Assembly: GCA_009692925.1 (NCBI GenBank)
Contig: SHYG01000002.1
Span: 1 to 61,020 of the forward strand
DNA: 61,020 nucleotides
Direction: 5' to 3'
Source: Dehalococcoidia bacterium
GTDB lineage: Bacteria > Chloroflexota > Dehalococcoidia > Lucifugimonadales > UBA3495
The notes below the pieces were generated by a model. It searched no databases and was not told where the DNA came from. It was given only the letters and a program-made list of their open reading frames with translations. Shown piece after piece: positions 1 through 61,020 of the stretch (positions are counted from its first letter, which is position 1; each line of letters starts with the position of its first letter). The translations under genes and the position numbers were made by a program.

Positions 1-725
1 AGCAGGGGCACATCCTGTAAGGCGCGCTTCACTTCAAATCCGCAGGGCATCAGAATAACTGCCTCCGGCTGGCTGGCCACCACTTCCGGCCACTCCATGC
101 GAAAGGAACCAGTCTCCTTGTTGCCGAAACAGTTCACCCCGCCGGCCAGCTCCACCATCTCCGGCACCCAATGGCCGCCGCACATCAGGGGGTCTGCCCA
201 CTCCAGCACCAGCGTCCGGGGCTTCTGGGTGGCCTGGGCTGCCCGCTCCGCCACCCGGTCAATGCGCTGCTGCAACTGTGCGGCCAGTTCCTCCGCCTCC
301 GCGGCCTTGCCGGTGGCGCGGCCCAGCTTCCGCAGGTCTTCCAGCACGTCGCTCAGGTACTGAGGGTCCAGGGAAAGAACCTCCGGCTGCTTGGGAAGGG
401 CCACACTCGCCTCGGCCACCTGCCGAGTGGAGATTGCTCAAACCTCGCAGATGGCCTGGGTCAGCAGCAAGTCCGGCTCCGCCGCCTGTAGCAACTCTTG
501 GTTAATGTCGTATATTCCCAGTCCCTGTTGCAGCCGTTCGCCAATGACCTTGCTGATCTCGCCGCTGGTAGGCTGCTGGCCGTCAAACACGCTGCGCACC
601 ACTATGGGCTTGGTCCGGGCGTCGGGCGGGTAGTCGCACTCAAAAGTCACGCCATAAAGCTGGTCTTGCAGCCCCAGCGCATAGACCATCTCGGTGGCGC
701 TGGGCAAGAATGAGCAGATTCGCAT
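1..725 (-). CDS. TroA/BtuF-like (cobalamin-binding-type) substrate-binding protein, runs off window start; in-frame TGA at 440..438 (candidate selenocysteine, otherwise nonsense pseudogene)
   Basis: Starts [18 protein letters not shown] like the paralog at 52581..53504. The frame stays open for 145 codons after the TGA to the window edge. The TGA aligns with the second Cys of CEVC in the paralog. A hairpin at 411..427 lies 10 nt 3' of the TGA. Confidence 0.6.
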
Positions 726-795
726 TGGTCTCCTCCCGGAACCGTCACCGTCCGTATCAGCCTGTATCTTAGCCGCCAGGCTGGGAAGGCGCAAG

Positions 796-1620
796 CTAGA
801 ACCAGTCGCCAATAATCTTCCCCAGCCCTCCGATGCTCAGCCAGTAGTAAATTACGAAGACTCCCGCCAGAACTATCAGCACCGCGCTGGCTCGCTCCAC
901 GTAGGGCATCGCCCGCCGCAGGAGCTTGCCCGCCGCGCCCTGGAAGGCCGCGGTGCCCAGGGTCAGCGCCAGCAGGGTTGCCCCCATGCCCAGGGAGTAG
1001 CTCAGGAACTGCCACAACCCGCCGATGAAGTTGTCGGCGGTCAAAGAGCTGCCCACCACTATCAGGAAGATGGGCAAGGTGCAGCTTAACGAGGCGATGC
1101 CATACGCGATGCCAAACAGGAAATACCCCAGGAACGCCTTCACCGGCGATGAAGCTCTACTATCTCCCCGGGGCGAGATTCGTGCGGAAAGCCGGCTGGC
1201 GGCGCCGAAGTAGAGGTGCCCGCGCTCCAGCAGCATCCAGGCGCCCAGTCCCAACATCAGCCCGCCGATGGTCAGCCCGGCCCAAGGCATTACTCCCACC
1301 AGGAAGCGCCCTCCGGCGCTGATGACCGCCCCGGCGACGCCAAAGAGCAGCACAAACCCCAGCGTCACCGCCAGCGACACCAGCAGCCCCTTGACCATCC
1401 GGCCCGCCAATTTGGCGGACCGTAAGCTGGCGCCTGAAGCGGCATCCCCCGTGTCGCCAAGGAACAGCGAGATGTACGCCGGCAGCAGCGCAAAGCCGCA
1501 GGGGTTCACCGTGGCCAGCATGCCGCTGCCAAAGGCATATCCCACCGGCAGCGACTCCACCACCGTGCCGCCTAGCCCCGCCACCAGGGAGAGCACCGCT
1601 TCGATAAAATGCTCCATCAT
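796..1620 (-). CDS. CcdA/DsbD-family cytochrome c biogenesis / thiol-disulfide transmembrane electron transporter
   Basis: 274-aa polytopic membrane ORF with the two signature Cys contexts ([12 protein letters not shown] and [10 protein letters not shown]). Confidence 0.8.
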
Positions 1621-1702
1621 CAGGAGCTACGAGTTGCCGGTAGGAAGTGGTTTCATCTTGCCCGTCTTTCAGACCCGTGTATAAATCGCTCAATCGAAGC
1701 TG

Positions 1703-1753
1703 CGGAAATTCCCGCTGGCCCCCCTTTGTAAAGGGGGGTTGGGGGGATTTCCG
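1703..1753. repeat. GC-rich palindromic element, copy A (CCCCCCTTTGTAAAGGGGGG + GGGGGGATTTCCG)
   Basis: Imperfect long hairpin. Same family as copies at 6425, 7476, 19091, 31078, 36091 and 37588. Confidence 0.85.
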
Positions 1754-1841
1754 TCCCAAATCCTTCACAACCGCCTTGGATACTTATGCCAGTCTCCCTG
1801 GTCCATTATAAGCCCAGTAATCCCGGCCAGCAGCCCCGGCT

Positions 1842-1871
1842 TTGACAGTTGCGGCGATGGTCGCCTATCAT
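1842..1871 (+). promoter_or_regulatory. sigma70-like promoter candidate for queF
   Basis: TTGACA (1842..1847), 18-nt spacer, TATCAT (1866..1871), about 85 nt upstream of the queF ATG. Confidence 0.4.
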
Positions 1872-1956
1872 GGTCAAAAGCGATTCTCTCCAGTCTGGGT
1901 ATACATTGTCCACCACTGGGTGGCCAAGACTGGGGCAGGACACAGGAGGCAGGTTC

Positions 1957-2385
1957 ATGGCCACCATACCCGAGCTGAAGGAGCAGTATCAAAGCCTTGA
2001 CCGTCAGGTGCTGATCCGCAGCGAGGAAACCATTGACGCACAATGCTTGCTCGCCTTCCAGTACGACTACCCTCAACAGGAGTCCCAGGTCACCGTGGAC
2101 ACCGACGAGTTCACCGCAGTCTGTCCCTGGACCGGCCTGCCCGACTACGGCACGCTGCACATCTCCTATGTGCCGGCCCACAGCTGCATCGAGCTGAAAT
2201 CCCTCAAGTACTACCTGCTGTCCTACCGCGACGTGGGCATCGTCCAGGAGCATGCGGTCAACCGCATTCTGCAAGACATGGTGGCCCTCTGCCAGCCCCG
2301 CAGCATGAAGGTAACCCTGGACTACAAGGTCCGGGGCGGCCTCCACACCTCCGTCTCCGTGGAGCACCGGGCGCCCCAGGGCTAG
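1957..2385 (+). CDS. queF: NADPH-dependent 7-cyano-7-deazaguanine (preQ0) reductase, type I
   Basis: Motifs FTAVCPWTGLPDYG and IELKSLKYYL. ATG at 1957 is preceded by AGGAGG (1944..1949). The longer ORF from 1849 is an upstream extension. Confidence 0.9.
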   Translation: MATIPELKEQYQSLDRQVLIRSEETIDAQCLLAFQYDYPQQESQVTVDTDEFTAVCPWTGLPDYGTLHISYVPAHSCIELKSLKYYLLSYRDVGIVQEHAVNRILQDMVALCQPRSMKVTLDYKVRGGLHTSVSVEHRAPQG

Positions 2386-2431
2386 CGACGCGCTAATGCC
2401 CCCACCGGCGTCTAACACCAAGTTCACCACT

Positions 2432-2475
2432 TGGCACCATACTGGCACCATACTGGCCCTATGCTGGCATTGCGG
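2432..2475. repeat. four tandem 11-nt units (TGGCACCATAC x2, then degenerate TGGCCCTATGC, TGGCATTGCGG)
   Basis: Read directly from the sequence. Intergenic, upstream of the decayed gene at 2595. Confidence 0.7.
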
Positions 2476-2594
2476 AGCCCCGTTGCTGCCGTTACAATAA
2501 CCCAGCTTCGCCTGGCAGGCTATGGAAAAGTAGGCTTGCCTTTTCCAGGCAGGGAGGCCAAGGCGGCGGTTTGAGCTTGGGAAGTCCTGGCTGA

Positions 2595-4156
2595 TTGGAA
2601 TCTTGGGAGATGGAGGTGATGCGTTCGTCTGTGGCGCTGGCGTCGTTCTCGTACCAGCCTTCCCAGGCGGAGGCGGCCGCTGGCACCTTGCTGGCTACCG
2701 TAACTTTGCCTGGAAACACCCGCAGCGTAGGCCTGGCCTTCGATGGCACCTACGTGATGGCCCCCACAGGCGGCGCCGGCACCAGCGGCTGTGCGTCTAC
2801 GACTATTAAAATCTATACTGCGCCCCCCCCGGGAACGGCGCCGCAGCATTGGTAGCCACTAACAGGCTGCTGAAAAACCCCGATTTTGCGAAAAATGGAC
2901 GGACTCTCAGATACGAAAATTGGGACGATTTCGGGCCGTCGACCCCTTTTTCAGCACCCTGCTAAAGACCGTCAAGGACGCCCTTGGCCCCAGTGGCGTC
3001 CTGGTAACCATCGGCGCCATCGACTGGGACGTCAGTCGGGGCAAGTTATGGGCGGGGTACAACGGTAATGTCTACCTGATTGACATCGTCGGGACCGGCA
3101 TTGGTGTCGACGAAGACGTGGTGGCAACGCAGCAGTTCCTCGCCGCCGCAGGTGCGGTTCCACTGGTTGATGGTTTGGCCTGGGACTCGGGAGACGATAC
3201 GCTCTACTATATATAGCCCAGACGGGGACTGCGACGTGTACCATTACTCGCTGACCGCGGGCAACGGCGGTCTCGGCTTCCTGATGAACACCGTGACGCC
3301 CTTGAACAACGCCGTGCCTCCGGTTTCCGATTGCCACGTCATCGGTGTGGCCATCGGGTCGGCGAACAGCCTTTACATCGGGCGGGACTGGGACGCTGAA
3401 ATCCGCGGGGTGAACAAGGCCACCGGCGTCTTTGTATCCACCTTCGCCACCACCGCCGGGCGCGTGGAGGACCTGGTCTGCGACCCGGTTACCTACGCCC
3501 CCAAGGAGGCCATTCTGGCCAAGGACGCCTTTAACTCGCTTTACGAGGCCTTCGAGGTGGAGACCGGCACCTGCCCGCTTCCGCCGAAGATCGAGAAGCA
3601 CTGGACTGAGACCAACGTCTGCTTCGAGCGCGACACCGTGGAGCCGAGCGAGTGCCCCGGTGGCACCAGCCTGGGGACGCCGCTTCCCCTAGTCGGGGGG
3701 AACTACCAGGTGCAGGCGGTCACCAAGGGAGGGAAGGTGAGCTCCTACAACCCAGGGCAGATGTATGCCGTGTCGACGGTGACGGTCGCTGGGTTCACGC
3801 CTACGCTTACCATCACCGAGACCTACACCGACTGCGTTAACGACAATCCCGCGATCCTCGCCCTGAACCCAACGACAGGGGGAGGGAGGTTGGTGGTCGT
3901 CGAGGAGATAGGTGGCGTTCCGGTCCAGACGCACGACGCGAACTCTCCCGAGGTCAGCTTCTCCGGTAGCGTGGCGACCGTGACGCTGAGCAACGTCGCG
4001 GCCGGCTCCGTCATCCCCGTGTATGTGAAGTTCGGGCCTGGGTCGAAGGGACAGTTAATGAGCCTGTCCCAGACTTGCACGAACCTCAATGGAGCGTCGG
4101 ACGGCACCACCTCGGTCATCGCATCGGCGAACCTGCGGGTGGTGGACAAACCCTAA
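2595..4156 (+). pseudogene. decayed secreted beta-propeller (NHL/SMP-30-like repeats) plus C-terminal beta-rich domain protein
   Basis: Three ORF fragments (2595..2855, 2920..3216, 3080..4156) in different frames carry the same repeat style (VGLAFDGTYV, DGLAWDSGDDTLYY, VIGVAIGSANSLYIG). Lesions are a TAG at 2853..2855, a MITE at 2860..2964 and a 1-nt frame change in the TATATATA run at 3207..3214. Confidence 0.7.
2860..2964 (-). mobile_element. 105-bp MITE copy 1 (TA...TA flanked, about 20-bp terminal inverted repeats)
   Basis: Near-identical to 31201..31305 and 45573..45677 in reverse orientation. Ends are TAACAGGCTGCTGAAAAACCCC ... GGGGTCGAC-type and CTTTTTCAGCACCCTGCTA. Confidence 0.9.
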
Positions 4157-4176
4157 GCGTTTAGAAAGTCTCTGGC

Positions 4177-4223
4177 AAAAGCACCGGGGCGTCCCGATTG
4201 CATCGGGACGCCCCGGTGCTTTT
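4177..4223. terminator. bidirectional intrinsic terminator
   Basis: AAAA, then the perfect 18-bp stem GCACCGGGGCGTCCCGAT / ATCGGGACGCCCCGGTGC, then TTTT, between convergent genes. Confidence 0.8.
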
Positions 4224-4244
4224 GTCTCCCCAGGCTGGCCCGCC

Positions 4245-5216
4245 CTACTTGTTGATGTCCATCACCACTTTGATGACGTTATCCTCGTGCTGCTCATAGG
4301 TGTCGTAGGCCCGTTGCACGTCGGACAGGCCCATGCGGTGGGTTATCAGCTTGGCCGGGTCGCACCAACCCCGCTGGCGCAGGGCCACCAAATCCTTGAT
4401 CTGTGTCGTGGGGTCACCGCTGCGCGCGCCGGTGGTAGGCAGGATGGTCGGCATCTTGTCCATCAAGTTGTTGTGCTCCAGCGGCACAAACTTGTCCATC
4501 TGCACTCCGAAGACAATGACCGTGCCGAACTGGCGCACCTGGCTAAAGGCCAGATTGAAGGTGTCGGGGAAGCCGGCAGCCTCCACCGTGATGTCCGCGC
4601 CCACGCCCTTGGTAATCTCCGCCACCGCCTCCGCCAGGTCCTCGCGGTCGGGGTTAATGGGGTGCGTGGCGCCAAACTCCCTGGACTTGTCCAGGCGGTA
4701 GTCCAGCAGGTCGGCGGTGATGACGCTGCGCGCCCCCATGCGAGAGATGAGCATGGTAAAGCACAGGCCGATGCTGCCTTGGCCCAGCACCAGCACATTC
4801 TTGCCCAGCACGCTGCCCATGCGCTGGCAGGAGTACAGCACCGTGCCGGAGGGCTGACACATCACCCATTCGTCCAGCGGCCCCTCGTCCGGCAACAGAA
4901 CCATCCGTTTGGGGCTGGAGACCAGGTACTCCTGCAACCCCCCAAAGCCGTGGGCGGGGATCACGATAACCCGCTGGCCCTCCCGATAGCTGTCGGTCCG
5001 GCTGTCCACTACTATTCCGGCCACCTCGTGGCACGGCTGGCCCGGCTCCAGCGGGTAGTGCTCCTCGGACAGGATGGGGCCGTAGTGGGCGCGGATGTCG
5101 CTGCCGCACACCGAAACCCGCTCCAGCTTAATCAGACACTCCCCGTCCTTGGGCGCCGGCTGCTCCACGTCCTCAAACTCAAACCGCTTTGGCCCGACCA
5201 GTCGCGCTGCTCTCAT
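4245..5216 (-). CDS. zinc-dependent medium-chain alcohol/polyol dehydrogenase family protein
   Basis: 323 aa. N-terminal GroES-like region with VCGSDIRAHYG and a Rossmann segment VLVLGQGSIGL. Confidence 0.85.
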   Translation of the reverse strand: MRAARLVGPKRFEFEDVEQPAPKDGECLIKLERVSVCGSDIRAHYGPILSEEHYPLEPGQPCHEVAGIVVDSRTDSYREGQRVIVIPAHGFGGLQEYLVSSPKRMVLLPDEGPLDEWVMCQPSGTVLYSCQRMGSVLGKNVLVLGQGSIGLCFTMLISRMGARSVITADLLDYRLDKSREFGATHPINPDREDLAEAVAEITKGVGADITVEAAGFPDTFNLAFSQVRQFGTVIVFGVQMDKFVPLEHNNLMDKMPTILPTTGARSGDPTTQIKDLVALRQRGWCDPAKLITHRMGLSDVQRAYDTYEQHEDNVIKVVMDINK

Positions 5217-5315
5217 CTAACGTCTCAACTCCCTAGCAGAATTAGCTAGCGTATCTTAATACCAGCCTGCCCCCCAGGCAAGCTCCTAGGCGGGGCGGTT
5301 CATTCTCGCCACCCC

Positions 5316-5383
5316 GTAGGGGCGCACCTGCGTATGCGCCCCGCGGGAGAGACCATCCACCCGAGGGCAGACACTGCCCCTAC
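5316..5383. repeat. two REP-like GC hairpins (GTAGGGGCGCA...TGCGCCCC and GGGCAGACACTGCCCCTAC)
   Basis: Same GTAGGGGC...GCCCCTAC style as 16757..16777, 21518..21545 and 52014..52041. Confidence 0.7.
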
Positions 5384-5456
5384 ATTCGGTGATCATGAAA
5401 CAACCCTGCGGGATTGGCGCCCGCCCCGGACAAGTATTGTGCGAAATCCCTGGCTC

Positions 5457-6350
5457 CTAGCCCGGCCACATGATCCAACCGGTGTGGTCGGTGCGCGCCC
5501 GCAGCACGTGGCCGCCGCCGGTAGTCACGTATAGCGTCCGCATGTCCGCGTCGCCAAAGCAGCAATTGGTGGGACGGTCCACCCGCAGAGGGTGGGTCTC
5601 CAGCACCTGGCCCGTGGGCGAGAACACATAGATCATCGGCCCCGGCCCGCCCTGCTCCCATCCGGCGCATGCCACGATGTTCCCGTCCATATCCAGAGTC
5701 ATGCCGTCCACGCCCCGGTGTACGCCTCGGTGGTCAATGCCGAAGGTGTGCAGCGTGGTGTAGCTCCCCAGAGTCCCGTCGTCGTTGATGGGATAGGCCC
5801 GCAGTTGCCGCGGCTGGTCTGGCGAATAGTCGCTCTGGGCCACGTACAGCGTCCTCTGGTCTCGGGACACCAGCACCCCGTTGGGCCGGCTGACATCGTA
5901 GGTAGCCCGGCCTAGCTCCCACTGGTCCTGTCCCGTGGGGTCGTGCCGCAGCACCGACATGTGGTCCAGCTCCTGCGGTCCCCAGTTGGGGTTGTAGGGG
6001 TCGGTGAACCAGATGCGGCCCTTCTTATCCACCGCTAGGTCGTTGGGGCTGTTATGGCGCTTGCCATCCAGCCGGTGGGGCAGCGAGGTGATGGTCTTCC
6101 GGTCCTTCTCAAAGCGTACTATTCGCCGCCCGCCGCTTTGGCACCCAAACAGGTTGCCCTTGGCGTCAAAGCACAGCCCGTTGGTGTGGTTGGTTCCGGT
6201 GAAGTACTCACTGGTCTCGCCGCTCTTGGGGTTGTACTGCATTATCCGGCTGCCCGGGATGTGGGTGAACAACACCGACTCCCCGGTCCAGACCGCGCCT
6301 TCCGCGGTCCCGCCAAAAGGTCCTGCCACCAGCTCAAAGTTCCACTCCAT
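5457..6350 (-). CDS. SMP-30/gluconolactonase/LRE-family beta-propeller protein
   Basis: 297 aa with NSPNDLAVDKKGRIWFTDP, PNGVLVS and DGMTLDMDGNI repeat signatures. Confidence 0.85.
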   Translation of the reverse strand: MEWNFELVAGPFGGTAEGAVWTGESVLFTHIPGSRIMQYNPKSGETSEYFTGTNHTNGLCFDAKGNLFGCQSGGRRIVRFEKDRKTITSLPHRLDGKRHNSPNDLAVDKKGRIWFTDPYNPNWGPQELDHMSVLRHDPTGQDQWELGRATYDVSRPNGVLVSRDQRTLYVAQSDYSPDQPRQLRAYPINDDGTLGSYTTLHTFGIDHRGVHRGVDGMTLDMDGNIVACAGWEQGGPGPMIYVFSPTGQVLETHPLRVDRPTNCCFGDADMRTLYVTTGGGHVLRARTDHTGWIMWPG

Positions 6351-6424
6351 GCCGCATCCTCCTGTGTCTAGTTGGCGTCAGTATAGCCCAGGCCCGCCTA
6401 GCTGTCACCAGCCACCCCTCCCAA

Positions 6425-6473
6425 GAAACCCTTAGCCCCCCCTTTGTAAAGGGGGGGTTGGGGGGGATTTCGT
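6425..6473. repeat. GC-rich palindromic element, copy B
   Basis: GCCCCCCCCTTTGTAAAGGGGGGGTTGGGGGGGATTTCG in the divergent intergenic region. Confidence 0.85.
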
Positions 6474-6562
6474 CCCCCACGCTTGCTGGGCGAGAGTGGC
6501 TGTCATATAATCCCGCTGCGCTTACGACCAGATACTGAACCACTACTCAAGGAGGTGGCCCC

Positions 6563-7468
6563 ATGCCCGACAACCTGTCCAGCATCGTTGAATCCACCCA
6601 GGCCACCCTGTTGGCTACTGACCCCGACTGGCGCACGGAAGGCCCCCTGTGGCACCGCGGCGGCTATCTCACTTTCGTGGACCTCGGAAAGGGTCAGCTC
6701 CTGCGCTGGGGGCCCGGCGGCAAGGTAGCCACCGTGCGGACCAACACCGGCGAGGGCAACGGCTGCACCTTCGACCGCCAGGGCAACCTCCTCATGTGCG
6801 AAGGGGCGGATCACCGGCGCATCACCCGAATGCAGCCGCACGGTGTGCTCTTGACCGCGGTGGACCGCTACCAGGGCAAGCGGTTCAATAAACCCAACGA
6901 CGTGGTGTGCCGCAGCTCCGACGGCAGCATCTACTTCACCGACCCGGAGTTGCGCGTACCCAAAGCCCAGCGGGAGTTGGGCTTCTCCGGCGTGTTCCGC
7001 ATCGCTCCGGAGGGGGAGGTGCAACTGGCCACCAACGAGTGTGAGTACCCCAACGGCCTCGCCTTTTCTCCCGATGAGTCTGTGCTCTATGTGGCCATCA
7101 GCCGCCTGGATGAGCGCTGCTTCCAGGAGGAGGAGCACAAGCAGGTGTGCAACCACCGCAAAATCCGCGCCTTTGACGTGGCTGCCAACGGCGCCCTGAG
7201 CAACAACCGGGTGCTCTGCGATATGTCCTCCGCCGAATCCGGTGTCCCCGACGGAATGAAGGTGGATGCCCAGGGGCGGCTCTTCTGCACCGGCTCCGGC
7301 GGAATCTGGATTATCTCCCCCCAGGGGCAGCGCCTGGGAGTCATCAAAGTGCCGGAGGTGCCCCGCAACCTAGCCTTCGGCGGCGCGGACTTCCGCACGC
7401 TGTACATCACCGCCGGCAAGTCCCTGTACAGCCTGCCCCTCAAGTCGCCGGGCACCGCACCGTATTAA
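6563..7468 (+). CDS. SMP-30/gluconolactonase/LRE-family beta-propeller protein
   Basis: 301 aa with NKPNDVVCRSSDGSIYFTDP, PNGLAFSPDE, PDGMKVDAQGRLF and NLAFGG. Confidence 0.85.
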   Translation: MPDNLSSIVESTQATLLATDPDWRTEGPLWHRGGYLTFVDLGKGQLLRWGPGGKVATVRTNTGEGNGCTFDRQGNLLMCEGADHRRITRMQPHGVLLTAVDRYQGKRFNKPNDVVCRSSDGSIYFTDPELRVPKAQRELGFSGVFRIAPEGEVQLATNECEYPNGLAFSPDESVLYVAISRLDERCFQEEEHKQVCNHRKIRAFDVAANGALSNNRVLCDMSSAESGVPDGMKVDAQGRLFCTGSGGIWIISPQGQRLGVIKVPEVPRNLAFGGADFRTLYITAGKSLYSLPLKSPGTAPY

Positions 7469-7475
7469 CCACCCT

Positions 7476-7534
7476 GGCCCCCCTTTGCCTTGTCTTAGCG
7501 AAGCGTAAGGAAAGGGGGGTTGGGGGGATTTGCG
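7476..7534. repeat. GC-rich palindromic element, copy C (long-loop variant with CGTAAGGAAAGGGGGG)
   Basis: The same variant is seen at 36091..36163. Confidence 0.8.
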
Positions 7535-7629
7535 CCTCAGATATCCCTTCGCTGGGAGTGCTTGGGTTGACTCCCAGCGCTCAAATTGGCATAATCGCCC
7601 CACGTCCAACAGAAAGGGAGGGCCGAACC

Positions 7630-8550
7630 ATGACTACCAAACAGCGCAAGATCGTCGGCACTGGCAAATACACCTATGAGATGCACGAGGACTGGGCCAA
7701 GCTGCCCGCAGGCTGGAAGATGCCTGCCGCCGCCGTCTTTGGGGACACTGAAGACCGAGTCTACTGCTTCAACCGCGACCCAGACCATCCAATCTGCATC
7801 TTTGACCGGGAAGGCAACTACATCTCCTCCTGGGGCAAGGGCACCTTCGCGTTCCCTCACGCCATCATCCTGGACCAACATCAGAATGTCTGGCTGGTGG
7901 AGCGAAACAACGGCCAGATCATGAAATTCACCAAGGGCGGCCGGCGGCTCATGACCATCGGCGTAAAGGGCCATCGCTCCGCAACTGGCGCCGATAACAC
8001 CGACTTCGGCTCCAACGGCTGGAAACTGGTCACCCGCGCCGGCGAACCCTTCAACCTGCCCGCGGGCATCGCCCTCAACGACGCCGGCGAGATCTTCATC
8101 GCCGACGGCTACGCCAACGCCCGGGTGCATAAGTTCTCCGCCGACGGCAAGCTCCTCATGTCCTGGGGCGGGCCCGGCAACGGCAATGGTCAGTTCAATC
8201 TGCCCCACGGATGCTGGATTGACCGCCGTGGCCGCCTGCTCATCTGCGACCGCGAGAACGACCGGGTGCAGGCCTTCAGCCAGGATGGCAAACACCTGGC
8301 CACCTGGCCCAGCAAGCTCATCGGGCCGGCGGTGATGTGCGTGGACAACGAGGACACCGTCTACGTTGCGGAGCACAATGGCGGCTTGATTAGCATCCTT
8401 GACCTGGATGGCAAGCGTCTGGCCCAGTGGGGCGGCATGGAGAAGCGCTCTTGCCACGGCATCTGGGTGGACTCCCACAAGGACCTCTACGTGGTACAGC
8501 CCTTCGAGGGTGGCCAGGGCCGCACCGTGGTCAAGTTTGTCCGCAAATAG
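7630..8550 (+). CDS. NHL-repeat six-bladed beta-propeller protein (peptidyl-alpha-hydroxyglycine lyase-like)
   Basis: Repeated FNLPxG...DxxGxxxxxDxxNxRVxxF units. ATG at 7630 follows AGGGAGGG. The ORF track start at 7558 is an upstream extension. Confidence 0.8.
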   Translation: MTTKQRKIVGTGKYTYEMHEDWAKLPAGWKMPAAAVFGDTEDRVYCFNRDPDHPICIFDREGNYISSWGKGTFAFPHAIILDQHQNVWLVERNNGQIMKFTKGGRRLMTIGVKGHRSATGADNTDFGSNGWKLVTRAGEPFNLPAGIALNDAGEIFIADGYANARVHKFSADGKLLMSWGGPGNGNGQFNLPHGCWIDRRGRLLICDRENDRVQAFSQDGKHLATWPSKLIGPAVMCVDNEDTVYVAEHNGGLISILDLDGKRLAQWGGMEKRSCHGIWVDSHKDLYVVQPFEGGQGRTVVKFVRK

Positions 8551-8553
8551 CCG

Positions 8554-8582
8554 TTGCAGCAACAAGGCGGGTTTGCTATAGT
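8554..8582 (+). promoter_or_regulatory. sigma70-like promoter for tRNA-Ala
   Basis: TTGCAG, 17-nt spacer, TGCTATAGT (extended -10) ending 30 nt before the tRNA. Confidence 0.5.
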
Positions 8583-8611
8583 GTTCGGGTGCCTTTTTGG
8601 CACCCCACCAT

Positions 8612-8687
8612 GGGGCTGTAGCTCAACTGGGAGAGCGCTTCAATGGCATTGAAGAGGTAGCGGGTTCGAGTCCCGCCAGCTCCACCA
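8612..8687 (+). tRNA. tRNA-Ala (anticodon GGC), CCA encoded
   Basis: Cloverleaf folded by hand: acceptor GGGGCTG/CAGCTCC with the G3:U70 Ala identity pair, anticodon loop ATGGCAT, T-loop TTCGAGT. Confidence 0.95.
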
Positions 8688-8877
8688 CCCCAGGCCCCCT
8701 CCACGTCTGCCAACTCAACCAGGTCCAAGTCTCGATGGGGGTGGGAGCAGGCACCCCGTCCGAGAGTTGGTTCGGTCACCACAGGAGGCCAACACACCAG
8801 TTGGCTGCCAGAACTTCGACGAGCCCAGATGGATAGGCCCGCCGGTAGGATAAGCTGGCTGGAAGGACAGAACCGTT

Positions 8878-9078
8878 ATGTGGTGGCAAGACCTGCTCTG
8901 GGGATTGTGGAACGGCCTCACGGCCTGTGTCGTCCTCATCGTCCACGCCTTCGGCGGCTGGGAGGCGCACCCACTCTACAACGCGGTGAGAAGCGGAAAC
9001 TGGTACGACTTTGGATTCTTGATTGGCGCCGGCTTCCCGTTCTTTGGAGTGATAGGCGCCCGCCGGTCCCGAAAGTGA
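8878..9078 (+). CDS. small hypothetical membrane protein (66 aa)
   Basis: Two hydrophobic segments and GC3-rich codons. No recognisable family. Confidence 0.45.
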   Translation: MWWQDLLWGLWNGLTACVVLIVHAFGGWEAHPLYNAVRSGNWYDFGFLIGAGFPFFGVIGARRSRK

Positions 9079-9129
9079 GCCCGCGCCGTGGAGTTTAGTC
9101 TCCCACCGTTCTCGGGCCAGTGAACTCCC

Positions 9130-10986
9130 CTACCGCGGCAAGTGGTAGGGCACCGTAACCAGAATGATGCGGTCCTGCCTTCCCAGGGCGCCCCGGAGCA
9201 GCATGGCGGTGTGGTTGTGCAGCAGGCCCTGCCACCAGTGCCGTGGCACGAACTCCGGTATCACCACCGTAACATGCTCCGAAGGATGTTCCTTCGCCAC
9301 TCCCTGAATGTAGTCCACCAGGGGCCGTACCACCTCCCGGTAGGGCGACGGAATTATCTTCAGGGGGATGTTCGTCTGCAGGCGGTCCCAACGGCGTTCC
9401 ACCACCCGGGCCGAGTCCTCGTCCACTGCCACGTGCACCGCCTGCACATTCTTGCCAATCAACTGGGCGTACTCCACCGCCGGCAACACTGCCCGATGCA
9501 CTCCCCCTACAGGAATAATCACCACCCGTTCTGGAGCGGTGACGCTGGGCACGTGGTGCTCCAAAGACAAGGTTTCCGCCAGGGTGCGGTAGTGGCGGTG
9601 GATGGCCGCCAGCACGAACAGCAGCACGGGAATTGCCGCCACCACAATCCATGCGCCGGTCCAAGTCCCCGGAGAGACGAACTTGGTCACCGTCAGCACC
9701 ACCAGCACCACTCCGGTCACGACTGTGCCAATGCCCGTCACCAGGAAACTATGCCACCAGCCTGGTCCCCGCTTGCGCCACCAGTACCGGGTCATGCCGG
9801 CCATGGTCAGCACAAATCCTATGAACACCCCAATGGCGTACAACGGAAGCAACCGGTGCACGTCGCCCTTAAAGAAGAAAATCAGCAGGCTGGCGAACCC
9901 CGCCAGCAGCAAAATGCCGTTGGAAAACACCAGCCGGTCTCCCAGGTTGGTCAGTGGACGGGGCAAGAAGCCATCCCTGGCCAGCCGCGCCGCCAGTGGC
10001 GGGAAGGCGGAAAAGCTGGTGTTGGCCGCTACCACCAGAATGAACAGAGTGCTGAACTGCGTCGCGTAGTATAGCGCGCTGTTGCCAAAGCTGATGCGCG
10101 CCGCCTGGGACACCAAAGTCTGACCCTCCTCCGGCCTGAGGTGGTAGGCGTACGCCATAAAGCTCAGCCCTAAGAAGAGGCCGGCCAGCAACAGTCCCAT
10201 GGTGAAGAGGGTAATGCGGGCATTGCGGACTTGCGGCGGCTTGAAGATGTTCAAGGTGTTAGAGATGGCTTCCACCCCGGTGATGGCTACGCAACCGGAA
10301 GAGAAGGCCCGGAGGAGCTGGAAGGCCCCCACCACCGTAGTCCCCATGATGACTACTCCGGGGGCGGGCGCTGGCAGGACGCCTTGGGTGATGTGTTTGT
10401 ACGCGGCTACCGCCAGCATCAGAAAAAAGCAGGCAAGGAACAGGTAAACCGGCAGCGCCAGGAATTTGGCCGACTGCCGGACTCCGCGCAAGTTGATCAG
10501 GGTCAGGGCGATCACCAGCAGCCCCGCCAGCAGGACTCGCAGCGGGGCAAGGCCCGGAAACAGGGCCAGCCCCGGGAAGGCGGAGGTAACCGCGGCGGCG
10601 CCCGCCGTAACCGAAACCGCCACCGTTAGGGTGTAGTCCAGCAGCAGGCTCGCCCCGGCCACAACACCGGGACCCGTTCCCAGGTTCTCCTTGGCCACTA
10701 CATAGGCGCCACCGCCATTAGGATAAGTCCGAATGACGTAGTCATAGCTCAACACCACCAGCACCATGAGGACTGTGATCGCCAGGGTGATGACCAGACT
10801 GTCGGCGTGGAGAGTCGTCCCTCCCACCGTAAGGCTCAGCAAAATCTCTTCCGAGGCGTAGGCTGAGGAGGAGAGGGCGTTGGCCGCGACGATGACGAAT
10901 GCCAGGGGAATCCCCAGCCGCTCACCCCTGGCTTGCCATGAAGCCAAAGGGTTGCCGATTAAGAAGGACCGGATGGTGTAAAACAT
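9130..10986 (-). CDS. APC-superfamily amino acid/polyamine permease with C-terminal cytoplasmic domain
   Basis: 618 aa, about 12 TM segments, N-terminal motif typical of APC permeases (LGIPLAFVIVAANALSSSAYASEE). Confidence 0.8.
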   Translation of the reverse strand: MFYTIRSFLIGNPLASWQARGERLGIPLAFVIVAANALSSSAYASEEILLSLTVGGTTLHADSLVITLAITVLMVLVVLSYDYVIRTYPNGGGAYVVAKENLGTGPGVVAGASLLLDYTLTVAVSVTAGAAAVTSAFPGLALFPGLAPLRVLLAGLLVIALTLINLRGVRQSAKFLALPVYLFLACFFLMLAVAAYKHITQGVLPAPAPGVVIMGTTVVGAFQLLRAFSSGCVAITGVEAISNTLNIFKPPQVRNARITLFTMGLLLAGLFLGLSFMAYAYHLRPEEGQTLVSQAARISFGNSALYYATQFSTLFILVVAANTSFSAFPPLAARLARDGFLPRPLTNLGDRLVFSNGILLLAGFASLLIFFFKGDVHRLLPLYAIGVFIGFVLTMAGMTRYWWRKRGPGWWHSFLVTGIGTVVTGVVLVVLTVTKFVSPGTWTGAWIVVAAIPVLLFVLAAIHRHYRTLAETLSLEHHVPSVTAPERVVIIPVGGVHRAVLPAVEYAQLIGKNVQAVHVAVDEDSARVVERRWDRLQTNIPLKIIPSPYREVVRPLVDYIQGVAKEHPSEHVTVVIPEFVPRHWWQGLLHNHTAMLLRGALGRQDRIILVTVPYHLPR

Positions 10987-11114
10987 CTTTGGGAGTGTCG
11001 GTTGTCCCGTTCAGCCCGCGGCTTGCCGCAAAACGCTAAAAGCCCCTTTAACCGGATCGGCCAAGGGGGCTCCAGCGTGACTTGTCGGTGGGCAAATGGG
11101 GCAAAAGGACGGCA

Positions 11115-12221
11115 TCACTTGAGGTTCGGCGCCACCTCCCGGGCAAACAGACGCACTGAGTTCATTACCCGGTCCACGGAGATGCCCCCACCGACATTGG
11201 GTTCAATCATAACTCCTTTGAGGCCCATCCGGTCCCGCAGGTCCCGCAGGCGCTGAACCACCATGTCCGGCGTGCCATAGGCCAAGCGGTCCTGCAGCAG
11301 CTCGTCGTAGGTCACGTCGGCCAGGCGCTCCGCCCGCCCGATCCGGTCTTCCGAGGCGGTGGTGCCGGCGCTGTTGGCTGTCCGGGCAAAGTTCTCCGCC
11401 AGCCGGCGGTAGGAGCGCATGGTGCTGGCCTCCGGCTCGGTGCGGGCCTTCTCCTCCGTTTCCGCAACGTACGCGGGGAGGCGCAGATAAACGTCTCCGT
11501 CGCCCGGGTGCCCGGCCTTGTGCCAGGCCTCCCGATAAGCCTTGATCTGCAAGTCCAAGTCGGGCAGGCTGAAGCCCCTCAATCCGGTGACCATGGGGAA
11601 GCCCATGCTCCCTACCTGGGGGAAGGTCTCCTTGGTGGTGGCAGCCACCCGGATGGGCGGGTGAGGTTTCTGGTAGGGCTTGGGCACCACCGAAAGCTCG
11701 TTGAAAGTGTAGTTCTTGCTCTGGTGGGAGAACCGGTCTTGCGTCCACGCCTTCATGATGATTTCCAGGGCTTCCTGGAAGCGCTCCCGGCTTTCGCCGT
11801 AGGGTATGCCGTAGCCCTCATAGGAGCGGGGGAATCCGCTGCGCCCGATGCCAAAGTCCAGCCGGCCCCGGCTGACCTGGTCCACCGTGGCCGCCTCCTC
11901 CGCCAGCCGCACGGGGTGGCATAAGGGCAGCACGCTTACCCCAGTGCCGACGCGGATGCGCTGCGTACGGGCCGCAATGGCGCTGGCCATCACCAGCGGC
12001 ACCGACGACACGGAGGGTATGCCGGCGCCCATGGGGTCGTTGGGCCGCCGCGGCGCGGCAAAATGCCGCTCCGCCAGCCAGAGGCCGTCTAGTCCCAACT
12101 CCTCGGCCATGTCCACCATCTCAAAGGCCTCGGAGAAAGCCTCCTCCTGGGTGGCGCCAGTCCTGTAATCGCACTCCATTACCAGGCCAATATGCACTTT
12201 CTGCCTCCTGGGTTCGGCCAA
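11115..12221 (-). CDS. LLM-class (luciferase-like) flavin-dependent oxidoreductase
   Basis: 368 aa. TIM-barrel LLM signatures (GLDGLWLAERHF, LDFGIGRSG). Confidence 0.85.
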   Translation of the reverse strand: MAEPRRQKVHIGLVMECDYRTGATQEEAFSEAFEMVDMAEELGLDGLWLAERHFAAPRRPNDPMGAGIPSVSSVPLVMASAIAARTQRIRVGTGVSVLPLCHPVRLAEEAATVDQVSRGRLDFGIGRSGFPRSYEGYGIPYGESRERFQEALEIIMKAWTQDRFSHQSKNYTFNELSVVPKPYQKPHPPIRVAATTKETFPQVGSMGFPMVTGLRGFSLPDLDLQIKAYREAWHKAGHPGDGDVYLRLPAYVAETEEKARTEPEASTMRSYRRLAENFARTANSAGTTASEDRIGRAERLADVTYDELLQDRLAYGTPDMVVQRLRDLRDRMGLKGVMIEPNVGGGISVDRVMNSVRLFAREVAPNLK

Positions 12222-12316
12222 TCTCTGGCCGAAACGTCTAATGTCTTAGCCGACCTGAGTTGTTGCCGCCGTGACGCCCATGTTTTCCGGATGTGACGAT
12301 GTAATTTTGCGGGGCC

Positions 12317-12526
12317 TCAGCTCCCCGCCTGTTTCAGGTAGGTCTGGGGCGTGGCCAGAAACTTGGTCCGGCACTCCAGCCCGCAGAAGTAGTACCACTG
12401 CCCATTGAAGAAGCTGCGGGTGCCCGCCCGGGGGTCCACCTCCGCCGCGCCAAACCTGGTGGTGCCGGTGGTGGTCCGGGCCGCCGCCACGTCTATCTCT
12501 TTACTGCACACAGGATCCTTGGGCAT
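12317..12526 (-). CDS. YHS/TRASH-domain metal-binding protein
   Basis: 69 aa with DPVC...YYFCGLEC pattern. Confidence 0.7.
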   Translation of the reverse strand: MPKDPVCSKEIDVAAARTTTGTTRFGAAEVDPRAGTRSFFNGQWYYFCGLECRTKFLATPQTYLKQAGS

Positions 12527-12567
12527 AATCCCTCGCTCTTTCCTGGTTCCGGTCGGTACTCTGCGCC

Positions 12568-13752
12568 TTATCGCGAAGGGGAAAGCTGGTACATGGACTC
12601 TCCCAGCCGCACGTGTCCCGGCTGGTCCAGCAGCCCGTTGGCGATGCGCGCGCGGTGCTCAAAGCTAGTTCCCAGCCGCATGGTCCAGGCGGAAACCCGC
12701 CGGAACCACAGGTGCAGGTTGAACTCCACCATGAACCCGATGCCGCCATGAATCACCTGCGACGACCGCACCACGGCCTCGCACCGGTCGTTGCAGAAGG
12801 CTTTGGCCTGGGAAACTTCGATGCTGGCCGGCAAGCCCTGATCCATGCGCCACAGCGCCTCGTAGGTCAGCAGTTGGCCGCCGTCCACCCAGATAATCAT
12901 ATCCGCGCACAGGTGCTGTATCGACTGAAACGCCCCAATGGGTCGCCCAAAGGCCACCCGGTTCTTGGCATACTCAATGGCCATCTCGGCGTCTTTCCTG
13001 GTGGCGCCCACCATCTGGGCGCACAGCAGAGCGGTGGCCTGATCTAGCATCCTTTCCGCCACCGGCCACCCCTGGCCCTGCTTGCCTACCAGGTTGGACT
13101 TGGGCACCCTCACCCCTTGAAACACGACCTGGAACTGCTTGTCTTTCGCCAGCGTGCTTAACTGCGTGGCAGAGATACCAGGGCTTTGGGTATCCACCAG
13201 CAGCAGGGAGATGCCCTCCGCGCCGCTGGAGCCGGGAGCCGTCCGGCAGGCCACCAGGCATTTCTGAGCCACATTAAAGTTGTCCACGAACATCTTGGCG
13301 CCGCTGACCAGGAAGTAATCGCCCCGATCCGCCGCCTGCAGCTGCACCGACTGGGGGAGAAACCGGGGATCGCCTTCGGTGAAGGCCCAGGTCAGCACCA
13401 TATCGCCTCTGGCCACCGCGGGCAGAATCTCCCGGCGCATGGCCTCGCTGCCATCTCGCGCAATTGCCAGCGCCGCGGTCATGGTGCTGTGGATGGGGAC
13501 CGGCGCAATGGCGCGGCCCAACTCTTCAAAGATGTGTCCCAGATAGACCAGCGGCAGGCCCTGGCCGCCGTAAGTCTCGGGCAGGGCCAGTCCCAGCCAG
13601 CCCAACTCGGCCAGCTTCCGCCACAGGGCGGGGGGATAACCCCGCTCGTCGGCTTCCATAGCCCTGGCCAGGTCGGGAGGACATTCCTTCTCCAGGAACT
13701 CCCGGGCCAGGTTTTTGAGCATCTGCTCTTCTTCGTTCAGCAGTACATCCAT
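12568..13752 (-). CDS. acyl-CoA dehydrogenase family protein
   Basis: 394 aa with canonical ACAD N, middle and C-terminal domain order (GGIGFM near the C-terminus). Confidence 0.9.
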   Translation of the reverse strand: MDVLLNEEEQMLKNLAREFLEKECPPDLARAMEADERGYPPALWRKLAELGWLGLALPETYGGQGLPLVYLGHIFEELGRAIAPVPIHSTMTAALAIARDGSEAMRREILPAVARGDMVLTWAFTEGDPRFLPQSVQLQAADRGDYFLVSGAKMFVDNFNVAQKCLVACRTAPGSSGAEGISLLLVDTQSPGISATQLSTLAKDKQFQVVFQGVRVPKSNLVGKQGQGWPVAERMLDQATALLCAQMVGATRKDAEMAIEYAKNRVAFGRPIGAFQSIQHLCADMIIWVDGGQLLTYEALWRMDQGLPASIEVSQAKAFCNDRCEAVVRSSQVIHGGIGFMVEFNLHLWFRRVSAWTMRLGTSFEHRARIANGLLDQPGHVRLGESMYQLSPSR

Positions 13753-13760
13753 GACATTGC

Positions 13761-14963
13761 CTATCCCCTGGGCATGCCCAAGCCGCGGCGGGCCACCTGG
13801 TCCCGCATCACCTGCACGCTGCCGTGGTTGATCCCTGACTGGAACGACCCCATGACGTTGTGGGCGAACAGACCGTCCTCAATCGCGCCCAGGGAGCCGT
13901 TCATAAGCTGGGCGTAGGGCCCCAGCACCTGGGTGATGGTCTCGGTGGTCCTGACCCCGTGCTCCGGGCTGAACACCTTCTCCGCCGACCCCTCATAGGA
14001 GAATTTGCTGCCGCGCTCCACCAGGGACATGCTGCGCATAGTCATCAAGCGGCACACCTGGGCCTCGATCCACAGCTCCGCCAGCCGGTCCCGCACCGCG
14101 GGATCCTGACCCGGAGAGAACCCGCCGAACTGGTTATCCTTGACCCAGTTGATGATGTCCTCGTCCCGCCGCACCGACAACAGATACCGGCTAGCGCCCA
14201 CCCGGTCCAGGTTCAGGCCCAAGGCGCCCACGTACCAGCCGGAGTTTTCCTCTCCCAGCATGCACGAAACTGGCACATGCACGTCCTCCAGGAAGACCTC
14301 GTTGGTCCGGCGCTGACCGTAGGTGGTGCCAATGGGCGCAGGCGGATCGTTCTGGATAGTCCACAGCGGCCGCACTGTAATGCCTGGGGTGTCCATGGGC
14401 ACCAGGAAGATGGAGATGCCTTTGTGCTTGGGGACTTCGGGGTCCGTGCGGGCCATCAGGTACAGGTGAGTGGCGTAGTGAGCGGCGGTGGTGAAAATCT
14501 TCTGCCCGTTGACCACAAACTCGTCGCCGTCCCGCACTGCCCGGCACTGCAGCCCGGCCAGGTCGGCCCCCGCTTGGGGCTCGGTGAACCCCAGGGCAAA
14601 CACCGCCTCGCCGCGCATGATCCGTGGCAGGAAGTACCGTTTCTGCTCCTCGGTGCCCGCGGCCAGAATTGCCGGAGCGCCGCTGCCCGCGCCGCCGACG
14701 CTGACGCCCACACGGGAGAACTCCTCTTCCACTATGTACTGGTTAAGGCGGCTGCCGCCCTGCCCGCCGTACTCCTTGGGCCAGCTCATGCCCACCCAGC
14801 CTCGTTCTCCGGCCTTAAGCAGCAACCCCCGGTAGTTGGGGCCGCGCCCGCCTTCCTCGGCGCTCTCCAACTCGGCAATCACTTCCTGCGTCACGTTTTC
14901 GGCAATGAACTGGCGCACCTCTTGCTTGAGGGCCTCTTGCTGAGGGGTGAAGCCAAAGTCCAT
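13761..14963 (-). CDS. acyl-CoA dehydrogenase family protein
   Basis: Begins MDFGFTPQQEALKQEVRQF at 14963. The ORF track start at 15032 is an upstream extension. Contains the FTEPQAGADL motif. Confidence 0.9.
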   Translation of the reverse strand: MDFGFTPQQEALKQEVRQFIAENVTQEVIAELESAEEGGRGPNYRGLLLKAGERGWVGMSWPKEYGGQGGSRLNQYIVEEEFSRVGVSVGGAGSGAPAILAAGTEEQKRYFLPRIMRGEAVFALGFTEPQAGADLAGLQCRAVRDGDEFVVNGQKIFTTAAHYATHLYLMARTDPEVPKHKGISIFLVPMDTPGITVRPLWTIQNDPPAPIGTTYGQRRTNEVFLEDVHVPVSCMLGEENSGWYVGALGLNLDRVGASRYLLSVRRDEDIINWVKDNQFGGFSPGQDPAVRDRLAELWIEAQVCRLMTMRSMSLVERGSKFSYEGSAEKVFSPEHGVRTTETITQVLGPYAQLMNGSLGAIEDGLFAHNVMGSFQSGINHGSVQVMRDQVARRGLGMPRG

Positions 14964-15101
14964 AGCGCACCTCGCCGTCCTGATTGCTGAAACCCAACGC
15001 GACTGGCGCCGGTCACATACCCCGCAGTACATCTAGTCTACAGGTTGCCTCCATCTTGCCTTGACCCAGGGGGCATGTCAAGGGGCACAGTTCCTAGACA
15101 G

Positions 15102-15371
15102 TCACGGGCGGTCTTCGTTCTTGGCCTGCTGTAAGTCTTGCTCGGTGACGAAAACTCGGGGAACTCTTGCACGAAGGGCGCGTACTTGGGCCAGGAAGGC
15201 CTCCGGGTCTATCGGCGTGCTAACCAGCGCCATTTCCAGGCAAACGATGACCTCGCTGTTGATGCTGCGCCGGTGTAGCGCCGCACTCCTCTTGAGCTGT
15301 TCGTAAAGCTGGCCTGGAACGTTCCTGACCGTGAGCGTCGCTATTTTGTCCTCCAAATCTAGCAACCACAA
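15102..15371 (-). CDS. ribbon-helix-helix (Arc/FitA/VapB-like) antitoxin-type DNA-binding protein, no adjacent toxin
   Basis: TLTVRNVPGQLYEQLKRSAALHRRSINSEVIVCLEMAL is a typical RHH N-terminus. The start may be the internal TTG. Confidence 0.6.
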   Translation of the reverse strand: MWLLDLEDKIATLTVRNVPGQLYEQLKRSAALHRRSINSEVIVCLEMALVSTPIDPEAFLAQVRALRARVPRVFVTEQDLQQAKNEDRP

Positions 15372-15395
15372 TGCAGTTGTACGGGAGGCAAGATT

Positions 15396-16634
15396 CTATG
15401 TGGCCCCCGGCAGCCGGTTGATAAAGTTCTGCCCCCCCTTCATCACCAGCTTCAGCTTGCTTCGGTCTCGCAGCACCTTGATGTCCCGCAACGGGTCGCC
15501 CTCCACCACCAGCAGGTCGGCCAGCTTGCCCGCCTGGATGGCGCCAATCTCTTGCTCTAGCCCCACGCACTCGGCGGCCCAGCCTGTGGCGGCCTGGATG
15601 GCCTGCATGGGCGTCATGCCTCGCTCCACCATCAGCTCCAGCTCCCGGGAGTTCTCCCCGTGGACAAAGCCCCCGGCGTCGGTGCCCGCCACCACCTTCA
15701 CCCCGGCGGCCAGGGCCTGGTGCACGCTGGCTTGGTGGATCTCCTGCAAAATCCTGGCCCGCGCCTGCATATGAGGGGCGCTCACCGTGGCGTGAAACTC
15801 GTAGACCTCAAAGGTGGGCACCAGGAAAATGCCTTCGCCGGCCATCATCCGCGCCAGGTCCGGGTCTTCCGCGAGGTAGCAGCCGTGCTCCACCGACCCG
15901 ACGCCCGCCTCGATGCACATTCGCAGCCCCGGCCCTCCCAGGGCGTGGCACATGGTTTTGCGACCCAGCGCCCGCGCCTCCTGAACCAGCGCCCGGACCT
16001 CATCCGCGCCAAAGGCGACGTCCTTGGGGCCGTGGCCCTGCCGCGAGCTGGCCCCGCCGGTGGTGGCGAACTTGATGACGTCGGCGCCGACCCGCGCCAT
16101 CTCCCGGACCTTGGCCCGCACCGCGTCTACCCCGTTGGCGACCCCCGAGGGCAGGCGCGGGTCCTCCGGGAAGCTGTGACTGTGTCCCGAGGCGCTGACC
16201 CGGTCGCCAATGCCGCCGGTGGGCGAGATTATGTTCACCGATACCACCAGCCGGGGGCCGGGGTACAGCCCTTCTTCCACCGCCTGCTTGAACCCGGCGT
16301 CCAGCCCTCCCGCATCGCGCACGCAGGTGTAGCCGGCGGACAGGGTCTGCTCCAGCACCTTGGCGGTGCGCAGGTGCTGCAGCGACGTGGGCTCCTGCAG
16401 ACCCCAGCGGCTGGGCAGGTCGTAGCCCTTGGACGCCAGGTGGTCGTGACAGTCAATCAACCCCGGTAGCAGGGTCATGCCGGACAGGTCCACCGCTTGT
16501 GTCCCCGGCGGCAGCGCCACCGACCCGCGGGGCCCCACCGCTTCAATGCGCGACCCGTTAATCAACACCGTGGCGTTGTTGACCGGCGGCCGGCCGGTGC
16601 CGTCAATCACCCTTGCTCCTACCAAAGCCTGCAT
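15396..16634 (-). CDS. metal-dependent amidohydrolase family protein
   Basis: 412 aa with PGLIDCHDHL and later HxxG/D signatures of the amidohydrolase superfamily. Confidence 0.85.
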   Translation of the reverse strand: MQALVGARVIDGTGRPPVNNATVLINGSRIEAVGPRGSVALPPGTQAVDLSGMTLLPGLIDCHDHLASKGYDLPSRWGLQEPTSLQHLRTAKVLEQTLSAGYTCVRDAGGLDAGFKQAVEEGLYPGPRLVVSVNIISPTGGIGDRVSASGHSHSFPEDPRLPSGVANGVDAVRAKVREMARVGADVIKFATTGGASSRQGHGPKDVAFGADEVRALVQEARALGRKTMCHALGGPGLRMCIEAGVGSVEHGCYLAEDPDLARMMAGEGIFLVPTFEVYEFHATVSAPHMQARARILQEIHQASVHQALAAGVKVVAGTDAGGFVHGENSRELELMVERGMTPMQAIQAATGWAAECVGLEQEIGAIQAGKLADLLVVEGDPLRDIKVLRDRSKLKLVMKGGQNFINRLPGAT

Positions 16635-16756
16635 GGGGATACCTCCGCATCGTGGACTGCTTGCGCTGGCTTATCAGACCCTTGCCTGGCGCGGCGAACC
16701 AAAGCTAGCTGGGAGTGATGCTAGAGAAGCAAAAAGGGGTTGTCAAGCAAATTGCT

Positions 16757-16777
16757 GTAGGGGGCAGGTCTGCCCGC
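16757..16777. repeat. REP-like hairpin GTAGGGGGCAGGTCTGCCCGC
   Basis: Same family style as 5316, 21518 and 52014. Confidence 0.5.
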
Positions 16778-16877
16778 TAAATGCGCTTGGACCGCGCATG
16801 GAGGTTTGGACTGTAGGGGGTGACATCTGGGTGGAGGATGGCTCTGCGCCGCGCCCGTAAGCCTTATCTGGTCTTGC

Positions 16878-17033
16878 CTATCTCGTCTTAAAGGACATGA
16901 ACATACCGCCCACGAAGAAGGCCACCATGCCCATGACCAAGGGCATGAACACCGATTCGGTGGTGCCGATGAAGTGCAGAATGACGATGAGACCCAGGAT
17001 GGCCGCCGCCACCAGGAGCAGCAACTCCCCCAT
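16878..17033 (-). CDS. small two-TM membrane protein (51 aa), absent from the ORF track because it is under 60 aa
   Basis: Hand translation gives MGELLLLVAAAILGLIVILHFIGTTESVFMPLVMGMVAFFVGGMFMSFKTR. It reads far better than the overlapping 118-aa Trp/Cys/Ser-rich ORF 16721..17077. Confidence 0.35.
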   Translation of the reverse strand: MGELLLLVAAAILGLIVILHFIGTTESVFMPLVMGMVAFFVGGMFMSFKTR

Positions 17034-17189
17034 TTCCTTAGCGTCGCGCATATAAGGAGCCTAATGGGAACTCGCAACGCCTGTCAAGGCAAAATGGGCC
17101 TCACGTCCAGGGTTTTTGCCGCTGCGGAGGCAGGGGCGAGTGGTCCCGGCTCAATTCAAGCCTGCCACGCCATGTCCATCATTGATCTA

Positions 17190-17620
17190 TCACGCCGCGC
17201 GCGGGCGTTCTCGCCGTTCTCGCCAGTGACCATCGCCCGGAACATCGCCCGCTTGTGCTGCAACCTGGGGCGCCGCCACCGGCTGGCCTCGGCCAGGCTT
17301 GTCGCTCAGTCCGGCCATACCTTGCTGGCTGAATCGCTGAACCCACTTGTAGATGAAACGCCGGCGCATGCCCACGGCGGTGGCGATGTCGGTGACTGTC
17401 GCGCCGTCGGCCAGCATCAGGATTATCCGCCCGCGCCTGGCGGGGCCCGCCATGATGGTGGTGGAGCGCTGCCACGATTCCAGCGTCCGGCGCTCTTCCG
17501 GGGTAAGCTCAACCACCAAGCTGGTCCGGCGACCCTGAGCCATGTTCCCGCTCCCTTACCCGCGTCTCAATTGTTCCCCTTTTTGTTGACCGCTTTTCGA
17601 CCCTAGCACACGCCATGTCC
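17190..17620 (-). mobile_element. IS630-family insertion sequence remnant (N-terminal HTH part of the transposase only, plus putative left end)
   Basis: LTPEERRTLESW...GATVTDIATAVGMRRRFIYKWVQRFSQQGMAGLSDKPGRG is the IS630-type HTH module. There is no DDE domain downstream. The upstream TGCTAGGGTCGAAAAGCGGTCAAC resembles the MITE terminal repeat. Confidence 0.6.
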
Positions 17621-17805
17621 GGTCTGTGTGAACAGAGCGTGAATAATTCTCGGCGGGGCGCACTTCTCAGTCCGAGGCTCGCCGCCAACCTAGCTCTTGG
17701 GCAATGCACCACATCCCAAAACCGGAAGGAACCCCGTGAGCGGGGCGCCAAAGCTGACCGCTGACTAGCTGACCGCTGAAGGCTCGAGGCGCTAGACCCT
17801 GGAAT

Positions 17806-18471
17806 ATGGAGAGTGCTACACTCCCCTTATCCCGACGATGGGTGTGGAGACATCCTTTGCAGCTTCCGCCGCACATCGAAAACCCCCAGCGGCTGGCTCC
17901 GCTAATGGGCCGCCTGTGGGCGCCCCTGGCGGCGGTCACCACTGCCTGCAACGGCAAGGCCAACGCCCAGATCGCCGTAGCGATCGCCGCCGCGTCCATC
18001 GTGCCTGCCCGCCCGCGCATCGCGGTGCAGATTTACAAGAGCAACTACACCCACCAGCTCATTCACGCCAGCGGCATCCTCGCGGTCAACTTCCTGCGCC
18101 AGGACCAGCTGGCCCTCATCAAGCAGTTCGGCTTTGTCTCCGGGCGAGATGCGGACAAGCTTGCCGGGGTGAGCTACCGGCAGGGCGCCACCGGCAGCCC
18201 GATCCTGACCCAGTGTTGGGGCTACCTGGACTGCCGCGTGGTCAACGCCATGGACGGCGGCGACATGACCTGCTTTCTGGCGGAGGTTCTGGAGGGTGAT
18301 ACTCTCAGCGACGACGAGCCTCTATCTTGGCGGCACGCCCGGCGTCTGCTGCCGCGGGAGTGGGCTGAGGAGTGGGACCGGCGGATTGCGGCGGAGATCC
18401 AGGTTTCCCTGCGCCGAATGGACGATGTCCGTCACGACCCCTGGCAATCCCCCAAAAGGCCTGTTTCATGA
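17806..18471 (+). CDS. flavin reductase (FMN-binding split-barrel) family protein
   Basis: Core LAAVTT...GKANAQIAVAI...VQIYKSNYTHQLI..SGILAVNFL. The true start may be the ATG at 17905. Confidence 0.75.
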   Translation: MESATLPLSRRWVWRHPLQLPPHIENPQRLAPLMGRLWAPLAAVTTACNGKANAQIAVAIAAASIVPARPRIAVQIYKSNYTHQLIHASGILAVNFLRQDQLALIKQFGFVSGRDADKLAGVSYRQGATGSPILTQCWGYLDCRVVNAMDGGDMTCFLAEVLEGDTLSDDEPLSWRHARRLLPREWAEEWDRRIAAEIQVSLRRMDDVRHDPWQSPKRPVS

Positions 18472-19643
18472 CCACCGTCCTTGAACTGGTAGCGCAGATT
18501 CACTCCACGCCCCACAAGGGGGTGGTGGTGGTGGCTGGCGGCGGCGCCCAGGGTTTGGCCTGGCTGATGGAAGTGCCGGGCGCCTCCCGCACCGTCCTGG
18601 AAGCGCTTGTGCCCTACGGCCGCCGGTCAATGATCCAGTTCCTGGGAGAGGAACCGGCGCAATACGTCTCGGTCCAGACTGCCCAGGACATGGCCCGCGC
18701 CGCCTACCGGCGGGGCATGATTCTGCGGGAGGATGCCTCCCCGGTGGTGGGCCTGGCCTGCACCGCAACTATCGCCACCGACCGGCCCAAGCGGGGCGAC
18801 CACCGCTGTTGCGTCGCGGCTTGGGGCCAAGATGGGGTGGCGACCTACGACCTGGTGCTGGCCAAAGGCCGCCGCGACCGTTCCGGCGAGGAACTGGTGG
18901 TGAGCCGCCTGCTGCTGCGTGCCCTGGCGGAGGCCTGCGGCATCGCCTCCAGCCTCTCCCTGGAGTTGATTGACTCCGAGGACTTGAAAGTCCGGCATCA
19001 GGCCCACCCTAGCCCCATCCAGCGCCTGCTGTCTGGGGAGATTAGCCTGGTGTTGGCCAACCCCGACGGCAGTTTTGCGGTGGACGAGGTAATACCCCCC
19101 TTTCGCAAAGGGGGGCTAGGGGGGATTTCGGCGTTGCTCCCCGGCTCCTTCAACCCGCTGCACCACGGCCACCAGGAGCTGGCGCGAGTCGCCCAGGAAA
19201 TTCTGGGGGCAACCGTGGCCTTCGAGTTGTCCGTGGTGAACGTGGACAAGCCGCCGTTGGAAGAGGCGGAGGTGCGCCGCCGCCTGGCGCAGTTCGCCGG
19301 GCAAGCCCCGGTGGTGCTGACGCGGGCAGAGACCTTCCGAAAAAAGGCTGGCCTGCTGCCCGGCTGTGCCTTTGTCATCGGCTGGGACACCGCAGTGCGT
19401 CTGGTGGAGCCCCGGTACTACGGTGGGCACGCGGCCATGCTCACCGCCTTGGCCGAGATGTGGGCGCTGGGTTGCCGGTTCCTGGTCGCGGGCCGGGAGC
19501 ACCAGGGGCGCTTCCACACCCTGGAGGACATCGCCATCCCGCAAGGATTCCAGCCGCTGTTCCAGGCCATCCCCCAGTCCAGCTTCCGCGCCGACATCTC
19601 CTCCACCGCGCTTCGGGCCAGACAGGGTAGCCAACCAAATTGA
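18468..19643 (+). CDS. two-domain protein: CinA-C/PncC-like domain fused to an HxGH nucleotidyltransferase (NadD/NMNAT-like) domain
   Basis: ATGA overlap with the upstream stop. Contains GGGAQGLAWLMEVPGASRTVLEALVPY and GSFNPLHHGH. A palindromic element is inserted in-frame at 19091..19130 in the linker. Confidence 0.6.
   Translation: MTTVLELVAQIHSTPHKGVVVVAGGGAQGLAWLMEVPGASRTVLEALVPYGRRSMIQFLGEEPAQYVSVQTAQDMARAAYRRGMILREDASPVVGLACTATIATDRPKRGDHRCCVAAWGQDGVATYDLVLAKGRRDRSGEELVVSRLLLRALAEACGIASSLSLELIDSEDLKVRHQAHPSPIQRLLSGEISLVLANPDGSFAVDEVIPPFRKGGLGGISALLPGSFNPLHHGHQELARVAQEILGATVAFELSVVNVDKPPLEEAEVRRRLAQFAGQAPVVLTRAETFRKKAGLLPGCAFVIGWDTAVRLVEPRYYGGHAAMLTALAEMWALGCRFLVAGREHQGRFHTLEDIAIPQGFQPLFQAIPQSSFRADISSTALRARQGSQPN
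19091..19130. repeat. GC-rich palindromic element, copy D, inside a CDS and in-frame (encodes IPPFRKGGLGGIS)
   Basis: AATACCCCCCTTTCGCAAAGGGGGGCTAGGGGGGATTTCG. Confidence 0.85.
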
Positions 19644-19669
19644 CACCCAATTCGGGCCAATGTTATATT
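19640..19669 (+). promoter_or_regulatory. near-consensus sigma70 promoter for the nuo operon
   Basis: TTGACA (19640..19645), 17-18-nt spacer, TGTTATATT extended -10, about 95 nt upstream of nuoA. Confidence 0.55.
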
Positions 19670-19763
19670 GGCATCGTCATTTGATGGTGATTGGCTGCGG
19701 AACACCTGCTGGGCCGCTGGCTGGGAATCTCTCCAACACCACACTCTCTGATCTTGGACGGCC

Positions 19764-20150
19764 TTGGACGCCAACGTCTTCGCCCAAAATTGGACCGCCG
19801 TAGTCTTGTCCGCCGTGGTGGCCGCCGTGGCCATGGGGGGCATGTTCGCTGCATCCCGCCTGCTCTCCTCCCGGCGTCCCTCTGCGGTAAAGCTCTCTAC
19901 TTACGAGTGCGGAATCCCGCCCACCAGCTACAGCTGGTCCAACGTCAGCATCCGCTTCTACATTTTGGCAATCCTGTTCCTCATGTTTGACGTGGAAGCC
20001 GTGTTCCTCTTCCCCTGGGCCGTCATCTTCCTCAAGGAGCAGGCCCTGGGCAACCCGGTGCCGTTCTACGCCATGATGATGTTCCTGGCGATTATGTTCT
20101 TCGCCGTGGTCTACGGCTGGAAGAAGGGGGTGCTGGAGTGGCAGAAATAG
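19764..20150 (+). CDS. nuoA: NADH-quinone oxidoreductase subunit A
   Basis: YECGIPP...[22 protein letters not shown]. Confidence 0.95.
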
Positions 20151-20695
20151 TCCCGGGCCAGCCTCTCGCCTACGTGAAGGGCCAGGGCAACGTCCCTGCG
20201 CCCAGCCTGATGGACCAGGCCATGGCCGGCAAGCTGCCGGGGGTGATCACCGCCTCCAAGGACCAGCTCTTCGCCCTGGCCCGCAAGTCGTCGCTGTGGA
20301 CCCTGAGCTTCGGGCTGGCCTGCTGCGCCATTGAGATGATATCCACCTACATGGCCGACCACGATTTCGACCGGTTTGGGGTCGTCACCTGGCCTTCCCC
20401 GCGCCAGGCCGACGTGATGATTGTGGCCGGCACGGTGGTCAAGAAGATGGCTGACCCCATCCGCCTGCTGTACGAACAGATGCCCGACCCCAAGTGGGTC
20501 ATCGCCATGGGGAGCTGCGCCACCAACGGCGGGCCGTACTACCGCTCCTACTCGGTGGTCATGGGCGTGGACCACATCATCCCGGTGGATGTCTACGTTC
20601 CCGGTTGCCCGCCCCGGCCGGAAGCACTCCTGTACGGCATTCTGGAACTCCAGAAAAAAATTATGCTGGACGCCAAGCAGAGTGGCGGAAAGTAA
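20138..20695 (+). CDS. nuoB: NADH-quinone oxidoreductase subunit B
   Basis: [17 protein letters not shown] and [12 protein letters not shown]2-cluster motifs. Confidence 0.95.
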
Positions 20696-21269
20696 CGCCC
20701 CCAGCTCCTCGCCGGGGGCAGGCGAGACTCCAGCGCCCCCCGCCGCGCGGGCACGCCCTCCGGCCGCTCCCCACGGGGCGACAGAGGCGGCAGGCCCAGA
20801 AAAACTCCCTCCAAAGGCCCAGGAGTTGCTGGCCCGCGCCCAGACTGTATTGGCGGACTTCCATCCCCAGCCGGGGGCCCTGGGCGACTTGCCCCAGTTG
20901 ACCGTGAACGCCGCCAGCATTGCCAAAGTGTGCCTCCGGGCGCGCAACGACCCGCGACTGGACCTGAAGATGCTTCATTGCCTGGCTGCTGTGGACTACA
21001 AAGACCACTTCCAGGTGGTGTACTTCCTCCACTCGCTGACTCAGGAGGGTACCCTGGCCATCAAGGCCGATGTGCCGGCGGCGACGCCCTCCCTGCCCTC
21101 GGTGACTTCCGTGTGGGCCGCGGCGGACTGGTACGAGCGCGAGGCTCACGACCTGTTTGGCATTGGCTTTGACGGCCACCCGAATATGTCCCCGTTGCTG
21201 CTGTACGAAGGTTTTGAGGGGTACCCTGGCCGCAAGGAGTTCCCCTTCAACGACTACCAGGAGTTCTAA
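20682..21269 (+). CDS. nuoC: NADH-quinone oxidoreductase subunit C with Pro/Ala-rich N-terminal extension
   Basis: [18 protein letters not shown]. No ATG occurs after the nuoB stop. The in-frame GTG at 20682 is proposed as the start, which is uncertain. Confidence 0.8.
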
Positions 21270-21275
21270 GCATCC

Positions 21276-21521
21276 TTGGAGCAACTGGTGCTGACCGCGC
21301 GAGTGGTGTTGGAAGAGGGCACGTACGTGGCCCGGGTGGACGGCCTTCCCCTGGAGGGGCGCGGCGACACCCTGCGTCAGGCCCAGGTCCAGTTGGTGCA
21401 GGTCATGCGGGCCTGGATCGAGGCGCAGGAGACCGCCGGACGCCTGGTGGAAGTCCTGGCTCAGGCTGGGTTTCCCGGCGCCGACGACGACACGGAGTTG
21501 CAACTGGAGTTTGCGGAGTAG
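21276..21521 (+). CDS. HicB-like (UPF0150 fold) small protein between nuoC and nuoD
   Basis: LTARVVLEEGTYVARVDGLPLEGRGDTLRQAQVQLVQVMRAWIE matches the HicB/UPF0150 pattern. Native GC-rich codons. Start is TTG, or GTG at 21288. Confidence 0.55.
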   Translation: MEQLVLTARVVLEEGTYVARVDGLPLEGRGDTLRQAQVQLVQVMRAWIEAQETAGRLVEVLAQAGFPGADDDTELQLEFAE

Positions 21522-21545
21522 GGGCGCACAGCTGTGCGCCCCTAC
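21518..21545. repeat. perfect 28-nt palindrome GTAGGGGCGCACAGCTGTGCGCCCCTAC (REP-like)
   Basis: Overlaps the TAG stop of the HicB-like ORF, 25 nt before nuoD. Confidence 0.8.
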
Positions 21546-21570
21546 GTACCCCTAACATAAAGGCATATGG

Positions 21571-22713
21571 ATGTGTCCAAACATGGTTGAAACCCACGCT
21601 AACTTGGCCGCTGGCGGTCAGCCGGTGGAGATGCTGCTCAACATGGGGCCGCAGCATCCCTCCACTCATGGCGTTTTCCGCCTGGTGCTCTGGATTGACG
21701 GCGAGAAGATCGTGCGGGCCGAGCCTCACATCGGCTACCTCCACCGCGGCTCGGAAAAGCTGTGCGAGGGGGAGCAGTACCACCAGGTCATCACCCTCTT
21801 CGACCGGCTGGACTACGTAGCCAACTTCAACAACGAGTGGGCCTACTGCCGGGCGGTGGAAAAGCTCATGGGGCTGGCGGTGCCGGAGCGGGCCGAGTAC
21901 GCGCGAGTAATCCTGGGGGAGCTGAACCGCATCGCCAGCCACCTGCTGTACGTGGGCACCATGGGGCTGGACGCCGGCGCCATGACCCCCTCCATGTTCT
22001 GCTTCCGGGGCCGGGAGCGGGTGCAAGCCCTCTTCGAGGCGGTCTCCGGCGCCCGCATGATGCACAACTACTTCCGCATCGGAGGCCTGAAGGAGGAGCT
22101 GCCGGAAAACTTCCGCCAGCTCATGTCCGGCCTGCTGCCCCTGCTCAAGAAGGATGTAGAAGAAAGCGACAAGATTCTGACCTTCAACGAGATTTTCCTG
22201 GCCCGGCTCAAAGGCGTGGGGGCCATCGGCGCTCCGGAAGCGGTGGACTTCGGCTTCACCGGCCCCTGTCTGCGGGCCTGCGGCGTGGAGTACGACTGCC
22301 GCCGGGCACAGCCCTACTCCGTCTACGACCGATTCGAGTTCGAGGTGCCGGTGGGTCTGGACGGCGACTGCTGGGATCGCCACTGGGTGCGGGTGCAGGA
22401 AATGTACCAGTCCCTGCGCATCATCGAGCAGGCCCTGGCGCAGATGCCGGAAGGCCCGGTCACATCGCCTCTGGGCCGTCGGCTCATCCGTCCGCCCAAG
22501 GGCGAGGTGTACGTGCGGGCGGAGAATCCCCGGGGCGAACTGGGCGTCTACCTGGTTAGCGACGGCACCGACAAGCCCTACAGGGTCAAGGTCCGCCCGC
22601 CATCCTTCTGCAACCTATCCGCCATCCAGCGCCTGCTGCAGAACTCCTGGATCGCCGACTCGGTGGTCATCCTGGGCTCCCTGGACATCGTCTTAGGGGA
22701 GGTGGACCGCTGA
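21571..22713 (+). CDS. nuoD: NADH-quinone oxidoreductase subunit D
   Basis: MGPQHPSTHGVFRL and C-terminal SLDIVLGEVDR. Confidence 0.95.
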   Translation: MCPNMVETHANLAAGGQPVEMLLNMGPQHPSTHGVFRLVLWIDGEKIVRAEPHIGYLHRGSEKLCEGEQYHQVITLFDRLDYVANFNNEWAYCRAVEKLMGLAVPERAEYARVILGELNRIASHLLYVGTMGLDAGAMTPSMFCFRGRERVQALFEAVSGARMMHNYFRIGGLKEELPENFRQLMSGLLPLLKKDVEESDKILTFNEIFLARLKGVGAIGAPEAVDFGFTGPCLRACGVEYDCRRAQPYSVYDRFEFEVPVGLDGDCWDRHWVRVQEMYQSLRIIEQALAQMPEGPVTSPLGRRLIRPPKGEVYVRAENPRGELGVYLVSDGTDKPYRVKVRPPSFCNLSAIQRLLQNSWIADSVVILGSLDIVLGEVDR

Positions 22714-22762
22714 TGGGCGCACCAGTGGCCTTCAAAGAGTGGCCCCCCAAAGGACGGTTTAT

Positions 22763-22993
22763 ATGGAATATGTGAAGATCAAGTTACTAGACCCCGAGGA
22801 TGAAGCTAAGGCCTTCTTCCACCTTGTCCAACTGAGTAAGGTTGTATCGTTGAATGAAGGTGGAGTAGAGGTCTTCATCGTCCCCGGAAAAAGTCTCGCT
22901 GTCCTTGACCAGAAGGAGCTAGCCTTTCAGGTGCTGGGAGAAATGGGGTACGATGGCGTCCTTCAGGCGTTACGAAGTTCTCTTACCCCTTAG
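22763..22993 (+). CDS. hypothetical small acidic protein (76 aa), low-GC insert in the nuo operon
   Basis: ATG at 22763 after AAAGGA. About 49 percent GC by hand count, against clearly GC-richer neighbours. No family recognised. Confidence 0.5.
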   Translation: MEYVKIKLLDPEDEAKAFFHLVQLSKVVSLNEGGVEVFIVPGKSLAVLDQKELAFQVLGEMGYDGVLQALRSSLTP

Positions 22994-23273
22994 TTACAAC
23001 GACGGCTCTCCAGTCGAGCGAGAGAACATTATCCAGACTCGGCGTGAGCTTTTGGTTCGATTCGGAGCATTAACCTCCTATCTCGACCCTCTGATGGGTT
23101 ACTGGACAGCACCAACTGGCGCGGTGGTTGAAGATCGGTTAGTACGGCTGGTTGTCGATGTGCCAGACACCACCGAAAATCGGGAGTTCTTCGTCCAGCG
23201 GAAAGAGGTATTGAAGGAGCGATTCCAGCTGCTGGAAGTTTGGATTACAGGCATCCCTCTGGATATAATCTGA
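22953..23273 (+). CDS. hypothetical protein (106 aa), low-GC insert in the nuo operon, overlaps the upstream ORF by 41 nt
   Basis: MASFRRYEVLLPLSYNDGSPVE...REFFVQRKEVLKERFQLLEVWIT. No family recognised. Confidence 0.5.
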   Translation: MASFRRYEVLLPLSYNDGSPVERENIIQTRRELLVRFGALTSYLDPLMGYWTAPTGAVVEDRLVRLVVDVPDTTENREFFVQRKEVLKERFQLLEVWITGIPLDII

Positions 23274-23297
23274 AAACGGGGTCACAGTGGTAGACAA

Positions 23298-24455
23298 TTG
23301 GAAATCATAGACATCCTCACAATTATCGTGAAGCTGGCAGTGCTTTTCACCATCCTCAGCGTGGTGGTGCTGGGCCTGACCTGGCTGGAGCGCAAGGTGC
23401 TGGGACGCCTGCAGGGGCGCTTGGGACCAACTCGCACCGGCCCGATGGGTCTGCTTCAGCCCCTGGCCGACGCCCTGAAGCTGGTGCTCAAGGAAGACAT
23501 TATCCCCACCGCCGCGGAGAAGGTGCTGTTCTGGATTGCGCCGGTCATTGTAGTTATTTCGGCCTTTGTCATTTGGGTCACTATTCCCGCTTCCCAGAGT
23601 CTCGTAGTTCAGAACCTGGACCTCGGACTCTTCTACATCATCGCCTTCTCGGTGGTGGGGATTCTGGGCTTGCTGATGGCCGGCTGGGGCTCGGCCAACA
23701 AGTACGGCGCGCTGGGCGGCCTGCGGGCGGCGGCCCAGCTTATCAGTTACGAGATTCCCCTCATCATGGTGGTGGTGGCGATGGCAATGCTGGCCCAGTC
23801 CCTGGACCTGCGAGTCATCGTTGAGAAGCAAAGCAGCTACCCCTACCTGCTGCTGCAGCCCCTGGGTTTGGTCATCTTCTTCATCGCCGGCCTGGCGGAG
23901 GTTGGCCGCACGCCCTTCGACATCTACCACGCCGAGTCGGAGGTAGTGGGTGGCCCCTTTGTGGAGTACAGCGGCGCCCATTGGGCTGTGTTTTTCCTGG
24001 CGGAGTACATCAACACCTTCGCCGTGGCGGCGCTCACGGCCCTGCTCTTCCTGGGAGGATGGTCCGGTCCTTTCCTGCCGCCGGTGGTCTGGTTGCTGCT
24101 CAAAACCCTGGCGGTGGTGCTGGTCATCTTCTGGGTGCGCGGCACCTTCCCCCGGCTGCGCATTGACCAGCTTATGGCCTTTGCCTGGAAGGCCCTGGTG
24201 CCGCTGTCCTTTTATGTTATTGTCATCACCGCGGTGTACCAGTTCTATGGCTGGCCTGCCTGGAGCCTCACTCTCATGTCCCTGGCGGGACTGGCGGGCG
24301 TGGGTTATCTGGTGTACCAGCGCATGACCGCCCCGGCCCGCCAGGTGAAGCAGGTGCAGGCGCGGCAACGGGCACTGGCCCAATCTCGCCGCGCGGCTGC
24401 CGCGGGCGGGACTCCCCCGGCGCCGCAGCCGGTTGCGACCCAAGGGCCAGGCTGA
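23298..24455 (+). CDS. nuoH: NADH-quinone oxidoreductase subunit H
   Basis: ERKVLGRLQGRLGPTRTGPMGLLQPLADALKL. TTG start. Confidence 0.95.
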   Translation: MEIIDILTIIVKLAVLFTILSVVVLGLTWLERKVLGRLQGRLGPTRTGPMGLLQPLADALKLVLKEDIIPTAAEKVLFWIAPVIVVISAFVIWVTIPASQSLVVQNLDLGLFYIIAFSVVGILGLLMAGWGSANKYGALGGLRAAAQLISYEIPLIMVVVAMAMLAQSLDLRVIVEKQSSYPYLLLQPLGLVIFFIAGLAEVGRTPFDIYHAESEVVGGPFVEYSGAHWAVFFLAEYINTFAVAALTALLFLGGWSGPFLPPVVWLLLKTLAVVLVIFWVRGTFPRLRIDQLMAFAWKALVPLSFYVIVITAVYQFYGWPAWSLTLMSLAGLAGVGYLVYQRMTAPARQVKQVQARQRALAQSRRAAAAGGTPPAPQPVATQGPG

Positions 24456-24488
24456 GGCCTTGCGCCCTCCCACCGTTGAGGTTAACCC

Positions 24489-25052
24489 ATGCTGAACAGT
24501 ATTAAAGGACTAGCCCTCACCTTCATGTCTACCCTGCGCGGCCTGCGGAAGCCGGTGACGCACCAGTATCCCAATTCAGGTTCGCTATTGGGAAAGCGGG
24601 CGGTGCCCACCCCGGTGCAGGACCGGTTCATGGGATTTCCTGCTCTCACCTGGGACCAGGAAGTTGGCGAGCCTTTCTGCACCAGTTGCATGGTGTGCAT
24701 CCGCAACTGTCCCACCCAGTGCATGACCGCCACCATGAAGGACAACCCGCTCAACGCCGAGGGTAAGAGCTCCCGCCGCAAGATCGTCGACCAGTTTGAA
24801 ATCAACCTTAACCGGTGTATACTGTGCGGGATTTGCGTCGAGGTCTGCAACTTTGACGCCATTGTCATGAGCCACGAGCACGAAATGAGCACCTACCAGC
24901 GCAACGGCGACCGGGTGGACCTCCCTGCCCTGCTGACCATCGGCAAGAGGTACCAATACAAAACAGGCTGGCAGCCGGTGGCCACCAAGGTCAAAAAGGC
25001 TCCTGCGCCCCAGCCGGTGGCCGCGCCTGCGGAAGGGGAGGCCAAGGGTTAG
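24489..25052 (+). CDS. nuoI: NADH-quinone oxidoreductase subunit I
   Basis: Two 4Fe-4S motifs, CTSCMVCIRNCP and CILCGICVEVCN. Confidence 0.95.
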   Translation: MLNSIKGLALTFMSTLRGLRKPVTHQYPNSGSLLGKRAVPTPVQDRFMGFPALTWDQEVGEPFCTSCMVCIRNCPTQCMTATMKDNPLNAEGKSSRRKIVDQFEINLNRCILCGICVEVCNFDAIVMSHEHEMSTYQRNGDRVDLPALLTIGKRYQYKTGWQPVATKVKKAPAPQPVAAPAEGEAKG

Positions 25053-25151
25053 ACCGACCTTCATGTATACCTTCTTCCCAGGATTATTTGTGCCGATTAC
25101 TTCAGGGAGCCGCCAGTTTGGTGGCTCCTGTTTTGACGGGCGTTCGTAACC

Positions 25152-25640
25152 GTGTCCTGGCTTCTCTTCGGGCTGCTGGCGGTGCTGACCCTGGGTGGAG
25201 GCTTGGGCGTGGTGGCCACCCGCAACGTGGTCCATGCTGCACTGTTCCTGCTGCTCTCTCTAACCGCGGTCGCCGGCGTCTACTTGGTGCTTTTCGCCGA
25301 GTTCCTGGCCCTGGTGCAGATTCTGATCTACGGCGGCGCCATTGTCATTGTGGTGCTCTTCGCCGTCATGCTCACCCGCTCCAGCGACTACCCTCGCATC
25401 TCCGACAACCGGCAGTGGCCCCTGGCGGTGGTGGCGGCCCTGGGCGTGCTGGGGGTGCTGGCGGCGGCCTTCATGTCCCGCCCATCTCCGGTCACGCGGC
25501 CCCAAAGCCCAGTCTTCGACGAGCTAGCCAGCTCATTGTTCACCCGATGGGCGGTGCCCTTTGAGGTCGCCTCCCTGGTGCTGCTGGTGGCCCTCATCGG
25601 CGCCATCATCATCGCCCGCGCCAGCGGGAACGAGCGCTAG
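25152..25640 (+). CDS. nuoJ: NADH-quinone oxidoreductase subunit J
   Basis: FLALVQILIYGGAIVIVVLFAVML. Confidence 0.9.
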   Translation: MSWLLFGLLAVLTLGGGLGVVATRNVVHAALFLLLSLTAVAGVYLVLFAEFLALVQILIYGGAIVIVVLFAVMLTRSSDYPRISDNRQWPLAVVAALGVLGVLAAAFMSRPSPVTRPQSPVFDELASSLFTRWAVPFEVASLVLLVALIGAIIIARASGNER

Positions 25641-25643
25641 CCC

Positions 25644-25964
25644 GTGGTGCCGCTGACCTACTTCCAGCTGCTCAGCGCCGCCCTCTTCGCCATTGGGCTG
25701 TACGGGGTTTTGGCCCGGCGCAGCGCCGTGCTCATCGTGCTGTCCATCGAGCTGATGCTCAACGCCGTCAACATCAACCTCATCGCCGCGGCCTCCCACA
25801 TGGACGGGGTTGGCCGCTTCTCGAACTTCGACGGCCAGATCATCGCCATCTTTGTTATCACCATCGCCGCCGCGGAAGTGGGTCTGGCGCTGGCGATCAT
25901 CCTGCGAATGTACCGCAACCGCGCTACGGTGGATGTGGACGAAATCAATCTCATGAAGTGGTAG
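25644..25964 (+). CDS. nuoK: NADH-quinone oxidoreductase subunit K
   Basis: LSIELMLNAVNINLIA. Confidence 0.95.
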   Translation: MVPLTYFQLLSAALFAIGLYGVLARRSAVLIVLSIELMLNAVNINLIAAASHMDGVGRFSNFDGQIIAIFVITIAAAEVGLALAIILRMYRNRATVDVDEINLMKW

Positions 25965-25982
25965 GACTCAAGGCACTTACTC

Positions 25983-27908
25983 ATGGAATTGGCCTGGCTA
26001 ATCCCGGTACTTAGCTTCATCGCCTTCCCCATCATCGTGTTTTGGGGCAAGCGGTTGCCCGGCGGGGGCGCGCCCCTGGCGATAGGGGCCATCGCCGCGG
26101 GGTTCGCACTGTTCTGGGTGGCGTTGCTGGGGTTTCTTGCCGCCACGCCGGATACCGAACACTGCCTGACTGATGCCGCCACCGGCACCCTGGCCTGCAA
26201 CTTCCAGCGGGCCTGGTTCAACGCCGGCTTGCCCGGCCTGCCCGACAGTGTGGCCTTGAGCTGGGGCATGACCATCGACCCGCTGGCCCTGGCGATGCTG
26301 GGGATGGTCACTTTGGTGGCCCTGATGGTGCAGATTTACTCCCTGGGCTACATGAAGGGCGACCCTCATTTCGGCTGGTACTACGCCTGCCACGCCCTCT
26401 TCGCCGCCGCCATGCTGACCCTGGTGCTGGCCGACAGCTTTCTGCTGCTGTACGTGGCGTGGGAGCTGGTGGGGGCCTGCTCCTACCTGCTCATCGGCTT
26501 CTGGCACGAGCGGCCGGCGGCCCGGGAAGCGGCCAAGAAAGCCTTCATCGTCACCCGCCTGGGCGACGTCGGGTTGCTGCTGGGCATCCTGCTCCTCTGG
26601 CGCGAGGTGGGCAGCTTCAGCATGACCGCGGCCTTTGAACTGGCCCACAGCGGTGAGATGAGCCACGGCGTGGCCACCGCCAGCTCTCTCTTGATGCTGC
26701 TGGGCGCCATGGGCAAGTCGGCGCAGTTCCCCTTCCATGTGTGGCTGCCCGACGCCATGGAGGGGCCAACCCCCGTCAGCGCCCTGATCCATGCCGCCAC
26801 CATGGTGGCGGCCGGCGTGTATTTGGTGGCCCGGGCTTTCCCCATCTTCCAGTACTCGGGCGATGCCTTGATGGCGGTGGCGATTGTGGGCCTGGTCACC
26901 GCCCTCATGGCGTCAACAATCGCCCTCACCTCCACCGATCTCAAGCGAATCCTGGCCTACTCCACCATCAGCCACCTGGGGTTGATGATGCTGTCCTTGG
27001 GAGCCGGAGGCTACACCGCTGCCCTGTTCCACCTGCTGGCCCACGGCTTCTCCAAGGCCCTGCTTTTCCTGGGCGCCGGCAGCGTGCTGCACAGCACCGA
27101 GCAGCAGGACATCCGTCACATGGGCGGGCTGCGCAAGGCCATGCCCCTCACGGCCTTGCTCTTCTCCCTGGGCGCGATGTCCCTGGGGGGCATCCCCATC
27201 CTGGCCGGGTTTTGGAGCAAGGACGAGGTGCTGTCCGCGGTCAGCCACGGGTTGCACCCGGTGTTCATTGTCCTGGCGCTGGTCACCGCCCTGCTTAGCG
27301 CCCTGTACATGGCCCGCGCCATGTTTGTGGTGTTCTTCGGCCCCTCGCCTGAAAGCGAGCACCACGACCATCCGGTGCACGACGCGCCGCTGGCCATGGC
27401 CGCGCCGATGGTGCTGCTCGGCGTGCTGGCGGCGGGCTTCGGGCTAATCAGCTTCAACTGGCCCGGCAGCTTCGGGGGCATAGGCTCCTTCCTCTTCTAC
27501 CATGAGCCCGAGGGGTTCCACTTCACCTGGTGGCTGGGCATTCTATCCACCATCCTGGCGGTGGCGGCCTTCGCCTTTGGATACCTGGTGTACGTGAGGA
27601 AGAGCCTGTCCCTGGAGGGCTTCCGCCGGAGCTTCGCGCCCGCCATCCGCGTGGTGGAGCGCAAGTACTACGTTGACGAGCTGTACCAGTGGGTGGTGGA
27701 CCGGGTGGTCATGGTGTTCTCCCGCTTCATCGCCCTCTTCGACCGGGCGGTGGTGAACGACGTGCTGGTCAACGGCCCGGCCAACTCTGCGCGCCGCCTG
27801 GGAGTGGCCATGCGCCTGCACGTGACGGGGCACGTGTACAGCTACGCCCTGGTCATGGCCCTGGGCGCGGCGGCATTGGCCATCCTCTGGTGGTGGCGGG
27901 TGGCATAG
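25983..27908 (+). CDS. nuoL: NADH-quinone oxidoreductase subunit L
   Basis: WELVGACSYLLIGFW and SAQFPFHVWLPDAMEGPTPVSALIHAATMV. Confidence 0.95.
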   Translation: MELAWLIPVLSFIAFPIIVFWGKRLPGGGAPLAIGAIAAGFALFWVALLGFLAATPDTEHCLTDAATGTLACNFQRAWFNAGLPGLPDSVALSWGMTIDPLALAMLGMVTLVALMVQIYSLGYMKGDPHFGWYYACHALFAAAMLTLVLADSFLLLYVAWELVGACSYLLIGFWHERPAAREAAKKAFIVTRLGDVGLLLGILLLWREVGSFSMTAAFELAHSGEMSHGVATASSLLMLLGAMGKSAQFPFHVWLPDAMEGPTPVSALIHAATMVAAGVYLVARAFPIFQYSGDALMAVAIVGLVTALMASTIALTSTDLKRILAYSTISHLGLMMLSLGAGGYTAALFHLLAHGFSKALLFLGAGSVLHSTEQQDIRHMGGLRKAMPLTALLFSLGAMSLGGIPILAGFWSKDEVLSAVSHGLHPVFIVLALVTALLSALYMARAMFVVFFGPSPESEHHDHPVHDAPLAMAAPMVLLGVLAAGFGLISFNWPGSFGGIGSFLFYHEPEGFHFTWWLGILSTILAVAAFAFGYLVYVRKSLSLEGFRRSFAPAIRVVERKYYVDELYQWVVDRVVMVFSRFIALFDRAVVNDVLVNGPANSARRLGVAMRLHVTGHVYSYALVMALGAAALAILWWWRVA

Positions 27909-29450
27909 ATGCAGGCTTTAGACCAGGCGGCCCTGTTTCTCATAGTGCTGGCGCCCCTGGCGGGGTCGCTGCTGGCCATGTTCATGTCTCGCGACCGGCC
28001 CAAGGACGCCTGGTACTTCGCCATTCTGGTGGCGGCCGTGACCCTGGCCCTGTCCATCTACATCTTCGTGCGCTACGACTACACCGCCGGCGGATACCAG
28101 CTTAGCCGCAGCTTTGGCTGGCTGGGGGCGCCGCTGGACATCAACCTGTCCCTGGGAGTGGATGGCATCTCCGCGCCCCTGGTGCTGCTCAACGGCATCA
28201 TCCTCATGGGGGGCGTGCTCATCGCCCAGACCATCAAGCACCGCACCCGGGACTTCTTCGTGCTGCTGCTGGCGTTGGGGGCCGGAGTCTTCGGGGTTTT
28301 CATTGTCCGCGACCTGTTCTTTCTGTTCTTCTTCTACGAGCTGGCGGTGCTGCCCATGTACCTGCTCATCGGAGTTTGGGGCAGCAGCACCGACTTCGGC
28401 ACTTTCCTGCGCACCAAGGAGTACGGCGCGATGAAGCTGATGCTGTATCTGGTGGCCGGCAGCGTGCTCATCTGGATTGGCATCTTGGCCCTGTACCTTG
28501 AAGCTGGACAGCAGGGCGTCTCCACCTTTGACATGGCCAAGCTGAGTGACTTGGCGCGGGACGGCGGGCTGGATCCCACGGTTCAGCGCTGGATCTTCCC
28601 CTTGTTTATGATCGGCTTTGGCGTGCTGGCCGGGTTGTGGCCCTTCCACACCTGGTCGCCCGACGGCCACGTGGCGGCGCCCACCTCGGTGAGCATGCTC
28701 CACGCCGGGGTGCTGATGAAGCTGGGGGCCTACGGCATCATCCGGGTGGGGATGGACCTGACGCCAGCAGGCGCCGAGTTCTGGATGCCGGTGCTCATCG
28801 GCCTCGGCACGGTCAACGTGCTCTACGGCGCCATCTCCGCCATGTCCCAGGGCGACCTTAAGTACGTCATCGGCTACTCCAGCGTCAGCCACATGGGATA
28901 CGTGCTGATGGGCATTGCCACGCTGCACCCCATTGGCGTTGCCGGGGCTGTGCTCCAGATGTTCTCCCACGGCATCATGACGGCCCTCTTCTTCGTCCTG
29001 GTGGGGGCGATCTACGACCGCGCCCACATCCGGGACTCCCACATCCTCAACGGACTGTTCAAAAGGATGGGGGTGGTCAGCTTCTGCTTTGCCATCGCGG
29101 GTTTGGCGTCCCTGGGTTTGCCGGGCTTCAGCGGGTTCATCGCCGAGTTCATGGTGTTCACCGGCGCGTTCCAAAGCGACGTGCGCCTGGGGTTCGTGCC
29201 GATGGCCTTGCTGGCGGGAGGGCTGGGTGTGGTGGGCGCGGCGATTACCGCGGTGTACATCCTGCGACTGCTGGCCCGCACCTTTTTCGGCGAGGCCGAC
29301 CGCCAGTGGGCGCACCTCACCGACGCCAGTCCGGTGGAGAAGGGGGTGGCGGGCGCCTTCGTGCTCATCCTGGTGGTCGTGGGCGTCTGGCCCGAGCCGT
29401 TCCTGCGGGTCATCAACGTCAGTGTGGCGACCCTGCTGGAGGCCTTTTAG
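27909..29450 (+). CDS. nuoM: NADH-quinone oxidoreductase subunit M
   Basis: PFHTWSPDGHVAAPTSVSMLHAGVLMKLG. Confidence 0.95.
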   Translation: MQALDQAALFLIVLAPLAGSLLAMFMSRDRPKDAWYFAILVAAVTLALSIYIFVRYDYTAGGYQLSRSFGWLGAPLDINLSLGVDGISAPLVLLNGIILMGGVLIAQTIKHRTRDFFVLLLALGAGVFGVFIVRDLFFLFFFYELAVLPMYLLIGVWGSSTDFGTFLRTKEYGAMKLMLYLVAGSVLIWIGILALYLEAGQQGVSTFDMAKLSDLARDGGLDPTVQRWIFPLFMIGFGVLAGLWPFHTWSPDGHVAAPTSVSMLHAGVLMKLGAYGIIRVGMDLTPAGAEFWMPVLIGLGTVNVLYGAISAMSQGDLKYVIGYSSVSHMGYVLMGIATLHPIGVAGAVLQMFSHGIMTALFFVLVGAIYDRAHIRDSHILNGLFKRMGVVSFCFAIAGLASLGLPGFSGFIAEFMVFTGAFQSDVRLGFVPMALLAGGLGVVGAAITAVYILRLLARTFFGEADRQWAHLTDASPVEKGVAGAFVLILVVVGVWPEPFLRVINVSVATLLEAF

Positions 29451-29456
29451 AGTGCC

Positions 29457-31007
29457 ATGCCAGGACTAACCGAAAACCTGCTGCTGCTGACCCCAGAGTT
29501 CGCCCTCACCGGGCTGGCGCTGCTAGTGTTGGCCGTGGACCTGTTCCTGCCGGAGAGTCGAAAAGGCTGGCTGGCGCTGATCTCCATCGTTGGACTGCTG
29601 GGTTTGGCCGTGTTGTCGGTGGTAATGCTGCAGGGCCGGGAGGAGACGCTGTACGGCGGACTGCTGGCGGTGGACCGGTTTGCCCTGGTGTTCAAGGTCT
29701 TCTTCCTGGGATTGGGCGTGCTGATTATCCTCAGTTCCGTGGACTTTGTCCGCAAGCACCTGAGCCACCCCGGCGAGTTCTACGGAATACTTCTGCTTTC
29801 GATTCTGGGCATGAACTTCATGGCCCAGGCAAGGGAGCTGCTGACCGCCTACATCGCCCTGGAGCTGCTCAGCTTCAGCCTCTATGTCCTCACCGCCTAC
29901 GCCCGGTCCAACCCCAAGTCTAACGAGGCAGGGCTGAAGTACATCATAATCGGCGCCTTCTCCTCAGCCTTGCTGCTCTACGGGCTCAGCATGGTCTACA
30001 GCTCCCTGGGGACCACCTCCTTCGCTGCCATCCGGGACGCGCTGGCCTCCGGCGCCGGGGCCGGCCCAACCCTCTGGGTGGGATTGGCCCTGCTGATAGT
30101 TGGCCTGGGCTTCAAGCTGGCGGCGGTGCCCTTCCACATGTGGGCACCCGACGTTTACGAAGGCGCATCCCTGCCGGTAACTGCGTACCTGGCCATCGGC
30201 TCCAAGGCCGCGGCCTTCGCCCTGGTGTTGCGCCTCTTCGCCGAAGGCATTGTGCCGGTGGTGGACATCTGGTCCCGATGGCAGATCATTGTGGCGGTCA
30301 TGGCCGCCGTCACCATGCTGGTGGGCAACCTGGTGGCGCTGGCCCAGCGCAACCTCAAGCGGCTCATGGCCTACTCCAGCATCGGCCATGTGGGGTTCCT
30401 GCTGGCCGGCATCGCGGCCCTGGGCCCCGGCGACACCCTAGTGGCCAACGGCATCATTCTCTATCTGGTGGGCTACGCGGTAACCAGCATTGTGGTGTTC
30501 GCCGCGCTCATCGCCTTCTTCAACCACACCGGGCAGGAGGAGATTGCCGATTTGGCCGGGCTGGCCGACCGGCAGCCCTTCCTGGCGGCGGCCCTGGCCA
30601 TCGGGATGTTCTCCCTCAGCGGCCTGCCCATATTCGCGGGGTTCACCATCAAGTTCTACCTGTTCACCGCCGTAGCCCGGGCCGGCTTCCTATGGCTCGC
30701 GGCCTTGGCGGTGTTCGCCAGCTTCATCTCCCTCTACTACTACCTCCAGGTCATCCGGCAAATGTACATCCAGCCCGCACCGGGCGCTCCTCCCGAGCAG
30801 AGCCACGGCCACGCCGCCGAACCGCCGCCAGATTCTAACGCCCATGGCGCAGCGCCGGACGCGGCCTCCGCCATCCCCTCTCCCGGCTGGCGGCTGGCGC
30901 TGGTGCTGGGACTGGGACTGGCAGGCGTATTCTGGCTGGGTGTCTACCCCGCGCCGCTGGTAGCAATCATCGAGGGCGCCAGCCGGGCCATCCTGCCCGG
31001 AGGGTAG
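29457..31007 (+). CDS. nuoN: NADH-quinone oxidoreductase subunit N
   Basis: AAVPFHMWAPDVYEGASLPVTAYL. Ala/Pro-rich insertion near the C-terminus. Confidence 0.95.
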   Translation: MPGLTENLLLLTPEFALTGLALLVLAVDLFLPESRKGWLALISIVGLLGLAVLSVVMLQGREETLYGGLLAVDRFALVFKVFFLGLGVLIILSSVDFVRKHLSHPGEFYGILLLSILGMNFMAQARELLTAYIALELLSFSLYVLTAYARSNPKSNEAGLKYIIIGAFSSALLLYGLSMVYSSLGTTSFAAIRDALASGAGAGPTLWVGLALLIVGLGFKLAAVPFHMWAPDVYEGASLPVTAYLAIGSKAAAFALVLRLFAEGIVPVVDIWSRWQIIVAVMAAVTMLVGNLVALAQRNLKRLMAYSSIGHVGFLLAGIAALGPGDTLVANGIILYLVGYAVTSIVVFAALIAFFNHTGQEEIADLAGLADRQPFLAAALAIGMFSLSGLPIFAGFTIKFYLFTAVARAGFLWLAALAVFASFISLYYYLQVIRQMYIQPAPGAPPEQSHGHAAEPPPDSNAHGAAPDAASAIPSPGWRLALVLGLGLAGVFWLGVYPAPLVAIIEGASRAILPGG

Positions 31008-31077
31008 TTCCGGCCCCACTGGAGGCACGTACTTACTAAGCCCTGCATAACTGTCCAAATCGGTTGGCAAGGATGCG

Positions 31078-31135
31078 CGGACAAAATCCCCCCGCGCCCC
31101 CTTTCGCGAAAGGGGGCGCGGGGGGATTTCCGTCC
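31078..31135. repeat. GC-rich palindromic element, copy E (contains a perfect 46-nt palindrome at 31083..31128)
   Basis: AAATCCCCCCGCGCCCCCTTTCGCGAAAGGGGGCGCGGGGGGATTT. Lies 70 nt after the nuoN stop and could act as a terminator. Confidence 0.9.
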
Positions 31136-31200
31136 CGGCTGCTCCCCAAGCGAACTAGATATTTATGCAAGGGTCGTCAGGATAAGTGCCAGTCCACCCC

Positions 31201-31305
31201 TAGCAGGGTGCTGAAAAAGGGGTCGACGGCCCGGAACCGCCCCAATTGTCGTATCTGAGAGCCCGTCCATTTTTCGCAAAATCGGGGTTTTTCAGCAGCC
31301 TGCTA
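31201..31305 (+). mobile_element. 105-bp MITE copy 2
   Basis: TAGCAGGGTGCTGAAAAAGGGGTCGACGG ... GGGGTTTTTCAGCAGCCTGCTA. Intergenic. Confidence 0.9.
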
Positions 31306-31410
31306 GGCTCAGCGGCTTTCGGCTAAACCCCAGTCTGCTATAATCAGAATCTGCAGGGGCGTTCTGCCCTCTTCAGTTCAAGTAAGCTCAACCTAAGGCG
31401 GTTTTGTCTC

Positions 31411-33594
<2,184 letters not shown>

Positions 33595-33759
33595 AAGGTG
33601 CGCCGCGGCGAGTCGGAGCCGGAAGAGGAGTAGGCCAAGTCAGCCTCGGCGCTCCATCCGCGAACTGTGCTGTCCACACCTAGCCCTTGCCTGGCCCTTG
33701 ATGGTCATGGCCCTCCGTTTGTGATATAAAATACACGAACCATCTGTGGAGGTAGTGGC

Positions 33760-34773
33760 ATGACTACAAAAATCGGCATCAACGGCTTTGGCAGAATTGG
33801 GCGCTTGGTCACCCGCGCCATCATGGCCCGGTACCCGGACACCCTCCAGGTGGCCGCGATTAACGACCTGACCGACGCCAAGACCAACGCCCATCTGTTC
33901 AAGTACGACACCAACTACGGCATCTACCCCGGTGAGGTGGAGGCCCAGGGCAATGACCTGGTCATTGACGGCAACATCATCCGCGTCTTCTCCGAGCGCG
34001 ATCCCAGCCGCATCCCCTGGTCCGAGATGGGCGTGGACCTGGTGGTGGAGTCCACCGGCATCTTCACCGACGCCGACAAGGCCGCCGGCCACCTCAAGGG
34101 TGGCGCCAAGAAGGTAATTATCTCTGCTCCCGCCAAGGGCGAGGATCTCACCATCGTGCTGGGGGTCAACGACCAGATGTACGATGCCCGCAAGCACCGC
34201 ATCGTTTCCAACGCCTCCTGCACCACCAACTGCTTCGCCCCCATGGTCAAGATCCTCCACGACTCCTTCAAGGTGGAGCACGGCCTCATGTCCACCATCC
34301 ACTCCTACACCAACGACCAGGCCATTCAGGACCAGCGCCACTCGGACCTGCGCCGCGCCCGCGCTGCGGCCCAGAACATTATTCCCACCAGCACTGGCGC
34401 GGCCAAAGCGGTGGGCTCCGTGCTTCCCGAGCTCAATGGCAAACTCCACGGCATCGCCTTCCGCGTGCCCACGGCCTCAGTGTCCGTCACCGACTTCACC
34501 GCCACCGTGGGGCGTGGCACCACCGTGGATGAGGTCAACCAGGCGTTCAAGCAGGCAGCCCTGGGCCAGATGAAGGGCGTGCTGCAGTATTGCGACGAGC
34601 CCCTGGTCAGTTCCGACTTCAAGGGCAACACCCACAGCTGCATCTTCGACGCCCTGTCCACCATCGTCATGGAGAAGCGCATGGTCAAGGTCATGGGCTG
34701 GTACGACAACGAGTGGGGTTACTCCTGCCGCACCGCCGACCTTTGCGCTCTCATCAACGGAAAGGGTTTTTAG
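33760..34773 (+). CDS. gap: type I glyceraldehyde-3-phosphate dehydrogenase
   Basis: INGFGRIGR and SNASCTTNC. Confidence 0.95.
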
Positions 34774-34794
34774 CTCTCTCCGAGTGTCCAAGCT

Positions 34795-37700
34795 TTGCTC
34801 GGGTGGGTAACTAGCCTGCCGTTCGTGACGCGCCTCCAGCGCCAGGGCCGGCAGGCTCTGTTGTCCTCCACGCTGCTGCTTTGGGTCATCCTCGCTCTTG
34901 CTCTAGTCCTGCGGCTTCACGGCCTTAACTGGGATCAGGGCTACGGCTTCCACCCCGACGAGCGCTCCATCTACATGCGGGCCGGCTGCATGTACGACCT
35001 GCTGGCGGAGGCCCCCGGCTATCAGGCCTGCCTGGTGGACCACCCTCAGACCCAGCCGGGACTGCCCAGCCTCAGCGTGCTGCTGGACCCAAACCGCAGC
35101 CCGCTTAACCCCCACTGGTTCCCCTTGGGCAGCGTTCTGATCTACATCTTGGTCTACGCCCGCGCCATCATCGAGCTGTTTGGCGACTTCACCGCCCTGG
35201 ACCTGCGCTACGTGGGTCGTCCCCTGTCCGCTTTGGCCGACGTGGGCAGTGTTTATCTGGTGTACCTGCTGGGCCGTCGAATGTACGGGCGTGGAGTGGG
35301 CCTGCTGGCGGCGGCGCTCACCGCCCTGGCGGTCATCCACATTCAGAACAGCCACTTCTACCGGCCCGAAACCTTCTCGGCGTTCTTTACCCTAGCAGCC
35401 TTCTGGGGGATGCTGCGCATGGCGCAGCACCGGCGTTGGCGCGACTCGGCGCTGCTGGGCCTGCTGGTGGGGCTGGCCCTGGCGCCCAAGGTCAACGTCC
35501 TGCCGCTCCTGCTGCCCCTGGCGCTGGCCTACCTCTACCGCTTTCGGGACTCTTTGGGCGGCCATGCCGCGGTGCGCCCCAGCGGAGCAGCGGCCCAGAC
35601 CCTGGCCCATGCATCCCTGGCGGCGGTGGTGGCTCTGGGCGCGTTCTTCGCCACCAGCCCCTATGCCCTGCTGGACTTCAAGAGTTTTGTCGCCGAACAG
35701 GCGGCCCAGGCCAACATGGCGCGCCACGCCGGCCTGTGGCCCTTCACCATCCAGTACATCGGCACGCCCCCGTTCCTGTACCAGATGCGCCAGAGTATAG
35801 TGTGGGGCCTCGGCATCCCCCTGGGGATTATCGCCTGGGCCAGCATCCCGTTAACCGCGGCGCTGGCTTACTGGCATCGGCACACCCGCCGCGCCGACCT
35901 GCTCCTGCTGGCCTGGGTGGTGCCCAGCCTCCTGCTCCTGGAGAGCTTCCAGGTGCGCTTCCTGCGGTACTTGTTCCCGCTGATCCCGTTCATGCTGTTG
36001 ATGGGGGCCAGGGTAATGCTCTGGCTGGTGGACCTGGCCCGCGCCAGGTCCACCGCGACCGCACCAGTTCCCGATGGAACTCCGCCAGGCGAAGGCCCCC
36101 CTCCCCCCCCTTCGCCTCGCCTTGCGAAACGTAAGGAAAGGGGGGTTAGGGGGGATTTTCCCCGGCACGGCTGGATCACCCCAGTCCTGGACAAATATCT
36201 GCCCTGGCTTGCCGCCGCCCTGGTAGTCCTGGTGGTGGCTGCCACCGCCTTCTACACCCTGGCCTTTCAGCGCATCTACAGCCGCGAGCACCCGGCGGTG
36301 GCGGCCTCCCGCTGGATCAACGAAAATGTCTCCGAAAAGACTGCCTTCGTCAGCGACAACCACTGGGATGAGTACCTGCCCAACTTGTACCGCTACACCG
36401 TCTGGCAGTTTCCCGCCTACAATCCGGACACCCCGGAAAAGATGACCGACCTGTCCCGGCGCCTGTCTGGGTCGGAGTACGTGGTCTTTTACAGCCATCG
36501 CCCCTACGTCAGCGTAGCCCGCGCTCCCCAGCGGTTCCCCCTGACTGCCGCCTACTATCAGCAGCTCTTTCGGGGCGAGCTGGGCTACCGGCTGGAGCGG
36601 CGGTTTACTTCCTACCCCCAGTTGCTGGGCGTGGCCTTTCAGGACAACCCGTTTCCCGACGCCGGGCTGCCCCCGCCACAACCTGACGCGCCGGACTTGG
36701 ACGCTCCCCTCCTTGCGCTGGACCTGGGCTACGCCGACGACAACGTGGCGGGCTACGATCACCCCACAGTGCTGGTGTTCCGCAACATCGCCCACTTGTC
36801 GCAGGCCGAGCTTTCCCGCCGCCTGGACGGGCCTGCCCCCGAAGACGCGGCAACGGGACTGATGCTGTCCCCAGAGCAGAAGGCGGCCCAGCGCGCGGGC
36901 GGCACCTGGTCCCAGATCATCCATCGCAACGGGTGGGCCAGCCGCTGGCCCGTCCTGGCCTGGCTGCTGGCGGTGGAGGCGATTTACCTGGTGTCCCTGC
37001 CCCTGGCAATGTTCCTGTTCCGGCCCCTGCCCGACCGAGGCATCGTCCTGGCCCGCATCCTGGGGTTGCTGGCGGTGAGCTACGTCGCCTGGCTGGCAGT
37101 CAGCTTGGGCTGGCTACCCTTTTCCCGATCCGCTATCCTGGTGGGATTCGCGGCGGTGGCCAGCCTGTCCTGGGTTGCCCTGGCGGCGACCTGGCGGGAC
37201 ACCCTGGCGTTCCTGCGCGCCCGCTGGCGACTGCTGCTCCTGGGCGAGGTGTTGTTCCTGACGGCCTTCCTGGCCTTCACGGCGGTGCGCGCCGCCAACC
37301 CGGACCTTTGGCACCCCTTCCGGGGCGGCGAGAAGCCCATGGAGCTGGCCTACCTCAACGCCGTGGTGCGCTCCACCGTGATGCCGCCCTACGACCCCTG
37401 GTTCGCCGGCGGCTATCTGAACTACTACTATTGGGGCTACTTTGTGGTGGCGGTGCTGGTCCGGATTACCGCCCTGCTGCCCACCACGGCCTTTAACCTG
37501 GCGGTGCCACTGTTCTTCGCCCTGACCTGCGCCGGGGCCTACTCCCTAGTCTACAACCTGGTGGAGGGTGCGCGCAGGCCGGAGCGCGGGGACGAACCCC
37601 CCTCCGCCCCCCTTTGCAAAGGGGGGCGGAGGGGGATTTCGTCCCCGGTTCCCCCTCCGATATGGGCCGGGCTGCTGGCGGCGCTCTTCGTGGCGGTCAT

Positions 37701-39384
37701 CGGCAACCTGGACGGCGTGGTGCAACTTGTGCAGGGAGTGTGGCAGAAGTTTGTCCTAGGGCAGGGCTTCCCGGCATTTGACTTCTGGCGCAGCAGCCGG
37801 ATGTTGCCGGAGCTGCCCAGCGTTGACCCGTCGCTGCTAACCTTCTGGCTGCCGGATCAGGGAGCGGGCATAGTCCAGACATCGCCCCACATTACCGAGT
37901 TTCCCTTCTTCACCTTCCTGTTTGCCGATTTGCACCCGCACTTGATGGTCATTCCCTTCACGCTGTTGGTGGCAGGCTTGGGGATGGCGGTGGCCGTGGG
38001 TGCGTCCCGAGCCCGGCTCCCTTGGGTCATGGCCGTGGGGCTTGCTCTGGCGGTGTCCCTGGGGGCGCTGGGAGCCATTAACAGCTGGGATTATCCCTCT
38101 TATCTGCTGCTGACCCTGGGCCTGCTGTCGCTGGCGGTCTGGTCACGTCCCGGGTCGCTGGCAGTCCGGCTGGGATGGTGGTGCGCGCTGGCTGCCGGAA
38201 TAACTGCCCTGAGCCTGCTGGCTTACTATCCCTTCCTCCGGGATTATGAGACTTTCGACGCCGGCCTAGCGGTGTCCCTGTGGAGCACGCCCCTGGACCG
38301 GTACTTGGGCATCCACGGCCTGTTCCTGTTTATCGTCATCACCTTCCTGGTCAGTCAGCCTTGGAGCGGTTTCGGACATCGAGTGGCGGGAGTTCTGCGC
38401 CGGAGGAAGTCGCCAAATCCGGTCAAGCGAATCGGCTTCCGCCCCTGGCGCGCCGTCATCCCCGCGCTGGCGCTGGCGGCAGCAGGCTTGTTTCTGCTGG
38501 CGGGTTACTGGACCGCGGCGTTGCTTGTGGGCATGCTAGTGCTTGCCATGTGGGTAGCCTGGCGAGTTCTGACCGGCGCAGAACCCACGCCGGTCAAGCA
38601 GTTCCGGCTGGCGCCGCTGGTGTTCCTGGCGCTGGCCCTGGGCATTGGCATTGGCGTGGACTTGGTGCGGCTCCAGGGTGACATTGGCCGCATGAACACC
38701 CTCTTCAAGTACTATTTGGAGGCGTGGGTGCTGTTGTCCCTAGCTTCCGCCGCGATGCTGGCTAACCTGCTCCAAGGATCGTTCTTGCGCCGCCGCTGGG
38801 CCGCGGGGTTGTGGCTTGGAGCGCTGGCGCTGCTGCTGGCGGGCAGCCTCATTTACACCGTGCTGGGCACTCGATCCCGCCTGGCCGACCGCTTTGCCAT
38901 CCTGCCGCTGACACTGGACGGAACGGCCTACATGGCGCAGGCAGTGCGGTTGGAGGAGAAGCAGCCGGTGGCCCTGAAGGGGGACGTAGCGGCCATCCGC
39001 TGGCTGCAGGACAACGTGGCCGGCTCTCCGGTGGTGCTGGAGGCCCACCACGAGCAGTACCACTGGAGCGGCCGAATCTCCAGCTACACCGGCCTGCCCA
39101 CCGTGCTGGGCTGGCCCTGGCACCAGATCCAGCAGCGAACTCCTTACGAAATGACCATCCGCACTCGTGCTGCCGATGTAACACAGATGTACAATACGGC
39201 TAGTATCCCTCGCGCGGAGGCGCTGTTGCGCCAGTACGAGGTGCGGTACATCGTGGTGGGAGAGTTGGAGCGTGCTTACTACTCTCCCCAGGGGCTGGAG
39301 AAGTTCGGCGAAATGGCGTCTCGCGGGCTCATCAGGCTGGTGTACCAAGACCCAATGGCACAGATTTTTGAGATACAGTGGTGA
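34795..39384 (+). CDS. giant polytopic membrane protein, Chlor_Arch_YYY / DUF2298 with N-terminal GT-C (PMT/ArnT-like) glycosyltransferase-type region
   Basis: 1529 aa with many TM segments and the signature GGYLNYYYWGYF. Two palindromic elements are inserted in-frame (36091..36163, 37588..37646). Confidence 0.8.
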   Translation: MLGWVTSLPFVTRLQRQGRQALLSSTLLLWVILALALVLRLHGLNWDQGYGFHPDERSIYMRAGCMYDLLAEAPGYQACLVDHPQTQPGLPSLSVLLDPNRSPLNPHWFPLGSVLIYILVYARAIIELFGDFTALDLRYVGRPLSALADVGSVYLVYLLGRRMYGRGVGLLAAALTALAVIHIQNSHFYRPETFSAFFTLAAFWGMLRMAQHRRWRDSALLGLLVGLALAPKVNVLPLLLPLALAYLYRFRDSLGGHAAVRPSGAAAQTLAHASLAAVVALGAFFATSPYALLDFKSFVAEQAAQANMARHAGLWPFTIQYIGTPPFLYQMRQSIVWGLGIPLGIIAWASIPLTAALAYWHRHTRRADLLLLAWVVPSLLLLESFQVRFLRYLFPLIPFMLLMGARVMLWLVDLARARSTATAPVPDGTPPGEGPPPPPSPRLAKRKERGVRGDFPRHGWITPVLDKYLPWLAAALVVLVVAATAFYTLAFQRIYSREHPAVAASRWINENVSEKTAFVSDNHWDEYLPNLYRYTVWQFPAYNPDTPEKMTDLSRRLSGSEYVVFYSHRPYVSVARAPQRFPLTAAYYQQLFRGELGYRLERRFTSYPQLLGVAFQDNPFPDAGLPPPQPDAPDLDAPLLALDLGYADDNVAGYDHPTVLVFRNIAHLSQAELSRRLDGPAPEDAATGLMLSPEQKAAQRAGGTWSQIIHRNGWASRWPVLAWLLAVEAIYLVSLPLAMFLFRPLPDRGIVLARILGLLAVSYVAWLAVSLGWLPFSRSAILVGFAAVASLSWVALAATWRDTLAFLRARWRLLLLGEVLFLTAFLAFTAVRAANPDLWHPFRGGEKPMELAYLNAVVRSTVMPPYDPWFAGGYLNYYYWGYFVVAVLVRITALLPTTAFNLAVPLFFALTCAGAYSLVYNLVEGARRPERGDEPPSAPLCKGGRRGISSPVPPPIWAGLLAALFVAVIGNLDGVVQLVQGVWQKFVLGQGFPAFDFWRSSRMLPELPSVDPSLLTFWLPDQGAGIVQTSPHITEFPFFTFLFADLHPHLMVIPFTLLVAGLGMAVAVGASRARLPWVMAVGLALAVSLGALGAINSWDYPSYLLLTLGLLSLAVWSRPGSLAVRLGWWCALAAGITALSLLAYYPFLRDYETFDAGLAVSLWSTPLDRYLGIHGLFLFIVITFLVSQPWSGFGHRVAGVLRRRKSPNPVKRIGFRPWRAVIPALALAAAGLFLLAGYWTAALLVGMLVLAMWVAWRVLTGAEPTPVKQFRLAPLVFLALALGIGIGVDLVRLQGDIGRMNTLFKYYLEAWVLLSLASAAMLANLLQGSFLRRRWAAGLWLGALALLLAGSLIYTVLGTRSRLADRFAILPLTLDGTAYMAQAVRLEEKQPVALKGDVAAIRWLQDNVAGSPVVLEAHHEQYHWSGRISSYTGLPTVLGWPWHQIQQRTPYEMTIRTRAADVTQMYNTASIPRAEALLRQYEVRYIVVGELERAYYSPQGLEKFGEMASRGLIRLVYQDPMAQIFEIQW
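36091..36163. repeat. GC-rich palindromic element, copy F (long-loop variant), in-frame inside a CDS (encodes PPPPPSPRLAKRKERGVRGDFP)
   Basis: CCCCCCTCCCCCCCCTTCGCCTCGCCTTGCGAAACGTAAGGAAAGGGGGGTTAGGGGGGATTTTCC. Confidence 0.85.
37588..37646. repeat. GC-rich palindromic element, copy G, in-frame inside a CDS (encodes GDEPPSAPLCKGGRRGISSPV)
   Basis: GGGGACGAACCCCCCTCCGCCCCCCTTTGCAAAGGGGGGCGGAGGGGGATTTCGTCCCC, a near-perfect palindrome. Confidence 0.9.
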
Positions 39385-39454
39385 TCACACCCTGTATCCA
39401 ACCTGTCCAGTAATCCAACGGTAATCCGCAAGCGCGTAGACTCAAGGTGTTAAC

Positions 39455-39733
39455 GTGACCGGTCCGGACACAGTAGCGGTAATACGGGACCTTTTCGTCA
39501 TAGTGGCAGCCGGGGTATTCGTCGCCCTGTTCATTCCGGGCGCGATACTTTACTTCAGGTTGTTCCGGTCGCTGGACCGGTCGGCCCGAAACTTGGAAAA
39601 CATTACCAGCACGGTGCTGAATGACGTGGTCAGGCCCCTGAGCAGTCTCTCGGGGCTGATGGAGATTGTGAATCGTATTGTGGGGCTGGTGCGACAGCGC
39701 TGGTCTCCTGAAAGGAGTGCAGAAGATGGCTAA
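39455..39733 (+). CDS. DUF948-like small membrane-anchored protein
   Basis: 92 aa. N-terminal TM then a helical region. Precedes a YtxH gene, a commonly seen pairing. Confidence 0.55.
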   Translation: MTGPDTVAVIRDLFVIVAAGVFVALFIPGAILYFRLFRSLDRSARNLENITSTVLNDVVRPLSSLSGLMEIVNRIVGLVRQRWSPERSAEDG

Positions 39734-39965
39734 GAGTGACAAGTTCGTAGCGGGTCTAATTGCGGGGGCGGTGGTGGGGGCGGTGGCTGCTCTGTTGCTG
39801 ACACCCAAGACCGGCAAGGAAAACCGCAAGTTCATCAAGGACCAGGCCAACCGGCTGGGAGACAAGGCCAGCACAGGCCTGGGCGGCATCTTTGGGAAAA
39901 AGCCGGACGCTGAGAAAGAAGCGGAGCACACCGGCAACGGGACGCATACCCGGCATCGCTCCTAG
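39726..39965 (+). CDS. YtxH domain-containing protein
   Basis: GLIAGAVVGAVAALLLTPKTGKENRKFIKDQ matches the YtxH pattern. ATG at 39726. Confidence 0.7.
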   Translation: MAKSDKFVAGLIAGAVVGAVAALLLTPKTGKENRKFIKDQANRLGDKASTGLGGIFGKKPDAEKEAEHTGNGTHTRHRS

Positions 39966-40003
39966 CCCGGCGGCGGGCTTGGACACCGCCTAAAGGAAAC
40001 TTC

Positions 40004-40039
40004 AAAAGGGGCACACAAACGCGTTTGTGTGCCCCTTTT
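40004..40039. terminator. bidirectional intrinsic terminator
   Basis: AAAA-GGGGCACACAAACGCGTTTGTGTGCCCC-TTTT between convergent ytxH-like and pheA. Confidence 0.8.
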
Positions 40040-40053
40040 GATTATGACCCGGG

Positions 40054-40881
40054 TCAGGAGTTCCACCGCGGGTATGACCCCAGCACTTTCAGCATGCTGG
40101 CTTGGCGCGCCAGCCCGGCCAGGGCCGCGGCCACCGGCGGGTCGGTGCGGTGCCCGTCGCAGTCAATCAGGAATATGTACCTACCCAGCAGTTCCTTAGT
40201 CGGGCGGGACTCCACCTTGGCCAAGTTGATCCCCCACTGGGCAAACTCCCCCAGGGCGTGGTACAGCAGGCTGGGCGCGTCCTGGTCGAAGGAAAAGCAG
40301 ATCGAAGTCTTGTCTTTCCCCGTGGGCGGGTGGTCGGCGCGGGCCAGCACCACAAACCGCGTCACGTTGTTGGGGCTGTCCTGCAGGCTCTGGGCGATTA
40401 TATCCACACCGTGCAGGTCTGCCGCCCGCCGCGGCGCGATGGCCGCCGCCGGAACCTTGCTGGCCTTCATGTCCACCACTGCCTCCACGGTGCTTAGGGA
40501 GGCCATTTGATGGGCCTTGGGCAGGCGCCGCTCCAGGTAGTTGCGGCACTGGGCCAGCGCCTGGGGGTGGGAGTAGACTACCTGGACATTGTCCAGGCGG
40601 GTTCCCGGCTTGGCCATCAGGTAGTGGTCAATGGGAAGCACTATCTCTTTGCAGATGGACAGTCCAGGCTGGCTGATGAGCAGGTCCAGGGTGTAGGTCA
40701 CTGAGCCTTCCAGGCTGTTCTCAATGGGCACCACTCCCTCATCGGTGATGCCGGAGGATACGGCCTGGCCCACGGCGGCGATGGTGGAGAAGGCTTGCAA
40801 CTCGGCGCTGGCGTCGTGGCGCAGAGCCGCCTCCTCAGTGTAGGTGCCTGCCGGGCCAAAAAAGGCGATGCGTTTGGCCAC
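40054..40881 (-). CDS. pheA: prephenate dehydratase
   Basis: FFGPAGTYTEEA, TRF motif (NVTRFVVL) and C-terminal ACT domain with ESRP. Confidence 0.9.
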   Translation of the reverse strand: MAKRIAFFGPAGTYTEEAALRHDASAELQAFSTIAAVGQAVSSGITDEGVVPIENSLEGSVTYTLDLLISQPGLSICKEIVLPIDHYLMAKPGTRLDNVQVVYSHPQALAQCRNYLERRLPKAHQMASLSTVEAVVDMKASKVPAAAIAPRRAADLHGVDIIAQSLQDSPNNVTRFVVLARADHPPTGKDKTSICFSFDQDAPSLLYHALGEFAQWGINLAKVESRPTKELLGRYIFLIDCDGHRTDPPVAAALAGLARQASMLKVLGSYPRWNS

Positions 40882-40929
40882 TGGTCTCCTCTCCCTGCCT
40901 GCGGTTCGGTTGATTACGCGCCCCCGCTT

Positions 40930-40976
40930 CTGACGCCACGTTGGGGATTCTAGGCACCAGTCCGTGGGGTGTCAAT
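40930..40976 (+). repeat. 47-bp direct repeat, left copy (identical to 42396..42442)
   Basis: CTGACGCCACGTTGGGGATTCTAGGCACCAGTCCGTGGGGTGTCAAT. Imperfect inverted arms GACGCCACG / CGTGGGGTGTC. Confidence 0.95.
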
Positions 40977-41054
40977 CTGGTAGATACTTAAATACTTAAT
41001 AGGCGGGGTGAATGCTAGCAAGCCAAGCTCGTACCTTACAGTTTGAACACCTGC

Positions 41055-41083
41055 TTGCAAACGTGGGCGGGTTGTGATATTAT
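41055..41083 (+). promoter_or_regulatory. near-consensus sigma70 promoter inside the repeat-bounded cassette
   Basis: TTGCAA, 17-nt spacer ending in TGA (extended -10), TATTAT. Confidence 0.6.
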
Positions 41084-41089
41084 GGGAAT

Positions 41090-41188
41090 GGTTGGTCATG
41101 CCTGGTAGGACCCTTCGGGTCCCTGGGGAGGTATGAATATGTACAATACGTCGTAAGAATTGCGCTCGCCCTTTGGCGAGCGTTTTTT
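41090..41188 (+). ncRNA. candidate ~100-nt structured small RNA or attenuating leader (unknown family)
   Basis: Runs from the predicted TSS to the intrinsic terminator CGCTCGCC-CTTT-GGCGAGCG-TTTTTT (41163..41188). Contains the cUUCGg-capped hairpin AGGACCCTTCGGGTCC. Confidence 0.4.
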
Positions 41189-41255
41189 GTGCCTGGTTTT
41201 TGGTCCAGTTTAGATGTAGTGGTCCTGCGAAGGACCAAATAAAAGGAGAATCAGC

Positions 41256-42293
41256 GTGATGACACCTACACAAAAGAAACCCGCTAATGTTGGCGCTCTT
41301 CGGAGCAGCCCTATCCATGGAATCCAACCGATAAGTGATGTCCCTCAGTTGCTTGACATTGACGTGGTTGAGAAGGACCCGACAAACCCTGGTGCGACAT
41401 CCGAGTCTCTGCGCTATGGGCGCCGGGAGCCTTCCATCTCGGATTCCTACGACATCATCGGTCGCATCATTTATCCGATTATTGTATGCCAGCATACGGA
41501 TGACGAGAAGAGGGCCCGGGGCATCGTCCTTAACATTGACGGGCACGGGAGATGGGATCAGGCCAAGCGTCGCAATGAGACCCAAGTCTGGGCGATCGTC
41601 TACCCGCCCCTGAATCTGGAACAACGGATTTGCCTACGGCAGACTCTTGGGGCAGCTCAGGAGTCGTTCGATGCTGTGTCGGTGATGAAAGACCTGGAGT
41701 TGCTGGCGAATGAACGAGGGCTGGATGTCACCAACGCCGCTAATATCGACGTGCTGCTGCGCGACCTCCCTGAGAAGGTGCGCAAGTACCGCGATGACGT
41801 ACTGATGCTGACCCGGTGGGATCCCGACAGCGCCGCGATGCTCGGGGAGTCCTACAAAAAGGGAAGCAAGGTGATCGGTCTGGATAAGGTGCGGGGCATG
41901 ACACGCATCGTGGATGCCCTGTCGGATCACCACCCTGCGCTCTATCAACAGCTGGGTGGTGATAACGGGGTCACCAAACGGCTGGCCAATATGTACGTCG
42001 AGAAGAAGTTCTCGACGGGGAGCCGTAGCCAAGAGGCTATCCGCAAGGTGGCAAGTGCAGTCCGCGAACTGGAGGATGGAAACCCGTTGGTCAAGCGCTT
42101 CTTCGGTGAAGAGTTGGACCATGCGGTTCTGGCACCGTTTGCGAAGACAAGGGGGTCTGCGCCCAAGGACATTACCTCGCTGTGCCAAGAGCTGGTGAGC
42201 CTTTTAGTGGTAGCAAACGCTGACAATCTGGATGCTGCGGAGCGTCGGACTCTGACTGCGCTAAATACCATGATCACTAGCTTGCTCAAATAG
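41256..42293 (+). CDS. ParB/Srx-fold N-terminal domain protein with helical C-terminal region (unknown function)
   Basis: 345 aa. IYPIIVCQ...GIVLNIDGHGRWDQAKRRNETQVWAIVY fits the ParB-N pattern (hhDGhhR..A). GGAG lies 7 nt before the GTG. Visibly lower GC than the flanks. Confidence 0.6.
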   Translation: MMTPTQKKPANVGALRSSPIHGIQPISDVPQLLDIDVVEKDPTNPGATSESLRYGRREPSISDSYDIIGRIIYPIIVCQHTDDEKRARGIVLNIDGHGRWDQAKRRNETQVWAIVYPPLNLEQRICLRQTLGAAQESFDAVSVMKDLELLANERGLDVTNAANIDVLLRDLPEKVRKYRDDVLMLTRWDPDSAAMLGESYKKGSKVIGLDKVRGMTRIVDALSDHHPALYQQLGGDNGVTKRLANMYVEKKFSTGSRSQEAIRKVASAVRELEDGNPLVKRFFGEELDHAVLAPFAKTRGSAPKDITSLCQELVSLLVVANADNLDAAERRTLTALNTMITSLLK

Positions 42294-42348
42294 CTGTCGA
42301 TGGGCTCTGCATAGGACCATAGGTCCTCAAAGGGCCAGTCCGATGGGA

Positions 42349-42388
42349 GTAGGGGGCGGGAGTAACATCCCGCCCCCTACTTTTGTTT
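42349..42388 (+). terminator. intrinsic terminator of the cassette
   Basis: GTAGGGGGCGGG-AGTAACAT-CCCGCCCCCTAC-TTTTGTTT, ending 8 nt before the right direct repeat. Confidence 0.8.
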
Positions 42389-42395
42389 GCTCCTG

Positions 42396-42442
42396 CTGAC
42401 GCCACGTTGGGGATTCTAGGCACCAGTCCGTGGGGTGTCAAT
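42396..42442 (+). repeat. 47-bp direct repeat, right copy
   Basis: Identical to 40930..40976. Confidence 0.95.
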
Positions 42443-42523
42443 GCACGGATCAGCTGCCGGTTTTATCCCCGTATCCGGTGCTGCTATAATTGCCCCCGTG
42501 CAGATTACATGAGGTGACCGGCC

Positions 42524-45001
42524 ATGACCACCCCTTTCCGGCAGATTGAATTGCGCTATGACCCCACCGCCATCGACCGCAAGTGGCAGGAGCGCTGGGC
42601 TGCCGATGGCCTGTACCGGGTGCCCGATGACGACCCGCGCCCCAAGTGGTTTGAGATGACCATGTACCCCTATCCCTCGGGCGACCTGCACATCGGCCAC
42701 TGGTACGCCATGGCCCCCTCCGACTGCCACGCCCGCTTCCGCCGGATGCAGGGGTACAACGTGCTGCACCCCATCGGCTTCGACGCCTTCGGTCTGCCCG
42801 CGGAGAACGCCGCCATCAGCCGGGGCATCCACCCCCACACCTGGACCATGAGCAACATCGAAAACATGCGCCGCCAGCTCAAGTCCATGGGCGCCATCTA
42901 CGACTGGGAGCGGGAGATCATCTGCTGCCTGCCGGAATACTACCGCTGGAACCAGTGGCTCTTCCTGCAGCTCTACCGCGCCGGGCTGGCCTACCGGGCT
43001 AAGGCGCCGGTAGTGTGGTGCCCCTCCTGCCAGACGGTGCTGGCCAACGAGCAGGTGGTGGACGGCAGTTGCGAGCGCTGCCACACCGCCATCACCCGCC
43101 GCGATCTGGAGCAGTGGTTCTTCCGCATCACCAAGTACGCCGACCAGCTCCTGGACTTCACCGGGCTTTTGGACTGGCCGGAAAAAATCCTGACGATGCA
43201 GCAGAACTGGATTGGCCGCAGCGAGGGCGCGGAGATCGGCTTCGACATCTCCAGCCACCGTCTGGATGTTAAGGAGATTCGCACCTTCACCACCCGCATT
43301 GACACCATCTTTGGCGTCACCTTCATGGTCCTGGCGCCGGAGCACCCGTTAGTGCCCCGGCTCACCGCCCGGTCGCAGCACACCGCGGTGGCGGAGTACA
43401 TCGCCCAGGCCCGCCGCACCTCGGAGATTGAGCGCCAGTCCACCGACAAGGAGAAGACTGGGGTGTTCCTGGGCAGCTACGCCGTCAACCGGCTCAACGG
43501 AGAGCAGGTGCCCATCTTCATCGGCGACTACGTGCTCATGAGCTACGGCACCGGCGCGGTGATGGGCGTGCCCGCCCACGACGTCCGGGACTTCGACTTC
43601 GCCCGCAAGTACAACTTGCCCATCCGCCAGGTCATCGCCCCGGCCGCCTGGGACGGCAAGGAGCTGGCCGAGGCCTTCGTGGGCGACGGCTTCATGACCG
43701 CCTCCGCGCGCTACGACGGCATGACCAACCAGGAGGGCAAGCGGGCCATCGCTGAGGACATCGAGAAGAAAGGCTGGGGCAGCCGCACCGTGTCTTACCG
43801 GATACGGGACTGGCTCATCTCCCGCCAGCGGTACTGGGGCACTCCCATACCCATGATCTACTGCGACGCCTGCGGCATAGTGCCCGTGCTCGAGTCCGCC
43901 CTGCCGGTGCTGCTGCCCCCTGACGCCGAGTTCAAGCCCACCGGCGAGTCGCCGCTGGCGGCCCACCAGGGCTTTGTCAATACCACTTGCCCTCAGTGCG
44001 GCGCGCCCGCTCGCCGGGAGACCGACACCATGGACACCTTTGTGGACTCCTCCTGGTATATGTTCCGTTACACCAGCCCCCACTACGACCAGGGTCCATT
44101 TGACCCGGCGCTGATGCAGCAGTGGATGCCGGTGGACCAGTACACCGGCGGTGCCGAGCACGCGGTGATGCACCTGCTCTACTCCCGCTTCTTCACCAAG
44201 GCTCTGCGGGATTTGGGCCTGGTGGACTTCGGCGAGCCGTTCCTGCGCCTGTACAACCAGGGCATCATCCTGGGGGAAGACCACGAGAAGATGAGCAAGA
44301 GCCGGGGCAACGTGGTGAACCCCGACTTGGTGGTGGGCCAGTTGGGCGCCGACGCCACCCGCTGCTTCATGATGTTCATCGGCCCGTGGGATCAGGGCGG
44401 CCCCTGGAGCGACGTGGGAATAAATGGCGTCGCCCGCTGGCTCAACCGCGTTTGGGGGGTCATGGAGCACGACCCGAACCACCTGGATGCCGGAGCGGCC
44501 AACTCCCAGACGGTGCGGGCAACCCAGCGCCTGCTCCACCAGACCATTCGCAAGTGCTACCAGGACCTGGACCGCTTCAAGTTCAACACCACCATTGCCG
44601 CCCTCATGGAGCTGACCAACCACCTGAGCAAGGTGTGGGCCGAGGCCAGCGTGGACGCCGCCACCTGGCGCGATTGCACCAGAAACTTCTTGCTGATGCT
44701 GGCGCCCCTGGCGCCCCACATTGCTGAGGAGATGTGGGAGCGCGCCGGACACCCCTACAGCATCCACCAGCAGCCCTTCCCGAAGTGGGACGAAGAGACG
44801 GCCGCGGAGGACACCATCACCCTGGTGGTGCAGGTCAACGGCAAGGTGCGCGACCGCATCGAGGTGCCCGCGGGCATCAGCTCCGGCCAGGCCCAGGAGC
44901 TGGCCCTGGCCAGCCTCAAGGTGCAGAGCTACACCCAGGGCAAGGCGGTGCGCCAAGCCGTCTACGTGCCGGGAAAGCTGGTCAATGTAGTGGTGGGGTA
45001 G
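42524..45001 (+). CDS. leuS: leucine--tRNA ligase
   Basis: HIGH (LHIGHWY) and KMSKS motifs, 825 aa. TGCTATAAT extended -10 at 42482..42490. Confidence 0.95.
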   Translation: MTTPFRQIELRYDPTAIDRKWQERWAADGLYRVPDDDPRPKWFEMTMYPYPSGDLHIGHWYAMAPSDCHARFRRMQGYNVLHPIGFDAFGLPAENAAISRGIHPHTWTMSNIENMRRQLKSMGAIYDWEREIICCLPEYYRWNQWLFLQLYRAGLAYRAKAPVVWCPSCQTVLANEQVVDGSCERCHTAITRRDLEQWFFRITKYADQLLDFTGLLDWPEKILTMQQNWIGRSEGAEIGFDISSHRLDVKEIRTFTTRIDTIFGVTFMVLAPEHPLVPRLTARSQHTAVAEYIAQARRTSEIERQSTDKEKTGVFLGSYAVNRLNGEQVPIFIGDYVLMSYGTGAVMGVPAHDVRDFDFARKYNLPIRQVIAPAAWDGKELAEAFVGDGFMTASARYDGMTNQEGKRAIAEDIEKKGWGSRTVSYRIRDWLISRQRYWGTPIPMIYCDACGIVPVLESALPVLLPPDAEFKPTGESPLAAHQGFVNTTCPQCGAPARRETDTMDTFVDSSWYMFRYTSPHYDQGPFDPALMQQWMPVDQYTGGAEHAVMHLLYSRFFTKALRDLGLVDFGEPFLRLYNQGIILGEDHEKMSKSRGNVVNPDLVVGQLGADATRCFMMFIGPWDQGGPWSDVGINGVARWLNRVWGVMEHDPNHLDAGAANSQTVRATQRLLHQTIRKCYQDLDRFKFNTTIAALMELTNHLSKVWAEASVDAATWRDCTRNFLLMLAPLAPHIAEEMWERAGHPYSIHQQPFPKWDEETAAEDTITLVVQVNGKVRDRIEVPAGISSGQAQELALASLKVQSYTQGKAVRQAVYVPGKLVNVVVG

Positions 45002-45009
45002 CATCACAA

Positions 45010-45249
45010 ATGGAAGAAGCCATGAACGCCTCGGAGATCAGGCAGTGCCAGTGCCTGGTGAAGATTATTGACTCCATTCCTGAAAGTAAGCTTGAAGGGT
45101 TGTTGGACTTCGCCAGTTATCTTCAAGAGAGGAGCCAGGCAGAGGATTTTTTGAGCCTGCAAAGCGGGTCAAGTGCCTACCAAGACTGGCTCGGCCCTAA
45201 GAACGATATCTACGACCAAGTGTTCAAAGATGAGCCTGAAACTAGGTGA
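45010..45249 (+). CDS. antitoxin-like small protein (79 aa) upstream of a MazF/PemK-type toxin gene
   Basis: ATG at 45010, 9 nt after the leuS stop. C-terminal ...DWLGPKNDIYDQVFKDE. Overlaps the toxin start by 20 nt. Confidence 0.55.
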   Translation: MEEAMNASEIRQCQCLVKIIDSIPESKLEGLLDFASYLQERSQAEDFLSLQSGSSAYQDWLGPKNDIYDQVFKDEPETR

Positions 45250-45689
45250 TGTGGTCCTTTGCCGGGTTCCAATGCCCTCTGAAGAACTCAGGTAGTTCAA
45301 GCTCCGGCCTGCTGTCAACGTATCCAAAGACGAGAACAACGAAAGGCTGGATGATGTGATGGTCGCCCCGTGTACTTCCAACATCTCCAGACGAAGGGAA
45401 CCTGCCCAATTCCTCATAACTGGAGCAGATGTTACCCACGCGGGGATAAGAGTTGACTCGGTTGTCAGGTGTGAGTCACTGTTCACCATCAACCAGTCAA
45501 TGGTTTTACGAGTGTTGGGTACGCTTTCCGATAGGGCAATAACCGGCGTGGATCGCTGCTTAAAGAACGCTCTAGCACGGTGCTGAAAAAGGGGTCGACG
45601 GCCCGAAATCGTCCCAATTTTCGTACCTGAGAGTCCGTCCATTTTTCGCAAGATCGGGGTTTTTCAGCAGCCTGCTAGGACTGGAATGA
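45230..45689 (+). pseudogene. MazF/PemK-family toxin gene inactivated by an in-frame TAG (45293..45295) and a MITE insertion near its 3' end
   Basis: MSLKLGDVVLCRVPMPSEELR*FKLRPAVNVSKDENNERLDDVMVAPCTSN...VVRCESLFTINQSMVLRVLGTLS. Removing the MITE restores ...KNALGLE-TGA at 45687..45689. Confidence 0.75.
45573..45677 (+). mobile_element. 105-bp MITE copy 3
   Basis: TAGCACGGTGCTGAAAAAGGGG ... GGGGTTTTTCAGCAGCCTGCTA, inserted at a TA in the toxin gene. Confidence 0.9.
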
Positions 45690-45740
45690 TGGATGCGCCA
45701 TCCCAGAGCATCGCGCTGGAATAAGGTCGCCTTCAAGTCC

Positions 45741-45774
45741 GCCGGGAAAGCTGGTCAACGTGGTGGCGGGGTAG
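45741..45774 (+). repeat. 34-nt relic duplicate of the leuS 3' end (31/34 identical to 44968..45001)
   Basis: GCCGGGAAAGCTGGTCAACGTGGTGGCGGGGTAG versus GCCGGGAAAGCTGGTCAATGTAGTGGTGGGGTAG. Confidence 0.85.
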
Positions 45775-45782
45775 CGCTGCGG

Positions 45783-45811
45783 TTGACAACCCCCGCCGCC
45801 CCAGGTATGCT
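45783..45811 (+). promoter_or_regulatory. sigma70-like promoter for the cob leader
   Basis: TTGACA, 17-nt spacer, TATGCT. Confidence 0.5.
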
Positions 45812-45865
45812 ACCGGCATAGTCGCAGCTACCCAGCGGGCGGCTTGGCTCTTAACAAATTATATG

Positions 45866-46167
45866 TCCCGCGGCACCCCAGGGGTTTAATTAGGGAAGAC
45901 GGTGCAAGTCCGTCACGGTTGCGCCACTGTGTGCGGGGAGCTGGCCGAAGCTAGCACCACTGCCCCCCCCAGATAAAATCCGGGTCGGGATGGGAAGGTA
46001 TCGGTCCAGCCTGGATTCGCAAGTCAGGAGACCTGCCCGGGTTTGATGGAGCCCCTGCACTGCGCCCAACAGAGATGGTTCCGTGGCATCCCTGCCCGTC
46101 GGCTTTTGTTCGAGGCTGGAAGCAGAATCATCCGTTCCCCTGGCCGCAGTAGGGCCAGGGGTTTTTT
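45866..46167 (+). promoter_or_regulatory. cobalamin (AdoCbl) riboswitch with terminator expression platform
   Basis: AGGGAAGACGGTGCAAGTCCGTCACGG...GCGCCACTGT core and B12 box AAGTCAGGAGACCTGCC (46021..46037). Terminator CCCCTGGCC-GCAGTAG-GGCCAGGGG-TTTTTT at 46137..46167. Confidence 0.85.
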
Positions 46168-46185
46168 AGTTGGCCGAGGTTTAGT

Positions 46186-46851
46186 TTGGTTATGAATGCC
46201 ATGTCCCTGGTGGAACGGTACGCCCTGCTCCCCGAGGAGATTGACCGGGAGAGTCTGCGGATGGTGGAAGCCAGCCTGCCCCGGTCGCTTGACCTTCGCG
46301 CCCAGGAGCGCTACGTGGTCTGCCGCATCGTGCGGGCCGAGGGCGACCCGGATATCGCCGCCAGCATACGCTTCAGCCCCGGCGCCGTGGAGCGCGGCCT
46401 GGCGGCGCTGGCATCCCACGCGGCGGTCATTACCGACGTTCGCATGGTGGAGGCAGGCATCTCCCGCGCCCTGCTCAAGCGCCACGGCGTCGCCACCCGC
46501 TGCATGATCGACGCCCCAGAGGTAGCCGCCCGCGCCCAGCGGGAGGGCACCACCCGCTCGGTGGCGGCGCTGCGGGAGCTGGCGCCCCACTTGAACGGCG
46601 CGGTGGTTGCCATCGGCAATGCCCCCACGGCGCTGCTGGCCCTGCTGGATTTGGTGGACGCGGGACAGGTGTCCCCCGCGCTGATTATCGGTATGCCCGT
46701 GGGCTTCGTCGCCTGCCCCGAGTCCAAGGACGAGCTGATGCGCCGTACCGCACCCTACATCACCATTCCCGGACGCCGGGGGGGCAGCTCCGCCGCCGCC
46801 GCCACGGTGAACGCCCTGTTGGACCTGCTGAGTCAGCGGGAGGCCAAATAA
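46186..46851 (+). CDS. cbiC: (cobalt-)precorrin-8 methylmutase
   Basis: CbiC/CobH pattern including AIGNAPTALLALLDLV. Start is TTG at 46186 or ATG at 46192. Confidence 0.9.
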   Translation: MVMNAMSLVERYALLPEEIDRESLRMVEASLPRSLDLRAQERYVVCRIVRAEGDPDIAASIRFSPGAVERGLAALASHAAVITDVRMVEAGISRALLKRHGVATRCMIDAPEVAARAQREGTTRSVAALRELAPHLNGAVVAIGNAPTALLALLDLVDAGQVSPALIIGMPVGFVACPESKDELMRRTAPYITIPGRRGGSSAAAATVNALLDLLSQREAK

Positions 46852-47774
46852 TGCCTAGAGCCGCCGCCCGGCCGCAAGACGCTGGACAACGTGTCCAGGC
46901 CCAGCAGGCGGACTGGGGCGTGATCATGCTCTGCCACGGCAGCCAGCGCGGCGGCAGCCGGGCCGAGTGCTCCTGCGTCTGGAGGCTGAACGGCTCCGAA
47001 CTCCCCGGATGGTGCCTCCAATGCCCCAGCACGCCGGTGGGCCTGCGCGAGACCGCCAGCCGGCTGCAAGAGCAGCTGACTCCGGAACGCGCCCAGGTGG
47101 TGCTGTCCTGCCTGGAGTTCATCCAGCCCCATCCGCCCCAAGCGGTGCGGGCCCTGGCCCTGCAGGGGTTGCGGCGCATCGTGATTGCGCCCTTCCTGCT
47201 GGGGCACGGCAAGCACGCCACCCTGGAGCTCCAAGAAGTGCTGGAAGACCTGCGCCGGGAAAACCCCCAGGCGCAGATTCACCTGGCCGGCGGACTGGGC
47301 GCTGACCCCCGCATTGCCGAGGTAGTGGTGGAGCGGGTGCGCGCCCTGGGCGGCCCGCCGGCGCGGCCCACGCAAGGACGTCCTGCGGGGGTGCTGGTGG
47401 TCAAGGCGGGCACCAAAACCCAGTACGATGACTGCCTCTGGCTGGCGGAGTTGGGCAGCATGGTGGAAAAAGGCCTGGGGTTGGGATATGCTGTGACCGT
47501 GGCCCAGTCGCATTACGGCGACCCTACCATGGAATCGGCGGTGGCCCGGCTGGTGGACCAGCGGAGGGTTTCATCCCTCACCTGCGTGCCCTACCTGCTG
47601 TTTCCCGGCTTGATATTGCAACGCAACGTGCTGGGAACCATGAGCCTCTTACAAGACCGGTATCCCGGCCTGCCCATGGCGGTCACGCCGCCCCTGGGCG
47701 CAGACCCGCGGTTGGCGGCGGTGGCCGCCGACCGCATCCAGGAAGTGTGGCGTCAGGTGGACGGCGCTGTCTGA
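46851..47774 (+). CDS. cbiX: sirohydrochlorin cobaltochelatase, two-domain CbiX type, with a Cys-rich insert
   Basis: Two CbiX-like halves (VIMLCHGS... and VLVVKAGTK...). FLLGHGKH motif. Insert CSCVWRLNGSELPGWCLQC. Confidence 0.75.
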   Translation: MPRAAARPQDAGQRVQAQQADWGVIMLCHGSQRGGSRAECSCVWRLNGSELPGWCLQCPSTPVGLRETASRLQEQLTPERAQVVLSCLEFIQPHPPQAVRALALQGLRRIVIAPFLLGHGKHATLELQEVLEDLRRENPQAQIHLAGGLGADPRIAEVVVERVRALGGPPARPTQGRPAGVLVVKAGTKTQYDDCLWLAELGSMVEKGLGLGYAVTVAQSHYGDPTMESAVARLVDQRRVSSLTCVPYLLFPGLILQRNVLGTMSLLQDRYPGLPMAVTPPLGADPRLAAVAADRIQEVWRQVDGAV

Positions 47775-47810
47775 AGTTGCCCTAGGCTAGAGCGGTCAAC
47801 GGCGAGGAAT

Positions 47811-49013
47811 ATGTCCGGCACACAGCCCGACGAAGAACACCCGGAGAGCGATTACAGCCGCCAGACGGTGAAGCGTCACGGCATGCGCACGGGCTACACC
47901 ACTGGCTCCTGCGCCGCCGCCGCTGCCAAGGCCGCCGCGCTGACCCTCCTCACCGGCCAGCCGGTGCATGAAGTGACGATCCACCTGCCCGTGGGGCGCG
48001 ACGTCACCTTCACCCTGCACCGGTGCCAGTGGGTAGACACGGGTAGACAAGTGTTGTGCTCGGTAATCAAGGACGGCGGCGACGACCCCGACGCGACCCA
48101 CGGCGCGGAGATCTGCGTCACCGTGTCCCTGGCCCCTGCCGGACAGACCGGGTTGCGCATTGTGGGCGGCCCCGGCGTGGGCATGGTCACCCGACCTGGC
48201 ACCGGCATCCCCGTTGGCGAGCCCGCCGTCACCCGCGTGCCCCGTCGCATGATGGCCGAGTCCCTGCAAGAGGCGGCCCGCAGCCAGGCGCTGCCCGAGG
48301 ACACCGGCTTCATTGCGGAAGTCTCCGTCACCGGCGGCGAAGAGATCGCCAAGAAGACTACCAACTCCCGCCTGGGAGTCATGGGCGGCATCTCCATCTT
48401 GGGCAGCACCGGAGTGGTGCAGCCCTTCTCCACCGCCGCCTGGCGCGCCAGCGTCCACCTGGCGATCGACGTGGCAGCGGCCAATGGCCTGACTCACATG
48501 GTATTGTCTACTGGCACCCGCAGCGAGGAGTACGCCAAAGGCTGCCTGGACCTGCCGGACATGGCCTATGTGGACGCGGGCATCTTCAGCGGTCCGGCCC
48601 TCAAGCGCTGCGTGATGCGCCAGATTCCTCGCGCTACCCACGTGGGCATGGTGGGCAAGTTCTCCAAGATGGCTATGGGCTACTTTGTCACTCACGTGGC
48701 TGGCAACCGGGTGGACCCAGTTTTCCTGGCCTCCCTGGCCGGCCAGTGCGGCGCATCCCCGCAGGTGCAGGAAGAGATGCGCGGAGCGGCCAGCGGGCGG
48801 CACTTCCAAGAAATTGCCCAGGCCAATGGCCTGCTGTCGGTGTTCCCGCTGATGTGCCAGATGGTCTGTCAGGAGAGCCTCAAACTTCTGGGCGATGACG
48901 CCGGAACTTTGGTTGTCGATGCGCTGTGCTTCGACTTTGACGGCACGCTGCTGGGTCATGCCTCCACCTCTCCCGAGGGCGTCCCGCTGGTGGCGGGCTC
49001 CGGGCGACGCTAG
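47811..49013 (+). CDS. cbiD: cobalt-precorrin-5B (C1)-methyltransferase
   Basis: MRTGYTTGSCAAAAAKAA. Confidence 0.9.
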   Translation: MSGTQPDEEHPESDYSRQTVKRHGMRTGYTTGSCAAAAAKAAALTLLTGQPVHEVTIHLPVGRDVTFTLHRCQWVDTGRQVLCSVIKDGGDDPDATHGAEICVTVSLAPAGQTGLRIVGGPGVGMVTRPGTGIPVGEPAVTRVPRRMMAESLQEAARSQALPEDTGFIAEVSVTGGEEIAKKTTNSRLGVMGGISILGSTGVVQPFSTAAWRASVHLAIDVAAANGLTHMVLSTGTRSEEYAKGCLDLPDMAYVDAGIFSGPALKRCVMRQIPRATHVGMVGKFSKMAMGYFVTHVAGNRVDPVFLASLAGQCGASPQVQEEMRGAASGRHFQEIAQANGLLSVFPLMCQMVCQESLKLLGDDAGTLVVDALCFDFDGTLLGHASTSPEGVPLVAGSGRR

Positions 49014-49039
49014 AGATAGCCCCGCAGGGTTCGGCAATT

Positions 49040-49666
49040 GTGACAGAGCATCAGAAGGTTAAGGACATCCCGGTATCCCCAGCCCGCAGCCTGGGCCTGC
49101 CTGACGACGCCTTCGAGCAGCGCCGCCCCCTGCGGGGCCAGATTACCAAGCGAGAAGTGCGGGCGGTCAGCCTGTACTCCCTGGGCTTGCGGCCCGACAG
49201 CGTGGTCTGGGACATCGGCGCGGGCACCGGTTCCGTGGCGCTGGAAGCGGCGCTCATCGCCCACCGCGGCAGGGTCTACGCCATCGAGCGGGACCCCGAA
49301 GGCCTGCTCCTCCTGGAACACAACGTGGCGCGGCTGGGGCAAGGCAACGTGCAGGTCGTGCCTGGCGAGGCGCCCGCCGCGCTGGCGGCATTGCCCGACC
49401 CGGACGCGGTGTTCGTGGGCGGCAGCGGCGGCCGGCTGGCGGGGGTGCTGGACGAAGTGGCCCGCCGGCTCAAGCCCCAGGGCCGGGTGGTGGTGAACCT
49501 GGCGGCGCTGGAGCGGGCCCAGGAGTCGTACCACCGGCTTCGGGATTTAGGTTTGGCTGTCGAGCTGGTGATGGTCAACGCCGCGCGGGGCAAGGAGTTG
49601 CCCGACGGCTCGGTGCGCCTGGAGGCGCTGAACCCGGTATTTGTGGTCACCGGCTGGCGCCAATAA
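49040..49666 (+). CDS. cbiT: cobalt-precorrin-6B (C15)-methyltransferase, decarboxylating
   Basis: ITKREVRAVSL...VWDIGAGTGSVALEAA. Confidence 0.85.
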   Translation: MTEHQKVKDIPVSPARSLGLPDDAFEQRRPLRGQITKREVRAVSLYSLGLRPDSVVWDIGAGTGSVALEAALIAHRGRVYAIERDPEGLLLLEHNVARLGQGNVQVVPGEAPAALAALPDPDAVFVGGSGGRLAGVLDEVARRLKPQGRVVVNLAALERAQESYHRLRDLGLAVELVMVNAARGKELPDGSVRLEALNPVFVVTGWRQ

Positions 49667-49696
49667 TGAACCAATGCGGTTTTCAGGAATGATCCG

Positions 49697-50428
49697 ATGA
49701 CTAGTAGGCGTTCCAAAGCGGCTTCCGGCACTCTGTACGGCGTGGGCGTGGGCCCCGGCGACCCGGAGCTGGTGACGCTCAAGGCCCACGGCGTCTTGCA
49801 GCGGGTGCCCATCATCTGCGTTCCGCAGTCGGAGACCAGCCAGGACAGCTACGCCCTCAGTATTGTCCGAGGGTTCCTGGACCTAAAGCGTCAGGAGATT
49901 CTGCGCATCAGCTTCCCCACCGACGACGCCCAGGGCGCGGCCCGTGCCTGGCGGGACGGCGCCGACGCCCTCGCCGTGCGGCTCCAGCAGGGTCAGGACG
50001 CGGCCTTCATCACGGAGGGCGACCCCATGCTCTACAGCACCTTCTCCTACGTGCTGGAGCACATCCGGTCTGTGTATCCTGCCATCCCGGTGGAGATTAT
50101 CCCCGGCGTTTCCTCCGTCATGGCGGCGGCGGCCAGCTCCGGCGTGCCGCTGGTTACCCACGGCCAGCGCCTGGCCATCCTGCCGGCGGTGTACGGCATT
50201 GACGACCTGCGGGAGGCCATCGCCAGCTACGATACCATCGTGCTGATGAAGGTGAACCGCACATTGTTGCAGGCCCTGGCCAGCCTGGAGCGGCTGGGTC
50301 TGGCGGGCAAGGGTGTCTACGTGCGGCGGGCCACCACCGACCGCGAGCAGGTGGTGCGAGACTTGAATCAACTAACTGAGGAGGACCTGGACTACTTCTC
50401 CCTCCTCATCATTCGGAAAGGTGAATAA
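49697..50428 (+). CDS. cbiL: (cobalt-)precorrin-2 C20-methyltransferase
   Basis: LYGVGVGPGDPELVTLKA. Confidence 0.85.
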   Translation: MTSRRSKAASGTLYGVGVGPGDPELVTLKAHGVLQRVPIICVPQSETSQDSYALSIVRGFLDLKRQEILRISFPTDDAQGAARAWRDGADALAVRLQQGQDAAFITEGDPMLYSTFSYVLEHIRSVYPAIPVEIIPGVSSVMAAAASSGVPLVTHGQRLAILPAVYGIDDLREAIASYDTIVLMKVNRTLLQALASLERLGLAGKGVYVRRATTDREQVVRDLNQLTEEDLDYFSLLIIRKGE

Positions 50429-51294
50429 TGCCTGGTATAAAGTCTCAGCCTAAGTCTACTGGCAAGGTCTACTTCATTGGCGGCGGGCCGGGCGACCCCG
50501 AGCTGCTCACCCTGAAGGCCAAGCGGCTCATCGAGTCGGCGGACGTGGTCATCTACGCCGACTCTTTGGTGCATCCATCCATTGTGGAGTTCGCCCGCCC
50601 CGGCGCGGAAGTCCACGGCAGCAAGACCCTCACCCTGGGCCAGATCATGGAGCTCACCCTCCAGGCCGTGAAGCAGGGCAAGGTTGTGGCCCGCATCCAA
50701 AGCGGCGACCCCTCCATCTACGGCGCCATGCTGGAGCAGATGCGGGTGCTGGAAGCCGAGGGCGTGGATTACGAGGTCATCCCCGGAGTCAGCTCTGCCT
50801 TCGCCGCCGCTGCCCGCCTCAAAGCGGAGCTCACGGTGCCCGGCGGGTCTCAGACCGTCATCCTCACCCGCGTGGAGGGCCGTGTGGCCATGCCTCCGGG
50901 GGAGCAGCTGGCCGGCCTGGCCGCCCACGGCGCCACTTTGGTGCTGTTCCTGAGCATCACCCGCATGTTCCGCATCGCCCGGGAGCTTCGGGCCGCCGGC
51001 TACGCCAAGGACACCCCGGTGGCGGTGGTCTACCGGGTGGGCTGGCCCGACGAGCTTATAATTCGCGGCACCCTGGCGGACATTACCCCCAAAGTGCGCG
51101 CGGCCAAGCTCACCCTGCAGGCCCTGATCCTGGTGGGCGGCGCCCTGGATCCCGAGTTGCGCCAGCCCCGGACCTCTGAGGAGCCCCCGGCGGCCTCTTC
51201 GCACCTTTACTCGGAAACCTACACCCACAAATACCGGAAGGCCAGAACCCGGCCCGCTGCCGCCCGCGCTGTCGCCAACGGCAGCGGCGACTAG
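50428..51294 (+). CDS. cbiF: (cobalt-)precorrin-4 C11-methyltransferase with C-terminal extension
   Basis: VYFIGGGPGDPELLTLKAKRLIESADVVIYADSLV. Confidence 0.9.
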   Translation: MPGIKSQPKSTGKVYFIGGGPGDPELLTLKAKRLIESADVVIYADSLVHPSIVEFARPGAEVHGSKTLTLGQIMELTLQAVKQGKVVARIQSGDPSIYGAMLEQMRVLEAEGVDYEVIPGVSSAFAAAARLKAELTVPGGSQTVILTRVEGRVAMPPGEQLAGLAAHGATLVLFLSITRMFRIARELRAAGYAKDTPVAVVYRVGWPDELIIRGTLADITPKVRAAKLTLQALILVGGALDPELRQPRTSEEPPAASSHLYSETYTHKYRKARTRPAAARAVANGSGD

Positions 51295-51325
51295 CCGGGG
51301 CGGCTCATCTGGCGCGGGCAGCCCC

Positions 51326-52477
51326 ATGACCAGCACCGCCATTGTCGCCATCTCCCGTCGCGGGGCGGCTCTGGCGCGCATCCTGGCGCAAGCCCTGCCC
51401 GGCGACGTGACCCTCTACCTGGACCGCCGGCATGTCGCGGAAGTCACTCCTGTGTCGCATCCGCAGACCGTGGCCTTTGACCTGCCCCTGCGCCCAGTGG
51501 TGCAGCACGCCTTCCGCGAGCACCAGCGGCTGGTGCTGTTCCTGCCCGTGGGCGCGGCGGTGCGGCTCCTGGCTCCCTGCCTGGAGGACAAGCACCAGGA
51601 CCCCGCGGTGGTGTGTGTGGACGACGCGGGGCGCTTCGCTGTCAGCCTGCTTTCTGGGCACCTGGGAGGCGCCGACCGCCTGGCGCAGGAGGTGGCTCGC
51701 GCCCTGGGAGCGGTGCCGGTCATCACCTCGGCATCCCACGTCACCGGCACTCTTGCGGTGGACTTGCTGGGCCAGGAATGGGGCTGGCGGCTAGAGGCGG
51801 ATCCGCTGGCGGTGACCCGGGCCAGCGCGGCGGTGGTCAACGGCGACCCGGTGGGTATTTGGCAGCAGACCGGCGAATCCCACTGGTGGCCCCAGGGCAC
51901 TCCGCTGCCCGCCAACCTGCGTGTCTACCCAACTGTCCAGGCGCTGGCAGAATCGCCGTCGGTGGCCGCCCTGGTGATTACCGACCAACTTGGCGTGGTT
52001 GACAACGGCCCCCGTAGGGGCGGGTTTCAAACCCGCCCCGTTCAAGATGTCCTGCCGGGTAAGCACCTGGTGGTGTACCGCCCTCGCAGTTTGGTGGCGG
52101 GAATGGGCTGCCGCCGGGGCGTGCCGGTGGATGAGCTGGAGGAGTTGCTGGCGGATACCTTCCAGTGCCATAACCTGTCGCTGGCCTGCCTGCGGAGCAT
52201 CGCCACCGCCGAGCTAAAGGGGAACGAGCCGGGTCTGCTGGCGCTGGCCCAACGCCACGGAGTGCCGCTAGTTTGCTATGGCGCGGAAGAACTGAACCGC
52301 GCCTTTGAGGACAGCGCGGGCGCAGGCGTCACACCCTCAGCGGCGCGGCGACTGCTGGGCGTGTGGGGCGTCGCCGAGCCGGCGGCGCTGCTGGCCTCCG
52401 GCGGTGGCGAGCTGTTAGTCCCCCGGCAGAAGGCGGCCAGAGCAACCATTGCGGTGGCGCGCGTGGCCTTCGCCTAG
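51326..52477 (+). CDS. cbiG: cobalt-precorrin-5A hydrolase
   Basis: CbiG N, middle and C domains (LVAGMGCRRG start of the C domain). A REP-like hairpin is inserted in-frame at 52014..52041. Confidence 0.85.
   Translation: MTSTAIVAISRRGAALARILAQALPGDVTLYLDRRHVAEVTPVSHPQTVAFDLPLRPVVQHAFREHQRLVLFLPVGAAVRLLAPCLEDKHQDPAVVCVDDAGRFAVSLLSGHLGGADRLAQEVARALGAVPVITSASHVTGTLAVDLLGQEWGWRLEADPLAVTRASAAVVNGDPVGIWQQTGESHWWPQGTPLPANLRVYPTVQALAESPSVAALVITDQLGVVDNGPRRGGFQTRPVQDVLPGKHLVVYRPRSLVAGMGCRRGVPVDELEELLADTFQCHNLSLACLRSIATAELKGNEPGLLALAQRHGVPLVCYGAEELNRAFEDSAGAGVTPSAARRLLGVWGVAEPAALLASGGGELLVPRQKAARATIAVARVAFA
52014..52041. repeat. REP-like hairpin GTAGGGGCGGGTTTCAAACCCGCCCCGT inside cbiG, in-frame (encodes RRGGFQTRP)
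   Basis: 10-bp stem GGGGCGGGTT/AACCCGCCCC. Confidence 0.8.
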
Positions 52478-52488
52478 TCCCCGAGATT

Positions 52489-52568
52489 TCACCGCAGAGG
52501 CGCAGAGACCGCAGAGAAAACAGATAACCAATCGTAAACTCTCCGCGCCCTCTGCGCCTCTGCGGTGA
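52489..52568. repeat. 19-nt perfect inverted repeat with 42-nt spacer (TCACCGCAGAGGCGCAGAG ... CTCTGCGCCTCTGCGGTGA)
   Basis: Between convergent cbiG and the btuF-like gene. Possible bidirectional terminator or REP. Confidence 0.7.
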
Positions 52569-52580
52569 TCGGACCGGTTC

Positions 52581-53504
52581 TTAGCTCAGGTCTGCCTTGC
52601 GGAAGAGGCCAGGAGCAGCCAAACCGGCAAAGCGCTCTGGGTACATGGCCTCGGCCAGGGCCTCCATCACGTCCACCACCCTCGGCCCGTGGCGGCTGGG
52701 CACCCGGCCATCAAAGAGATACACCCGGTCCTGCCGCACCGCGGGCAGCTCCCGCCACCCGGCCTGGGCGGGCAACCAGCTTGCGGTCTCCAGGCCGGCT
52801 CGCTCCAAGTCAAAGGCGCAGGGCATCATCATTATGTAGTCCGGTTGGTAGTCTTGCACCTCAGACCAGGCCAGCTCCCGAGATATGCCCCACTTCTCCG
52901 CCAGCCCCTCGCTGCCGCCTGCCAGCTCCACCAACTCCGGCGTCCACTGGCCCGTGTTGCGCAGCGGCTCCAGCCAGTCCACGCACAGCACCCTGGGCCG
53001 TGCTCCGGCGCTTGCTACGCCCTCCTGCACCCGCGCCACTCGCTGCCGGAGCTGCTGCACTAGGGCGGCGGCGCGCTCCGGCACCAGGGCTGCTCCGCCG
53101 ATGGTCAGCAAGTTCTGAAAGATGTCCTCCAGACTGGCCGGGCGGAGGCTGACGATGGCGGGCTGGTAGTCCAGCACCTTGGCGGCGGTCTCAAACACCG
53201 ATCCGCTGCCCACGGCGCAGACCTCGCACAGCTCCTGGGTCAGGATCAGGTCCGGCTTCAATTCTCGCAGCAGGCCGCCGTCAATCCAGTGCAAGGGGTT
53301 GCCGGTGGCCCGCGCCTGCTGGACAATGGCGTCGATCTCGGTGCTGCTCAGACCGGCGATGTCGCGGATGCTGCGGCTGACCACCGGCTTGGACAACGCG
53401 GTGGCAGGGTAGTCGCACTTGTGGGACACGCCCACCAGTTGGTCGCCCAGTCCCAGGGCGTAGACCATCTCGGTGGCGCTGGGCAACAGCGAGCAGATGC
53501 GCAT
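52581..53504 (-). CDS. TroA/BtuF-like cobalamin-binding-type protein without signal peptide (Cys paralog of the gene at 1..725)
   Basis: 307 aa. [32 protein letters not shown]. Confidence 0.8.
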   Translation of the reverse strand: MRICSLLPSATEMVYALGLGDQLVGVSHKCDYPATALSKPVVSRSIRDIAGLSSTEIDAIVQQARATGNPLHWIDGGLLRELKPDLILTQELCEVCAVGSGSVFETAAKVLDYQPAIVSLRPASLEDIFQNLLTIGGAALVPERAAALVQQLRQRVARVQEGVASAGARPRVLCVDWLEPLRNTGQWTPELVELAGGSEGLAEKWGISRELAWSEVQDYQPDYIMMMPCAFDLERAGLETASWLPAQAGWRELPAVRQDRVYLFDGRVPSRHGPRVVDVMEALAEAMYPERFAGLAAPGLFRKADLS

Positions 53505-53643
53505 GAAGGAACCTTTGGTTGCAGGTTAGCTTCAGTATAGCCAAAGGCGTCGCCTTACGCCAACTGGTATCGTCCAGGCCTTATTGGTGTAAACTGGGCA
53601 AAGCGGCTCTCGGCCATCATTTTGAACTTTACCAGGAGGGAAC

Positions 53644-53946
53644 ATGCCCGCACAACTGCGGCTGTACACCATCAACAAGGGCCACATGGACGACTTTGTG
53701 GCGGCCTGGCGCAAGGGGGTATACCCCCTATGGCTGAAGCACGGCTTCAAGATTGAGCGCGCCGGGGTAATCCAGGAGAGCAACCAGTTCATGTGGATGT
53801 TGTCCCACGACGACCCGGTGGACTGGGAAGCCAAGGAAAAGGCCTACTACGCCTCGCCGGAGCGCAAGGCGCTGACTCCAGACCCCGGGCAATGGATTGC
53901 CAGGGCGGAAAGGTACTTCGTCAGTCAGGTCGTTGCGCCCAAGTAG
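53644..53946 (+). CDS. NIPSNAP-like dimeric alpha/beta-barrel protein
   Basis: 100 aa. LRLYTINKGHMDDFVAAW pattern. Confidence 0.6.
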   Translation: MPAQLRLYTINKGHMDDFVAAWRKGVYPLWLKHGFKIERAGVIQESNQFMWMLSHDDPVDWEAKEKAYYASPERKALTPDPGQWIARAERYFVSQVVAPK

Positions 53947-54099
53947 CAGGGGCATTGGTCGTCTGCAGTGGCATTGCATTGCCCGCTCACGTTGCTAGCC
54001 TTAGCGAGCAGAGCGAGCGTGAGGACCCTGTCGAACCAGGCCGGCCCTCCTGTGCTAGAATTGCGGTGGCTAATGGGTTAACGCGTTCGGGGGGCATGA

Positions 54100-54990
54100 T
54101 TGGCGGCAAAGATACTGGATGGCACTGCCTTGGCCAAGCAAGTCCGCGGCGAGGTCGCCGTTGGAGTGGCGGAGCTGCGGCAGGCCCGCGGCGTCACCCC
54201 CGGGCTGGCGGCGGTGCTGGCGGGGGATGACCCGGCTTCCGCCATCTACGTGCGCAACAAGCGCCGCGCCTGCGACGAAGTAGGTATGTTCAGCGAGACT
54301 TTTCCCCTGCCCGCCTCCGCCACCGAAGCCCAGGTGCTGGCCCTGATTGAGCGGCTGAACCACGACCCGCGCTTCCACGGCATCCTGGTGCAGCTTCCCT
54401 TGCCGTCCCAGGTGCGGGAGGAGGCGGTCATCGAGGCGGTGTCGCCCGTCAAGGACGTGGACGGCATCCACCCCTTTAACCTGGGCAAGCTGGCCCAGGG
54501 CTCGCCATGCTTCATACCCGGCACTCCCGCGGGAGTCCAGCAACTCCTGCTGCGCCACGGCTACGACCCCGCCGGGAGGCACGTGGTCATCTGCGGGCGC
54601 AGCAACATTGTCGGCAAGCCCCTGGCCATGCTGCTCATGCAACGGCAGGCTGGCGCCAACGCCACCGTAACGGTATGCCATACCCGCACCAAGAATCTGT
54701 CGGATTTGACGCGCCAGGCCGATATCCTGGTGGCGGCCATCGGCCAGCCCCGGGCCATCACCGGCGACATGGTCCGCGACGGCGTGGTGGTGATCGACGT
54801 GGGCATCAACCGCGTGGAAGACCCCGCCCGCAAGCAGGGCTACCGCCTGGAAGGGGATGTGGATTTCCAGTCCGTCGCCCCCAAGGCGGAGGCCATCACC
54901 CCGGTGCCCGGAGGAGTGGGGCCCATGACCATCGCCATGCTGCTGGCCAACACCCTCACCGCCGCCAAGCGCTCCTTGGCCGGGCGATAG
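54100..54990 (+). CDS. folD: bifunctional methylenetetrahydrofolate dehydrogenase/methenyltetrahydrofolate cyclohydrolase
   Basis: YVRNKRRACDEVG, GRSNIVGKPLAMLL and PGGVGPMT. TTG start. Confidence 0.95.
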   Translation: MAAKILDGTALAKQVRGEVAVGVAELRQARGVTPGLAAVLAGDDPASAIYVRNKRRACDEVGMFSETFPLPASATEAQVLALIERLNHDPRFHGILVQLPLPSQVREEAVIEAVSPVKDVDGIHPFNLGKLAQGSPCFIPGTPAGVQQLLLRHGYDPAGRHVVICGRSNIVGKPLAMLLMQRQAGANATVTVCHTRTKNLSDLTRQADILVAAIGQPRAITGDMVRDGVVVIDVGINRVEDPARKQGYRLEGDVDFQSVAPKAEAITPVPGGVGPMTIAMLLANTLTAAKRSLAGR

Positions 54991-55033
54991 CCGCCGTGGG
55001 CCAGTCCACGGGTTAGGCCTTCCACTTTCAGCT

Positions 55034-56101
55034 ATGCGTACCAGTGACTTCGCCTACCATCTGCCTCCCGAGCTCATCGCCCAGACTCCGGTGGAGCCTC
55101 GGGACTCCTCTCGCCTGCTGGTGCTGCGCCGCGCCACCGGTCAGCTGGAGCACCGCCAGTTTACTAACTTGGTGGAATACCTGCGCCCCGGCGACGTGAT
55201 GGTGTTCAACCAGAGCCGGGTAATTCCCGCCCGCCTGCATGGCCGCCGCAAGGATACCGGCGGCCCGGTGGAGCTGCTGCTGCTCCGCAGAGAGGAGCCG
55301 GGCATTTGGCTGGCCCTGGGCAAGCCGGGGCGCCGGTTGCGGCCGGGTGCGTGCATTGTGCTGGAGCCTGCGGCTGGTGCGCCGGCTACAGTCACTTCAG
55401 GGGGAATGGAAGCGGAGGTGCTGGAGGCCAGCGAGGACGGTACTCTGAAGGTGCGCCTGTCCCGAGAGGAGTTGGTGGATGGGTTGGGGCAGGTGCCGCT
55501 GCCGCCCTACATCCACCAACCTCTGGCGGACCGGGAGCGATACCAGACGGTTTACGCCCGCCATGCCGGGAGCGCCGCGGCGCCCACCGCCGGACTGCAC
55601 TTCACGCTCCCGCTGCTGCGCCGCCTGGAGGAGCACGGCGTGCTGCCGGTGTTTGTGACGTTGCACGTGGGGCTGGACACCTTCCGCCCGGTGCGCGGCG
55701 AAAACCCGGCGGAGCACAAGATTCACACGGAGTTTTATGAGGTTGATGCCCAGGCCGCCACTGCGCTTAACCGTGCCCGCCAAGAGGGACGGCGCGTGAT
55801 CGCGGTGGGCACCACCTCGGTGCGGGTGCTGGAGCAAATTGGCGACGATATTTTCCAGGCAGGACAGGAAGGACGGAGCGGCGTGCTCCCGGTTCAGGGA
55901 CAAGCGCGGCTGTTTATCTTGCCCGGCCACCAATTCCGCTTGGTGGATGCTATGATTACTAACTTCCACCTGCCCCGTTCCACTCTGCTGATGCTGGTTT
56001 CCGCCTTTGCCGGGCGGGAAGTGGTTCTGCAGACATACCAGGAAGCGATGGCCCGCAGCTACCGTTTCTACTCCTTTGGGGACGCCATGTTGATTATATA
56101 A
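55034..56101 (+). CDS. queA: tRNA preQ1(34) S-adenosylmethionine ribosyltransferase-isomerase
   Basis: FAYHLPPELIAQTPVEPRDSSRLLVL and SFGDAMLI end. Confidence 0.95.
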   Translation: MRTSDFAYHLPPELIAQTPVEPRDSSRLLVLRRATGQLEHRQFTNLVEYLRPGDVMVFNQSRVIPARLHGRRKDTGGPVELLLLRREEPGIWLALGKPGRRLRPGACIVLEPAAGAPATVTSGGMEAEVLEASEDGTLKVRLSREELVDGLGQVPLPPYIHQPLADRERYQTVYARHAGSAAAPTAGLHFTLPLLRRLEEHGVLPVFVTLHVGLDTFRPVRGENPAEHKIHTEFYEVDAQAATALNRARQEGRRVIAVGTTSVRVLEQIGDDIFQAGQEGRSGVLPVQGQARLFILPGHQFRLVDAMITNFHLPRSTLLMLVSAFAGREVVLQTYQEAMARSYRFYSFGDAMLII

Positions 56102-56209
56102 GTCACCAATGGTTCACCAATTCGTCGCCATTACCCTCCGGTCGCCAGCATTCTGGGTTTGCTATAATCGATAACTGGTGGACATCAGTTAGGCGGTGTG
56201 CAACGCGGC

Positions 56210-59200
56210 ATGACCAAAGTTAAAACATTGTTAGCAATCTTGGCCCTGGGGATGGCCCTGGCGGGCATGTCCCATGCCCAGGCTCAGACGGCGGCCACAG
56301 TCACCATTAGCCCCACCATAGGACCCGTGGGCACGGTGGTCACGGTCAGCGGATTTGGGTTCACCAGCAATGAAAGCCCTATTAACATTTTTTATGCTGG
56401 CAATCTTATTGCTGCGGGAACCAATCTAACGGCAAGCGGAACCACGATTTCCTTCCAGTTCACCATCCCCCCTACGCCATCCAGCGGCGGCTCTTTCACC
56501 GGGACGCGAGCGGCGAGTACGGTAAACCCCGCTACTTTCTCCATCTTGCTGCCAGGAATAGAGCTAAGCAGCACCAGCGAACCTCCGGGCACCAGAATTA
56601 CCGTCACCGGCACCAACTTTGCCGTCAATGAAACCGGAATCAACGTCACTTTTGGGGCAACCCAGGTGGCAACCACCAGTGCCAGCAGCGCCGGCGGGTG
56701 GAACGTCTCCTTTGCCGTTCCCACTGGATCTGCATTGGGGTCTCAAACTGTAAGAGCCACTGGCTCCATCTCCACCGTAGGCGCTGCTCTCTCCAAGCCC
56801 TTCACTGTGAAAGCTGGCATCTACACCAGCAGGAACACCGGTACCCCAGGGACTTCCGTGACGGTCACCGGGTCAGGCTTCCTACCCAGCGAACCCGGAG
56901 TTACCGTAACCTACGACAGCGCCACGGTGGCTTCAAGCATTGTCGTAAACTCGCAGGGTAATTGGACGGCTAATTTCAATTTACCCGACTCGGCTGGCGG
57001 CGCCCACGAAGTCGGCGCTTTCGGCAACACCACCACGAAGATCGCTGTGGGCACCGTAACCTTCACCGTGAACCCCACCATCTCCCTTAGCAAAACCAGC
57101 GGCCCGCCGGGGACCTCCGTCACGATCACCGGGGCCGGCTTTGCCGCCAGCGAGTCTAGTATCAATGTAACTTTCGACGGCGCCAACGTGGCCTCCGGCC
57201 TCCGGGCCGACGCTAAAGGGAAGTGGACTGCAAACTTTCTGACGCCGCCGACTCCCGCTGGCGGGCATACCGTTACTGCGGGCGGGTCGTCCACCTCCAG
57301 TTCCGGCGTGACGGATATCACGTTCACTGTCGGTGCAGGAATCACGCTTAGCCGGGCCAACGGGCCGCCGGGGACTTTGATTACGGTCAACGGCGCCGGA
57401 TTTGGCCCCGGCGAGTCCAGTATCGGGTTGACTTATGACGGCCTGTCGGTGGCATCTGGCATCAGCGCCAACGTTCAGGGAGCCTGGTCCGGTACTTTTA
57501 CGGTGCCTAGCTCGCCGGGTGGGCCGCATATCCTTCGGGCGTCAGGGCCTTCCGCCGGCGCCGCCCCCGAAGTTACCTTCACGGTGGGCGCCGGCCTTTC
57601 CCTCAGCCGAAGCAGCGGCTCTCCGGGAACTCCGGTCACGGTGGGAGGTTCCGGCTTCTCCCCCAACGGGCGGAGTATCACCCTGACATATGATGGCGTC
57701 CCGGTTTCGCCGGGATTGGCCGCCAACGCCCAGGGCACGTGGACCGTCAACTTTGTCGTTCCCGCTTCCCCTGGCGGCACCCATACATTTGCCGCCTCCA
57801 GTCCATCGCTCCAGGGGGTTTTGGAACCCGACGCCGTGTTCTCGGTTGTGCCGGGACTAACCATCTCCCGCAGCAGCGGGGCGCCTGGAGCTTCTTTGAC
57901 AGTGAACGGGTCCGGCTTTGGGGCCAGCGAGCGAGGCATCATCGTCTCCTTTGACGGCTTACCGGTGGCCTCGGGAATTAGCGCCAACGGCCAGGGAGGA
58001 TGGTCCGCGGTCTTCGCGGTGCCATCGACCACCGCGGGATCCCACACCATCGGCGCCTCTGGTTCAGCTACTCAGGGCTTCGCCTCAACGGAGGTCACGT
58101 TCCTGGTAGCGGCGGAGCTGACGGTTAACCGGCCCAACGCCTCACCAGGGATGCCTATTATCGTCACCGGGTCTGGCTTTGCGGCCAGCGAAACCGCTAT
58201 CTCCATTACCTTCCATGGCACACCGGTTGCCTCGGCCATCACGGCTACTAGCCAAGGCACCTGGACCGCCAATTTTGCGGTGCCTGCCTCCACCGCCGGC
58301 TCCCACGAAATCCGGGCCTCCGGTTCCGCCACGCAAGCGGCGGCGGCGCCGGCTATCAGCCTGGGCGTGGTGCCGGTGGTATCCATCAGCCCCAACACCG
58401 GCAATGTCGGGATGAAAGTCGACATCACCGGAGCCGGTTACGCCGCCAACGCTGCCCTGGCAGTGGTATTTGGCGACGGTGAAGTCCGGGGCGGCGGGAT
58501 CACTACTGACGGCGCCGGCAGCTTTGGTTTTTCGCTGGTGGCGCCCCGAATCAGAGCCGGCGCTCAAAGCATTAGAGTCAGTGACGGCCTGCGCAACGAC
58601 GCCCAGGCGACCTTCACTGTGGAGGGCGTTCCGCCGCGCTCACCCAGCCCGCTTGCTCCCAAGAACAACAAGCGCGTCGGTCTGGTGGGGGGCGCCACGC
58701 CAACCATCACCTGGTCCAACGCGCAGGATCCCAGCGGCGTTACCTATGTCCTGCAGTTGGATACGGCCCCGGATTTCCCTAATCCAATCCTGGAAAAGTT
58801 TGACTTGACCTCCACCAGCTACACGCTGTCGGAAGGTGAGGCGCTGTCTCGAGGCCGGTACTACTGGCGCGTGCGCGCGGTGGACGGGGCCTACAACGAA
58901 AGTCCCTGGTCCGACCCCTTGATAGTGCGTTCCGGCCTGATCCCCGCCTGGATGCTGGTGGTCCTGGTAATTGCGGGACTGGCCGCCACCGGAGGCGCTG
59001 GCATCTACGGGTATCTCTACTACTTCCACCGCAAGCCGGAGGTCATCCGAGTGGGGGAGGTTACCATGCCAGCCCAGGCGCCCGGATATTTCCGCGAGCT
59101 TGGCGCTCCGGAAGAGGCTGGGCGTCCCCAGCAGCGCGCCTTGGGACTTCCCACCCGGCTGGCGTTGCCCGGCAGCACCCAGCGGCACCCCAAGGTCCTG

Positions 59201-59926
59201 TCGCTTCAGGAGCAGGGCCGCCTCCGGATCCTGGTGGATTTTGCCCGGTCCTTACCCTTGCTCCAGGTGGGCTACAACGTGGGCTGGCTGGAAGAGCTGT
59301 TGCGCGGTGCCGACGGCAATAGCCCTTCCGACGAAATCAAAGAGCAGCTCCTCCTGGGCCGGCTAACGCCGAGATATGACCCCTCGTGGCAAGGCCATCC
59401 CCTGTACCTGGAGTTGCGCGGCATCCTGGACAGCCACCCTTTGCTTCAGGGTCTGGATAGCTTCATGGACTCAATCAACCGGTGTGCTGGAGACTCCTCT
59501 GCGCTGCTTCAGGAGGTCTTCCGTGACTCCTCGGTGGACGTGCCGGTGGAGGCCTTGCGTCAGGGCCATTGGCAGTACGTTTTCGGAGTCTACTCCGACT
59601 CTCTGGGCTGGTTCCGTGGCAAGTTCTTGCGGGAGCCCACTGAGCGCGACTACGTGTTTAAGGAGAGCCCCGCGCCGGCGGCGGGCGGGCGGGGGTTGAT
59701 GTGGCTGCAGGGCGCCGAGGACTCTCCTTTTGCCGGCGATCTGCTGCCGGGAGTGGACCGGAGCGAAGCGCAAGAGATGTTGGAACGCCATATGCGGCTG
59801 CGACGTAACTATCGGGCCAGTGAGCGCGCCAAGGACTTGGTGGAGACGCTGGCCCAGTTGGAAGTGCAGCGTGACCGGCTGCGGGGCGCGTTGGACCAGC
59901 TGAGTCAAATGGGAGATGCCCGCTGA
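56210..59926 (+). CDS. large single-pass surface protein: signal peptide, 9 tandem IPT/TIG-like repeats, FN3-like domain, TM helix, about 290-aa cytoplasmic domain of unknown function
   Basis: Repeats of about 85 aa (GxPGTxVTVxGxGF...TYDGxxVASGI..NxQGxWxxxFxVPxSxxGxH). TM IPAWMLVVLVIAGLAATGGAGIYGYLYYF. The track start at 56198 is GTG, 4 codons upstream. Confidence 0.8.
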   Translation: MTKVKTLLAILALGMALAGMSHAQAQTAATVTISPTIGPVGTVVTVSGFGFTSNESPINIFYAGNLIAAGTNLTASGTTISFQFTIPPTPSSGGSFTGTRAASTVNPATFSILLPGIELSSTSEPPGTRITVTGTNFAVNETGINVTFGATQVATTSASSAGGWNVSFAVPTGSALGSQTVRATGSISTVGAALSKPFTVKAGIYTSRNTGTPGTSVTVTGSGFLPSEPGVTVTYDSATVASSIVVNSQGNWTANFNLPDSAGGAHEVGAFGNTTTKIAVGTVTFTVNPTISLSKTSGPPGTSVTITGAGFAASESSINVTFDGANVASGLRADAKGKWTANFLTPPTPAGGHTVTAGGSSTSSSGVTDITFTVGAGITLSRANGPPGTLITVNGAGFGPGESSIGLTYDGLSVASGISANVQGAWSGTFTVPSSPGGPHILRASGPSAGAAPEVTFTVGAGLSLSRSSGSPGTPVTVGGSGFSPNGRSITLTYDGVPVSPGLAANAQGTWTVNFVVPASPGGTHTFAASSPSLQGVLEPDAVFSVVPGLTISRSSGAPGASLTVNGSGFGASERGIIVSFDGLPVASGISANGQGGWSAVFAVPSTTAGSHTIGASGSATQGFASTEVTFLVAAELTVNRPNASPGMPIIVTGSGFAASETAISITFHGTPVASAITATSQGTWTANFAVPASTAGSHEIRASGSATQAAAAPAISLGVVPVVSISPNTGNVGMKVDITGAGYAANAALAVVFGDGEVRGGGITTDGAGSFGFSLVAPRIRAGAQSIRVSDGLRNDAQATFTVEGVPPRSPSPLAPKNNKRVGLVGGATPTITWSNAQDPSGVTYVLQLDTAPDFPNPILEKFDLTSTSYTLSEGEALSRGRYYWRVRAVDGAYNESPWSDPLIVRSGLIPAWMLVVLVIAGLAATGGAGIYGYLYYFHRKPEVIRVGEVTMPAQAPGYFRELGAPEEAGRPQQRALGLPTRLALPGSTQRHPKVLSLQEQGRLRILVDFARSLPLLQVGYNVGWLEELLRGADGNSPSDEIKEQLLLGRLTPRYDPSWQGHPLYLELRGILDSHPLLQGLDSFMDSINRCAGDSSALLQEVFRDSSVDVPVEALRQGHWQYVFGVYSDSLGWFRGKFLREPTERDYVFKESPAPAAGGRGLMWLQGAEDSPFAGDLLPGVDRSEAQEMLERHMRLRRNYRASERAKDLVETLAQLEVQRDRLRGALDQLSQMGDAR

Positions 59927-59969
59927 GGCCGGTTGCCCTGGCAGCGCACCTTGCCCACTGGTTTAGGGC

Positions 59970-60335
59970 CTAGCCGGTTTCCGGGAACTGCAGGAACTGC
60001 AGGATATTTCCGTCGGGGTCTTTGAAGGTGGCAACCCAGCCGCCCCAGTGCTCCAGTTCCGGTGGCCGGATGAACTCCACGCCCAACGCAAGCAGCCGCT
60101 GGTGCTCCCCGTGGATGTCCTTAACTGCCAGGTGGGGCATTATCCGGTAAGGGTCTCTGGCCGGGCCGTGTATCTGTTCGTGCCGGCCAAGGTTGAAGCG
60201 CAACTCCCCCAGCTGGAAAGCGATGAAGTCCGCGTGCTTGGAATGGACCGGCAGCCCCAGAGTCTGATGGTAAAAGTGGAACATCCCTTCCAGGTCTTCG
60301 GTCCAGAGGGTAATTCCTGCCAGGCTGGTAATCAC
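59970..60335 (-). CDS. VOC (glyoxalase/bleomycin-resistance) family protein
   Basis: GTG at 60335 forms a GTGA overlap with the fur-family stop. ITLWTEDLEGMFHFYHQTLGL is a typical VOC N-terminus. The track start at 60428 overlaps the upstream gene. Confidence 0.75.
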   Translation of the reverse strand: MITSLAGITLWTEDLEGMFHFYHQTLGLPVHSKHADFIAFQLGELRFNLGRHEQIHGPARDPYRIMPHLAVKDIHGEHQRLLALGVEFIRPPELEHWGGWVATFKDPDGNILQFLQFPETG

Positions 60336-60832
60336 GCCGGTTGGGAGGGAGGCTGGCTGGAAGCCGGACTTCCGGTGCCGTCCTTGGTGCCCGCGGCGTC
60401 TTTGGACATACGGCCGCATCGGCGGCACCGGCCGTAGAAATCCACCCGCTGCCAGCTAACTTGGAAGTTCACTTGGCTGGTTACCCGGTCTTTCAGCACC
60501 ACCACCGCTTCTTGGCCCAGGCGTGAGTCCACCACGTCGCCGCAGCCTACGCACACCAGGTTCACGTGGGGCTCCAGATGTGGCTCGTAGCGGGCCACTC
60601 GTTGAAAGGGCAACTCTTGGATCAAGCCGCTCTGTTCCAGCATGCTCAGGGTGGAGTAAATAGTGGCCAGGGTCATGGAAGGGAAGTGCTGCCGGACGCG
60701 TTCGTAAATCTGCTGCACCGACGGATGATCCGTGGAGCTAAGCACGGCCTCGGCAATGGCCAGCCGCTGTGGGGTGACGCGCACCCCCGCTAGGCGGAGC
60801 CGTGCAGCAAGCTCCTGATGGGCCATGTTCAC
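60332..60832 (-). CDS. fur: Fur-family transcriptional regulator (Fur/Zur/PerR type not resolved)
   Basis: VTPQRLAIAEAVL, winged helix, CVGCG...CRRCG structural Zn site. Confidence 0.85.
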   Translation of the reverse strand: MNMAHQELAARLRLAGVRVTPQRLAIAEAVLSSTDHPSVQQIYERVRQHFPSMTLATIYSTLSMLEQSGLIQELPFQRVARYEPHLEPHVNLVCVGCGDVVDSRLGQEAVVVLKDRVTSQVNFQVSWQRVDFYGRCRRCGRMSKDAAGTKDGTGSPASSQPPSQPA

Positions 60833-60929
60833 TCCCGTGGTTCCGGCGTCAGAGAGGCGTGAACCACCCTACAGCATCTTCAACCCTCGCCACTATAGCC
60901 GGAATGCCAGCGGGTGGCAACGTGCGGCC

Positions 60930-60958
60930 TTGAAATGCACCGCCCAGCCAGCTATGCT
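60930..60958 (+). promoter_or_regulatory. sigma70-like promoter for tRNA-Ser
   Basis: TTGAAA, 17-nt spacer, TATGCT, ending 11 nt before the tRNA. Confidence 0.45.
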
Positions 60959-60969
60959 GAAATAGCTGT

Positions 60970-61020
60970 GGAGAGATGGCCGAGCGGTTGAAGGCGCCGG
61001 TCTCGAAAACCGGTATGCGC
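60970..61020 (+). tRNA. tRNA-Ser (anticodon CGA), 3' part cut off by the window end
   Basis: GGAGAGATGGCCGAGCGGTTGAAGGCG D-arm typical of type II tRNA. Anticodon stem-loop CCGGT-CTCGAAA-ACCGG. Confidence 0.85.

Follow-up and report, generated by a model that had tools for sequence, protein, structure and literature searches.

A BtuF-like protein of Dehalococcoidia with a probable selenocysteine at the second position of a CxxC motif

An in-frame TGA in the gene for a BtuF-like protein of a SAR202/Dehalococcoidia bacterium is almost certainly a real selenocysteine (Sec) codon, to judge from its orthologs and from the RNA that follows it. We consider it very probable that the gene specifies a 311-residue cytoplasmic protein with the fold of BtuF and heme-binding proteins, that Sec96 takes the second position of a CxxC motif, and that the UGA is recoded by means of a SECIS hairpin. 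We infer that the full-length product of 311 residues is made. The gene lies at one end of the window (the whole 61-kb stretch of DNA that was analysed), and its last 70 codons fall outside the window start. The features discussed here are the following.

737..730, minus strand: Shine-Dalgarno sequence GGGAGGAG, read directly, ending 4 nt ahead of the ATG at 725
1..725, minus strand: candidate selenoprotein gene, codons 1-241 of 311, from the translation; full gene in a second assembly (L001); Pfam PF01497
438..449, minus strand: CxxU codons for Cys93, Glu94, Val95 and the predicted Sec96 (C93-E-V-U96), from translation and alignment
440..438, minus strand: UGA codon 96, predicted to be read as Sec, second position of CxxC; Cys in homologs, TGA in 25 loci
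427..411, minus strand: putative bacterial SECIS (bSECIS) core hairpin CUCGGC-AGGUG-GCCGAG, 17 nt, beginning 10 nt after the TGA; from comparative constraint
796..1620, minus strand: predicted CcdA/DsbD-family membrane protein, 274 aa, with NPC...LLPAY and SC.LP motifs (the latter as SCTLP); homologs with PF02683
52581..53504, minus strand: Cys paralog, 307 aa, with CEVC, 45% identical, aligned across the stop at E = 1e-67

The reading frame is as an earlier note on this DNA had described it. On the minus strand, the ATG (725..723) opens a frame that meets the TGA at 440..438 and then stays open for 145 codons, to base 1 at the window edge. The Logan assembly of another run (locus L001) contains the same sequence with the same TGA and gives the entire gene, 311 codons with one internal stop and a TAG terminator. 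Window and L001 together indicate a single Sec, encoded by one TGA in the CxxU motif. TGA serves as an ordinary stop for other genes of the window. Since nuoD, whose Pfam match reaches the last position of the profile, and other ordinary genes end at TGA, the code has not been reassigned. A crude scan of the window for further TGA-interrupted genes returned only ordinary TGA stops, for example those of Fur-like and LOG-like genes.

Comparison with relatives indicates what the TGA stands for. Every called homolog has Cys at the TGA column (CxxC throughout), and the codon is TGC or TGT in 126 of 126 near-full-length loci of the family that are not Sec forms. TGA itself occurs at this one alignment column in 25 distinct Dehalococcoidia or SAR202 loci, 55-89% identical, from genomes (L001-L020) and metagenomes (L082-L086). 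A scan of one genome per species gave 80 loci; the best 19 (L002-L020) are all from Dehalococcoidia/Chloroflexi, are 55-74% identical and all have TGA. The next locus, L021, is frameshifted and uninformative, and at the loci numbered L022 and higher, which come from other phyla, the codon is TGC or TGT. Five further TGA forms, of marine and soil origin, came from a scan of metagenomes. The ortholog alignment that the earlier note had proposed as a check therefore finds Cys or TGA at this column in all near-full-length loci, and its reading of the TGA as a Sec codon replacing the second Cys of CxxC is borne out by the Cys homologs and the 25 TGA loci. The paralog within the window agrees as well: its segment LTQELCEVCAV aligns opposite LTQAICEV[TGA]AI, straight across the stop, as had been reported for it.

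The RNA just downstream of the UGA most likely has a role of its own. The hairpin that had been called SECIS-like has a stem of 6 bp, a 5-nt loop (AGGUG, its second and third positions being G), a distance of 16 nt from UGA to loop, and a predicted stability of -9.3 kcal/mol. A published bSECIS model (PMC13188914) specifies a 4-16 bp stem, a 3-9 nt loop with G in its first two positions, a spacing of 16-37 nt and a minimum free energy of -7.5 kcal/mol or lower, and the hairpin agrees with all of these constraints. It also resembles the E. coli fdhF-type SECIS and the bSECISearch consensus, which likewise are coding-region hairpins right after the UGA with G-G/U in a small apical loop, in its 16-nt spacing and in a stability below -7.5 kcal/mol. 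Its sequence, however, is unrelated to the fdhF-type element, and Rfam gives no SECIS family in the window at the gathering threshold, nor in 300..560 at E <= 10.

Codon usage across the 25 Sec forms provides the main evidence that the hairpin is maintained. Counting from the TGA, codon +5 is CGG in 24 of 25, codon +6 is CAG in all 25 and codon +8 is GCC in 24 of 25. In these same genes the Val codon in the loop takes all four third bases, and the flanking Ala, Ser and Pro codons appear in all their synonymous forms. Third-position entropy, computed for 294 six-codon windows of the gene, is lowest in the one that begins with codon +4 (0.50 bits, versus a median of 1.33). Six near Cys forms (L162, L163, L165-L168) encode the matching peptide, S-R/Q-Q-V-A/T-E, with mixed codons (CGC, CGT, CAA, GCG, GCA), and none of the six has the hairpin. 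In one Sec form, L020, codon +5 is CAG and codon +8 is GCU, so that a G-C pair of the stem has become A-U by compensatory change. Covariation is thin, since no other pair is compensatory and three stem pairs of six are invariant among the Sec forms, and the structural argument thus rests mainly on the synonymous-site constraint that is specific to Sec forms. Against shuffled versions of this GC-rich sequence, the hairpin taken alone gives z = -1.18, with 22 of 200 shuffles folding at least as well. Taken together with the bSECIS model, the Sec-form-specific constraint supports the view that the hairpin behaves as a bacterial SECIS. We postulate that it would recruit SelB and Sec-tRNA(Sec) from within the coding region, its loop beginning 16 nt past the UGA, and that UGA-96 would be recoded by these factors.

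Read-through of the UGA might instead occur without selenium, if a near-cognate tRNA for Trp, Cys or Arg decoded it or if tRNA-Sec were charged with Cys. Downstream hairpins can stimulate read-through in general, and none of selA, selB, selD and tRNA-Sec was found within the 61-kb window or the fetched loci: ARAGORN detected no tRNA-Sec in the window and 21 loci, and a regular expression for the SelD N-terminal motif found no match in 1.37 Mb of fetched DNA. We nevertheless consider selenium-free read-through improbable. The UGA stands in for Cys and for nothing else, the loop sequence and spacing of the hairpin match the bSECIS model, and lineages nested in the Sec clade use TGC or TGT rather than a leaky stop. 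In addition, Dehalococcoidia are documented as rich in selenoproteins; the BSepDB paper counts 46 and 49 selenoprotein genes in Dehalococcoidia MAGs. The nesting is seen in a neighbour-joining tree, drawn without support values, in which a Cys group (P0001-P0026) and, separately, P0016 fall inside the Sec clade. The topology suggests that Sec was gained once and that Cys later returned at least twice.

The candidate selenoprotein belongs to a large family, with more than 6,700 homologs in bacteria and archaea. It matches Pfam PF01497 (Peripla_BP_2; E = 3.6e-20). Among NCBIfam models it matches only general ones, all far below their cutoffs, and release 20 has no model specific to this BtuF-like family. 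An AlphaFold2 model of P0002, a Cys ortholog that is 70% identical, has a pLDDT of 92.9 and a pTM of 0.91, and Foldseek matches it to class III binding proteins whose ligands are heme, B12 or siderophores (E from 6e-17 to 3e-12), the top PDB matches being RhuT (5y8b, E = 6e-17), Vibrio BtuF (5ysc) and ShuT. No signal peptide was found in any subfamily. There is no N-terminal extension either, and the first residues form beta-strand 1. A cytoplasmic protein with a class III, BtuF- or heme-binding-like fold is therefore a well-supported prediction.

Could the protein simply be an ordinary BtuF with a chance Sec residue, serving a BtuCD importer as its periplasmic B12 receptor? Its Cys homologs are named 'cobalamin-binding protein', its best NCBIfam match is BtuF, Vibrio BtuF ranks high among the structural matches, and distant Cys subfamilies have a TonB-dependent receptor nearby in 18 loci and a FepC/BtuD-like ATPase in 13. 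BtuF of E. coli and Vibrio, RhuT, ShuT, PhuT and IsdE are class III periplasmic binding proteins of ABC importers, and the family resembles them in its two lobes joined by a long helix (target-normalised TM-score 0.8-0.86) and in its N-terminal RIxSLxPsxTE and DYP motifs. The differences, however, make this identity highly unlikely. A protein that opens directly on beta-strand 1 leaves no signal peptide for export, the NCBIfam score for BtuF is 46.9 bits where the equivalog cutoff is 234, and neither a permease nor an ATPase gene adjoins any Sec form. Four Cys/Sec residues of the family are invariant, and its CxxC/U loop, lacking in the solved BtuF and iron-binding proteins, is inserted relative to 4m7o, the nearest solved sequence. 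We conclude that the selenoprotein is not BtuF proper and not a periplasmic B12 receptor.

The part of the gene beyond the TGA appears to be maintained as part of one protein. Each of the 25 Sec-form genes has exactly one internal stop, with no second stop and no frameshift. Downstream of the TGA, median pN is 0.22 and median pS 0.64 among these genes (dN/dS about 0.19), which indicates purifying selection; the value upstream is 0.13. This is the opposite of the relaxed, pseudogene-like divergence 3' of the TGA that the earlier note had named as evidence against Sec. Gene callers nonetheless split L001 into proteins of 95 and 204 aa, and do the same with an 88%-identical relative, L169 (GCA_041485445.1). 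When the C-terminal part is compared with the database, the best 120 matches are all fragments of 192-214 aa from marine and other metagenomes, those with names coming from Tara Oceans data and from Chloroflexi, SAR202 or Dehalococcoidia MAGs, and one cluster of such fragments is present on 233 contigs. It follows that the Sec form is common and routinely mis-called.

These fragments could be taken at face value, as a split gene in which translation terminates at the TGA and re-initiates downstream, giving polypeptides of 95 and about 200 aa, and gene callers do find an in-frame ATG, GTG or TTG 11-25 codons past the TGA. Yet the predicted restarts vary among orthologs (hence fragments from 192 to 214 aa), and codon +12 is ATG or GTG in just 6 of 25. 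The break would also fall exactly on an invariant Cys, within one lobe of a single fold, and would leave the constrained SECIS-type hairpin without a role, so we see very little chance that the gene is split. Practically none is left for a pseudogene or a sequencing or assembly error (a nonsense mutation or a miscalled TGC or TGT), which a lone in-frame stop in a single sequence and the fragmentary gene calls and GenBank records would normally suggest, because an independent assembly (L001) has the same TGA and 25 orthologs with near-saturated synonymous sites (pS about 0.64) carry it with one stop each, no second stop or frameshift, and low downstream dN/dS.

What the selenoprotein does may be related to a small set of residues. 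Among 151 near-full-length members, which come from archaea and many bacterial phyla, C30, C93, C/U96 and C228 never vary; positions 93 and 96 belonged to the search pattern for these members, and 30 and 228 did not. A further residue, C4, is present in 65% of the 151. In the P0002 model, each of the four lies 1-4 residues past a beta-strand of the N- or C-lobe. The strand-end edge of the class III fold is the ligand cleft between the lobes. Because all four residues come just past beta-strands, they most likely make up one thiolate/selenolate site in the cleft, and in this model they probably line it. They might form a single site for binding a metal, a cluster or a metal-chelate ligand; alternatively, C93 and U96 might be a CxxU redox pair that acts on a bound ligand. 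As a tentative proposal, which we think more likely wrong than right, C30, C93, U96 and C228 would together span the ligand cleft as a Cys3Sec site, and the protein would act inside the cell as a selenium-dependent carrier or processing factor, with a metal, an Fe-S-type cluster, or a corrinoid or other tetrapyrrole as its possible cargo. A literature search found no functional study of the Cys family, and neither a function nor an experiment for the Sec form.

The neighbouring genes were surveyed for a pathway. The predicted product of 796..1620 has no Pfam match of its own, even at E <= 10. Homologs that are 75-79% identical carry PF02683 (DsbD_TM) and are named CcdA, and the ortholog in L169 has a weak match, so it is reasonable to regard the neighbour as CcdA/DsbD-type, as had been suggested. 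The same earlier description had allowed that the two genes overlap, but 70 nt (726..795) separate them. It had also seen in CcdA a redox context for the selenoprotein. CcdA is adjacent only in L001 (this organism) and the 88%-identical L169, and is absent from the 19 Dehalococcoidia loci L002-L020. Because the adjacency is limited to close relatives, this redox context is not a conserved feature of the selenoprotein. The neighbours at other Sec-form loci include a LON-N-domain protein, queC/D/E/F, a RidA-like protein and a Kef-type antiporter; the LON-N-domain, queCDEF and antiporter genes look like plain synteny. Neighbours of the Cys forms vary by locus, and no conserved partner gene pointing to a pathway was found across the family. 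The Cys paralog at 52581..53504 faces the end of a cbi (cobalamin biosynthesis) cluster in convergent orientation.

Selenoproteins of two other descriptions bear comparison. SaoB and SaoX, described by Haft & Gwadz (bioRxiv 10.1101/2022.07.06.499078), are ABC substrate-binding proteins that contain Sec and belong to the SAO system. Like the protein described here, they have Sec in a binding-protein architecture, and Cys/Sec residues are proposed as metal ligands in their cleft. They differ in forming a separate family, whose relatives are amino-acid-type binding proteins (such as 3VVE and 4ZV2); they have a CU or UxP motif, are secreted or lipoproteins, and are encoded in a nine-gene SAO locus of anaerobic Firmicutes, spirochaetes and deltaproteobacteria. 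Membership in SaoB/SaoX was considered and rejected: the motif is CxxU and not CU or UxP, there is no signal peptide, and no SAO genes are nearby.

The second comparison bears on novelty. The protein had been put forward as a new selenoprotein, but a BtuF CxxU family is already in the tables of two published inventories, and the discovery is therefore not new. PMC9312934 (2022) includes a 'Cobalamin-binding protein BtuF' selenoprotein (cd01144, CxxU, one Sec; representative RUA21600.1), and PMC13188914 (2026) has a BtuF CxxU family in the same type of table entry (representative MDE0719563.1). In the available parts of these papers, each entry is a table row that says nothing of a SECIS, of where the family occurs, of its place in the cell or of what it does. 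For the family, both papers refer to Peng et al. 2016, whose text and supplements, as far as they were available, make no mention of it. The window protein shares with the listed family, as described in those rows, a BtuF-like domain (PF01497/cd01144), the CxxU motif and a single Sec, and its Cys homologs bear the PGAP name 'cobalamin-binding protein'. Looking up the clusters of ten NCBI fragments gave accessions other than the two representatives. By these descriptors, rather than by alignment, it very likely belongs to the listed family, and we have few doubts that it is a real selenoprotein of that family.

The remaining value of the finding is in the correction of annotation and in the function of a widespread cytoplasmic BtuF-fold family with four invariant Cys. 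In public databases the protein is present as truncated fragments, in at least 120 clusters (at 90% identity), labelled 'hypothetical' or 'ABC transporter substrate-binding'. With such fragment entries and no specific NCBIfam model, annotations of SAR202/Dehalococcoidia genomes systematically miss this selenoprotein. The Cys clades nested within the Sec clade offer a clean natural Sec/Cys pair for asking what selenium adds at residue 96. If the tentative Cys3Sec site were real, the protein would have a selenoprotein function not yet described, outside the thioredoxin fold, in SAR202-type Chloroflexota, and the Cys paralog beside the cbi cluster, together with the Cys relatives linked to TonB and ABC genes, would point to the handling of corrinoids or metal chelates.

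The selenoprotein lineage appears to have returned to cysteine more than once. In a neighbour-joining tree without support values, the Cys homologs P0001-P0026 and P0016 (database protein matches) are nested within the Sec clade, and this placement suggests at least two Sec-to-Cys reversions. We compared the Cys-form loci L162, L163 and L165-L168 with the Sec forms, which comprise L001-L020 from genomes and L082-L086 from metagenomes, and by this sequence comparison the hairpin is lost in these Cys lineages. At locus L021 (6001..6923), from the Dehalococcoidia chromosome OZ219936.1, the reading frame of the ortholog breaks after about 17 codons, which could reflect an assembly error or a genuine pseudogene. 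Beside the Cys-form ortholog in L165, a short-chain dehydrogenase gene (3962..4738, minus strand) has one in-frame stop (...CGRDER*VQER...); because this stop does not fall on a Cys position, it is probably unrelated to Sec.

The window also carries a Cys paralog of the selenoprotein, next to genes for cobalamin biosynthesis:

45853..52477, plus strand: cobalamin biosynthesis cluster with a riboswitch (cobalamin riboswitch match, 85 bits)
52581..53504, minus strand: Cys paralog, immediately after cbiG and convergent with it

The gene order 3' of the riboswitch is cbiC, cbiX, cbiD, a methyltransferase gene, two tetrapyrrole methylase genes and cbiG. No adjacency of this paralog/cbiG type was seen at other loci. 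Among the Cys family loci L022-L161 (from Acidobacteriota, Verrucomicrobiota, Nitrospirota and others), in which the BtuF-like gene lacks a signal peptide, a TonB-dependent receptor gene lies within about 5 kb of the BtuF-like gene at 18 loci and a FepC/BtuD-like ABC ATPase gene at 13. ORFs of 235 and 243 aa lie nearby at 15 loci each; judged by eye alone, their products resemble a Dph6/MJ0570-like ATP-binding protein and a short-chain dehydrogenase.

The flank 3' of the selenoprotein gene, beyond the window start, is found in three places:

ENA contig of ERZ1305449
2015..5618 of L001, an independent Logan assembly of the same organism
6657..12615 of L169, an 88%-identical relative

It encodes a DUF433 protein, a LON-N-domain protein, an HNH protein, a gamma-glutamyltranspeptidase and a TIR-domain (ThsB-like) protein, followed in L169 by phage capsid and protease genes. 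Within the window, the 30 Pfam-supported genes (for example, 31920..33275, 42524..45001 and 21571..22713) end in TAG (16), TAA (7) or TGA (7), a small sample that is rich in TAG and poor in TGA for a 64% G+C genome.

All of the best 120 matches to the C-terminal part of the selenoprotein are fragments of 192-214 aa, named 'hypothetical protein', 'ABC transporter substrate-binding protein' or 'iron complex transport system substrate-binding protein'. The fragment records include:

Database matches P0121-P0239
GenBank HIB13655.1, MAX59919.1, HAI09720.1, MCH2538005.1, MBM3943778.1, MAM66489.1 and MAZ64605.1

In both SAR202/Dehalococcoidia MAGs and Tara data, annotation of the Sec form is systematically wrong.

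Follow-up and report, generated by a model that had tools for sequence, protein, structure and literature searches.

Genes A and B between nuoD and nuoH

The window analyzed is the whole stretch of 61,020 nucleotides from a Dehalococcoidia bacterium. Two small genes, termed A and B, occupy the space between the complex I genes nuoD and nuoH in this window. The features of the locus are as follows.

21571 to 22713, plus strand: nuoD (complex I 49-kDa subunit), the upstream flank, from the ORF list and from a Complex1_49kDa Pfam match on orthologues (L001, L005)
22711 to 22713, plus strand: nuoD stop codon TGA, which marks the ancestral coupled junction with nuoH
22713 to 22775, plus strand: 20-codon mini-ORF (MGAPVAFKEWPPKGRFIWNM and a stop codon), a putative vestigial nuoH start, from comparison of the junction with those of cassette-free relatives
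22714 to 23297: nuoD-nuoH gap of 584 nt, filled by genes A and B
22750 to 22754, plus strand: Shine-Dalgarno-like AAGGA, 8 nt 5' of the ATG of gene A, read from the sequence
22763 to 22993, plus strand: gene A, ATG start, 76 aa
22936 to 22948, plus strand: purine-rich GGGAGAAATGGGG inside gene A, a likely ribosome-binding site for gene B, from the sequence
22953 to 22993, plus strand: A/B overlap of 41 nt, with B in the +1 frame relative to A
22953 to 23273, plus strand: gene B, 106 aa
23223 to 23237, plus strand: palindrome TTCCAGCTGCTGGAA inside gene B, where the window copy encodes F-Q-L-L-E and the family has F-x-Q-x-E
23298 to 24455, plus strand: nuoH, the downstream flank, TTG start, 24 nt past the stop codon of gene B

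Re-reading of the sequence confirms the positions, sizes and 41-nt overlap of both genes as given in a preliminary description of this DNA. The ATG at 22763 is favored as the start of gene A over the alternative GTG at 22739, which would give a product of 84 aa, because of the position of the AAGGA sequence and because the homologues too start at the equivalent Met. The G+C content is 0.496 for gene A and 0.519 for gene B, as compared to 0.650 for nuoD and 0.633 for nuoH, in agreement with the earlier count of about 49% for gene A. At the third codon position, it is 0.55-0.58 for A and B and 0.82-0.88 for the flanks. Both products are acidic, with pI values of 4.75 (A) and 4.97 (B). The pair was described as having no promoter or terminator of its own, and this holds: no plus-strand sigma-70-like promoter is found within or adjoining the gap, the sole strong one being located at 19640 to 19669, upstream of nuoA, and the only terminator-like match is the 6-bp palindrome within gene B, which is followed by a poor T tail. 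Rfam search over the region gives nothing significant, with only a sub-threshold match on the plus strand. The antisense ORFs at 23099 to 23254 and 23139 to 24473 resemble spurious frames of the kind often seen on the antisense strand of the high-G+C flank.

The dN/dS ratios of genes A and B among close relatives are 0.04-0.29 (0.04-0.13 for gene A), which are comparable with those of nuoD and nuoH. Genes A and B are real genes under purifying selection. The presence of homologues for both of them, together with these low ratios, places the two ORFs far beyond chance.

Coupling and distribution of the pair

Homologues of the two genes co-occur as a pair, as was checked at the suggestion of the preliminary description. 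Gene A is located directly 5' of gene B at 85 of the 91 loci, which span at least eight phyla (Planctomycetota, Verrucomicrobiota, Nitrospirota, Acidobacteriota, Elusimicrobia, Armatimonadota, Bacteroidota and Chloroflexota), and the order A-B and the +1 overlap are kept. In 82 of 83 pairs, B is read in the +1 frame and the overlap measures 38-56 nt, and an SD-like motif precedes the start of B in 59 of the 83. The overlapping nucleotides are double-coding, for the conserved A-L-R of A and the conserved R-Y-E of B, and the codons for Tyr/Phe7-Glu8 of B probably force the invariant Arg71 (CGA) of A. Because the conserved overlap puts the ribosome-binding site of B inside A, B would be translated only together with A. 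The distance matrices of A and B, calculated from their non-overlapping parts, are correlated with r = 0.89, a value reached by none of 999 permutations. The pair is therefore conserved and co-inherited, and the tight coupling of two real ORFs, as previously noted, is supported by both the overlap and the pairing. A fusion of A and B or programmed frameshifting was also considered and rejected, because in most loci B is preceded by an SD-like site and begins at a start codon of its own; the N-terminal extensions of longer B homologues are unrelated to A.

The pair is mobile. In other phyla it is found amid unrelated housekeeping genes: 117 flanking ORFs fall into 110 different Pfam families, mostly housekeeping ones. 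No conserved third gene is found across the loci examined, no enrichment of defence islands or mobile elements is found among the flanking genes, and no CRISPR or CorA context is found at any locus. These neighbors indicate that the pair is an autonomous cassette. It is mostly present in a single copy per genome, lies 32-100 nt behind a same-strand gene at many loci, and has a G+C content below that of its flanks in 71 of 75 loci. Searches of plasmids and GenBank phages by tblastn with B give no match. A search of 2.9 million viral contigs gives one match, which is a B gene without A among phage genes and matches phrog_3543. Gene B without gene A is found at six of the bacterial loci. The near-invariant W51 or F37 is lost in three of them, and the other three (L038, L039 and L071) carry an intact-looking B.

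Insertion into the complex I operon

The cassette is missing from more than 60 relatives, whose nuoD is 69-88% identical and adjoins nuoH. It is also missing from the closest relative, L092, with a nuoD that is 88% identical. In all 16 cassette-free junctions that were read, the nuoH start overlaps the nuoD stop. The junctions of cassette-free relatives L092-L144 read TAATG or TGATG, followed by nuoH. In cassette-free relatives nuoH starts with an ATG or GTG overlapping the nuoD stop. In the cassette-bearing relatives the nuoH start is TTG, except in L172. In the window, an ATG still overlaps the nuoD stop (TGATG) and opens the 20-codon mini-ORF, which ends 10 nt inside gene A. This mini-ORF is probably vestigial, and it may have a role in coupling. 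L006 has retained both ATGGGCAT, at its upstream junction, and TTGGGCAT, where nuoH starts. The presence of cassette-free relatives and of this putative vestigial nuoH start in the window indicates that the pair is an insertion and not a complex I subunit.

The copies within nuo operons group in a single clade, whose divergence parallels that of several Dehalococcoidia lineages, indicating that the insertion is not recent. Thus, of the proposal that the pair was horizontally acquired, the foreign origin with respect to the nuo operon stands, as the cassette-free relatives show, but the low G+C content is not by itself a sign of recent acquisition, because the whole family shares this offset and the copies embedded in nuo are old. 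The idea that the gap is the usual site of nuoEFG does not hold for this clade: nuoD abuts nuoH in the relatives, indicating that nuoEFG were never at this site in it. Inspection for terminal inverted or direct repeats flanking the cassette reveals nothing convincing. A weak possible 8-bp duplication is seen by eye in L006. The copy of the pair in L016 is decaying.

Possible relationship of the gene B product to SAM lyases

Scans of the A and B proteins of the window against Pfam, NCBIfam, PADLOC and PHROGs give no matches. The earlier statement that neither protein is recognizable as a named family is correct in this respect, but B has a predicted PII-like fold and a remote signal of S-adenosylmethionine (SAM) lyases and DUF3574. 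Single-sequence searches with B give 10 clusters of homologues besides that of the window, and the family comprises about 1,800 unnamed clusters at 50% identity. Near-invariant residues are P12, N16, F37, G49-x-W51, K84 and Q93, and E8, D17, D61 and D69 are highly conserved. The structure of B is predicted with a pLDDT of 92 and has the element order E-H-E-E-H-E, which corresponds to a PII-like ferredoxin fold, the beta2-beta3 hairpin being short. The best match to this model among solved structures by Foldseek is the phage SAM lyase 6zm9 (E 1.5e-4), with a moderate TM of 0.64; CutA1, PII and a SAM-AMP lyase rank next. The best viral structure matches are uncharacterized podophage proteins (TM about 0.7).

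Alignment of B with the SAM lyase Svi3-3 by hhalign pairs G49 with G56, W51 with Y58, D61 with E69 and Q93 with Q104 (E 0.044, reported probability 1.2%). G56, Y58, E69 and Q104 are the four residues conserved among SAM lyases (PMC7877911). The score of this alignment is equalled in 8 of 300 shuffles and is statistically weak, and those of GlnB and CutA are within the shuffle range. Comparison of the B profile with all solved-structure sequences gives nothing meaningful. Among 85 B homologues, the only recurrent sub-threshold Pfam matches are those to DUF3574 (12/85) and to S-AdoMet_lyase PF23780 (3/85), the best of the latter (E 0.013) scoring 15.9 bits against a cutoff of 28 and thus below the gathering score. 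The B protein of the window itself has no PF23780 match at E <= 1. B may thus be homologous to SAM lyases, but the link by sequence is weak.

Phage SAM lyases (Svi3-3, T3 SAMase; PF23780) share with B the beta-alpha-beta-beta-alpha-beta order of the PII-like fold, a size of about 100-150 aa and, in the alignment, the motif F-[KR]-Q-x-[SDE]-[VI] before the last strand, and a stand-alone B homologue is found among phage genes. In contrast to them, B is encoded on the chromosomes of diverse bacteria and is paired with A (85/91 loci), no B match reaches the Pfam threshold, and the signature Tyr and Glu are replaced by Trp and Asp. The Gln is shifted by one position in the window copy, which has Q92 and L93, whereas Q93 is present in 83 of 85 family members. 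A SAM-AMP lyase of CorA-associated type III CRISPR systems (PDB 9gad), which is among the top 30 solved-structure matches, resembles B in its PII-like lyase fold, in an acidic beta3 residue and in a Gln in the alpha2-beta4 loop. These two residues are conserved between SAM and SAM-AMP lyases (PMC12255297). The AMP-binding W64, F84 and Y122 of this enzyme, however, have no evident counterpart in B, and B is not accompanied by CRISPR or CorA.

Dozens of PII and CutA1 chains of the GlnB-like superfamily also match B with TM values of 0.55-0.65, and a trimer with ligand sites between subunits is the architecture expected. B differs from these proteins in that it gives no sequence signal with them and does not match the PII signature motifs, and in that its beta2-beta3 loop is short and lyase-like, unlike the long T-loop of PII. 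DUF3574 (PF12098) is matched by the 12 homologues over nearly the whole 103-position profile (best E 0.002), and some distant B homologues resemble DUF3574 proteins in having N-terminal membrane anchors, which are frequent in the latter. However, all these matches are sub-threshold (14-15 bits against 25), such that none of the 85 homologues reaches the gathering score, and the window protein gives none. The DUF3574 link does not provide a mechanism, because DUF3574 has no known function. These N-terminal anchors hint that some members of the superfamily may act outside the cytoplasm.

The gene A product

Single-sequence searches with A give eight clusters of homologues besides that of the window, and the unnamed family comprises at least 2,240 clusters at 90% identity. 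The predicted structure (pLDDT 84) is a ferredoxin-like alpha/beta domain of the order beta-alpha-beta-beta-alpha-beta with a C-terminal helix, and comparison of this model with solved structures gives no significant match. Pfam, NCBIfam and structure comparison reveal no ribbon-helix-helix, helix-turn-helix or AbrB DNA-binding domain in A, and no recognizable antitoxin fold is found. The possibility that A is a degenerate copy of B, in the manner of VapW and VapD, is ruled out, because comparison of A with B by hhalign is empty. A is proposed to be the binding partner and neutralizer of B.

Possible function of the pair

It is quite possible, if still short of probable, that B acts as a SAM-lyase-like enzyme or toxin that is neutralized by A. 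According to this model, the autonomous and laterally spread cassette entered the operon precisely where the nuoD stop and the nuoH start were translationally coupled, in an ancestor shared by several Dehalococcoidia lineages, and is now a passenger on the transcript of the complex I operon. B would be a small enzyme-like protein of the PII-like fold, most similar to phage SAM lyases and probably trimeric, which may bind and possibly cleave SAM or a related adenosyl metabolite in the clefts between subunits. Its activity would be harmful if uncontrolled. A would be a small alpha/beta protein that binds and neutralizes B, and, with the ribosome-binding site of B located within A, B would be made only upon translation of A, probably in smaller amounts. 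A and B together would then form a toxin-antitoxin (enzyme-inhibitor) addiction or stress module. Toxicity of B is plausible, because expression of Svi3-3 in E. coli proved highly toxic (PMC7877911).

The pair shares with type II toxin-antitoxin modules the conserved, adjacent and co-oriented small genes and the patchy, neighbor-independent lateral spread. It also resembles modules of the VapX/VapD type, with a ferredoxin-fold toxin and a small upstream antitoxin, in which two small overlapping co-oriented genes are arranged with the smaller one first, the downstream protein is ferredoxin-like, and the module is autonomous, patchy and lower in G+C content than the host. The decay of partner-less copies is similar as well: loss of W51 or F37 in three of the six B genes without A, together with the viral B alone, is a toxin-antitoxin-like pattern. 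In contrast, the three intact-looking B genes without A suggest that B may not be lethal alone. Neither by sequence nor among the top-ranking structures does B match VapD or Cas2. A differs from the SH3-fold VapX/VapY and is not a degenerate B copy (compare PMC11980593), and the overlap of 38-56 nt is much longer than the usual 1-11 nt. Type II antitoxins bind DNA and autoregulate, whereas A lacks a DNA-binding domain and the pair has no promoter of its own in the window. The toxin-antitoxin reading is weakened by this lack, by the acidity of both proteins, in which the pair again differs from VapX/VapD-type modules, and by the lack of a match to any known toxin, antitoxin or defence family in Pfam, NCBIfam, PADLOC or PHROGs. 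The lack of copies on plasmids and in GenBank phages and the location of the pair outside defence islands also argue against it.

Alternatively, B would be a PII-like ligand sensor or a mild metabolic enzyme and A its partner or target, such that the module would confer a conditional benefit, for example in metabolite salvage or signaling, and would spread and be kept because it is useful and not because it is addictive. The PII-like superfamily, whose fold B matches, consists mostly of sensors whose nucleotide-binding sites lie between subunits (PMC7877911). The acidity of A and B, the lack of a DNA-binding domain in A, the mostly single-copy location amid housekeeping genes away from plasmids and defence islands, the three loci with an intact B alone, and the long retention in the nuo operon under purifying selection are all consistent with this explanation. 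It is nevertheless somewhat unlikely: the pair is patchy over at least eight phyla with no conserved functional neighbor, its G+C content is systematically under that of the host, as is typical of mobile accessory genes, and the conserved polar residues of B, which look catalytic, fall on the positions of the SAM-lyase signature. The strictly kept long overlap moreover suggests an enforced stoichiometric control, which a toxic product would need more. A role in conflict with phages is a sub-case of the SAM-lyase-like explanation, from which sequence alone does not distinguish it. B would deplete SAM or a SAM-derived signal upon infection, either as abortive infection or to starve phage methyltransferases, or, as a variant, would disable a SAM-dependent restriction or BREX system of the host on behalf of a mobile element, and A would restrain B until the trigger. 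Phage SAM lyases counter restriction-modification and BREX systems (PMC7877911; bioRxiv 10.1101/2023.02.27.530186), SAM-AMP lyases act in type III CRISPR signaling (PMC12255297), and both the podophage proteins among the structure matches and the lone B on a viral contig fit this role. It is, however, quite unlikely, given that PADLOC finds no match, that the flanks are not enriched in defence genes or mobile elements, and that the 2.9 million viral contigs yield a single match and the GenBank phages none.

The location of the pair raises the alternative that A and B are lineage-specific accessory subunits of an 11-subunit complex I, which dock an alternative electron donor at the place of NuoEFG in the 14-subunit enzymes. 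The cassette is located between nuoD and nuoH, with which it is predicted to be co-transcribed, and purifying selection maintains the single nuo-embedded clade in several Dehalococcoidia lineages. Cyanobacterial NDH-1 is known to contain small cofactor-free subunits. This alternative is nevertheless highly improbable and is largely rejected, because the pair is absent in L092 and in more than 60 other relatives and the copy in L016 is decaying. In addition, the same pair occurs in unrelated contexts and in other phyla with a standard complex I, and the proteins have neither Cys or cofactor motifs nor similarity to NuoE, NuoF or NuoG.

To return to the SAM-lyase-like reading, its boldest form is that A-B is the first chromosomal module of the toxin-antitoxin type with a SAM-lyase toxin, that A is a new small protein inhibitor, and that the enzyme was borrowed from phages or lent to them. 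This is rather doubtful. Such a module would persist without a promoter between coupled essential genes, such as nuoD and nuoH, and the conserved flanks of such sites could allow it to be carried between genomes by homologous recombination.

Significance

Whatever the function of the pair, a promoter-less cassette can split a translationally coupled complex I junction, and at the nuo junction it has stayed under selection during the divergence of several Dehalococcoidia lineages. Small genes located between nuo genes are not necessarily complex I subunits, and caution is required in their annotation. If the SAM-lyase-like reading is true, destruction of the universal methyl donor would be a new toxin chemistry for toxin-antitoxin biology, and A would be a new protein inhibitor of SAM lyases. 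A family of phage anti-restriction enzymes would then be tied to a large set of bacterial "hypothetical proteins" in at least eight phyla.

Gene content of the nuoD-nuoH gap

Between the end of nuoD at 22713 and the TTG start codon of nuoH at 23298 lies the 584-nt gap with two ORFs that the preliminary description reported. The two genes, A and B, lie on the same strand and overlap by 41 nt as described.

22763..22993, plus strand, ORF A, ATG start, 76 aa
22953..23273, plus strand, ORF B, 106 aa, +1 frame relative to A
23223..23237, palindrome TTCCAGCTGCTGGAA with a perfect 6-bp stem, inside B
L176 4986..5297 (IMG/VR UViG_3300019360_000008), viral B homologue, the only one on a viral contig

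The ATG at 22763 is supported as the start of A by an AAGGA motif 8 nt upstream. The lower G+C content noted earlier is borne out, with 0.50-0.55 in the gap against 0.62-0.70 on either side, and third-codon-position G+C is 0.55-0.58 in A and B against 0.82-0.88 in the flanking nuo genes. The view that the pair lacks its own promoter and terminator also holds. The plus strand of the gap contains no promoter-like sequence, and its sole terminator-like match is a short palindrome within B. The only strong sigma-70-like promoter near the gap is located at 19640..19669, upstream of nuoA. An Rfam scan of the region matched no family, and a search for terminal repeats around the cassette found none.

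Conservation and pairing of A and B

In single-sequence searches B matched 10 clusters besides its own and A matched 8, and profile searches retrieved 1,816 representatives of 50%-identity clusters for B (exhaustive search) and at least 2,240 clusters at 90% identity for A. Named homologues are all annotated "hypothetical protein", and no precomputed Pfam domain occurs among the homologues. As the preliminary description anticipated, neither protein belongs to a named family; no Pfam, NCBIfam, PADLOC or PHROGs model exists for either, except for a weak phrog_3543 match of the phage B homologue. In close relatives with the nuo context, dN/dS on sequence outside the overlap ranges from 0.04 to 0.13 in A and from 0.09 to 0.29 in B, compared with 0.08-0.16 in nuoD and nuoH. 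A and B are real genes.

The co-occurrence that was to be checked is found in 85 of 91 B-homologue loci, where an A homologue lies directly upstream of B on the same strand; exact-protein look-ups supplied 11 of the 91 loci and a species-representative genome scan the other 80. Starts are definable in 83 pairs, and 82 of these show an overlap of 38-56 nt with B in the +1 frame. The distance matrices of A and B, built on the non-overlapping parts only, correlate with r = 0.89, a value reached in 0 of 999 permutations, indicating that the two genes are inherited as one unit without partner swapping. A and B form an obligate pair. None of the longer B homologues is a fusion of A and B. An SD-like motif for B is present within A in 59 of 83 pairs, which favours independent initiation of B over frameshifting. 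The same overlap nucleotides encode the conserved A-L-R of A and R-Y-E of B; the invariant Arg of A (CGA) is forced by the Tyr/Phe-Glu codons of B, and is therefore not independent evidence of function in the tail of A.

Insertion into the nuoD-nuoH junction

A metagenome scan gave 80 nuoD relatives, 69-88% identical. More than 60 of them have the nuoH start a few bases at most from the end of nuoD and contain neither A nor B. Sixteen junctions were read, and in each the start codon of nuoH overlaps the stop codon of nuoD, as TAATG, TAGTG, TGATG or a 4-nt ATGA/GTGA overlap. In the window, TGATGGGC is retained at the nuoD stop and opens a 20-codon ORF (22713..22775), predicted to be vestigial, that runs into A; the nuoH start codon is now TTG. 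The A-B pair of the window is an insertion into a coupled nuoD/nuoH junction.

In the module-bearing relative L006, ATGGGCAT follows the nuoD stop (511..531) and TTGGGCAT stands at the nuoH start (1086..1105); on weak evidence, the two may represent an 8-bp target-site duplication left by the insertion. The upstream junction copy has drifted in the window (22711..22730; downstream 23279..23305) and in two relatives, L001 and L005. In another, L173, the start codon of A, an ATG, shares bases with the nuoD stop (TAATG, 1051..1055), and A has taken over the coupling site used by nuoH in cassette-free relatives.

In the nuoD tree, the module-bearing lineages (window, L001-L006, L172, L173 and L016) are scattered among cassette-free ones, and in the A+B tree their cassettes form one clade. 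This pattern fits either a single old insertion with repeated precise losses thereafter, or spread among Dehalococcoidia by recombination via the conserved nuo flanks. The L016 cassette is decaying, with A shortened to 63 aa and B lacking its ATG and 11 residues.

Other small genes are present in these operons. An 81-aa ORF (21276..21521, plus strand, G+C a native 0.68, dN/dS 0.12-0.23) lies between nuoC and nuoD. Among relatives with a nuoD identity of 74% or more and a contig extending far enough upstream, nearly all have it (40-65% identity); more distant relatives lack it, and its only Pfam match, to UPF0150 (HicB-like; E 0.03), is weak. In contrast to A and B, this ORF behaves as a clade-specific resident of the nuo operon and may be a genuine accessory subunit. 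The close relatives L001-L004 carry, where the window does not, a 254-aa gene between nuoH and nuoI (L001 7696..8460) and, between nuoI and nuoJ (L001 9105..9730), a 71-aa protein and a 125-137-aa PaREP1-domain protein. Small passenger cassettes seem to accumulate in the nuo operon. At the nuoB/nuoC boundary (20700..20900), G+C rises to 0.71-0.74 over a Pro/Ala-rich low-complexity N-terminal extension of nuoC.

Distribution of the pair

The A-B pair is autonomous and mobile. It is present in Planctomycetota, Verrucomicrobiota, Nitrospirota, Acidobacteriota, Elusimicrobia, Armatimonadota, Bacteroidota and Chloroflexota, and the 117 nearest flanking ORFs match 110 different Pfam families, including APS kinase, DAHP synthase, TrpA, OmpH and DUF1501. 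Among these ORFs, mobile-element, toxin-antitoxin and defence genes are not enriched, and there is no conserved third gene. Many copies, like that of the window, lie 32-100 nt downstream of a same-strand gene. Cassette G+C follows the host (0.31-0.63) and is below the flanks in 71 of 75 loci (median offset -0.055). No copy was found in plasmids or GenBank phages.

Structures of A and B

The B model (pLDDT 92) has the order beta-alpha-beta-beta-alpha-beta. Compared with 350,542 solved-structure chains, it matches the phage S-adenosylmethionine (SAM) lyase Svi3-3 best (6zm9; E 1.5e-4, TM 0.64, 19% identity), followed by many CutA1 chains, PII proteins and a CRISPR-associated SAM-AMP lyase; in a viral structure library its best matches are uncharacterised podophage proteins of ~100 aa (TM up to 0.71). 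When the Svi3-3 sequence (PMC7877911 supplement) is aligned to the B profile with hhalign, G49-x-W51 of B corresponds to G56-V-Y58, D61 to E69, D69 to D78, and F91-x-Q93 to F102-K-Q104. G56, Y58, E69 and Q104 are conserved and ligand-binding in SAM lyases (PMC7877911). The B-family columns aligned to these four residues are conserved in 83, 77, 75 and 83 of 85 sequences. The alignment itself is weak (E 0.044; 8 of 300 shuffles score equally well), but the hhalign scores of E. coli GlnB and CutA lie inside the shuffle range. The only recurrent sub-threshold Pfam matches among the 85 homologues are DUF3574 (12) and S-AdoMet_lyase PF23780 (3).

The window B departs at the key Gln, with F-Q-L-L-E versus F-x-Q-x-E in the family. 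This sole departure at a near-invariant residue (Q93 to L, with Q at position 92) coincides with TTCCAGCTGCTGGAA, and looks like loss of one codon with duplication of the neighbouring CTG. The distant B homologues P0062, P0064 and P0043 have an N-terminal hydrophobic membrane anchor or signal-like segment, suggesting that one branch of the superfamily is membrane-tethered or exported; such anchor-bearing proteins give the clearest sub-threshold DUF3574 and S-AdoMet_lyase matches.

The A model (pLDDT 84) consists of a beta-alpha-beta-beta-alpha-beta domain and a C-terminal helix. It has no significant match among solved structures, the best being the UreE C-terminal domain (E 0.008). Homology between A and B is not detectable, and both are acidic.

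Possible function of the pair

The small partner A is encoded first and the enzyme-like protein B second, with strictly conserved coupling. Together with independent movement and the lack of functional neighbours, this arrangement matches the architecture of toxin-antitoxin or enzyme-inhibitor modules. The SAM-lyase resemblance could plausibly supply the toxic activity of B, as Svi3-3 was "highly toxic" on expression in E. coli (PMC7877911). On the favoured but tentative reading, B is a putative enzyme or toxin and A its putative neutraliser. Two small observations fit these roles: the near-invariant W51 or F37 is missing from B in 3 of 6 loci without A, and the only B homologue in 2.9 million viral contigs stands alone, without A and with its signature intact, beside a phage Holliday-junction resolvase (phrog_190) and an HD-domain protein, and it matches phrog_3543, of unknown function (E 1.3e-5). 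The three intact-looking B genes without A, the lack of a DNA-binding fold in A by structure comparison, and the lack of a match to known toxin-antitoxin or defence models count against them.

That A and B are a benign PII-like accessory pair is somewhat less likely, and a specifically phage-conflict role is improbable. A role in complex I, within whose operon the pair resides, is very hard to credit, because relatives with adjoining nuoD and nuoH lack the cassette, its carriers are scattered in the nuoD tree, it is decaying in L016, and A and B have no Cys, cofactor motifs or Nuo similarity.

No SAM-lyase-type toxin-antitoxin system was found described in the literature. If the toxin-neutraliser mechanism is true, a known kind of system would gain a SAM-lyase-type variant; if it is wrong, A and B are still a large, unnamed and conserved gene pair residing unusually within essential operons.
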